In this document: in pieces, positions 1 to 30,570 of the stretch
Position numbering within the stretch: the first letter of the stretch is position 1
Layout of the letters: each line of letters starts with the position of its first letter
Notes under the pieces: model-generated
Told to the model about the DNA's origin: nothing
Seen by the model: only the letters and a program-made list of their open reading frames with translations
Database searches by the model: none
DNA from: Candidatus Micrarchaeota archaeon
GTDB lineage: Archaea > Micrarchaeota > Micrarchaeia > Micrarchaeales > Micrarchaeaceae
DNA: 30,570 nt
Direction of reading: 5' to 3'
Assembly: GCA_964521995.1 (NCBI GenBank)
Contig: CAZFUA010000001.1
Location: 1 to 30,570, forward strand
Program-made: the position numbers and the translations under genes

Positions 1-36
1 AGGACTGTGGCACAATCTTCTATGGTATGGGAAAAA

Positions 37-643
37 CTGACTTATGTCCCAATCCTCCCTAAAGAGATAGGTTTTGTATAGTCAATTAACTAACTGTTTC
101 TGATGTTGTGTATTGTCCTCCCTGACGTATTTCCTGACGACATCTTCTGTTACCGAACTAACCGACCTGTAGAAATAACCACTGCTCCAAAAATGTCCAC
201 CGAAATATGTCTTCCTAAAATTCGGATGGGAACGGAACATTTCATACGAACTTGCACCTTTCAGCAGACCGATTGCTTTCGATGGGCACATTGTCTGAGG
301 CAGTATTGCAATCACATGTACGTGATCCTCCATAACGCCCAATTCTACTATCGTTATTCCGTGTCTTTCTGCAACTGATCGTATTATCTTCTCGCAATCC
401 ACATAATGAGATTCCTTTTTCAGGGTCTCATACCTGTATTTCGTGCACCACTGCAGGTGCATCTCGTTTATTCCGCCCGAATGCGTGCCGTGCGCAAAGT
501 TATTATTTTCATAGTTCACACTATCCATATTGTTCACGTCTCGGCGGCCTAACGGCCACTTTGAGACAAAATCGAAAGGCAGGGATAATAATCAGCGCCT
601 GTTTCATCCAATGCGTAAACGCATGTGGTTTTCACAGACTTGC
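37..643 (-). mobile_element. IS200-like element (tnpA only; ends approximate)
   Basis: Upstream of tnpA is a subterminal hairpin at 608-628 (minus strand CCACATGCGT-TT-ACGCATTGG), preceded 15 nt earlier by TTGAT (648-644). A weak CCTATCTCTTTAGGGAGG hairpin (71-54) and TCAG (40-37) may mark the right end, which is uncertain. Confidence 0.5.
82..537 (-). CDS. tnpA: IS200/IS605-family Y1 (HUH) transposase TnpA
   Basis: HLQWCTKYR N-terminal motif, HUH motif DHVHV, SSGYF and catalytic Tyr helix VRKYVRE; about 150 aa. An alternative ATG start lies at 528. Confidence 0.93.
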   Translation of the reverse strand: MNNMDSVNYENNNFAHGTHSGGINEMHLQWCTKYRYETLKKESHYVDCEKIIRSVAERHGITIVELGVMEDHVHVIAILPQTMCPSKAIGLLKGASSYEMFRSHPNFRKTYFGGHFWSSGYFYRSVSSVTEDVVRKYVREDNTQHQKQLVN

Positions 644-714
644 ATCAATAAATAGTTTTCCGAACATCTCGGTCCTGCGGCAGCAGATGGAATGAAATTT
701 AAGCTGAATACGGC

Positions 715-2913
715 TCATTCCATGAAGTTCTCCGGTCTGGGCGGTTCTTCAGGCTGGCCCTTCCGCTTCCTTATCTCCCTCACTATCTTGCTCTGCAGTT
801 CCAATGGAAGTCTTTCATAGCCGGCAAATTCATAATACCATATCGCCCTTCCCTGGGTGGAGCTTCTCAGGCTGTTGGAGAATCCCTTTATGACCTCGGA
901 TACTGGCATCTTGGCGTTTATCGACATCTGCTCCCTGTCCTGCGCGATGTTGAGAACCTGGCCCCTCCTGCTCTGCAGCATGGTTATCACGTCGGACATG
1001 TATTCCTGAGGAACGTTGATCGTGAATATCTGCTTAGGTTCCACCAGCGACACCCCGGCAGTGAGCATGCCCGCATATATCGCGTTCCTTATCGCAGGGA
1101 TTATCTGGGCCGGACCCCTATGCACAGGATCCTCGTGTATCTTCGCATCTACTATCTTCACCATGACCCCTGAGCACTTCTCCCTTGCGAGCGGCCCGTC
1201 CTTCACCGCCTCCTGGAATCCGTCTATGAGGAGCTCCATCACCTCGTTGAGGTATTGCACCCCGTGGGTAGCGTCAACAAGCATGCAGTTGTTGTACACG
1301 TATACAACGCCCCTTGCCGTGGGCCTGTCAAGCCCCGCATCTATCATGGCCTGTATTGCTGTCTGGCCCTTCGGCGGGCCATCGCGTATCTTGCCCTCGT
1401 CCAGCGCCGTCCTCACGGAATCCGGAAGAGGTTCGACCTCTATGTAGAACCTAGAGTGCCTGTTAGGCGTCTTGCCCTCGATTGGCCCTGCCTTGGCGTT
1501 TATCGTCTCGTGGTAAACGACTATGGGCTCGCTCGTGGTTATGGGGATCATGAACTCGTCCCTGAGCTTCGTCTCTATTATCTCCAGATGCAGCTCGCCC
1601 ATTCCGCTTATGAGATGCTCCCCGGTTTCCTGGTTTATCTCGACCTTTATGGTCGGGTCCTGCTTTGACAGGACTCTCAATGCCTCGATAAGCTTTGTCG
1701 TGTCCCTCGAATCCTTCGCCTCCACCGCCTTGGTGACTACTGGCTTCGAATAGTGCGTTATCTGCTCGAAAGGTTCTATGACATCCTCGCTCAGGGTGTC
1801 CCCGACAGATATGTCCTTCAATCCTATCAGGGCTGCGATGTTTCCCGCTGGGAGCTGGTCCACTATCACCCTGTCCTGGCCCATGTATATGCCGACCTGC
1901 TGTATCTTCTGGGTGTTGGCCATTCCCGATATGTGGAACTCCACCCCCTTCTTCGCGATTCCGGAGAACAGCCTTCCTACGGCTATCTCCCCGCTGTGCT
2001 GGTCGTATATTATGTTAAACACCACCATTATCGTCTTTGCGCTGCTGTCGACATTCACCATAGACTGCCCTTCCACGCTGCCTATGTCCCCGTGCCATAT
2101 CTGCGGTATCCTGTAGGGCTGCGCGATGTCCGGCGATGGAAGATGGTCTATTATCATGGCGAGAACGGCCTCGTCTATAGGTGCAAGCTCCTGAAGCTTC
2201 TTTATGCCTTCTTCTCCCATTGACGAGTACTCGAACACCTGCTTGAAGTTTATCTTGTACTTGTCCATTATGTGCTTGGAGACGGCCCACCTGTCGTATG
2301 CGCTCCCGAAGCATATGCTTCCGTCCTCGACGCTGACATTCCACTTGCCTACGAACTCCTCCGGGCAGTACTGGTCTATGAGCTTGTTGATGTTCCTTAT
2401 GAGCTCCATCAGCCTTTCCATGGTCTGTTCAGGGGTGAGCCTGAGCTCCGTGAGAAGTCTATCTGTCTTGTTGACGAAAAGAACCGGCTTCGCCTTCTCC
2501 CTGAGCGCCTGCCGCAGGACCGTGTCGGTCTGCGGCATTATCCCCTCGACAGGATCAACTACTAGCACGACCCCGTCCACGGCCCTCATCGATCTGGTGA
2601 CGTGCCCGCCGAAGTCAACGTGCCCTGGCGTGTCTATCAGGTTGATTATGTAATCCCTGTCATTGTAAATGAATCCAAGGGATATGTTGGCCGATTTTAT
2701 CGTCATTCTTCTATCTTTCTCTATGGCCTCGTAGTTCGTGTACAGGACGTCCCCGGATACCGTCTTTGATATAAGGCCGGCCTTGACAAGTAGCGAATCG
2801 GTAAGGGTTGTCTTGCCATGGTGCACGTGTGCTATTATCGCTATGTTGCGTATCTGGCTCACATTGCCCATTAATTTTGTAATCTCCTCTACTATGTACT
2901 CCTTCCTTACCAT
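715..2913 (-). CDS. fusA: Archaeal translation elongation factor 2
   Basis: 732 aa; IRNIAIIAH..GKTT, DTPGHVDF, NKTD, GMGELHLE and diphthamide loop HEDPVHRGP; lies downstream of rps7. Confidence 0.98.
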   Translation of the reverse strand: MVRKEYIVEEITKLMGNVSQIRNIAIIAHVHHGKTTLTDSLLVKAGLISKTVSGDVLYTNYEAIEKDRRMTIKSANISLGFIYNDRDYIINLIDTPGHVDFGGHVTRSMRAVDGVVLVVDPVEGIMPQTDTVLRQALREKAKPVLFVNKTDRLLTELRLTPEQTMERLMELIRNINKLIDQYCPEEFVGKWNVSVEDGSICFGSAYDRWAVSKHIMDKYKINFKQVFEYSSMGEEGIKKLQELAPIDEAVLAMIIDHLPSPDIAQPYRIPQIWHGDIGSVEGQSMVNVDSSAKTIMVVFNIIYDQHSGEIAVGRLFSGIAKKGVEFHISGMANTQKIQQVGIYMGQDRVIVDQLPAGNIAALIGLKDISVGDTLSEDVIEPFEQITHYSKPVVTKAVEAKDSRDTTKLIEALRVLSKQDPTIKVEINQETGEHLISGMGELHLEIIETKLRDEFMIPITTSEPIVVYHETINAKAGPIEGKTPNRHSRFYIEVEPLPDSVRTALDEGKIRDGPPKGQTAIQAMIDAGLDRPTARGVVYVYNNCMLVDATHGVQYLNEVMELLIDGFQEAVKDGPLAREKCSGVMVKIVDAKIHEDPVHRGPAQIIPAIRNAIYAGMLTAGVSLVEPKQIFTINVPQEYMSDVITMLQSRRGQVLNIAQDREQMSINAKMPVSEVIKGFSNSLRSSTQGRAIWYYEFAGYERLPLELQSKIVREIRKRKGQPEEPPRPENFME

Positions 2914-2922
2914 GAAAATCAG

Positions 2923-3654
2923 CTATTTGGCGCTCCTTGCCATGCGCTCTATCTCGTTCTTGCGCTTTATCGCGTAACTGTTTACGTCCATGTTCGCCGC
3001 AAGTATCAGCTCGTTCGCAAGCGCGTCCGATAGTGTTCTCCTGCTTCCGAACGCACTTATTATCGCAGCCATGGCTATGTTCCTCAACGCGGTGTCGAGC
3101 CTTCTGCTCGCGCTTATGTCCACGGCAACGTTGGATTTTATGCCGCCGTAGACGACCCTAGTCGTGTCCTCTATGGGCGCGCTGTTTTCCAGCGCCCTTA
3201 CGAGCACCTCTAGGGGGTTCCTCTTCGTCTGCCTGTTGACATTGATGAATGCCACCTCTATGATGTGCATTGCCTTGAGCTTTTTGCCCTGTAGCCTTCC
3301 CTTCGTGCGTATTATGTGGCCGCTTATCTTTCCGCCCGTACCTCCGCGCATGAGCGTATTGCTCATCCTCTCCACTATGTTCAGGTTCGCCTTGGAGTAG
3401 CTCTTCCTGCTGTCCCTCCTGAACGTGGATGGATACGACAATGGTTTGAGGTTTATGTAGTTCTTGAGGCTAAGGTCTAGCACCTCAACGTCGTATGAAT
3501 ATCTATCGAAAAGAAGCGTGTCTCCGGTAGGTATTGGAGGGCTTTGCATCTCTTCTTCATTTGGCGCAGGTCTGGGTTTTGTCCTTCTCTGCCTTTGGGC
3601 CCTCTCGGCATGATTCTCTTCCTGGTTTTCCTGCGCCGTGTTCTGATCAGCCAT
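2923..3654 (-). CDS. rps7: 30S ribosomal protein uS7 with N-terminal extension
   Basis: NIVER..N.LMR, GKKLKA, NPLEVLVRALENSAP.ED and C-terminal K.NEIERMARSAK; sits between rps12 and EF-2. Confidence 0.96.
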   Translation of the reverse strand: MADQNTAQENQEENHAERAQRQRRTKPRPAPNEEEMQSPPIPTGDTLLFDRYSYDVEVLDLSLKNYINLKPLSYPSTFRRDSRKSYSKANLNIVERMSNTLMRGGTGGKISGHIIRTKGRLQGKKLKAMHIIEVAFINVNRQTKRNPLEVLVRALENSAPIEDTTRVVYGGIKSNVAVDISASRRLDTALRNIAMAAIISAFGSRRTLSDALANELILAANMDVNSYAIKRKNEIERMARSAK

Positions 3655-3658
3655 CTTA

Positions 3659-4096
3659 TCATCTCTTGGGCTTCTCCTTCTTTCCTGCCCTCACCAATTG
3701 TATGTTGGCGCCGTTCACTTCCACCACCTTGTACTTCATTCCCGGGATGCATCCCATCTGGCCCCGTTGGGATCCGCCCAGGCCCTCTATTGTGACCTCG
3801 TCGTGCTCGTCTATGAATCCTATGGATCCGTCTCCGGGAACGAACGCGCCCACAATCGAGCCATTCTTTATTATCTGCACCCTTACGCATTTTATCTGGC
3901 CGGAGTGGGGCTGCTTCTGCCCTACGGCGAATTTCTGCAGCACGAGGGCCTTCGCCCTTGGCACCGTACCCATTGGATCATATTTCTGCTTCAGCTTGAA
4001 CTTCTTCCTCTTGAGCCACTTCTTGAGCAGCCGCTGGTGCTTCCTCTGCCTTAGGAGTTTCCTTGCTGCAAATTCACCGTTTGGCAATGTAATCAC
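3659..4096 (-). CDS. rps12: 30S ribosomal protein uS12 (divergent)
   Basis: FAARKL, KQP.S..KCVRVQ.IKNG, AFVPGDG, DEHDEV, IPG and KKEKP motifs. The real start may be TTG at 4087, with GTGAT as a Shine-Dalgarno-like element. Confidence 0.96.
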   Translation of the reverse strand: MITLPNGEFAARKLLRQRKHQRLLKKWLKRKKFKLKQKYDPMGTVPRAKALVLQKFAVGQKQPHSGQIKCVRVQIIKNGSIVGAFVPGDGSIGFIDEHDEVTIEGLGGSQRGQMGCIPGMKYKVVEVNGANIQLVRAGKKEKPKR

Positions 4097-4396
4097 TTAG
4101 TAGGTTTCATTTAGTATATTGGAGTTTCCTGGATCTGTTATCGAAAGCACAGATACGGAAAACGGGAGACCGCATACGATTCCCAGGGATACAGGAGTGC
4201 CATCGAAGACCTGCGCGTTTATGTTTGACGCCTTTGCAAGATGCAACACGTCGCTGAGCCTGTCCCCCTTGTTCTTGGATGCTATGATTATCAGTTTAGC
4301 CTTGTTTTCCATTATTGCCCTTGTTACCCTGTTGATTCCGAACTCTGCCTTGCCGCTGTCAACAGCTAATCTTATATCGTTGTTTAAATCTGCCAT
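4097..4396 (-). CDS. rpl30e: 50S ribosomal protein eL30
   Basis: DIRLAVDSGK..FG, LIIIAS and LG.VCG.PFSVSVLSI.DPGNS.IL. Start moved to ATG 4396 (99 aa); the ORF-track extension is AT-rich leader. Confidence 0.95.
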   Translation of the reverse strand: MADLNNDIRLAVDSGKAEFGINRVTRAIMENKAKLIIIASKNKGDRLSDVLHLAKASNINAQVFDGTPVSLGIVCGLPFSVSVLSITDPGNSNILNETY

Positions 4397-4542
4397 ACAG
4401 CCACTGACGCAGAAGTATCTTATGATGTAAATACAAAACAGACTATCTATTATTATCTTGGAAAGATATATAATCATTTACCCTGAGGTTAATACTTTAT
4501 TATTGCGCGTTTAATAGCTTACCATGTGGATGGGTTGAACTT

Positions 4543-5403
4543 ATGCTCAAAGCTCAAAGCTCGATAGAGTACCTTACCACGTACGCATGGGCGCTCATCG
4601 TAATAGCAGTGGCGCTCGCAGCGCTGTACACTATAGGAGTATTCAACACTGGCGGGCTTACCGCAAGCGCCTCACCGGGAGGATGCCAGGTGTACAGGCC
4701 ATATGGCGGCGGGAGCGTGCAGGTGATAAGCCTGCAGGGGCTGTGCAGCGGGATAAGGCCCAAATTCGTTGCAAGGTTCAGCGGGACAGGCAACGTTGAG
4801 GTGCCGGATTCCTACTATCTCAATGCCACGTCGCAAATCACGATAACGGCTTGGATATACGCAAGCGGCGGCGGGCCATCCACCCAAGAGGTGCTCTCCA
4901 AGGCATCGGCCATGTCCAGCAACGGCTACATATTCCCAAAGATGGAAAACGGCGGCTCTGAGATCGCGTTCAGCCTTGGCATAGGAAATTCCTGGGACAC
5001 GCTCACTGCAAACTACCCGAACCCGGATTCCTGGCATTTTGTCGCGGCGGCATACAACGGCTACGCGATGAGCATATACATAGACGGAAGCATTGCTGCG
5101 GAGACCGCCTCGTATTCGGGAGACATCAACACGGACAACAACATACTTGTCATAGGTGGAGACCCCGGGACATACTTCACTGGCTTGGTATCCAACGTGC
5201 AGGTATACAACAAGTCATTGAACTCGAACCAGATATCGCAGCTATACGGCAAGGGGATAGGCGAGCCTCCGCAGCTGCTCCAGAACATTGTTGGGTGGTG
5301 GCCCCTCAACGGGGACGCGGGCGACTACAGCGGGAACGGCGATAACGGAGCTAGCAATTCGATAGCGTTCGTATCGTCGTGGAACAATGGCTACTCGCAC
5401 TAA
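4543..5403 (+). CDS. Type IV pilin-like (class III signal peptide) protein with LamG/ConA-like domain
   Basis: KA|QSSIE (Q+1, E+5) followed by a hydrophobic helix; ITITAWI, WHFVAAAYNG..MSIYIDG and SNVQVYNKSL..QI.QLY are LamG-like motifs. Confidence 0.85.
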   Translation: MLKAQSSIEYLTTYAWALIVIAVALAALYTIGVFNTGGLTASASPGGCQVYRPYGGGSVQVISLQGLCSGIRPKFVARFSGTGNVEVPDSYYLNATSQITITAWIYASGGGPSTQEVLSKASAMSSNGYIFPKMENGGSEIAFSLGIGNSWDTLTANYPNPDSWHFVAAAYNGYAMSIYIDGSIAAETASYSGDINTDNNILVIGGDPGTYFTGLVSNVQVYNKSLNSNQISQLYGKGIGEPPQLLQNIVGWWPLNGDAGDYSGNGDNGASNSIAFVSSWNNGYSH

Positions 5404-6398
5404 TTTCCTGCCACTGTCGAATTGCATCCTGCCGGTTCCGTGAAACTGTTGCTCAGCGCAAGCTTGAGGTATCCCAGATATGGTATTGAGCCGACCACCC
5501 TGCCCTGAATGTACGTAAGATTAACAGGGTAGTTGCCGTACTGTATGTCAAGGCCGGGGTTGTTGTCGCCCTTGGTTAGCACATAGTATTTTCCGCTCAC
5601 GTTGAGTATTGCGTAAACCCTGTGGACGATATAGCTGTCCCCCAATTCGTAGAAGTAGTCTTTTGGTATCGTGGCGTAAACAATGACCGTGTTGTTCGCG
5701 TCAGAATAAATAGTGGTGCCGTTTATCGTGACCGCGTTGGTGTAAGCCTCTTTTTCCACCGTGCCGTTGTTGAATATTATGCTGCGCGCACCGCAGGTAT
5801 ACTGTATGAGGTTGCCGTGCTGGTATGTGTAGGGCACTATTCCGCCTCCTGAGGAGGTGCTCCTGAAAAGCCCTACAGAATACCCCGGTTTTATTATCTG
5901 GGACACCCTTACAACGTTTCCGCTGTCGTTGTATGCAACGCATGACAGGAACTCGTTCTGCATTCCGCTCTCGAACGCGGCGAACTCCGAATTGGTTATC
6001 CGCACTGTAGCTGCGCTCAGCTGCGTAGCGTTCCTGACCCCGTGGAGCAGGATGAGATCGCCCCTCTTGAGGTGAGGAAGCATGCTGCAGCTGGGAACCA
6101 CGTCGAGAGGATAGTTCGTGTGCAGTATCGCCCTTAGGGAGAACCAGAAGACTACGACGATCAGCACCGCGAGGGCTATCTCAATTATGTTCCTGATGAA
6201 TCCCTCCTCTTCTATCCCCATTATCAGCTCCAGCACTATCAGTATGACTATCGTCATGAACAGCGCGATCCCGAATATGGTTGCCAGTATGCCCCTTCCT
6301 TGGTAGTATATGAACAGCACGAACAATATTACGAGAAGGATGTAGAACGGTATTGTATTTATTTTCGGTTTGGCCTTTTTCTGCGGCTTGCGCGCCAA
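5400..6398 (-). CDS. Signal peptidase I (S26, archaeal/Sec11 Ser-His type) with large insertion
   Basis: N-terminal TM helices, VPSCSMLP (catalytic Ser105), RGDL, IVHRV (His259), TKGDNN..D and IPYLG. Confidence 0.9.
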   Translation of the reverse strand: MARKPQKKAKPKINTIPFYILLVILFVLFIYYQGRGILATIFGIALFMTIVILIVLELIMGIEEEGFIRNIIEIALAVLIVVVFWFSLRAILHTNYPLDVVPSCSMLPHLKRGDLILLHGVRNATQLSAATVRITNSEFAAFESGMQNEFLSCVAYNDSGNVVRVSQIIKPGYSVGLFRSTSSGGGIVPYTYQHGNLIQYTCGARSIIFNNGTVEKEAYTNAVTINGTTIYSDANNTVIVYATIPKDYFYELGDSYIVHRVYAILNVSGKYYVLTKGDNNPGLDIQYGNYPVNLTYIQGRVVGSIPYLGYLKLALSNSFTEPAGCNSTVAGN

Positions 6399-6406
6399 TG
6401 AAACAC

Positions 6407-9400
6407 CTACTTGCTCTCGGCATTGTGGGCCGGGGTGAGCTGCAGCCCCACGACTCTCGACTCCCCGCTCCTGTGCACCACGCCTATCGCGGTGTCCGCC
6501 GCGGTTATGAGCGAATCGTTGTGGCTTATGACTATGAGCTGGGACTTCCTGCTCATCTCCTTCATGAGCCTGGAGAGCTTCTTAGAGTTCTCCTTGTCCA
6601 GCGAGGCGTCTATCTCGTCGAATATGTACAGCGACATCGGGTTGTGCGCCTGTATGGCGAATATGAGCATTATTATGACGAGGGATTTCTCGCCCCCTGA
6701 AAGCGTCTCTACCGTGCTGTTCCTGTTCTTTGGGGACTTTATGGTTATGGCCAGTCCGGAATTGAACGGGTCCTTCGGATCGTCGAGCCTCAGAGACGCA
6801 GAGCCCTCGAATATGTAGCCGTACAGCCTCTGGAAGTTCGCGTTGACGTCGTTGAGCGTGCCGTTGAATATGTTGAGCTTCCTTGACTCTATCTCGCTTA
6901 TCATCGCGATTATCGAGTCCCCTTCGTTGCCTAGGACATTGAGCCTCGAGCTCGCCTCGTCCACGTCTTTTTTCTTGAGCTCGTAGACCTCCGGTGCCTT
7001 GAGGTTCACGGCTCCAAGCACCTCTATGTCGTGCTTGGCTATCGTCCTCTTCGACTCCAGCTCCTCCTGCGTATGACCTTCTATGAAATTGACGTTCTGG
7101 TATGACATCATCTCCGCCTTTATGTCCGTTATCCTGGTCTGCAGCTGCACCTTCCTTGTCTCCTGTTCCACCGTGTCCCTGTTCGCCCTTTCAAGGTCAG
7201 ACTGGTACTTCCCCTTTTCCATGCCAAGCTTGGACATCTTGGAGTCCAGTTCCTGCATCCTTTTGTAAAGCCCCTGCGAATCTGCGTCGGACTTCCCTAT
7301 CTTTTTGAGTATCTCGTTCAGGCCCTTGCCGAGCTCCTGCAGTTCCGCATCGAGTATTGCCATCCTCTTCCTAGTTTCCTTGCCCTCGTCGTTCTTTGAT
7401 TTTATCTGGGCCTCCAGCTCTACCATCCGCTCGTTCCTGAGCTCCTGCTCCTTTGATAGCGTCGCTATGTTTATCCTGAGCGTTTCGACAGCTGAGCGCA
7501 GCGACCTGAGCTCCTCCATTGAATTGCCGTCCGAACTGGACCTGTGCTTCGGCGAGGCGCCGGCCATGGCGTATATGCCCTCGTTCTCTGCCTTGAGCTT
7601 GTTGAGCTCCGTGAGCAGTGAGTTCCTTTCCGAGTCCGTCTCCGAGTATGCGCTTGCAAGCTTATCGAGCCTTGACCTCATGCCTTCTATGGCTTTCGCG
7701 GACTGGTCGAGCTCCTTTTTAAGCGACTCGGATAATGTGGTGGAATGCTTCAGCTCGATGCTTGCGTTCATCGCTGCGACCTGCTCCGACGCTATTGCCT
7801 TCTGCAGTTCCCCTATTTTCGAATTTACCTCTTCAAGGGCGCTGGATGTGGCAAATTTCCTGTCCTCTAGAGACTTGAGCTTGGACTCGAGGAGAGCGGG
7901 CGACTGCAATTGCCTAGCTGAGCCCCCGGTTATGATTCCTGATGGCTCTATCACCTCTCCTCCAAGTGTGACGTACCTTGCCTTCCCGAAACCGATGGAC
8001 TTGGCATTTTCTATGCTTTCCACCATGTAGGTGTTGGCGAATATGTAGTTGAATGCGCTTTCGAACCTCTTTTCGAATTTTACGTGGTCTACAAGCCTCT
8101 CAAGGCCGTTCCTCTCCTCGTGGCGGCGTGATACCATGTCGTTCATAGGTATGAAAGTAGCCCTTCCAAGATGCTTTTCCTTGAGGAGCCTTATGGCCCT
8201 GTCTGCAGTCTCGGCTGAATCCACGACAAGGTAGCCGAGCCTGCTCATTGCTGCCGCATTCACGGCGACTGCATATTTGTCCTCGTATGTGCACAGCTCG
8301 TATGCCCTCCCGTAGAACCCCTTTGCCATGTTCCTCTTCAGGTAATCGCTTATCCTGTCCGCACCCCCTCCCATGCTTGACAGTTTCTCCCTAAGGTTTA
8401 CGCTGTCCACATAGATCTCGTCCATCGTGCTCTGGTGCCTCTTCACCATGCCTTGGAGGGATTCAAGCTCTTTTGAAAGCCCGATTATGGAGCTCTCGGA
8501 CCTTGAAAGGGCCTCTTTTTGCTTCTCTGCATTTTTGGCCAGGTTTCCGTAGTCTGCGGTTTTGGACGTAAGGGCGCTGCCCTGGCTTTTTATGGAGCTT
8601 TCCAGCGATTCGATCTCGAACTTGTATTGCATGTACTGCTTTGACGCGCTTTCGGAGTTCGCATAGAGCTCGTCTATCCGCTTCTGGTTCTGGTTGAGCC
8701 TGTCAAATTTCGACCTGCCCTGCGCCTCGAGGCCCGCCATCTCCTTGGATGCCAGGAGCTTCTCCTTTCCGCCCAGGTCCGATCTGGCCGCATTGAGCAT
8801 CTTTGAATCTTCAGCGGCCTCGTCCCTGATTTTTTTCTGCTCTGCCCTGAGCTGCCCCTCCTGGGATTCAAGCTCGGCAATGCGCTCTTTCAACGAATTT
8901 ATCTGCGTCTCCTTCACCGCGGTTTCCTTGTTTATGTTTTCCAGTATTTTGTTGGTGCTGCTCAGCTCCACGGAGCGCTCTGCCAGGTTCTTCGAGAGCG
9001 TCGCCTTTTCGCTCGAGAGTTTCTCCAGAACCAAATCTATCTCGTTTATTCCGGCAGTCGCAGCCTTTTTCCTGTTCTCCACATTTGCGAGCGCCTCCGA
9101 CATGGATTTGTAATCCGACTCTGCAAGAGTCTCGCTGTTTTTTAGCAGCGTGTAGCTTATGCTTTTTACCGTTTCGGAGAGCTTTATGTAGCGTTCCGCG
9201 TCCTCCTTCTCCTTTTCGAGCTGGTCCAGGAAACCCCTGCGCTCGTTTAACGCTATCTGGGTCTCGTTTATCCTCGTCTGGACCTTTTCCAGCTCTCTCA
9301 TCGCGTCGTCCTTCTTGTCGTTGAATTCCTTTATGCCCGCCGCGAGGTCTATCAGTTCCCTCCTTTCCTTCGAATTCATGTTTATCATGTAGGAGATCTC

Positions 9401-9814
9401 GTTCTGCACTATGATGTTGGTGTCGTTTATGTCAGTCCTCTGCCCCATCAGCGCCTCTACGATTTCCTGTTTCGTGACCCCCTTGCCGTTCAGCCTGTAT
9501 CCTATCTTGTTGTTTGACTTTATGACTCTCGCTATCTCAAGTTGTGGATCGCCCGAAAAATTTATTTTCACGTATGCGCGTTTTACGCCGTCTTCCTGCC
9601 TCGGCTTTGCGAAGCTGTTTATGAGCTGCGTGGTGTTGGGTACGCGCATGCGTTTTAATGAACTTTCGCCCAACGCAAAAAGGAGGGAATCGCATATGTT
9701 CGACTTTCCGGAGCCGTTAGCCCCGACTATGCAGTTGAACCCCTTGCTGAACTTTATGTTTACATGCTTGAAAGACTTGAAATTGTGGATCGTTACACTA
9801 TCTAGGTGTGTCAT
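6407..9814 (-). CDS. smc: Chromosome segregation ATPase SMC
   Basis: Walker A GANGSGKSN, two long coiled coils, hinge GRATFIPM/GEVIEPSGIITGG, signature LSGGEKS, Walker B YIFDEID and ISH loop; 1135 aa. Confidence 0.97.
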   Translation of the reverse strand: MTHLDSVTIHNFKSFKHVNIKFSKGFNCIVGANGSGKSNICDSLLFALGESSLKRMRVPNTTQLINSFAKPRQEDGVKRAYVKINFSGDPQLEIARVIKSNNKIGYRLNGKGVTKQEIVEALMGQRTDINDTNIIVQNEISYMINMNSKERRELIDLAAGIKEFNDKKDDAMRELEKVQTRINETQIALNERRGFLDQLEKEKEDAERYIKLSETVKSISYTLLKNSETLAESDYKSMSEALANVENRKKAATAGINEIDLVLEKLSSEKATLSKNLAERSVELSSTNKILENINKETAVKETQINSLKERIAELESQEGQLRAEQKKIRDEAAEDSKMLNAARSDLGGKEKLLASKEMAGLEAQGRSKFDRLNQNQKRIDELYANSESASKQYMQYKFEIESLESSIKSQGSALTSKTADYGNLAKNAEKQKEALSRSESSIIGLSKELESLQGMVKRHQSTMDEIYVDSVNLREKLSSMGGGADRISDYLKRNMAKGFYGRAYELCTYEDKYAVAVNAAAMSRLGYLVVDSAETADRAIRLLKEKHLGRATFIPMNDMVSRRHEERNGLERLVDHVKFEKRFESAFNYIFANTYMVESIENAKSIGFGKARYVTLGGEVIEPSGIITGGSARQLQSPALLESKLKSLEDRKFATSSALEEVNSKIGELQKAIASEQVAAMNASIELKHSTTLSESLKKELDQSAKAIEGMRSRLDKLASAYSETDSERNSLLTELNKLKAENEGIYAMAGASPKHRSSSDGNSMEELRSLRSAVETLRINIATLSKEQELRNERMVELEAQIKSKNDEGKETRKRMAILDAELQELGKGLNEILKKIGKSDADSQGLYKRMQELDSKMSKLGMEKGKYQSDLERANRDTVEQETRKVQLQTRITDIKAEMMSYQNVNFIEGHTQEELESKRTIAKHDIEVLGAVNLKAPEVYELKKKDVDEASSRLNVLGNEGDSIIAMISEIESRKLNIFNGTLNDVNANFQRLYGYIFEGSASLRLDDPKDPFNSGLAITIKSPKNRNSTVETLSGGEKSLVIIMLIFAIQAHNPMSLYIFDEIDASLDKENSKKLSRLMKEMSRKSQLIVISHNDSLITAADTAIGVVHRSGESRVVGLQLTPAHNAESK

Positions 9815-9855
9815 CCATACACCGGGTCGTCTATAAGTTATTATTGTACCTGTAT

Positions 9856-10995
9856 TTATTTGTTTTGTTGGGTAACTTTGCGACGATTTTCAACTTCTGA
9901 ATTGGGCCTTTTTCCTTGGATCCCGTTTGGCCGCGCGTTTCTTGATATATGCAACGCTATTATGGATTCTATGTGCTGCGACATCAGTATCCCGAATATC
10001 CTGTTGCCCCTGACCACTGCTGCGATGTTGCTCTCCGCAGAGCGCATGCTCTCGATTGCGTCGTAAAGGCTCACGCCGTATTTTATCGATGGTATTATGG
10101 TGCCGAAATCCTCCACTCTGCCGGTTGTGTTGCCCTTCTTCAGGAGCCTCTGCAGCGATGAATTAGACAGCACGCCTATTCCCTTGCCCTTCCTGAACAG
10201 AACTATGTGCGCCCTGTTTTTTACGATTGTGCTGTAAACCATGGCAATGCTTGATTTCCCTTTTATGAGCGTGTAATTCCTCGTCGCGGCATCCGAGGCC
10301 TTGAGGCCTGCTATGTTTTTCCTTATGAATGCCGACTGCATTTCGGCCTGGGCGCCGCTGTATATGAAGAACGCTATGGCGACGTCCCACACCACTATGA
10401 ACTCCCTGTAGATCGTTGAATATCCCTTCGCCAGCAGCGCGAACGCCATGGTGCCCGCTATGAACAGCACCGTCACGATATTGCTGGACTTTACTGCAGC
10501 CCTTGTCGCATCGTAGAAGCTCATTTTCCTTTGAAGGTAGCTCCTCAACGCCCTTCCTCCATCAAGAGGCAGCCATGGGAGCAGGTTGAACACCCCAAGG
10601 AATACGTTTAGTATGAAAAGCGTCTGTATCGTTGTGCCTATTATTCCCGGAGGTGTGTAAATGTTTGCTATGCCGAATATCGCTGCGAGAAGCAGGCTGG
10701 CTATCGGCCCCACTATGGAGATCCTGAACTCTATGTCAGGGCTTACGTTAGTGAAGTCTATTATGGAACCGCCGCCGAACGGGTACAGCACTATCTTCCT
10801 TACCTTTATGCCGTTCCTTTTCGAGGTTATTGAATGCATGAGTTCGTGTATGAGCACGCACACGAAAAGGAGCACCCACACCACGAACAGGTACAGGCTT
10901 ATCACAAGTATGAAAAGCAGAAGCATTATGAATGTCCAGTGGAGCTCTATGTCTATTCCGTCTATTTTTCCTATGTTCGGGGAAAATCCGGCCAT
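9856..10995 (-). CDS. Site-2 (M50) intramembrane metalloprotease with C-terminal CBS-like domains
   Basis: HELMH (HExxH), AGP-like IVGP, NLLPWLPLDGGR; multiple TM segments; degenerate CBS-like C-terminus. Confidence 0.92.
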   Translation of the reverse strand: MAGFSPNIGKIDGIDIELHWTFIMLLLFILVISLYLFVVWVLLFVCVLIHELMHSITSKRNGIKVRKIVLYPFGGGSIIDFTNVSPDIEFRISIVGPIASLLLAAIFGIANIYTPPGIIGTTIQTLFILNVFLGVFNLLPWLPLDGGRALRSYLQRKMSFYDATRAAVKSSNIVTVLFIAGTMAFALLAKGYSTIYREFIVVWDVAIAFFIYSGAQAEMQSAFIRKNIAGLKASDAATRNYTLIKGKSSIAMVYSTIVKNRAHIVLFRKGKGIGVLSNSSLQRLLKKGNTTGRVEDFGTIIPSIKYGVSLYDAIESMRSAESNIAAVVRGNRIFGILMSQHIESIIALHISRNARPNGIQGKRPNSEVENRRKVTQQNK

Positions 10996-11049
10996 CTCAT
11001 CCCGATTTATATATAGTAATGAATAATTTTATTATAGCATAGTGGTTTT

Positions 11050-11790
11050 TTGGCTTATAAAGGCATAAGATTCGTTTATGATGAGCCCGCACTGATTGTC
11101 AAGGCTGGTTCGTCAGAGTACTTGGTTGTTGCGGATTTGCACATAGGCATGGAATTGGGCATCTCGAAGCACAGGGGAGTGCACCTTTTCAATGCAACAG
11201 AGCACATGGCCGAAAGGATCGCGCATATGATGGAGGAGTTCTCGCTTGACAACCTCATAATACTCGGAGACGTGAAGGAAAGCATACTGTACCCGGAACA
11301 TGCCGAGATAAGCCTTCTTAAGGATTTTTTCCTCAGGTTGAAGGACTTCAATATAAAGATAGTCGCGGGCAACCACGATGCACACCTTGCCGACATAATA
11401 GGCCGCGAGGTGTCTAGGAATCTCGCGATAGACGGGTTCGGGTTCGTCCATGGCAACAGGAGGCCGGATGAAAAGCTGATGGCATTGGACTATTTGATAA
11501 GCGCACATGACCATATTGCAATAAGGATGGTCGACGGCAGCGGCACGGTTTACGAGCAGAAGGCGTGGGCCTTTTACAGGCTTAACGAGAGCGTGGCGGA
11601 ACGCAACTACGGCAGGTTCAACAAAGGCATAAGGCTGGTGTCTATGCCAGCGTTCAACGAACTCATAATGGGCAGCATGATAGAAAGAAGCCCGAAAGGA
11701 AGGCTGAACCCATTGCTCAGCAACAACATATTCGATTACAAAAGTATAGAAACGTACAACCTGATGGGTCAGCGTGTGCATATAGAGTAG
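11050..11790 (+). CDS. Metallophosphoesterase (calcineurin-like, archaeal SbcD-related type)
   Basis: ADLHIG, LGDVK, GNHD, VHG, AHDH and MPAFN motifs; TTG start. Confidence 0.88.
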   Translation: MAYKGIRFVYDEPALIVKAGSSEYLVVADLHIGMELGISKHRGVHLFNATEHMAERIAHMMEEFSLDNLIILGDVKESILYPEHAEISLLKDFFLRLKDFNIKIVAGNHDAHLADIIGREVSRNLAIDGFGFVHGNRRPDEKLMALDYLISAHDHIAIRMVDGSGTVYEQKAWAFYRLNESVAERNYGRFNKGIRLVSMPAFNELIMGSMIERSPKGRLNPLLSNNIFDYKSIETYNLMGQRVHIE

Positions 11791-11793
11791 CGG

Positions 11794-12003
11794 TCAGTTG
11801 TCTTCGTTTTCCTTGCTATTTTCCTCTCTTAGTATTGTTATCGGTATCATGTTCTTCTCGAACTCAAGTTCTGCAAGATCCAGCGGGTTTATCATGCCAT
11901 CGGGCACCTTTGTGAGGGGCGGTGCGCCATATGCAATCTGCAGGGCCCTGGCCCCGATAATCCTTGCCTTTTCGAATCTAGTGTAACTTTCCATGGGAAT
12001 CAT
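11794..12003 (-). CDS. rpo6: DNA-directed RNA polymerase subunit Rpo6 (K)
   Basis: YTRFEKARIIGARALQIAYGAPPL and PL.LAELEF...IPITI. Start set to ATG 12003, overlapping the upstream TGA (TGATG); ATG 11994 is an alternative. Confidence 0.95.
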   Translation of the reverse strand: MIPMESYTRFEKARIIGARALQIAYGAPPLTKVPDGMINPLDLAELEFEKNMIPITILREENSKENEDN

Positions 12004-13442
12004 CAAATAGGATTTGGCTGGAAGCGCGCCTTCGCCTCGCTCATCTCGTTGTCTACAGCCTTGCGCCAAACTGCAAAACCTTCGACAGACTTCGGGTAGT
12101 CCGCATAAAGCCTGTTGAGTATTTTCATCTTCTTTACAACATATAGAAGGTCGGTAAACGCGTTTATGTTCTGCGCGCCCTGAAGTATCATCTTGAACTT
12201 GCTTGCTATGCTGAGTTCTGGGATGTTCCCGTACCCGAGATCCTTTGCGTCCTGCGCGGTCACGAACATCTTCATTCCGTAATTAAGGAGGTCGTTGTTA
12301 AGCGATTGGAGGTATATCCTGAATACCTCGAGCCCTGCGGTTTTCCTGCCGTATTCCTCGTTGAAATCGAGATTGTACTTCCACAATCCGTTTATGCTCA
12401 CATCGCCGTTGTGCACGGCCTCGGCCGCATCCTTGCCTGAGAGTATACCTGCGACAAGCGCGGGGCCAATGCCCCCTGCGCTTATTGGGTTAGGCATTGC
12501 CATGCTGTCCCCTGCACCCATGTAGCCGTTAAACACAAGGCTTGGCATCTGCCTTCTCACGGCGACAGACCAGTAGCCCTTTCCGTTTTTGTCCGAATTG
12601 TAAAGCTTTAGGTTTTTCAACACAGGATTTGCCTTTATGTAAGCGTCTATTAGAGTGTGCAGGTTGTCTTTCTTTCCGAGCTTCTGGTTCCTCATTTCCA
12701 GGCTTCTGCGCTGCACCCCCAAACCTATGTTGACTTTGTTCTTGCTCTTCGGGAACACCCAACCGTATCCGCCGGGTGCGTAATGCTGGTTCAGGTGTAT
12801 TATGGCGTTCTTCCCGTCATAATAGTCAAGGTCCTCATGGTCAAGCTCGAATTCGTAGATGAATCTTCCTGTAGACTCCACATCGTTGATGTCGACCTCC
12901 CTGTCGACGTACGGATTCTCCGGCAGCTTCCTTCTGAGGTTTGTTGCCATGCCCAATGCGTCTATGGTGACTTTTCCCCTTATCTCCTTGTGTTCCTTGT
13001 TTTTGTCCTTACCGAAAATGCCGACGACGGTGTTGTCCTTTATTATTGGGCCCTCGACCTCGAATTCCGGTATATGCTCTGCCCCTGCATTGATTGCATT
13101 CTTCAGCAACTTGCGCTCGAATGCGGGTCTGTCAAGCGTGTAGCCTTCCCCGTCGAATAGGTACCTGCTTTTTAGGTCAGGCGAAAGCGCCACGACCCCG
13201 TCAACCTTGAGGTCCAGTTCGGGGTGGGAAAATTCCAGGTTTACCATTTTCTTTATGTATTTGAGGTGGGAATCCGCCACCGCATCGCCGCAGGTCCATC
13301 CCCAGTTGGTCTTCTTGCCTACCTCCTCGGCTTTGTTCCTGTCAAGAAGCGCGATTCGCATTCCGGCCTTGGCGGCCATTGCCGCCGCAAGAGATCCTGA
13401 CAGGCCTGCTCCGGCGACAACGATATCATAATTTCCTGACAT
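12003..13442 (-). CDS. Geranylgeranyl reductase-family FAD-dependent oxidoreductase
   Basis: YDIVVAGAGLSG dinucleotide fold, CGDA, DRPAFER, PGGYGWVFP, GAGD and AGGI; ATG 13442 chosen as start. Confidence 0.88.
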   Translation of the reverse strand: MSGNYDIVVAGAGLSGSLAAAMAAKAGMRIALLDRNKAEEVGKKTNWGWTCGDAVADSHLKYIKKMVNLEFSHPELDLKVDGVVALSPDLKSRYLFDGEGYTLDRPAFERKLLKNAINAGAEHIPEFEVEGPIIKDNTVVGIFGKDKNKEHKEIRGKVTIDALGMATNLRRKLPENPYVDREVDINDVESTGRFIYEFELDHEDLDYYDGKNAIIHLNQHYAPGGYGWVFPKSKNKVNIGLGVQRRSLEMRNQKLGKKDNLHTLIDAYIKANPVLKNLKLYNSDKNGKGYWSVAVRRQMPSLVFNGYMGAGDSMAMPNPISAGGIGPALVAGILSGKDAAEAVHNGDVSINGLWKYNLDFNEEYGRKTAGLEVFRIYLQSLNNDLLNYGMKMFVTAQDAKDLGYGNIPELSIASKFKMILQGAQNINAFTDLLYVVKKMKILNRLYADYPKSVEGFAVWRKAVDNEMSEAKARFQPNPI

Positions 13443-13470
13443 AATAAACACTCGGGTATTAGCAATCGGC

Positions 13471-13478
13471 TTTTATAT
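13471..13478 (-). promoter_or_regulatory. Putative TATA box for the GGR-rpo6 unit
   Basis: ATATAAAA on the minus strand ending 29 nt upstream of ATG 13442. Confidence 0.45.
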
Positions 13479-13606
13479 GGCAAGCCCTGCATTTATTGAT
13501 TTGGTGTATATGTTATTAAAATTTTAGACATTGAAAAGATAGTAGAATAATGTATTTGCAATTTAAATAACTTTCCCATTATGAGTTGGCGGGCATTACA
13601 GGCGAG

Positions 13607-14059
13607 TTAAAATCCGAAAATCCTGCAAAAGTTGATGGCCTCTTTCTCTATGCTGTCCTCCCTGGCGTTGTCGTGCTTGGCTATCACTTGCTTCGCGAAC
13701 TCACGAGGTGGCTCCCTGACGCTCCAACGAGCTTTAAGCTAGCTACCTAGCAGCCTGAGCCCAAGCTACGCTTGGTATTGAAAGATAAGTCGAAACTTGT
13801 CATCGTCTATAACCCTAAAGAATTGGATTATCTGACCTTCTGTAAACGCTTTTGACAACGAACCATATTTTGGAGTTCTTCTTTTTCCTGCAAACCTTTT
13901 GGTTTGCGTTTGATGAAGAACTGATTGGAGTTGCTGGAGTTGGTGCCATGAAACATTCATGGACACTTGCCTTAGATTTTCTGAAAATCGCTCAAAATCT
14001 TCCTTCTGGAAGATTTGCCTTCTGGATTTCTGAACCCTGTTTTGTCGTCTGTTTTCCAT
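13607..14059 (-). pseudogene. Decayed tyrosine recombinase/integrase fragment joined to an unrelated 3' gene remnant
   Basis: RRTPKYGSLSKAFTEGQIIQFFRVIDDDKFRLIFQYQA*LGLR: an in-frame TAG (13768-13766) lies directly before the catalytic-Arg LGLR box, with a second TAG at 13741-13739. The fragment starts 3 nt after the tRNA-Leu 3' end. Confidence 0.75.
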
Positions 14060-14061
14060 TG

Positions 14062-14170
14062 TGCAGGGGGTGAGATTTGAACTCACGAAGGCGCTAGGCC
14101 ACAGGATCTTAAGTCCTGCGCGATTTTCCGTGGCATAGCTTCTTGCCAGACCAGACTCCGCAACCCCTGC
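14062..14170 (-). tRNA. tRNA-Leu(UAA) with a 25-nt D-loop intron (position 20/21, 14125-14149)
   Basis: Acceptor stem GCAGGGG/CCCCTGC, D-stem GCGG/TCGC, anticodon arm CAGGA-CTTAAGA-TCCTG, long variable arm and T-arm GTGAG-TTCAAAT-CTCAC. The insert forms a bulge-helix-bulge-like motif. CCA is not encoded. Confidence 0.93.
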
Positions 14171-14174
14171 AGTG

Positions 14175-14909
14175 TTAAGCGTACATGGACGGGCCGGTAT
14201 CGTCTACGTTCTTCTTATAGTTTTCGTGCGTTTCCTTGTGCCTTTTGATCAGCTCCTTTATCTTCGCCTCCGCCGCCTTCGCCTCCTTGTCAAGATCCGT
14301 TACGTCTATGTTTAGCTTCATCAGCTTGTTGAGGCTGTCTATCGCTATTTCTGCATATATCGGATCTATTATGTTCTGATGGACAGGCACCATTATGTCC
14401 ATGTCATTAATGCTGTCCATCGCCGCCTTTGAAAGAAGCAATGCGCTCACTCCTGTAGCAACGCCCTCTTTTATTGGCTTGAGTCCCGCATTCTCTGCAC
14501 TCTTTGTTGCGTTTTCCGTAGATGCTACGACAAACGGGATCCTGTCGTCCCCCTGTGAGGGGATTCCCCCAATGGAGTATATGTAGGTTATTCCGTTCTT
14601 GCGCACGAAATCGTATACAACGTTGCTAACATCATAAACAAGGTCCAGCGTTATTGCGAACTCTGCAAATATGGTGACGATTTTCTGCTTCTCCGATACG
14701 TATATCCTTATTGGCGGCATGGGTTCGTTTTTGTGCACGGAGATAAGTGGCGGGAATCTATTGCTTTCGAGATATCCGACGTACTCCATCTCAAGCTTGT
14801 CTATTATGTAGCTTATGGCCATTGGCCCCACAAGCCCGGCTGCTGGAAATCCCTCTATAAAAGTATAACCTTTGAGGTTCACGTCCTTGAATAGTTTTAT
14901 GTCTATCAT
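14175..14909 (-). CDS. PAC2-family proteasome assembly chaperone
   Basis: EGFPAAGLVG.MA.SYII, PPIRIY, SIGGIP, G..TG.S.LLL and P..A..AI..L..L.....D...L...A patterns. Confidence 0.9.
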   Translation of the reverse strand: MIDIKLFKDVNLKGYTFIEGFPAAGLVGPMAISYIIDKLEMEYVGYLESNRFPPLISVHKNEPMPPIRIYVSEKQKIVTIFAEFAITLDLVYDVSNVVYDFVRKNGITYIYSIGGIPSQGDDRIPFVVASTENATKSAENAGLKPIKEGVATGVSALLLSKAAMDSINDMDIMVPVHQNIIDPIYAEIAIDSLNKLMKLNIDVTDLDKEAKAAEAKIKELIKRHKETHENYKKNVDDTGPSMYA

Positions 14910-15074
14910 CGTCTCACGTATAGCATTTTAGTTGGAAAAGCTTATAAACGTTAGAAAGATGTAGCAAATTGCCTTACCATATGTGTTTTTATACCTACAT
15001 TTGGCATACGTTTCTGACGTTATATCGACGATAGGTATATAAATCTATTCAGTGATATAAAGACGGTGAATTAT

Positions 15075-15299
15075 ATGGCAGAAAGAATAGGCTCAGAAAA
15101 GCTACAAAGAGAAGACGGGTATCTTTACTATCTTGGAAAGGACGGATATGTATGGAGGACCCCGATGAAGACCAACAAAAGAGGCAGGAAGGCAAAGGTC
15201 GGGGGCGAAAGAATAAAGAGAGATCAAGGATACCTTTACTTCATAGACAAGAGCGGATATGTAGCAAGGGCAAAGATGAACAGAAAGGGAAGAAGGTAA
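15075..15299 (+). CDS. Small basic CC1-like (crenarchaeal chromatin protein 1) nucleic-acid-binding protein
   Basis: Two internal repeats, REDGYLYYLGKDGYVWR and RDQGYLYFIDKSGYVAR; K/R-rich; GGTGA Shine-Dalgarno at 15065-15069 before ATG 15075. Confidence 0.7.
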   Translation: MAERIGSEKLQREDGYLYYLGKDGYVWRTPMKTNKRGRKAKVGGERIKRDQGYLYFIDKSGYVARAKMNRKGRR

Positions 15300-15358
15300 T
15301 TATTGATTATTTGTTTGCTTTTTCTTCCTATTTTTTTTATTGATATTTAGAGGGTGGT

Positions 15359-15748
15359 TTGGCGGCTAGGAAAAGGCGCAGGTCGAATAGTGGTAAGAGA
15401 GATAGACCCTTCGGGGTATTATTGTTATTAGTACTCGAGATCGCTACCGCCTTCTACATGTTTTTAGGGGTTGCCGCATTCAGCGCCGTGCGCCTCTTGG
15501 GGTTCAGGAGCATAGTCAGCTTTATAGCGGGCTTCGGAGGTGCAATACTTCTTATAATAGGATTTGCGCTCCTTTTTTCAGCTTATGGATTATGGTCAGG
15601 GGAAAGGTGGGGCTGGTGGCTCAGCATGATAATGTCAGGCTTGCTCGTACTCACAATTGTGTTTTTGGACATACCGGGCTTCATCATAGGACTTATCCTC
15701 CTTTATTACCTGACAAGGAAGAGGGTCAAGCGTTGGTTCAGGCTTTGA
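15359..15748 (+). CDS. Small integral membrane protein (about 4 TM)
   Basis: Basic N-terminus, RPFGV, hydrophobic helices, YGLWSGERWGWW and YYL.RKRVK.WF C-terminus; TTG start. Confidence 0.75.
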   Translation: MAARKRRRSNSGKRDRPFGVLLLLVLEIATAFYMFLGVAAFSAVRLLGFRSIVSFIAGFGGAILLIIGFALLFSAYGLWSGERWGWWLSMIMSGLLVLTIVFLDIPGFIIGLILLYYLTRKRVKRWFRL

Positions 15749-16124
15749 GCCCGGGATTCAAAATTGAGTTTCTGGTTAACCTTGTACTCTTTACAGTGCC
15801 GCTGGTGAATTCTAGTATGTACTTAGATTTCTCCAATGGTGCATATGTTTTGCATGAAAACATGGATTTGCATGGCCGCGCGTTTTCCACAATGCCTATA
15901 ATCCTAAATTCCTCATTCAACCAAACAGCATCGATGCTGAATAGCATATTGTACATCCATATGCTATGCGCGTCTTCATAGGGGAAGACAAACAGCATGC
16001 ATTGGTTCTTTGCGAGCCTTTCCCTGAACATCAGGCCAATCATCCTTTTTATCGCGGTGTCTGCCACCAATGCGTTGTATCTTATGCCTTTTATCAACAG
16101 CCTTCTTGTCCTGTACCGCTGCAT
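15738..16124 (-). CDS. DUF192 family protein
   Basis: VADT...R..GLMFR, MLFVF, IWM.NM.FSID.VWL, A.PC and KYILE..SG. Start moved to ATG 16124 to avoid overlap with the dehydrogenase. Confidence 0.88.
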   Translation of the reverse strand: MQRYRTRRLLIKGIRYNALVADTAIKRMIGLMFRERLAKNQCMLFVFPYEDAHSIWMYNMLFSIDAVWLNEEFRIIGIVENARPCKSMFSCKTYAPLEKSKYILEFTSGTVKSTRLTRNSILNPGLKA

Positions 16125-16156
16125 CTTGTAAAGGAATCTTAACAGACATTCACCGA

Positions 16157-17785
16157 TTATTTTCCGGTTATGGATATGCTCTGCTCCCTCATGAACTGCT
16201 GCAGGTAGAACCTGCTCCCAGTACCCTTTCCAGTAAGGGCGCTGCCCTTCCATCCAACAAACGTGTGCAGCCCCACTATCGCGCCCGTCGTCGCGCTCAT
16301 TCCCCTGTTTATGTAAACTACCCCCGCCTGTATGTTGTCCCTGAATTTCCTTATCTCCTTGCCGTTCCTGCTGTAGAACCCCGCGGTAAGGCCGTATTCG
16401 GTGTCATTGGCAAGCATTATCGCATCATCGATATCGGTGAATCCCTCTATAGTAAGTATTGGAAGGAACAGCTCCTTGTGCACCAGCTCATTGTCATGCT
16501 TTGATTCTATTATAGTAGGTTCTACGTAGAAGCCGTTCATAATTCCGGTTTTTACTATGTCGCCGCCATAAAGTATCCTCGCAGAGGTTTTTGCTTTTCC
16601 GATCATTTCACCGTACCTCCTGAATGCGCTTTCGCTTATCAGAGGACCTATATATATATCCTTTTCCAGAGGGTTTCCTATCTTCATTTCCCTTACCCTG
16701 CTTATCAGCTTGCTCACGAATTCTTCCCTTATGGATTCGTGAACGTATACCCTAGATAGCGCGCTGCATTTCTGGCCCGCGAACCCGAAGGCTGCGCTGG
16801 CAACCCCAGACACTGCCTGGTTTATGTCAGCATTTTTTGTGATTATTGCTGGGTTTTTGCCGCCCATTTCCACTATGAATACCTTTTGCTTTCCGGAGCT
16901 GAAACACCGTGATATCATTGACATTCCTGTCATCCTAGATCCGGTAAATGCTATGCCAGATACTCCGTCGTTCATAACAAGCTCGTCCCCTATGACAGAG
17001 CCAGGCCCTGTGATATAGTTGAACACGCCATCAGGTAACCCTGCTTCTTTGAGAATTTCGTAAATCTTCAATCCTGTAAGCATTGTCATGTTGTCTGTAG
17101 AAGAGGGCTTGAAAACCACCGTATTTCCAGTTATTAGTGCTCCAGTGTTCATCCCTGTTGATATGGATATAGGAAAGTTGAATGGGGCTATTACGCCGAA
17201 TACCCCGTATGGCTTAAGTGCAATAGTCACTTTTTCCGCATCAGAAGGAGCACCTTGGAACCCTGATTCCGAAATGGTTGAGCTGCTGTCCGACCGCGTC
17301 TTCCTTATATAGCCCTTGTTGACCTCAAGTTCGTCGGAATAATAGCGCATAAAGTCTATGGCTTCGTCCACCTCGCCTATTGATTCATACCTTGTCTTTC
17401 CGTTTTCCAGGCTTAGCACTGCAGATATCTCGAATTTCCTTTTTGAAAGTATGTAAGCTGCATTCCTGAATATAGCTACGCGCTTTTTGTAATCCGTACA
17501 AGACCACGACTTGAATGCGTTTTGTGCGGCCTCTATCGCAAGCTGTGCATGCTCTTTGGTGCCTTTTTGGAATTTCCCTATTGCTGTCCCGTCTATTGGG
17601 GATCTTTCCTCAAGCACTTCTGTCGAGTATATCTCTTTGCCATTTATATACATTGGATGCCTGGACCCTAATGTCATTTTTGCGGTCTCAACGGCGTCAT
17701 CGAAAAGCTTGTCGAATTCCTGCTCCCTGCCGCTTGCAAGGTAACTTTCATAGGTAGATTCATTAGTAAACTTGTTCTTTGCCAT
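16157..17785 (-). CDS. Aldehyde dehydrogenase, probable L-glutamate gamma-semialdehyde (P5C) dehydrogenase
   Basis: KFTNE N-terminus, E.GEVDEAIDF..YY, IAPFNFP, GNTVVFKPS, FTGS, EMGGKN, FGFAGQKCSA (catalytic Cys), ELFLP, YGLT and F.GWKGS. Confidence 0.88.
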   Translation of the reverse strand: MAKNKFTNESTYESYLASGREQEFDKLFDDAVETAKMTLGSRHPMYINGKEIYSTEVLEERSPIDGTAIGKFQKGTKEHAQLAIEAAQNAFKSWSCTDYKKRVAIFRNAAYILSKRKFEISAVLSLENGKTRYESIGEVDEAIDFMRYYSDELEVNKGYIRKTRSDSSSTISESGFQGAPSDAEKVTIALKPYGVFGVIAPFNFPISISTGMNTGALITGNTVVFKPSSTDNMTMLTGLKIYEILKEAGLPDGVFNYITGPGSVIGDELVMNDGVSGIAFTGSRMTGMSMISRCFSSGKQKVFIVEMGGKNPAIITKNADINQAVSGVASAAFGFAGQKCSALSRVYVHESIREEFVSKLISRVREMKIGNPLEKDIYIGPLISESAFRRYGEMIGKAKTSARILYGGDIVKTGIMNGFYVEPTIIESKHDNELVHKELFLPILTIEGFTDIDDAIMLANDTEYGLTAGFYSRNGKEIRKFRDNIQAGVVYINRGMSATTGAIVGLHTFVGWKGSALTGKGTGSRFYLQQFMREQSISITGK

Positions 17786-18020
17786 GTAAATCACTTTTCA
17801 AAATAAGCGGACTACTTTCTCTGTTAATGTATTTATCCTTATTGGAATTCGCATGCTTTTCTGTTAAACCGTATCTTTTGTAAAGCCAACTTTGTACATT
17901 GCAAAAGATACCACATGCAAACTAGGGTGTTTCCAATCAGCCAACCATTATCGGTTATATGCAATTCTTGTATTTCTGTTATTGGTCTGTTGCGTAAAGT
18001 TTAAATACTTTGAAAAAACT

Positions 18021-18037
18021 TTATAACTGAGTTATAA
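18021..18037. promoter_or_regulatory. Perfect palindrome TTATAAC-TGA-GTTATAA overlapping the putative sufB TATA box; candidate operator
   Basis: 7-bp perfect arms with a 3-bp spacer, ending 12 nt before the sufB ATG at 18050. Confidence 0.55.
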
Positions 18038-18049
18038 TATTGTGATGTC

Positions 18050-20644
18050 ATGCCAGATTCGAATCTAGGTGCAGAAAGCGTAGTCGTTGGAGAGGAGGAG
18101 TACAAGAGGGCATACGGATTCAATGATACTTTCGAGTATAAATTCAAGACAAAGAAAGGTATTTCTGAGGATGTCGTAAGGGAGATATCGGCAATGAAGG
18201 GTGAGCCTGAGTGGATGCTGGAGAAGAGGTTAGTAGGGTACAAGCAGTTCATTAGCAAACCTACTCCCCAATGGGGGGGCAACCTGAACGACATAGACTA
18301 CAATGACATTTACTATTACCTGAAGCCGACGGACAAGAAGGGAAATACATGGGAATCGGTCCCAAAGGAGATAAAGGACACATTCGACAAGCTCGGCATA
18401 CCAGAAGCAGAAAGGAAGTTTTTTGCAGGTGCAGAGGCGCAGTACGACTCTGAGGTTGTATATTCGCACATAAGAGAGGACCTTGCAAAAGACGGAGTCA
18501 TATTCACCAGTACTGACGAGGCTGTAAAGAAATATCCCGAACTTATGAAGAAATACTTCGGCACCGTAATACCACCAACGGACAACAAGTTTGCGGCGCT
18601 GAATACTGCAGTGTGGTCTGGAGGTTCGTTCATATACCTACCAAAGGGCGTTAAGATGAAGATGCCGCTTCAGGCTTATTTCAGGATAAATGCCGAGAAA
18701 GCGGGACAGTTTGAGAGAACGCTAATCATAGCAGAGGAGGGCGCGGACGTAACGTATATTGAAGGCTGTTTTGTTGCAGGTACTAAAGTAATTACTAAGA
18801 ATGGTGAAATAAATATTGAGGATATAAATGTCGGGGAGGAGGTTTTAACGCATGATGGCACTTACAAGAGGGTATACCACACTCAAGTAAGACCGCACAC
18901 TGGTGCCTTATACGTGATAACTTACTTTGGGGATTCGACATGTACGATACAAACTACAGATGAGCACCCGTTTCTTGTTTCAAAGAGATCGAGAGAAGAA
19001 TACAAAAATACAAATTGGAGTACTGAATGGGTCAAGGCAAAGGACTTAAGAAGGCATGATTATATAGCGATACCTATAGACAGAACAGTAAAGTCAAATA
19101 ATAAGAAGAGTTTTATTATAAATTCAAAAAGAAGATGGTCTACAGTAAGTACTATTCTTGATATACAAACAGATAAGGATTTCTTCAGGCTTATAGGCTA
19201 TTATCTGTCAGAGGGTGGTATAATGAATGGGCATTATTTATCGTTTACTTTTAATAAGGACGGAACAGAATTCATTGAAGATGCTGTAATTTTGCTTGAA
19301 CGATATTTTAACAAAAAGCCCATAATCCAAAAAGAATACAATAATAGTATAAGTGTAATCTTATGCTCTACGATTGCTGCAACGTTCTTTGCAGAGCAGT
19401 TTGGAAATGGTGCGTTTCTTAAGCATGTACCAAAATGGGCAATGCTTGAAGATTCATTAAAGCAAGCAGAATTGATAAAAGGATTCTGGCGGGGAGATGG
19501 TAGCTTTATGTATAAGCAGTATGCCTGGGGGAAGAAAAGGATGTTCCGTATAAACACAATATCTAAGCGTCTTGCTGTGCAAATTAGGGATATGCTTCTA
19601 AGATGTAATATATTCAGTTCTATAAACAAGGCAACTAGACAAGGAAACAGGCATACAATGTATGTAATATATGTTGGTGGTGAGTATCTACAGCAGTTTG
19701 CATCTTTAATTGATTTCAAGATAATAATAAAGACAGGTACAAGTAGGTACGAATACCTTCAAATGCTCAATTTGCTTGGCACTCAAAAACTTGTTTCTTA
19801 TGCTAAGATAACAGAAAATTATGCATTTGTACCAATAAAAAGTATAAACAGTAAACAGGTAAGTAATCTTCCTGTCTACAATTTCAGCGTAGAAGAAAAT
19901 GAAAGTTATGTTGCAGAAAATATCGTAGTACATAACTGCACCGCTCCGATATATATGAGCTCGTCATTGCATTCCGCAGTAGTTGAACTTGTAGCGCACA
20001 AGAACGCACACATAAGGTATGTGACAATTCAGAACTGGTCCAAGAATGTTTACAACCTCGTCACTCAAAGAGCATTTGCCTATGAGAATGCGCATGTTGA
20101 ATGGATCGATGGCAACATAGGAAGCAAGCTTAACATGAAGTATCCGTCAGTATTCCTGAAGGAGAGGGGTGCAAGAGGAGAAATAATGTCAATTGCAGTT
20201 GCGGGCCCGAAACAGGTGCAGGACTCTGGGGGGAAGATATACCATCTTGCGCCGGACACCACTTCTCAGATAATATCGAAGAGCGTCTCCTCAGGTGACG
20301 GCGTCACGACATATCGCGGTTTGCTGCACATAGGCAAGAACGCCTCAAATGTGAAGTCAACAGTAAGGTGTGATGCACTGTTGCTTGATGAAGAATCCAA
20401 GACGAACACCTATCCATATATGGAAGTAAATAGGGATGACGCTACAATAACGCACGAGGCAAGCACCGGGAAGGTGGGCGAGGAACAATTATTCTATTTA
20501 ATGTCCAGGGGGCTGAGCGAAGAGGAGGCGCTCACTACAGTTGTATTGGGATTCCTTGATCCGCTCGCTAGGGCATTACCGCTTGAATATTCGCTTGAGT
20601 TAAGACGGCTTATCAAACTTGATATGTCGAATTCTGTAGGGTGA
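18050..20644 (+). CDS. sufB: Fe-S cluster assembly protein SufB containing an intein (864-aa precursor, 474-aa extein)
   Basis: LGIPEAERKF.AGA.AQYDSEVVY, FAALN.AVWSGGSF, GQFERTLI, YIEG|intein|CTAP, LH.AVVEL, QNWS.NVYNLVT.RA and HEAS.GKV.EEQLFYLMSRG. Confidence 0.97.
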   Translation: MPDSNLGAESVVVGEEEYKRAYGFNDTFEYKFKTKKGISEDVVREISAMKGEPEWMLEKRLVGYKQFISKPTPQWGGNLNDIDYNDIYYYLKPTDKKGNTWESVPKEIKDTFDKLGIPEAERKFFAGAEAQYDSEVVYSHIREDLAKDGVIFTSTDEAVKKYPELMKKYFGTVIPPTDNKFAALNTAVWSGGSFIYLPKGVKMKMPLQAYFRINAEKAGQFERTLIIAEEGADVTYIEGCFVAGTKVITKNGEINIEDINVGEEVLTHDGTYKRVYHTQVRPHTGALYVITYFGDSTCTIQTTDEHPFLVSKRSREEYKNTNWSTEWVKAKDLRRHDYIAIPIDRTVKSNNKKSFIINSKRRWSTVSTILDIQTDKDFFRLIGYYLSEGGIMNGHYLSFTFNKDGTEFIEDAVILLERYFNKKPIIQKEYNNSISVILCSTIAATFFAEQFGNGAFLKHVPKWAMLEDSLKQAELIKGFWRGDGSFMYKQYAWGKKRMFRINTISKRLAVQIRDMLLRCNIFSSINKATRQGNRHTMYVIYVGGEYLQQFASLIDFKIIIKTGTSRYEYLQMLNLLGTQKLVSYAKITENYAFVPIKSINSKQVSNLPVYNFSVEENESYVAENIVVHNCTAPIYMSSSLHSAVVELVAHKNAHIRYVTIQNWSKNVYNLVTQRAFAYENAHVEWIDGNIGSKLNMKYPSVFLKERGARGEIMSIAVAGPKQVQDSGGKIYHLAPDTTSQIISKSVSSGDGVTTYRGLLHIGKNASNVKSTVRCDALLLDEESKTNTYPYMEVNRDDATITHEASTGKVGEEQLFYLMSRGLSEEEALTTVVLGFLDPLARALPLEYSLELRRLIKLDMSNSVG
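18767..19936 (+). mobile_element. Intein with LAGLIDADG homing endonuclease (390 aa)
   Basis: Starts CFVAGTKV, block B TDEHPF, LAGLIDADG boxes LIGYYLSEGG and LIKGFWRGDGS, block F VYNFSVE, ends VVHN before Cys+1; AT-richer than the flanks. Confidence 0.96.
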
Positions 20645-20662
20645 ATTAGTTAGCACATTAAC

Positions 20663-21988
20663 TTGCACGTGTTTATTATGCACCACACAGGTGATGGATT
20701 GAAGAGTTATAAAGAGTTCATAGAAAATGCCATTAAAATGTATGAAAGTCTGCCACAGGAAACTAGCGAACTTTATAAGAGACATTATATAAACATACCC
20801 TTCGATCTGAAGAGTTTTGAAGCCAACAAGGATATGGCAACCAATGGCAGTGCCTTAAAGAGTTTGGGCGGCGAATGGATAGGTAAGACAGGCATAAAGT
20901 TTGATATGGCTCTTGGGAGCTCAGACTTCCTTGCGCAGGGCAATGAATTTATAAGAATTGAAAAGGCTGGAGATTCAGTTGTAGGTGGGGGATTGCACAG
21001 TAACAGCGAGGACAAGTATATAGCCTACATAAATGCGAAGGCCGAAAGGTATGTTATAATAGACGTGCCTGATGGGAAGTCTGCGGATATAAATATGCTA
21101 ATGCTCAACTCAAACAGACCGCTCAACGCCAAGATAATTATAAGAGCGGGTAAAAATGCAAAGTTAAACCTGTTCGAATACTACGGATCGGCTACCGATG
21201 CACCTACCTCGCTGGCCACCATACACGAGATTTATTCGGAAGAGGGATCGGATATCGAGCTTAACGCCCTGCACAATGAGGATCGTAACACATTGGGCTT
21301 GTCGTTCTGCAAAAACAGAACGGGGGAAAATTCGCACATTAGGATAAACTCTGTCTACAATGGTGCCGCTTATACAAGGGCAAGAAGTACGATAGAGGCA
21401 GACAAGACAAGAAGCAGAGTAGATGTAACTGAGGTTGTGTTTGGATCCGGGCCCCAAAGATTCGATATTGAAACCCATATAGTCAATGTAGCGCCGTACA
21501 CGAACGCAAGCCTCGAATCCAAGGCAGCGCTTACGGATACGTCTTTTTGCATACTCAAGGGTTTTGCGAAGCTGAAAAAGGGTGCGGAGAAGGCCAGATC
21601 CTACGTGCATGAAAGGGGAATACTGCTTGACAAAGGCGCGAAGATAGACGGGCTTCCCGATATGTCGGTAGACGAGAACGACGTAAAGGCCACTCATTCT
21701 TCGGCAACCGCACCGGTGGATCCCGAGTCCGTTTTCTATTTGATGTCGAAGGGCATAGACGAAATAGGAGTAAGGAGGCTTCTCGTTACAGGATTCTTCG
21801 CGAGCTGCCTGTCAAAATTCCATAACGACATAATGAAGGGATTGTCAATGTCATTAATAAACAGCAAACTGCAAGACAAAATTTATGGTGCCATACCCAA
21901 CATGGACATGAGGAACATGTGGATTGGGATATCCGATTCAGCGGATATTGACATGTTTAAGGGCCATTATAAATATAGGAAATCTTAG
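20663..21988 (+). CDS. sufD: SufD-like Fe-S assembly protein
   Basis: Beta-helix SufB/D-type C-terminal half: LLD.GAK.DGLPDM.VDE.DVKATH.SAT..VD.E..FYLMSKG. Start uncertain (TTG 20663 or ATG 20678). Confidence 0.88.
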   Translation: MHVFIMHHTGDGLKSYKEFIENAIKMYESLPQETSELYKRHYINIPFDLKSFEANKDMATNGSALKSLGGEWIGKTGIKFDMALGSSDFLAQGNEFIRIEKAGDSVVGGGLHSNSEDKYIAYINAKAERYVIIDVPDGKSADINMLMLNSNRPLNAKIIIRAGKNAKLNLFEYYGSATDAPTSLATIHEIYSEEGSDIELNALHNEDRNTLGLSFCKNRTGENSHIRINSVYNGAAYTRARSTIEADKTRSRVDVTEVVFGSGPQRFDIETHIVNVAPYTNASLESKAALTDTSFCILKGFAKLKKGAEKARSYVHERGILLDKGAKIDGLPDMSVDENDVKATHSSATAPVDPESVFYLMSKGIDEIGVRRLLVTGFFASCLSKFHNDIMKGLSMSLINSKLQDKIYGAIPNMDMRNMWIGISDSADIDMFKGHYKYRKS

Positions 21989-21997
21989 GTAGTGAAT

Positions 21998-22309
21998 ATG
22001 GTTACAAACTACGAGAGGGTGATGAAGTTCTTTATCCCTGCATTCAGGTTGAAGGCTGCCAAGATGATGGTAAATGAATACGGGATAAGGCAACAGCAAG
22101 CTGCGGTCATGCTTGGTACGACGCAGGCCGCGATAAGCAAGTATCTGAGCGGCAATTCGGACAAATTTAGGGATGTTAACATCGATGAGAACTCATTGAA
22201 GATGTTTGTAGAGAAAATGAATTCAAAGGATGAGGAAAATGCACAAAGGATAATGTGCACGATGTGCCAGAGCAACAAGAAATTCAATTGTACGTTTATA
22301 GTCAGATAG
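21998..22309 (+). CDS. HTH transcriptional regulator (COG2522-like) with C-terminal Cys cluster
   Basis: FIPAFR...AK.MV.EYG.RQQQAA.MLGTTQAAISKYLSG helix-turn-helix; tail CTMCQSNKKFNC. Confidence 0.85.
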   Translation: MVTNYERVMKFFIPAFRLKAAKMMVNEYGIRQQQAAVMLGTTQAAISKYLSGNSDKFRDVNIDENSLKMFVEKMNSKDEENAQRIMCTMCQSNKKFNCTFIVR

Positions 22310-22316
22310 TGATTTG

Positions 22317-23051
22317 ATGATATTGGAAATAAAGGACCTGAACGTCAATGTTGAGGGAAAACACATAATAAAGGGAATAAATCTGAACGTAAAGCAGGGA
22401 GAAACGCATGTAATAATGGGCCCGAATGGGTCTGGGAAAAGCACACTTGCAAGAACCATAATGGGGCATCCGAAATCCGTAGTTACAGGAGGAGATATAC
22501 TTGTCGACGGAAATAGCATATTGGGCATGACCGCCGACAAAAGGGCAAAACTCGGGCTCTTTTTGCAGTTTCAGAACCCCGTGGAGGTTGAGGGTGTTGG
22601 ATTTATAAACTTCCTTCACCTGGCAAGGCAGTCTTACGGGGAAACCGCACAAAGCACAAAGGAGTTCATGAAGGATATAAAGGCAAACATAAACGAACTC
22701 AAAATGGGCGAGGATTTTCTGGGCAGGTCCCTCAATCAAGGATTTTCAGGTGGGGAGAAGAAAAAGGCGGAGGTGCTTCAGCTGTCAATACTTAAACCAA
22801 AGATAGCAATCCTTGACGAACCAGATTCAGGGTTGGACATAGATGCAATAAGGACCGTGTCCGAGGCCGTGAACAACATATCGAGCAAAAGCAACATGGG
22901 GCTTCTGATAATCACGCACTACAGCAGGATACTTTCCTACATAAAACCACAGTTTGTACATGTAATGGCAGATGGCAGGATAGTCGATGAGGGAGGACAG
23001 GAACTTATAGAAAAGCTTGAAAAGGATGGATACGATTCCTACTTGAAGTAG
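22317..23051 (+). CDS. sufC: Fe-S cluster assembly ATPase SufC
   Basis: GPNGSGKST, FLQFQ.PVE..GV, R.LN.GFSGGEKKK.E, LDEPDSGLD.DA and ITHY.RIL.YIKP.FVH. Confidence 0.97.
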   Translation: MILEIKDLNVNVEGKHIIKGINLNVKQGETHVIMGPNGSGKSTLARTIMGHPKSVVTGGDILVDGNSILGMTADKRAKLGLFLQFQNPVEVEGVGFINFLHLARQSYGETAQSTKEFMKDIKANINELKMGEDFLGRSLNQGFSGGEKKKAEVLQLSILKPKIAILDEPDSGLDIDAIRTVSEAVNNISSKSNMGLLIITHYSRILSYIKPQFVHVMADGRIVDEGGQELIEKLEKDGYDSYLK

Positions 23052-23073
23052 GGCTTTTATTTCAGAAGATATT

Positions 23074-24339
23074 ATGGTGGCCCATGTGCAAGAGCTTGGA
23101 TTCGATGTGAACTCCATAAGGAGAGATTTTCCCATTATGGAAACCAGCATGAATGGCAAGCGGCTAGTATACCTGGACAATGCAGCCACATCGCAGAAAC
23201 CAAAGCAGGTACTGGATGCGATTGATGATTACTACAGGAATTACAACGCGAACATACATCGAGGCATATACAAAATAGCTGAAAAGGCCACAGAAAAGTA
23301 TGTAGAATCAAAGGTCAAAGTTGCAGAACTGATAAATGCGTCCTCGATGCGGGAAATCGTGTACGTGAGGAACACAACCGAAGCCATAAACATTGTGGCG
23401 TTGTCGTGGGGCGAGGATAATATAGGCAAGGGTGACCATATACTTATATCAGAGATGGAGCACCACAGCAATATGGTGCCGTGGATGCTGCTTGCAAAAA
23501 GGAAAGGGGCGGTGCTGGACTACATAAACGTGGATGTAAACACGTACAAACTCGACATGGACAGCCTTGACGACATGCTTGGGAAAAACCCGAAAATAGT
23601 CGCAGTAACACAGGCATCGAATGTGCTCGGAACGATAAATGACGTGAAAGACATAGCCAAAAAAGCGCATAGGCAAGGTGCGGTAGTGCTCGTAGACGGC
23701 GCACAGTCAACTCCGCATATGAGCGTGGATGTAAAGGATATTGGTTCTGACTTCTACGCCTTTTCCGCGCACAAGATGCTCGGACCCACAGGGATAGGGG
23801 TACTGCAGGCACGGGAGGAGCTTTTAAACAGCATGGAGCCGGTATTTGGGGGAGGTGACATGATAAAAAGCGTAAGATATGATTCTTACTCGTGGAACGA
23901 CCTGCCATGGAAATTTGAGGCTGGAACACCGGATATATCAGGAGCCATAGGCTTCAGCGCCGCAATAGATTATCTCAATAAAATAGGGATGGAAAACATA
24001 AGAAACCACGAGAAAAGGCTTGCAGAATACGCATTGGATAGGTTGTCAGGCATAAATGAGGTTACAGTTTACGGACCTGATAAAAAGGACATTGAGGGCA
24101 GGGCGGGCGTTGTTTCGTTCAGTATAGACAAAGTGCATTCACATGATGTGGCGCAGATATTTGATTCGGAGGGAATAGCCATAAGGGCAGGCCATCACTG
24201 CGCGATGCCTTTGGTGACCCAAAAGTTAGGCATTTCCGCATTGTCGAGAATGAGCTTTTACATATACAACAAGGAATCAGAAATAGATGCCGCGGCAGTG
24301 GCAATAGACAAAGTGAAGAAAATATTTAAGGTAGGATGA
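23074..24339 (+). CDS. sufS: Group II cysteine desulfurase SufS
   Basis: YLDNAATSQKP, NIHRG, MEHHSN.VPW, DGAQS.PH, FSAHKM.GPTG (PLP Lys), EAGTP and RAGHHCA (catalytic Cys). Confidence 0.97.
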   Translation: MVAHVQELGFDVNSIRRDFPIMETSMNGKRLVYLDNAATSQKPKQVLDAIDDYYRNYNANIHRGIYKIAEKATEKYVESKVKVAELINASSMREIVYVRNTTEAINIVALSWGEDNIGKGDHILISEMEHHSNMVPWMLLAKRKGAVLDYINVDVNTYKLDMDSLDDMLGKNPKIVAVTQASNVLGTINDVKDIAKKAHRQGAVVLVDGAQSTPHMSVDVKDIGSDFYAFSAHKMLGPTGIGVLQAREELLNSMEPVFGGGDMIKSVRYDSYSWNDLPWKFEAGTPDISGAIGFSAAIDYLNKIGMENIRNHEKRLAEYALDRLSGINEVTVYGPDKKDIEGRAGVVSFSIDKVHSHDVAQIFDSEGIAIRAGHHCAMPLVTQKLGISALSRMSFYIYNKESEIDAAAVAIDKVKKIFKVG

Positions 24340-24343
24340 TATT

Positions 24344-24748
24344 TTGCCGATAGATATTTATGCAGAGGAGATAATAGCGCACTATGAAAAACCGCACAAC
24401 AAAGGGGAGATAAGCGATCCAAGCACCAGCATGCACGAGAACAATCCACTGTGCGGAGATGACATAACTGTTTATCTTAACATAAAGGACAATATTATAA
24501 CTGATGTAAAATTCGACGGTTCAGGATGTGCAATAAGCATGGCCTCCGCAAGCATGCTTACGGACTTCATAAAAGGGAAAAGCCTTAGTGACATAGAAGA
24601 GACGGGGCTGAAAACGATAATAGATCTTTTAGGGATAGATCCAGGTCCTGCAAGATTGAAGTGCGCGACCTTGTCTTTGAAAACAGTGAAGGAGGCATGC
24701 TTCAGGTACCAGCACAAGAACGTGGATAAGGACACGAAGGACTTATAG
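24344..24748 (+). CDS. sufU: SufU/IscU-like sulfur-transfer or scaffold protein
   Basis: HYEKPHNKG, NPLCGD, GCAIS.AS.S and RLKCA (three Cys plus Asp); TTG start. Confidence 0.93.
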   Translation: MPIDIYAEEIIAHYEKPHNKGEISDPSTSMHENNPLCGDDITVYLNIKDNIITDVKFDGSGCAISMASASMLTDFIKGKSLSDIEETGLKTIIDLLGIDPGPARLKCATLSLKTVKEACFRYQHKNVDKDTKDL

Positions 24749-25462
24749 CTGCTTTATTTTTATTTCCATCCTCTTCCTTTTAGAGCCCTTGTTCTCAAAG
24801 TTCGACAATTCGATGGTTCCGACTTCCTTTGTATTCAACACATGGGTACCACCGTCAAGCTGCATGTCGAAATCCATTATTTCCACGACCCTGAACGATG
24901 AGAGTTTTTCCATCAGTTCGTTCCCCGGAAGGGTCCTTGCCAGGTTCGGTATTGACACTGCTTCTTCCTTAGTCAGAATTTTCGAAACAACATCCAAGTT
25001 CTTATCTATGATCTGCTGCGATTCCTCTACGATTTCAAGTGCAAGTTTCCTGTCAAGAGATTTTAGATCAAAATCAAACCGAGACCGATCGGTATATATC
25101 TGCCCACCCGTGAACATTGCACCGTATTTTGCTGTTGCCAAACCCCCAACAACATGGGTCGCGGTATGATAACGCATGTGTGCGTATCTCCTGTCCCAAT
25201 CTATCTTGCAGCGAACAGTATCCCCATCGTAAAAATCGGGTTGTTTATCCAGGAAGTGGACTATAGAGTCCTCCAATTTTTTAACATCCGTTACGTTATA
25301 TGCACTTCCATTTACTGTTATGGTTCCGGTGTCGCATGGTTGGCCGCCGCCAGTAGGATAAAATATGGTCTTATCAAGTTCTATGCCATTAGACAGTGTT
25401 GCAGTGACTACAGAATCAAGTTCTTTTTTGTATGCGTCAAGCCAGTATACTTTTTCGACCAT
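24743..25462 (-). CDS. alaX: AlaX (AlaXp) trans-editing protein
   Basis: LDKTIFYPTGGGQP.D.G, IDWDRRY.HMRYHTATH and QLDGGTHV.NT.EVG; ATG 25462 chosen as start. Confidence 0.9.
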   Translation of the reverse strand: MVEKVYWLDAYKKELDSVVTATLSNGIELDKTIFYPTGGGQPCDTGTITVNGSAYNVTDVKKLEDSIVHFLDKQPDFYDGDTVRCKIDWDRRYAHMRYHTATHVVGGLATAKYGAMFTGGQIYTDRSRFDFDLKSLDRKLALEIVEESQQIIDKNLDVVSKILTKEEAVSIPNLARTLPGNELMEKLSSFRVVEIMDFDMQLDGGTHVLNTKEVGTIELSNFENKGSKRKRMEIKIKQL

Positions 25463-25491
25463 AAAAATACCCAAACAATATGGACAAATGC

Positions 25492-26400
25492 TTAGAGTTT
25501 TTCCATGTTCCCCTGAATCTGCCTTTTCTCGGCCATGGCCTTAGACGAAGATACCTGTTTCTTGTATTTAGGATCTTTGACTATTCTAAGCGCATCGCCG
25601 AAGTATTTCTTTGCTTCGCGCGGTGCATTTTTCTTCGAGTACGCTTCGCCCAATTTATATAGCGTGTTCTTGAGTGCAATAACGTAGCGCATGTTTTTAT
25701 GCGAGGCTATTTCTTCCCTCATTGCCAAGGCTTTCTTAAGTTTTTGTATTGCACCGTTCAGATCGTTTTTCTTAAGTAATGTTGTGCCGATGCCATGATA
25801 CGTCCACGACAAGTTTGGATAAACTTTTTTTCTGTCTTTCCTTTTTTTTCCTGTGCGCTTCTGACACTTGAGTGACTCGCTGAAATAGGAAATTGCGCCA
25901 TTAAAGTCTTTTTTATCCGCAAGCCTGTATGCGATACCGTTCAAACCGTGCACCAATAAGTTTAAGTGTTTGTTTCTGTTTTCCGAATAGAGTTGTCTTG
26001 CTATTTTTAGTTCCTCTTTGTAGTTGGATAGGGATTTGTCTAGGTCTTTCAGATCTGCCAAGATATCACCCATATAATGAAGAGATATTGCAAGCTTTGG
26101 CCTTAGATTAGGATTTTTACTAGCAATCCTCTTGTACAGGGTTAGGGCTTTCGTTTGGAACCTTTTTGACTTATTGAACTGGTACTTAGACCTTAATGTA
26201 TGCCCCATGCCGTTGTAGGCATCTGCCAGACACAACTCAAACTTGCTGTTTATCGGGTTAGAACCGCACAATTTTATCGATTTCAAGTATGCAGAAACTG
26301 CAGAATTAAAATTGCCGGATTCGAAAAATTTGTCTGCTTTTGTATTCAGCGCTTTAACTCGATTTAACGCAGTACCGTAATTATTCGCTCTCCTTGGCAT
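25492..26400 (-). CDS. Lys-rich tetratricopeptide-repeat protein
   Basis: Repeated helical units such as LADAYNGMG, LA.SLH.MG, LSWTYHGIG, L.NTLYKLG and A....KKAL... Confidence 0.8.
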   Translation of the reverse strand: MPRRANNYGTALNRVKALNTKADKFFESGNFNSAVSAYLKSIKLCGSNPINSKFELCLADAYNGMGHTLRSKYQFNKSKRFQTKALTLYKRIASKNPNLRPKLAISLHYMGDILADLKDLDKSLSNYKEELKIARQLYSENRNKHLNLLVHGLNGIAYRLADKKDFNGAISYFSESLKCQKRTGKKRKDRKKVYPNLSWTYHGIGTTLLKKNDLNGAIQKLKKALAMREEIASHKNMRYVIALKNTLYKLGEAYSKKNAPREAKKYFGDALRIVKDPKYKKQVSSSKAMAEKRQIQGNMEKL

Positions 26401-26452
26401 TCAATCCCTATTTATTCCCCTTTTCAGGAATTTAAAGCCTTTGTTTATTTAA

Positions 26453-26525
26453 TAGCCCCGACCGGATTCGAACCGATGTAAACGGGTCCAAAGCCCGCTA
26501 TCCTTGGCCACTAGATGACGGGGCT
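26453..26525 (-). tRNA. tRNA-Gln(UUG)
   Basis: Acceptor AGCCCCG/CGGGGCT with the A1-U72 pair typical of archaeal tRNA-Gln, anticodon loop CT-TTG-GA (26489-26491), T-loop TTCGAAT. No intron and no encoded CCA. TTTAAATA box at 26560-26553. Confidence 0.96.
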
Positions 26526-26564
26526 GTATCAAATTAATAATTGGTTTCAAGATATTTAAATGGT

Positions 26565-27422
26565 TTATAGACCCTGCTTCTCGAATAAGGATCTTATTAT
26601 TAACATGAGGTGCCTTTCTTCTGTTATTCTTCTCAACCCATAGTCTAGCCATTCGCTTCCGAAAGGCACGTATGCAGATACCTTCTGTCCAGACTTTGCA
26701 AGATGCACAGCATACCTATTTCTTATACCATTTAGCATTGCAAACGTTACGTCTTTTCTTTGTTTTTTGTTTAGCTTTATCGCCTCTTCTATTATCCTAG
26801 AATCATGAGTCGCTATCATGAATCTCCTTGATTTTAAGAATAAAAATCGCATAATGCGCATGTAATTTGAATTAACTGCCCTTCTTGATTTGAAGACAAT
26901 GCCTTCTGATTTTATTTTGTAAGCCCCCTTTACTAGCCTTATTACTGCTTTTTTCTTTACAAGGTCTTCTACGTCAGTTTCGCTCCTTTTTAGATAAGAC
27001 TGTATACAGATACCAACGTTTCCGTACTGTAACGCGCTTTCGTACATCTTTATTGCGGCATCTACGTTTTCCGGGCCTTCCATGTCGAGCCAAACGAATA
27101 TTCTTGATGATTTTGCATACCTTGCTATTTTTACGTAATTTGAAAACGCCTTTTTGTAGTTTATTAATAATCCTATTTGTGTCAATTTTATTGAGATACT
27201 TGCCCTTAGTTTCTGCTTTTTTATCCCGTCAATCAAATCTATGTACTTCTCGACTGAATTTTTCGTCTTTTCTTCGTCGCGGATATCCTCTCCTAAAAAG
27301 TTTATTATTGTGGATATCCCTTTTGAATTGAATGTCTTCGTCCTGTCAAGTGCATCTTGCAGATAATATCCTGCGATCCACCTTCCTGCAAATATTTTTT
27401 CGACATAAGCGTTCAAGTTCAT
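26565..27422 (-). CDS. Monofunctional proline dehydrogenase
   Basis: FAGRWIAG, N.LGE, SIKLTQ.G, WLDME, CIQSYL, RLVKGAY, ATHD, ML.G, YVPFG and Y..RRI.E. Confidence 0.92.
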   Translation of the reverse strand: MNLNAYVEKIFAGRWIAGYYLQDALDRTKTFNSKGISTIINFLGEDIRDEEKTKNSVEKYIDLIDGIKKQKLRASISIKLTQIGLLINYKKAFSNYVKIARYAKSSRIFVWLDMEGPENVDAAIKMYESALQYGNVGICIQSYLKRSETDVEDLVKKKAVIRLVKGAYKIKSEGIVFKSRRAVNSNYMRIMRFLFLKSRRFMIATHDSRIIEEAIKLNKKQRKDVTFAMLNGIRNRYAVHLAKSGQKVSAYVPFGSEWLDYGLRRITEERHLMLIIRSLFEKQGL

Positions 27423-27426
27423 TTTA

Positions 27427-28020
27427 TCAATTTATTCCCAATGACCTCAACTGCTTTACAAGATTTTTGTAATTTGTAAATCTTATTGATTTTATACCCA
27501 CTCTTCTTGCCCCTTGGACATTCATTTCAAGGTTGTCTATGAATATTGCTTCCTTTGGTTTTGCCCCCATCTTTTTCAGTACAAACTGATATATTTTTGG
27601 ATCGGGTTTTGCCATTTTTAGATAACAGGATGCAAATACCCTATCGTATTTTATGCCTTTTATCAGTGTTCTCATCTTTACGACGTGCCTGCTTCTGCTC
27701 ACGTTTGTAAGCAATGCCATCTTGTACCTTTTTGAAAGGCTGTTTATTAACTTTACCACATCCTTGTTTAACTTGTTAAGCCTTTCAAATGACTTGTTCC
27801 ATTCCAGTTGCCTTGTGCTTATATTGAACTTTTTGGACAAGATACTTTCAGCTTCATTAATGCCCATTTTACCCACTTCCATCTTGCTTATTAGCGGGGC
27901 GAGTATGGCTCTGAACTCTACAGGATCAAGCTTGAATTTTTTTGTTATGTATGAAATGTATTCTATCTCGCCAAACGTGTCTATTACACCACCGATATCG
28001 CATATTATTAATTTTATCAT
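27427..28020 (-). CDS. HAD-superfamily hydrolase (subfamily IA)
   Basis: CDIGGVI, LLTN, KPDPKIY, FIDN...NV.GA..VGI motifs. Confidence 0.9.
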   Translation of the reverse strand: MIKLIICDIGGVIDTFGEIEYISYITKKFKLDPVEFRAILAPLISKMEVGKMGINEAESILSKKFNISTRQLEWNKSFERLNKLNKDVVKLINSLSKRYKMALLTNVSRSRHVVKMRTLIKGIKYDRVFASCYLKMAKPDPKIYQFVLKKMGAKPKEAIFIDNLEMNVQGARRVGIKSIRFTNYKNLVKQLRSLGIN

Positions 28021-28080
28021 TCGAATACCTCTTAATAGATTTACTTGTAATCTTTATAACTTATAATAAGTATTGATTAA

Positions 28081-29001
28081 ATGAAAACAATCGTTATCGC
28101 ACTTGGTGGTAATGCACTTCTTAGCCCTTCAGGGAATCAGTCTTTTTCCATGGAGAACAGCAATATAAGACGGATTTCAAAGGACATAGCCAAACTGTGC
28201 AAAAATGCAAAATACAATGTTGTGATAACGCACGGTAACGGCTCGCAGGTTGGCGACGAATTGATGAGGAATGAGCATTCAAAGCGATATATGTCTAAGT
28301 TGCCGCTTTATGCGATAAATTCGGAAACGCAGGCGCTTATCGGCACCATGATTGAGACAGCATTGAGGAATGAGCTTGGAGCAGCAAAATTGAATAGGGA
28401 TGTATGTGTAATACTCTCGCACATATTGGTAGGCGAGGGTGATCCTGCATTCAAAAAGCCTTCCAAACCCATTGGGCCGTTTTATACAAGGAAGGAACTG
28501 GAAAACGAGCTGAAGCTAGATTCCTTTGATTATATAAAAACAGTCTATGGTTATAGGCGCGTCGTAGCGTCGCCGCAACCGAAAAGCATACTTGAGATAA
28601 AAAGCATCAGGGAGGCTGTTGGAAAAAACATTGTAATAACGTGCGGAGGTGGTGGTGTACCTACTGTAAAGAAAGGCATGGTTTTCTCAGGTGTTGATGC
28701 GGTAATTGATAAGGATCGCACCGCGCAACTGCTGGCAACCCTTATAGGAGCAGATACCATAGTAATACTTACGGATGCAGATTGCCTTTATTTGGACTAC
28801 GAAAAGAAAACAGGAAAAATAAAAGAGATTAGGGCTGGAGAAATCAAAAGAAAGGTTGGTCGTTTTGAGGATGGAACAATAAGGCCAAAAATAGAGGCAT
28901 GTGTAAAATTCATAGAGAGCGGCGGAAAAGAAGCATATATAGGGAACCTATTCAAATTGGACCTTATTTTAAAACATGCATCAGGGACAAGGATACATTA
29001 A
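28081..29001 (+). CDS. arcC: Carbamate kinase
   Basis: IVIALGGNAL, THGNGSQVG, DPAF.KPSKPIGPFY, YRRVVASPQP, CGGGGVP, VDAVIDKD and GT..PK.EA. Confidence 0.95.
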   Translation: MKTIVIALGGNALLSPSGNQSFSMENSNIRRISKDIAKLCKNAKYNVVITHGNGSQVGDELMRNEHSKRYMSKLPLYAINSETQALIGTMIETALRNELGAAKLNRDVCVILSHILVGEGDPAFKKPSKPIGPFYTRKELENELKLDSFDYIKTVYGYRRVVASPQPKSILEIKSIREAVGKNIVITCGGGGVPTVKKGMVFSGVDAVIDKDRTAQLLATLIGADTIVILTDADCLYLDYEKKTGKIKEIRAGEIKRKVGRFEDGTIRPKIEACVKFIESGGKEAYIGNLFKLDLILKHASGTRIH

Positions 29002-29010
29002 GTATACGGG

Positions 29011-29673
29011 TTACTTGTTAGAACCATTTGCATTGAATCCGTTTGTTGCGGTGCTTGTCGTGCTGATTAATAATTTCTTGTACAGCTCTGCCATGTCTTT
29101 TACAAGGTCGGGCCTGCGAAATGTGCTCGCGGCTACAGGGATATCCTCATATACCGCCTTTGCTGCTGTTTCTTCTTTCCCCTGATTTATGAAAATTCTG
29201 AATACGCTGTTTATTGTTTCAAGCGTATTTCTTAACAGTGCATTATACTGTGTGTTGTCACCAGTTACGGCATCGGCAATCATTGCGATGCCCAATATAA
29301 ATCTGATTGAATTTGAATTTTCTTTGAAGCTGTTTGTGGTGTCGAGTATGTTTATTATCGTTTTTTGGTTTTCGGTAGTTAGCTGACGCTGTTTTGCAGT
29401 TATCTGATGCTGTTTTGCAGGGTCAAGATCTTTTACCACTTTTTGCATTGATTCTGATATCAGCTTTATCGCGTTTATTACATCTATGGCCGCAGTAGGC
29501 TTATCGCTGAACCTGCTGTTGAGCGAGGCAGCATACTCCATGATCTTGGCATTTTCTTGGACCTGAAGGGATAAAGCATTAAGGCTTTCGTTTAAGTCGG
29601 TGCGTAGGACCGGGTTCGATGAATGATTGACCCCTGATTCGTGCTCGGTTAATTTTTGCATGTTTCCCGCCAA
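29011..29673 (-). CDS. Hypothetical helical protein (orphan)
   Basis: 220-codon open frame with amphipathic helical patterning filling the gap between convergent and divergent genes; no motif recognised. ATG 29661 is an alternative start. Confidence 0.6.
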   Translation of the reverse strand: MAGNMQKLTEHESGVNHSSNPVLRTDLNESLNALSLQVQENAKIMEYAASLNSRFSDKPTAAIDVINAIKLISESMQKVVKDLDPAKQHQITAKQRQLTTENQKTIINILDTTNSFKENSNSIRFILGIAMIADAVTGDNTQYNALLRNTLETINSVFRIFINQGKEETAAKAVYEDIPVAASTFRRPDLVKDMAELYKKLLISTTSTATNGFNANGSNK

Positions 29674-29858
29674 TTGGCAATTGAATGGTACTTTAGATAT
29701 ATTGACTGTAGATATGTTTTTATTCTTATCATTTTAGGGTGATACTTCCAATGATAGCCAGTATTACCGTAGAATTTAGAAAATTATATAATTCTTGTGA
29801 GGGATTATATAACTAGATTATATAGCTTGCCAATAGTGTGTTGATTCGGTAGGATTTT

Positions 29859-30485
29859 ATGAATAGCAGATCTTTGATAATGTTCGCCATAGGATTGGTA
29901 CCACTTCTACTACTCATAAATACAAGTTATGCTTATACAGGAGTTGAAAACATTACATTGTCTAAATATTCCGCAACCCTGCTCCCAGGAGGCAGCGTAT
30001 CAACGAATTACAACCTTACATTGTCCAATGGGTACTATACTTTTGGGACTAATCTGTATGTCGTAGCAGAAAAGCAGTTAAGTTCAAATGACAACATAAC
30101 AGTACTCCTGACTGAAAATTTCGGAAATCCACCAACCGGTGGAGTAATGTACATATTCTTGGGTGCCACCACCGAGCCGGGAACATACAATATAACATTG
30201 GCAGGTAACAGTACCGGCGCGTTTGTAAATGCTGCTACGTTCGAATTGGACGTCGTTCAGAGCATTCAGAATACATCCAGCACCACAACCACTAAGCATT
30301 CAACAGCCACCACATCGTTAGGCAGTACGACTGTACCGTCCATTACATACATAACTACCGTATCCAATACCGGTGTAAGCAAAGCGAAAGTGGGCACAAA
30401 TCCTTTTTTTTATGTAATTATAGCACTTATAGTGGTTGCGATCATAGTAATGCTGTTCATTGCGATGAGGGGCCGCAAAACCTGA
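29859..30485 (+). CDS. Secreted, C-terminally membrane-anchored Ser/Thr-rich surface protein
   Basis: N-terminal signal peptide (..LINTSYA), several N-x-S/T sequons, STTTTKHSTATTSLGSTT linker, C-terminal TM helix and RGRKT tail. Confidence 0.8.
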   Translation: MNSRSLIMFAIGLVPLLLLINTSYAYTGVENITLSKYSATLLPGGSVSTNYNLTLSNGYYTFGTNLYVVAEKQLSSNDNITVLLTENFGNPPTGGVMYIFLGATTEPGTYNITLAGNSTGAFVNAATFELDVVQSIQNTSSTTTTKHSTATTSLGSTTVPSITYITTVSNTGVSKAKVGTNPFFYVIIALIVVAIIVMLFIAMRGRKT

Positions 30486-30570
30486 TATTATTGATACGCG
30501 TAGATACTGCAATATTCGGGACTTTTGCAAAGTTTAGCAAACTGACGTAAAGACAGTCCTTCGTCTAATT

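Follow-up and report, generated by a model that had tools for sequence, protein, structure and literature searches.

The window, a 30,570-nucleotide stretch of DNA from a Candidatus Micrarchaeota archaeon, carries a gene for archaeal elongation factor 2 (aEF-2), here designated P0001. Three genes lie upstream of it.

715..2913, minus strand: aEF-2 coding sequence (P0001), full length, 732 aa by translation of the open reading frame
2923-3654, minus strand: uS7, EF-2 cluster, upstream of EF-2, from an NCBIfam search
3659-4096, minus strand: uS12, EF-2 cluster, upstream of EF-2, from the same search
4097-4477, minus strand: eL30, EF-2 cluster, upstream of EF-2, from the same search
2923..4477, minus strand: the eL30-uS12-uS7 block (NCBIfam matches NF003106, NF003254 and NF002172 to cluster genes)

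The protein matches the aEF-2 family TIGR00490 with 939.5 bits against a cut-off of 738.45, residues 7-720 falling on profile positions 5-717 of 720. Precomputed Pfam matches display the complete five-domain EF-2 plan: GTP_EFTU (PF00009), domain II (PF03144), EFG_III (PF14492), EFG_IV (PF03764) and EFG_C (PF00679). The housekeeping EF-2 is normally encoded in this context, the eL30-uS12-uS7-EF-2 cluster. There is one strong EF-2 match, P0001 itself, in the organism's own 953-kb assembly (87.5% complete), and the relatives G019, G032 and G035, each a single contig, have one EF-2 apiece; P0001 is therefore the sole housekeeping EF-2 and not a paralogue. A second, canonical EF-2, for which the preliminary description had left room, was found neither in this genome nor in the closed relatives, nor in five genomes of other lineages that carry the same P-loop change. 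Divergent aEF-2p paralogues, reportedly described by Narrowe et al. in 2018, are said to occur beside a canonical EF-2 and to be without the domain-IV tip or the diphthamide residues. An assignment of P0001 to this group was rejected, as no second EF-2 was found and the HRG loop is intact. A diphthamide synthesis gene, a dph2 homologue (PF01866, 227 bits), is found on contig C14.

The features of interest within the gene, with residue numbers of P0001, are as follows.

2806..2832, minus strand: G1/P-loop AHVHHGKTT, residues 28-36, from the translation
2821-2823, minus strand: His31 (codon CAC), replacing the cation-binding Asp
2692..2745, minus strand: remodelled switch I core LYTNYEAIEKDRRMTIKS, residues 57-74, from the translation
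2734-2736, minus strand: Asn60 (codon AAC), D60N
2707-2709, minus strand: Arg69 (codon AGA), within EKDRRMTI
2704-2706, minus strand: Met70 (codon ATG), I70M
2701-2703, minus strand: Thr71, Mg-binding, retained in the translation
2620..2634, minus strand: G3 motif DTPGH, residues 94-98, with the catalytic switch-II His98, intact (role: PMC8244253, PMC5084732)
2461..2472, minus strand: G4 motif NKTD, residues 148-151, guanine specificity, intact in the translation
2452-2454, minus strand: I154L, a fifth clade-specific change just downstream of NKTD, from the alignment
1114..1122, minus strand: HRG loop of domain IV, residues 598-600, with the diphthamide His598, intact in the translation

The preliminary description reported His31 and Arg69 in place of the P-loop Asp and the switch-I Gly, with DTPGH, NKxD and the diphthamide HRG loop unaltered, and the codons and the translation bear this out. 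The other GTPase motif residues are all kept (K34-T35, T71, DTPGH with His98, NKTD), and GSA is also present at residues 203-205. A sequencing error is ruled out: of the 120 nearest database proteins 119 have the same residues, and so do 45 further genomes of Micrarchaeales. The altered set is wider than the pair first seen, as D60N and I70M are coupled with D31H and G69R.

A HMMER alignment of residues 2-160 with Methanoperedens EF-2 (PDB 6u45) is ungapped (196 bits) and places H31 on Asp31 and R69 on Gly69. This canonical Methanoperedens nitroreducens factor (PDB 6u43/6u44/6u45; PMC8244253) is of the same family and length as P0001, with the same five domains and G-domain numbering, and shares with it Lys34, Thr35, Thr71, DTPGH, NKxD and the diphthamide loop, but its Asp31, Asp60, Gly69 and Ile70 are His, Asn, Arg and Met in P0001. 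The canonical switch I core of the sister orders reads RVMDFDEQEQARGITIKS. Twenty-five columns, that of the P-loop Asp among them, are 100% conserved across 60 other archaeal EF-2, and P0001 differs at 31 and 60 only; over the 71 columns in which other archaeal EF-2 reach a conservation of 90% or more, it has changes at 31, 60, 69 and 70 only. Neither mark of the cation site is present in P0001: the P-loop Asp is His31, and Arg69, at Thr-2 relative to the Mg-binding Thr, stands in for the switch-I Gly (Arg68 is at Thr-3). Asp60, by its Thr-11 spacing, presumably matches the EF-Tu switch-I Asp that holds a water on Mg2+.

The view that the P-loop Asp and the switch-I Gly form a K+/Na+ site in translational GTPases (trGTPases) agrees with the literature, in which both are recognised ligand positions (PMC8244253, PMC4342817). 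The nascent monovalent-cation site consists of the Asp31 carboxylate and the Gly69 carbonyl, and Ile70 lies within the domain I-III hydrophobic cluster, where it packs against domain III (PMC8244253). Because the ligand at position 69 is a backbone carbonyl, substitution of Gly69 by itself removes no ligand (PMC8244253). The P-loop Asp, which is conserved among trGTPases with eIF2-gamma as the notable exception, has been called a second catalytic residue; the P-loop Asp mutant D21A has a ribosome-stimulated GTPase ~1000-fold slower, and on the ribosome the EF-G Asp holds Mg2+ near A2662 (PMC5084732). No paper that describes EF-2 variants at these positions was found, and a literature search on the HHGKT motif and on DPANN EF-2 Asp variants gave nothing relevant.

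The four-residue set is widespread in the Micrarchaeales. All 45 other Micrarchaeales genomes that were read directly carry it, with H31 and R or K at 69, and the GTDB species matches from this order have R (44) or K (12) at that position. Among the 120 nearest database proteins, 119 are H31/R69 and the remaining one is Q31. On the EF-2 tree, canonical Micrarchaeia are followed by G025 (D/D/S/M at 31/60/69/70), by G033 (canonical, D/D/G/I), which is sister to the His31 clade, and then by the H/N/R/M clade itself, with 99% support and a long stem of 0.13-0.26 changes per site. Within this clade the set is shown to be kept under purifying selection. The preliminary description considered that the changes might be a lineage-wide DPANN trait. 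This is not so, as genomes from sister orders of the Micrarchaeia keep Asp31 (38/38) and Gly69 (37/38), and EF-2 sampled from the Nanoarchaeota phylum, to which Nanopusillus belongs, are mostly canonical.

The long stem, together with a switch I that is altered also in aIF2-gamma of the Micrarchaeales clade, could be taken to signify drift in a translation machinery that is reduced and evolves fast: small populations would have fixed a mildly harmful alteration of the active site, later partly compensated, without any new mechanism. This is improbable given that His31 is present in 119/120 nearest proteins and in every clade genome read, that it has three or more separate origins, one of them in free-living Thermoplasmata with genomes of 2.2-2.3 Mb, and that only four of the 71 most conserved columns have changed, all within one pocket.

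The independent origins of His31, at least three in number, are in the Micrarchaeales, in a Thermoplasmata clade and in the Nanopusillus/Woesearchaeota/Aenigmatarchaeota types. His31 requires 4-5 changes on the EF-2 tree. Topology tests on an alignment without columns 26-74 rejected the monophyly of the His31 rows as a whole (p-AU 5.9e-7) and also a grouping of Micrarchaeales with the Thermoplasmata type (p-AU 1.8e-4). The genome-collection scan was for AH[VIM]HHGKTT only and gave at least 120 matches, so that the numbers of lineages are minimum values. An alternative in which Micrarchaeales and the Thermoplasmata type exchanged the P-loop/switch-I segment was also considered and rejected, as the flanks follow their own relatives and the joint clade is not accepted.

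The Thermoplasmata clade, which includes Lutacidiplasmatales, UBA61 and UBA184 and whose His31 carriers are free-living with genomes of 2.2-2.3 Mb, displays AHIHHGKTT...LYLNF...RLLTINN. The corresponding switch I motifs are FTW...REMTVYG in Nanopusillus acidilobi and its kin, LTW...RLMTIYG in the Woesearchaeota/UBA10117 type and FTW...RELTIYG in the Aenigmatarchaeota type. As in the Micrarchaeales, EF-2 is the sole copy, Gly69 is lost, Asp60 is lost (to N or W) and position 70 is usually Met or Leu. Unlike in the Micrarchaeales, residue 69 is L, C, Q or E, and Asn60 is common to the Thermoplasmata type only. Asp60 is lost in three of four His31 origins; the lineage of P0156 has His31 with Asp60 kept, and the residue set is therefore not obligatory.

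The recurrence of H31/N60 in the Micrarchaeales and in the Thermoplasmata clade, whose bins come from the same studies and once from the same sample (MFD09222 bins.172 and.161), would fit escape from a toxin or inhibitor that modifies or needs the P-loop Asp, with compensatory changes in switch I. There is a precedent in EF-Tu, where the Salmonella T6SS toxin Tre-Tu ADP-ribosylates Asp21 specifically and leaves the variants D21A/E/N unmodified (PMC9825190). Many replacements would serve such an escape, yet His is found in every origin, and the P-loop Asp is still in place in aEF-1alpha, aIF5B and aIF2-gamma. An archaeal toxin that attacks EF-2 at the P-loop Asp was not found, nor do we know of one, and this explanation is considered highly improbable.

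The preliminary description proposed that the changes at 31 and 69 are paired and compensatory, with Arg or His supplying positive charge in cis, and expected the two positions to co-vary. The pairing stands to the extent that the pocket shifts as a unit: the combination of His31 with Gly69 is absent from every independent origin, and Gly69 is always lost with His31. The relation is asymmetric, however, as Gly69 has been replaced with Asp31 retained in at least five lineages (RSMT, RQMT, RRMT, RKIT). Independent pairs at 31/69 all go in the same direction, although with n=3-4 only, a sign test falls short of significance.

Among the His31 lineages, Arg or Lys at 69 is a feature of the Micrarchaeales. 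One form of the proposal is that Arg69 (or Lys) acts as a finger in cis and fills the place of the monovalent cation, while His31 makes room and drops a carboxylate no longer needed. Residue 69 is R or K in 56/56 species matches, in 120/120 nearest proteins and in 45 genomes, and this strictness leaves room for Arg69, and not His31, as the working charge. In other P-loop NTPases the K+ site corresponds to the nitrogen position of an Arg/Lys finger, and fingers of this kind have taken the place of K+ repeatedly (PMC6310460). A basic residue 69 also recurs with Asp31, in the RRMT or RKIT sequences of P0166, P0173, P0145 and P0246. Other His31 origins, however, have L, C, Q or even E at this position, so that a basic partner is not needed and an Arg charge in cis is not a general mechanism; canonical factors conserve the preceding residue, Arg68, and for EF-Tu and EF-G no arginine finger came to light in an exhaustive search (PMC5084732). 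A finger at Arg69 thus appears unlikely as the explanation, and the residue is best read from the alignments as a lineage-specific partner rather than a general compensator.

The reading that is preferred here, with a rough probability of 0.45, is that P0001 is the sole, essential aEF-2 and would bind and hydrolyse GTP without a second cation, His31 replacing the Asp-metal bridge and Arg/Lys69 being auxiliary. Four residues lining the pocket of the gamma-phosphate and second cation were replaced together (D31H, D60N, G69R/K and I70M) along the branch that leads to the main Micrarchaeales clade. Loss of the Asp31 carboxylate removes the only side-chain ligand of that cation, a carboxylate which binds K+/Na+ off the ribosome and whose EF-G equivalent coordinates Mg2+ near A2662 of the sarcin-ricin loop. 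With Gly69-Ile70 replaced, the backbone from which the carbonyl ligand comes is probably reshaped, and Asn60 takes away a second conserved acidic residue. GTP binding and hydrolysis would then most likely proceed with no second cation bound, and where the Asp-metal bridge had been, the imidazole or imidazolium of His31 may itself touch the phosphates, the sarcin-ricin loop or both. Lys/Arg69 may add an auxiliary positive charge specific to the Micrarchaeales. Since Lys34, Thr35, Thr71, Asp94, His98 and NKTD are unchanged, an ordinary ribosome-activated translocase is to be expected, and we infer, as the preliminary description did, a putative cation-independent GTPase; the pH tuning that it offered as an alternative would be equally hypothetical.

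Two qualifications apply to this metal-free reading. As EF-Tu Asp mutants are strongly impaired, the natural variant might be merely a slower enzyme that is tolerated by slow growers. The cation site may also be of little importance on the ribosome, in which case the change may bear on the contact with the sarcin-ricin loop or on the packing of domains I and III. A co-change of the sarcin-ricin loop was not found in the closed Micrarchaeales genomes G019 and G035 (the organism's own assembly is without 23S): the loop is AGUACGAGAGGAAC in G019 and identical in G035 except for the last base. Because it is canonical in both, no change in an rRNA partner backs a new contact.

A pocket with a different metal was weighed as well. 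The three His within four residues of AHVHHGKTT (His29, His31 and His32) might hold a divalent or transition ion, or a tight water, instead of K+/Na+, and many genomes of the Micrarchaeales and Thermoplasmata types come from sets named like mine, peat and acid-soil sources, which is a suggestion only. His31 is found in groundwater Woesearchaeota and Aenigmatarchaeota too, His29 and His32 are canonical and have no described role as metal ligands, and a site without Asp60 and without the carbonyl geometry of Gly69 looks dismantled rather than retuned. A new metal is thus very unlikely.

Translational GTPases without the cation-site residues are known in eIF2-gamma, which has Ala and Asn, and in bacterial EF-G II (for example Thermus EF-G-2, PDB 1WDT). 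P0001 differs from both. eIF2-gamma is the sole known trGTPase activated by a protein factor and not by the ribosome (PMC5084732), and EF-G II is an accessory paralogue without the catalytic His; P0001 is the only translocase of its cell and keeps His98, and the P-loop residue is Ala or Gly in these factors but His in P0001. Replacement of a P-loop K+ by protein-borne charge is seen when MnmE, FeoB and dynamin, which use K+, are compared with Ras-GAP and G-alpha, which use an Arg/Lys finger (PMC6310460); P0001 may represent a similar replacement. No description of a P-loop His in a K+-replacing role was found in the literature consulted.

The change does not extend to the whole cell. A general loss of the P-loop Asp was rejected, as aEF-1alpha, aIF5B, aIF2-gamma and an EF-1alpha-like paralogue of the same genome all retain it. 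Switch I of the Micrarchaeales aIF2-gamma has nevertheless gone from RGIT to R(N/S)MT in parallel with EF-2, whereas KRG(I/L)(T/S)I is kept in aIF2-gamma of the other His31 types. The Gly-Ile pair being the same one in both factors, it is conceivable that Micrarchaeales trGTPases went through a broader retuning in how they use cations. The broader proposition, that archaeal EF-2 has at least three times exchanged an Asp/metal pocket for a His-based, metal-free one, in the Micrarchaeales as part of such a retuning, is possible but doubtful.

The need for the P-loop-Asp cation on the ribosome is debated, and an Asp to His change in the sole translocase of whole clades bears on its requirement in translocation. 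If the pocket is indeed metal-free, the second cation would be dispensable for translocation, both as K+/Na+ off the ribosome and as Mg2+ near A2662. The His31 clades represent natural, convergent and pre-compensated mutants for probing the role of the Asp and the cation, and the four residues (31, 60, 69 and 70) constitute a short list for transfer into the EF-2 of a tractable archaeon. The alternative His motifs of the P-loop can also serve as a simple sequence marker for these clades. Some His31 carriers are apparently in co-culture, as P0041, labelled Ca. Micrarchaeum sp., is on a 990-kb contig, and the complete genome of Nanopusillus acidilobi carries a His31 EF-2.

The open reading frame at 715-2913 of the window (minus strand) translates to a 732-amino-acid protein, and a profile search matches it over its whole length to TIGR00490, the equivalog for archaeal EF-2, with a score of 939.5 bits (cut-off 738.45). 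Genes for eL30, uS12 and uS7 lie immediately upstream. Residues 2-160 of the protein align without gaps to Methanoperedens EF-2 (PDB 6u45); the numbering is identical, so His31 and Arg69 sit on Asp31 and Gly69, whose carboxylate and backbone carbonyl, respectively, form the nascent monovalent-cation site (PMC8244253). The preliminary description had placed His31 and Arg69 in this site, and both the alignment and the codons bear it out.

2821-2823, minus strand: CAC, His31 of the P-loop AHVHHGKTT
2707-2709, minus strand: AGA, Arg69 of switch I EKDRRMTI, followed by Met70 and Thr71

The DTPGH, NKTD and GSA motifs and the HRG diphthamide loop are retained, and a dph2 gene is found in the genome. 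No second, canonical EF-2 was detected in the assembly, whose 108 contigs total 953 kb at 87.5% completeness, or in the single-contig relatives G019, G032 and G035, which carry one EF-2 apiece. The remaining matches to EF-2 in the assembly are aIF5B-like and EF-1alpha-like genes only. The window gene is the working EF-2 of its genome. Near-identical proteins in the database carry names that assign the organism to Micrarchaeota/Micrarchaeaceae. The P-loop Asp is present in every other translational GTPase listed from the genome, four in all.

aEF-1alpha: GHVDHGKST, ERGITI
aIF5B: GHVDHGKTT, AGGITQ
aIF2-gamma (locus L271, contig C35, 2359-3591, outside the window): GHIDHGKTS
EF-1alpha-like paralogue: GHKDHGKST

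The paralogue, a 409-amino-acid open reading frame on contig C107 (GHKDHGKST ... TGGLTID ... DVPGH), is present in addition to a normal aEF-1alpha.

Fifteen Micrarchaeales EF-2 sequences were compared by column with 60 other archaeal EF-2 sequences, drawn from sister orders and 50%-identity cluster representatives. Of 25 columns invariant in the comparison set, just two are changed in Micrarchaeales: 31, from Asp to His, and 60, from Asp to Asn. The 71 columns conserved at 90% or more hold just two further changes, at 69 (Gly to Arg or Lys) and at 70 (Ile to Met). Lowering the threshold to 80% adds one column, I154L. As judged from these columns, the Micrarchaeales EF-2 change is a set of four residues: 31, 60, 69 and 70. 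Asp60, 11 residues before the Mg-binding Thr, is presumably the counterpart of the EF-Tu switch-I Asp that holds a Mg2+ water ligand. Ile70 is part of a domain I/III hydrophobic cluster (PMC8244253).

Among the nearest 120 database proteins (73-100% identity), 119 have His31 and Arg69 and the remaining one has Q31. His31 with Arg or Lys69 was read directly in 45/45 other Micrarchaeales genomes. A motif scan with AH[VIM]HHGKTT gives the Micrarchaeales type in 56 of at least 120 species-representative genomes among the matches listed; residue 69 is R in 44 of the 56 and K in the other 12. In the other orders of the class, Asp31 and Asp60 are kept in 38/38 genomes and Gly69 in 37/38, the exception reading RSMT; the suggestion of a DPANN-wide trait is refuted by these genomes. 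In the phylum of Nanopusillus, the majority of sampled EF-2 sequences are canonical. Two exceptions are assigned to the same order as the window genome: G025 (family f2) reads D/D/S/M at positions 31/60/69/70 and G033 has the canonical D/D/G/I. In the EF-2 tree, G025 branches off after the canonical Micrarchaeia and G033 after G025, followed by the H/N/R/M clade (99% support); together with the sister-order residues, this order places the gain of the four-residue set on one stem inside Micrarchaeia. In two Micrarchaeota species representatives (L199 and L200), the EF-2 frame breaks within about 20-40 codons of the P-loop by stops or frame change; faulty assembly or indels in long reads are the probable cause.

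A representative search and the motif scan also detected His31 in the sole EF-2 genes of other archaea.

Thermoplasmata clade, large, including Lutacidiplasmatales, UBA61 and UBA184: AHIHHGKTT, LYLNF, R-L/C/Q-LT
Nanopusillus acidilobi and kin: FTW, REMT
Woesearchaeota/UBA10117 group: LTW, RLMT
Aenigmatarchaeota: FTW, RELT
P0156, one Woese-like sequence: D60 retained, RQMT

On an 89-sequence EF-2 tree, His31 requires four changes (five with columns 26-74 omitted), non-Gly69 nine and non-Asp60 three. One clade of all His31 sequences is rejected (p-AU 5.9e-7), as is a clade of the Micrarchaeales and Thermoplasmata types (p-AU 1.8e-4); a single clade of the three W60 types is compatible with the data (p 0.33). 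The tree changes and rejected constraints indicate that His31 arose at least three times. Gly69 is absent from every His31 origin and Asp60 from most. Gly69 is also replaced, usually with Ile70 to Met as well, in at least five lineages in which Asp31 is retained. The association of His31 with Gly69 loss is one-sided, and the independent pairs are too few for sign-test significance.

The Thermoplasmata and Micrarchaeota His31 types share the study prefixes JOPF, SMAG, SPRUCE, YP, REE and KM43, and one sample yielded a His31 EF-2 of each (L154, MFD09222.bin.2.161, and L200, MFD09222.bin.2.172). The two types occur in common habitats and might be host and symbiont. Many archaeal EF-2 sequences are 900-1257 amino acids long (proteins P0123-P0131 and P0137; genomes G139, G146 and G156), and the match to the window protein restarts at residues 29-34, which suggests an intein-like insertion within or beside the P-loop.

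The paired change had been proposed to be compensatory, with Arg or His supplying charge in cis. That the pocket residues change as a unit supports compensation, but L, C, Q or E at 69 in other His31 lineages means that Arg is not the general partner and its charge in cis not a general solution. It might nevertheless be Arg69 that supplies the working charge in Micrarchaeales, where the strict R/K at this position shows that positive charge matters. Compensated drift is another possible explanation of the residue set. The feature common to the His31 lineages is His31 with lost switch-I geometry. The P-loop Asp is a ligand of K+/Na+ in the free factor and of Mg2+ near sarcin-ricin A2662 in ribosome-bound EF-G, and EF-Tu D21A lowers ribosome-stimulated GTPase activity about three orders of magnitude (PMC5084732). 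In the mechanism we prefer, His31 would directly contact, without metal, either partner of the Asp, that of the K+/Na+ site or that of the sarcin-ricin loop; alternatively, the HxHH cluster might hold a different metal. The sarcin-ricin loop is canonical in two closed Micrarchaeales genomes. The 23S rRNA of Nanopusillus acidilobi CP010514 (L266, confirmed as LSU rRNA by Rfam), a carrier of the His31/Trp60/Glu69-type EF-2, has the loop AGUACGAAAGGAAC; its tetraloop is GAAA where GAGA is nearly universal (the site of G2661 in E. coli).

A parallel change is found in aIF2-gamma. Its switch I reads KR(N/S)MTI in 29/29 Micrarchaeales genomes and KRGI(T/S)I in 14 sister-order genomes; the same 29/29 have HSES, versus mostly HSEE in the 14. 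The aIF2-gamma P-loop retains its Asp. The non-Micrarchaeales His31 lineages retain the aIF2-gamma Gly. The Gly-Ile to X-Met rewrite thus happened in two Micrarchaeales translational GTPases, which points to a clade-level cause over a purely EF-2-specific one. This weakens the explanation that EF-2 lost Asp31 to escape an Asp-directed toxin, for which EF-Tu Asp21 as a target of ADP-ribosylation is a precedent (PMC9825190). Particular observations speak against each of the four alternatives: Arg69 as the working charge, another metal, toxin escape and compensated drift.

Cation-ligand residues are documented as lost in eukaryotic eIF2-gamma and EF-G II, and the switch-I Gly is weakly conserved in eEF2, Ria1, Snu114 and aIF5B (PMC4342817). 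A literature search for a P-loop His in archaeal EF-2 found no paper describing it. New here are the independent origin and vertical inheritance of the Micrarchaeales His31 EF-2, the extent of its residue set, with all four positions, and the switch-I parallel in aIF2-gamma.

Archaeal EF-2 is often followed by EF-1alpha and uS10. Here EF-1alpha is on a separate contig, C35, and the EF-2 stop is followed, after about 180 bp, by an IS200/IS605-family transposase gene (82-537, minus strand; NF033573, 106 bits). Upstream, nusA is absent between eL30 (4097-4477, minus strand) and uS12. The 243-amino-acid uS7 (2923-3654, minus strand) matches its family from residue 45, an N-terminal extension of about 45 amino acids provided that the first ATG is the start.

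Follow-up and report, generated by a model that had tools for sequence, protein, structure and literature searches.

The window analysed here, a stretch of 30,570 nt, belongs to the 0.95 Mb genome (953,329 bp) of a tiny acid-mine archaeon of the Micrarchaeota, which lives in oxic or micro-oxic mine drainage. It contains a suf operon in the order sufB(intein)-sufD-HTH-sufC-sufS-sufU, in which HTH denotes the gene of a predicted regulator. The sufU-type gene closes the operon, and the neighbour beyond lies on the opposite strand. The features are, with their evidence in parentheses:

17994-18007, + strand: BRE/TATA promoter element of the suf operon (sequence and relatives)
18021-18037, no strand: candidate operator palindrome (sequence, genome uniqueness, conservation in relatives)
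18050-20644, + strand: sufB with an intein at about 18767-19936 (TIGR01980, split into two matches; N- and C-terminal intein models)
20663-21988, + strand: sufD (SUFBD_core 7.7e-46; TIGR01981 1.8e-48)
21998-22309, + strand: predicted regulator gene, 103-aa helical HTH protein (ORF, homologue starts, conserved residues)
22314-23051, + strand: sufC, ABC ATPase (TIGR01978, 310.5 bits)
23074-24339, + strand: sufS, cysteine desulfurase (ORF; kept 3′ of sufC in relatives)
24344-24748, + strand: sufU-type scaffold/sulfur acceptor (NifU_N 2.3e-28)

SufB, intein included, matched TIGR01980 with 676 bits. The HTH gene starts 9 nt past the sufD stop (21988) and ends 4–7 nt ahead of the sufC start (22314/22317), in agreement with a preliminary description of this DNA that had placed a 103-aa HTH protein with a CxxC-x7-C end tightly between the two genes. 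Its ORF could begin at 21992 or 21998 and runs to 22309 on the + strand; homologues begin at the ATG at 21998, which gives a length of 103 aa. The C-terminus reads CTMCQSNKKFNC followed by TFIVR.

The protein scored just below the gathering threshold of the Pfam family HTH_3 (PF01381; 22.2 bits, E 1.5e-4, threshold 23 bits), and its relatives scored above it (P0064, 27.9; P0117, 28.0; P0185, 28.3 bits). The AF2 model (pLDDT 90.9) consists of six helices, and the best matches in a structure search were the three-helix HTH domains of DeoR/SorC/LsrR, with Z values of only 4.3–5.4. The CxxC falls inside a predicted helix of this model, a placement that is diagnostic neither for a Zn site nor for a thiol switch. 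Across homologues of 25–73% identity, eight residues are invariant (P14, Q43, A44, S47, K48, C87, C90 and C98); the three cysteines and the fixed x7 spacing are kept in all 74 full-length homologues, 48 of which possess no other cysteine. More distant relatives carry an additional invariant N-terminal cysteine at the position of Y5 in the window protein. Natural tandem fusions of two such modules (226–257 aa) also exist and fit a dimeric unit.

The N-terminal half, i.e., helix 1 and the HTH with the motif LG-TQAA-SKY, is common to small archaeal HTH_3 (XRE/Cro-like) proteins annotated as “predicted transcriptional regulators”. One of these is a paralogue in the same genome, adjoining a radical-SAM gene, which has the same HTH half but none of the cysteines. 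Therefore, members of the family do not all carry the Cys tail. The preliminary description had cautioned that they might, but the tail constitutes an add-on module that the DNA-binding half does not need in order to fold. The model of MqsA-type antitoxins (TIGR03830) reached 18.1 bits against a curated cut-off of 61.8 and covered the HTH part only; since, moreover, MqsA has its CxxCG zinc ribbon at the N-terminus and the cysteines here are C-terminal, this identity was ruled out.

Upstream of sufB, the perfect 17-mer TTATAAC-TGA-GTTATAA occupies exactly positions 18021–18037, as initially reported for the pattern TTATAAC-N3-GTTATAA, and can be read more fully as a perfect 8-N1-8 palindrome, TTATAACT-G-AGTTATAA. 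It is present in a single copy in the 953,329-bp genome (0.006 expected), as is its 5+5 core ATAAC-N3-GTTAT (1.2 expected). The palindrome had been thought to overlap the TATA-like element of sufB, and it does hold TATA-like TTATAA hexamers; the conserved promoter element, however, lies upstream of it. This element consists of a BRE-like purine stretch, AAAG, and the TATA box TTTAAATA (18000–18007), which ends 13 nt before the palindrome, and most related loci likewise have an AAGG/AAAG plus TTTAAATA-type element ahead of the palindrome. The distance from the start of the TATA box to the start of the palindrome core is 22 nt in the window and most commonly 21–27 nt in relatives. In a simple scan this spacing varied, and the exact geometry differs between lineages. 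Judged from the TATA position, transcription is predicted to start at about 18029–18031, at the palindrome centre. The conserved BRE/TATA thus puts the candidate operator downstream of TATA and over the predicted start site, a position that accords with RNA polymerase being excluded, rather than with the blocking of TBP/TFB access that had been proposed at first. Across 76 species, the bases of the core do not vary and no compensatory changes occur, and as RNA the palindrome would form only a weak hairpin (−2.6 kcal/mol, z −0.32); together, these features point to protein–DNA recognition.

Comparison of 80 species-representative Micrarchaeota loci, in which related genomes are non-independent samples, showed that the regulator gene is suf-linked in 74. 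It lies inside the operon in 38 loci (sufB-sufD-reg-sufC-sufS(-sufU)) and comes first in 36 (reg-sufB-sufD-sufC-sufS). Searching for TATAAC-N3-GTTATA with at most one mismatch, we found the site 14–68 nt ahead of whichever gene opens the operon, sufB or the regulator, in 76 of the 80 loci, overlapping the start codon in some of them; elsewhere, only two matches occurred in 714 kb. Exact sites numbered 141 in 85 of the 101 genomes of the order, compared with 16 for a reversed control, and none was present in the 10 genomes in which no regulator was detected. The four of these that were examined all retain sufB without the palindrome, one of them with a decayed half-site. Both a recurring suf neighbourhood and a site that tracks the regulator, which the preliminary description had put forward as checks on the pairing, are therefore found.

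Further sites extend this picture. In genus g26, in which the regulator gene is not linked to suf, exact sites lie in front of the regulator gene itself, sufB, sufS, a Fe/Mn-SOD gene and a radical-SAM gene; other genomes have second sites ahead of ZIP-family transporters and of that radical-SAM gene. Among more distant Micrarchaeia, the site is located either between the genes for a ferredoxin and a NifS-like protein or before regulator-desulfurase-IscU. The palindrome is thus a conserved element at the promoter of the regulator's own gene and co-occurs with the regulator. These sequence comparisons make it highly likely that the regulator/operator pair controls suf.

By sequence, the protein belongs with neither of the bacterial regulators SufR and IscR. 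The SufR model TIGR02702 did not match its 105-aa translation at E<=0.1, and the GRP motif of the SufR AT-hook is absent from the 103-aa protein, which is also too short; identity with SufR was therefore rejected. The same applies to IscR/Rrf2, as PF02082 gave no match in the regulator. Neither model found a match in the whole assembly (87.5% complete), while control genomes responded to both (14 of 14 for PF02082). This extends the earlier remark that no SufR or IscR gene is visible in the window, and it bears out the view of the regulator as unrelated to SufR. Regulator and palindrome are very probably an archaeal, non-homologous counterpart of SufR and IscR.

SufR, known from cyanobacteria, mycobacteria (Rv1460) and Streptomyces (COG2345/TIGR02702), binds a [4Fe-4S] cluster on three Cys and one Glu, and its holo form represses (PMC6034842; bioRxiv 10.64898/2025.12.26.696629). 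The likeness to the system described here, in which the role of the regulator is predicted, lies in an autoregulated repressor encoded with suf, in its three conserved cysteines and in its palindromic site at the suf promoter. However, SufR is longer, with a structural alignment over 212 residues (bioRxiv 10.64898/2025.12.26.696629) against 103 aa; it combines a winged HTH, an AT-hook and a separate sensory domain instead of an HTH_3-like helical fold with a short Cys tail; and its operator is CAAC-N6-GTTG rather than TATAAC-N3-GTTATA. With IscR the protein would share small size, dimeric state, a three-Cys-plus-one site for its putative cluster, feedback through cluster occupancy and a regulon beyond the assembly operon, but the fold of IscR is the Rrf2 winged helix, and its cluster is a [2Fe-2S] bound by Cys3His. 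In some other archaea, putative COG2345 SufR homologues have been noted upstream of suf (bioRxiv 10.64898/2025.12.26.696629), and archaea may use both kinds of regulator, SufR-type and Cys-tailed HTH.

The reading that we favour, with moderate confidence, is that the 103-aa protein is a dedicated, negatively autoregulated suf repressor with a cluster-sensing, start-site-blocking mechanism. A regulator dimer would bind the 17-bp palindrome tTATAACT-N-AGTTATAa, 13 nt past the TATA box. With the operator occupied, TBP/TFB could still bind, and recruitment of RNA polymerase or initiation would be blocked. The regulator is encoded within the operon (sufB-sufD-reg-sufC-sufS-sufU); by repressing the sufB promoter it would therefore also reduce its own synthesis, a built-in negative feedback. 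The C-terminal CxxC-x7-C would be the sensor, for which an Fe–S cluster made by the SUF machinery appears the most probable ligand; that the cysteines bind such a cluster we judge to have even chances or slightly better. A fourth ligand would be a non-Cys residue in the window protein and the N-terminal Cys in the more distant relatives. The cluster-bound form would be the one that binds DNA, and cluster loss upon high Fe–S demand, iron shortage or oxidants would free the operator and induce suf.

The signal might instead be read by the thiols themselves. In such a thiol/disulfide switch, which we consider unlikely, the reduced form would bind the operator without any cluster, and oxidation of the CxxC, possibly involving C98, would induce suf and SOD. 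The CxxC motif, the operator at the superoxide dismutase gene where the regulator is unlinked, the oxidant tolerance of SUF as an Fe–S system and the oxic or micro-oxic mine-drainage habitat all accord with it. However, a two-Cys mechanism leaves unexplained why the third Cys and its spacing are invariant and why distant relatives have a fourth, and the targets are mostly genes for Fe–S assembly and Fe–S proteins (sufB, sufS, NifS/IscU, ferredoxin, radical SAM) rather than general antioxidant genes. Zn(II) or mononuclear Fe(II) on the cysteines is a quite improbable ligand in our estimate, whether as a structural ion, with the signal elsewhere or simple autoregulation, or in a divalent-metal sensor. 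Cys3/Cys4 sites of small DNA-binding proteins are often Zn sites, and the ZIP-family transporters that recur behind second operators would fit a Zn or Fe(II) sensor. But it is hard to see why a Zn sensor should be coupled to suf, NifS/IscU and ferredoxin genes in several independent arrangements, and the Cys-less paralogue retains the same HTH half, so the tail is not required for that half to fold.

The direction of regulation is likewise open to a second reading, namely that the bound regulator activates suf or works both ways depending on its state. IscR represses one promoter and activates another, and the distance between operator and TATA differs between lineages. Yet the site lies downstream of TATA, over or beside the predicted start, in both gene orders, and in some loci reaches the start codon; classical archaeal repressor sites lie over or near the start, and activator sites usually upstream of BRE/TATA. 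Positive autoregulation of an assembly system would also lack homeostatic logic. We infer that the protein is likely a repressor rather than an activator, and hold the activating or dual mode to be very improbable. It is hardly credible that the palindrome has no connection with the HTH protein and arose by chance or serves as a promoter element or RNA hairpin: its A+T-rich, TATA-like composition would allow this, but the single genomic copy, the invariant core without compensatory changes, the weak RNA hairpin, the separate BRE/TATA upstream and the absence of exact sites from the genomes in which no regulator was detected, of which the four examined keep sufB, all argue against it.

Among archaeal regulators, SurR of Pyrococcus and Thermococcus uses a CxxC redox switch to govern DNA binding. 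Its CxxC sits inside the DNA-binding domain of an ArsR-type double winged-helix protein, and its targets are hydrogenase and sulfur-response genes, not Fe–S assembly; apart from the CxxC, fold and target genes thus differ from those here. The repressors MDR1, LrpA, Phr and NrpR bind downstream of BRE/TATA over the start and block recruitment of RNA polymerase while TBP/TFB stay bound. They resemble the present system in operator position but come from other families (DtxR, Lrp, ArsR-like, NrpR) and answer to different signals.

A profile search at E<=0.001 retrieved 2046 library proteins. They span at least Micrarchaeota and further DPANN lineages; the regulator's Atlas neighbours are archaeal HTH_3 clusters from several phyla. 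In the searchable literature we found neither a described function for members of the small archaeal HTH_3 family nor a description of the present regulator/operator system. Nor did we find there a described or tested dedicated regulator of archaeal Fe–S assembly, as the searchable reviews and papers name only the bacterial IscR, SufR, RirA and RisR; the exception is a 2025 preprint proposing SufR homologues in a few archaea (bioRxiv 10.64898/2025.12.26.696629). Tentatively, and with chances somewhat below even, this large family of small HTH proteins, seen mainly in archaea, could be the archaeal master sensor of Fe–S cluster status. The CxxC-x7-C and a ligand in the N-terminal helix, which is Cys in most lineages but another residue in Micrarchaeales, would then hold the cluster, tie the protein ends together and license binding to TAAC-N-GTTA-type palindromes before SUF, NifS/IscU-type, ferredoxin, radical-SAM, SOD and metal-transporter genes.

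These results suggest that a much smaller and different protein takes the place of SufR in a whole order of DPANN archaea. The predicted operator is clean: a single 103-aa protein and a single 17-bp site make the system readily testable. The regulator occurs in three arrangements, inside the operon, first in it, or unlinked with a multi-gene regulon, and these, along with lineages that have neither regulator nor operator, constitute a natural series for the rewiring of a feedback circuit. If the cysteines do bind a cluster, the protein would represent a new minimal Fe–S sensor fold and provide a handle on the iron and oxidant physiology of archaea that are still largely uncultivated.

The suf genes of the window form a compact row on one strand, and the gene that follows the row lies on the opposite strand:

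18050-24748, plus strand: sufB, sufD, a small HTH gene, sufC, sufS and a NifU_N/SufU-type gene
18767-19936, plus strand: intein within sufB, with N- and C-terminal splicing motifs

The small HTH gene encodes the putative regulator. It begins with the ATG at 21998, a start shared by all homologues, 9 nt past sufD, and ends 4-7 nt ahead of sufC. The resulting ORF agrees with the preliminary description, which had placed a 103-aa HTH protein ending in CxxC-x7-C between sufD and sufC. The intein-split sufB product has 864 aa. Among relatives the intein is patchy (e.g., loci L033, L034, L036, L048, L051, L056, L061, L084 and L086), sufB measuring ~2.5-2.6 kb with it vs 1.4 kb without; sufB of L063 has a further insert of ~1 kb elsewhere, close to query residue 788. 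DNA of the window is contained in mine-drainage and hot-spring metagenomes, and the names given to homologues point to Micrarchaeota as its source.

Of the 201 genomes of the phylum that we searched, those with full-length relatives of the regulator include 45 of 56 in the window's family (f1) and 32 of 35 in its sister family (f2). All f1 loci that were inspected are arranged sufB-sufD-regulator-sufC-sufS (internal type), and f2 loci have the order regulator-sufB-sufD-sufC (leading type). Among the best 80 species-representative loci from GTDB genomes, a set that shares genomes with the 201-genome search, so that the two counts are not independent, 38 show the internal and 36 the leading order. 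A recurring suf neighbourhood, the check proposed in the preliminary description, is therefore present in 74 of the 80 loci, and the regulator is tied to suf. Two of the other six are cut after sufC-sufS-sufU, and four contain the regulator with no suf genes in the fetched stretch. The unpublished genomes G029 (locus L004) and G198 are counted in the 201-genome search and in the 101-genome tally given below; no claim depends on either alone. Five contigs with suf-regulator regions typical of Micrarchaeota (L100, L135, L111, L125 and L134) sit in MAGs labelled Acidiferrales bacterium, Saccharimonadales bacterium or Marsarchaeota, which is likely due to mis-binning or mislabelling.

The strongest result of the analysis is the tie between the regulator and the palindrome ahead of the operon. 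TTATAAC-N3-GTTATAA lies exactly at 18021-18037, as originally described, and forms a perfect 8-N1-8 palindrome of 17 nt that occurs once in the 953-kb assembly (0.006 expected); its 5+5 core also occurs only once. With one mismatch allowed, 76 of the 80 loci contain TATAAC-N3-GTTATA 14-68 nt ahead of whichever gene opens the operon; the 714 kb of this set contain only two other sites. The gene behind the site is sufB in 37 loci with an internal regulator and the regulator gene itself in 35 leading-type loci; the remaining four have a solitary regulator or a contig that stops ahead of the sufB start. Contigs stopping at this point also explain three of the four misses, and the fourth (L157) has the site, with an unresolvable start codon. 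Across the order, 141 exact sites were distributed over 85 of 101 genomes, compared with 16 matches for a reversed control pattern.

The comparison of genomes with and without the regulator, as suggested in the preliminary description, pointed in the same direction: none of the 10 genomes without a detected regulator (G008, G057, G073, G100, G107, G138, G159, G019, G041 and G155) contains an exact site, the absence of the regulator from G100, G107 and G019 being confirmed by a profile search as well. Four of the 10 genomes were inspected, and all keep sufB and lack the palindrome upstream of it. G033 seemed an exception, with a site and no regulator by single-protein search, until the profile search revealed a divergent regulator beside suf. 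Genus g2 yielded no exact matches because its left half-site is degenerate, though the regulator is kept. Upstream of sufB in L263 (G107:C9), only the left half-site TATAAC is present at the expected place below a TATA-like box, followed by unrelated bases, and looks like a decaying operator. Some promoters contain two overlapping or adjacent palindromes (L101, at -42 and -27 from sufB; G205:C29:47662-47689), which may represent double operators.

The upstream region of sufB contains two further conserved elements:

17994-18007, plus strand: BRE/TATA element, conserved in relatives
within 17950-17995: second conserved element, with GCAA at 17968-17971 and TTGTA at 17975-17979

The first consists of purine-rich AAGG/AAAG followed by TTTAAATA, an archaeal-type BRE/TATA conserved upstream of the palindrome. 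The TATA start most often precedes the core start of the palindrome by 21-27 nt; the value for the window is 22 nt. The centre of an archaeal TATA box lies ~26-27 nt ahead of the start site; transcription in the window is therefore predicted to start at ~18030, the centre of the palindrome. Thus, the operator would cover the start site, not the TATA box as initially proposed, and this is the usual position for archaeal repressors that exclude RNA polymerase. Reading the palindrome itself as the TATA box was rejected, given the separate conserved BRE/TATA upstream and a start that would then fall ~25 nt downstream of the palindrome, within sufB. An RNA hairpin was discarded, too: folding is weak (-2.6 kcal/mol, z -0.32), and in related loci the core bases are invariant rather than covarying. 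Both features argue for the palindrome as the DNA site of a protein.

In the leading-type loci L132, L156, L160, L162, L165 and L169, the right half of the palindrome reaches the start codon of the regulator gene, the core beginning 14 nt before the ATG; transcripts of these loci would therefore be leaderless or nearly so. The second element, GCAA-N4-6-TTGTA, lies 35-45 nt farther upstream than the TATA box and is often partnered by a downstream TTGC(A), yielding an inverted repeat with ~25 nt spacing. TTGTA was found in 18 of 37 internal-type vs 7 of 38 leading-type loci. It could be bound by a second factor or form part of the divergent promoter.

Sites beyond the suf operon extend the set of putative targets. 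In genomes of genus g26, the regulator gene is unlinked from suf and stands alone, and exact sites (six in G024, five in G171, none for the control) precede the regulator gene, sufB, sufS, an Fe/Mn superoxide dismutase gene and a radical-SAM gene with an HMPTM-type zinc ribbon. Other f2 genomes have recurrent second sites, which precede the same radical-SAM gene (six genomes in total) or a membrane protein matching the ZIP metal-transporter family, seen in five genomes (against Pfam, one above cut-off, one weak and two without match). One more distant Micrarchaeia genome has the site in the interval separating a 4Fe-4S ferredoxin gene from a NifS-like desulfurase gene, and in another it overlaps the start codon of a regulator-desulfurase-IscU row. 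What the site-bearing genes share is a link to Fe-S assembly and Fe-S proteins, to the supply of metals and to defence against oxidants.

The regulator itself gave only a marginal HTH_3 match in Pfam and no useful match in NCBIfam. Across 36 relatives at 25-73% identity, P14, Q43, A44, S47 and K48 in the HTH half and C87, C90 and C98 are invariant. The motif CxxC-x7(8)-C is kept in all 74 full-length species-level proteins, 48 of which have no other cysteines. The AlphaFold2 model (pLDDT 90.9) is all-helical, with a long helix 1, the HTH, a final helix bearing C87 and C90, and a tail with C98. A Foldseek search against the PDB returned nothing at E≤0.001, and the VIA-align wide search returned only three-helix HTH domains (Z ≤5.4), none covering the whole fold or the Cys-bearing half, which is no proof of a new fold. 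The HTH half resembles DeoR/SorC-type domains (Z ~5), and a PDB sequence search likewise gave HTH matches only (HipB, AdcR; E ~1e-3). The window's own genome encodes, on its contig 4 (locus L002), a paralogue without cysteines, next to the radical-SAM gene:

L002 1486-1830, plus strand: Cys-less paralogue, 114 aa, directly upstream of the radical-SAM gene
L002 1947-3164, plus strand: radical-SAM gene with HMPTM-type zinc ribbon; in other genomes its promoter carries the suf-type palindrome

Across the order, the majority of genomes encode both paralogues. Since the Cys-less protein shares the N-terminal half of the regulator, the Cys tail is a specific add-on, which answers the earlier caveat that such tails might be general in the family.

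With a profile, 2046 matches (E≤0.001) were obtained among 1.8 billion representative proteins, and 100 of the best 148 contain CxxC-x5-11-C. The annotation of all named members goes no further than hypothetical protein or generic HTH protein, and the Atlas neighbours of a regulator homologue were generic archaeal HTH_3 clusters only. Members of a more distant subgroup all keep four Cys and one Glu. Their additional Cys, in an N-terminal PCE motif, aligns with Y5 of the window protein, suggesting that the fourth ligand comes from the beginning of helix 1. In about 27 of 80 metagenome loci of this subgroup, the fetched stretch includes NifS/IscU-type, sufCBD(S) or sufS-sufU genes, in most cases directly adjacent. 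The commonest immediate downstream neighbour is a cysteine desulfurase (9/68), others including SufC-type ABC ATPases (4/68) and FeS_assembly_P (2/68); many loci have no Fe-S assembly link. Two complete HTH-Cys modules are naturally fused in P0066, P0102 and P0136 (226-257 aa), which fits action as a dimer, and the 4162-aa protein P0062 has 15 matching stretches.

Three roles may be considered for the cysteines. As a CxxC thiol switch, a possible reading, they would account for the superoxide dismutase gene among the site-bearing genes; a Zn/Fe(II) site, likewise possible, would account for the ZIP transporters. Cys3(+1) patterns are typical of labile sensor clusters, such as those of IscR and NsrR. 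This pattern, the target genes and the logic of placing a sole Fe-S assembly system under negative feedback favour a regulator that would bind DNA when carrying an Fe-S cluster and release the DNA upon cluster loss. We infer that its DNA binding would be set by cluster occupancy.

The Cys3(+1) pattern of a labile sensor cluster is also described for SufR (bioRxiv 10.64898/2025.12.26.696629). SufR and IscR are similar in function to what is proposed here, yet they are, as initially claimed for SufR, unrelated proteins: neither model matched the regulator or anything else in the assembly (87.5% complete). Our literature search, with most subscription journals outside its coverage, found no description of the regulator protein. 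The same 2025 preprint also describes certain other archaea with putative SufR homologues of COG2345 ahead of suf; the regulator would therefore not be the sole archaeal solution.
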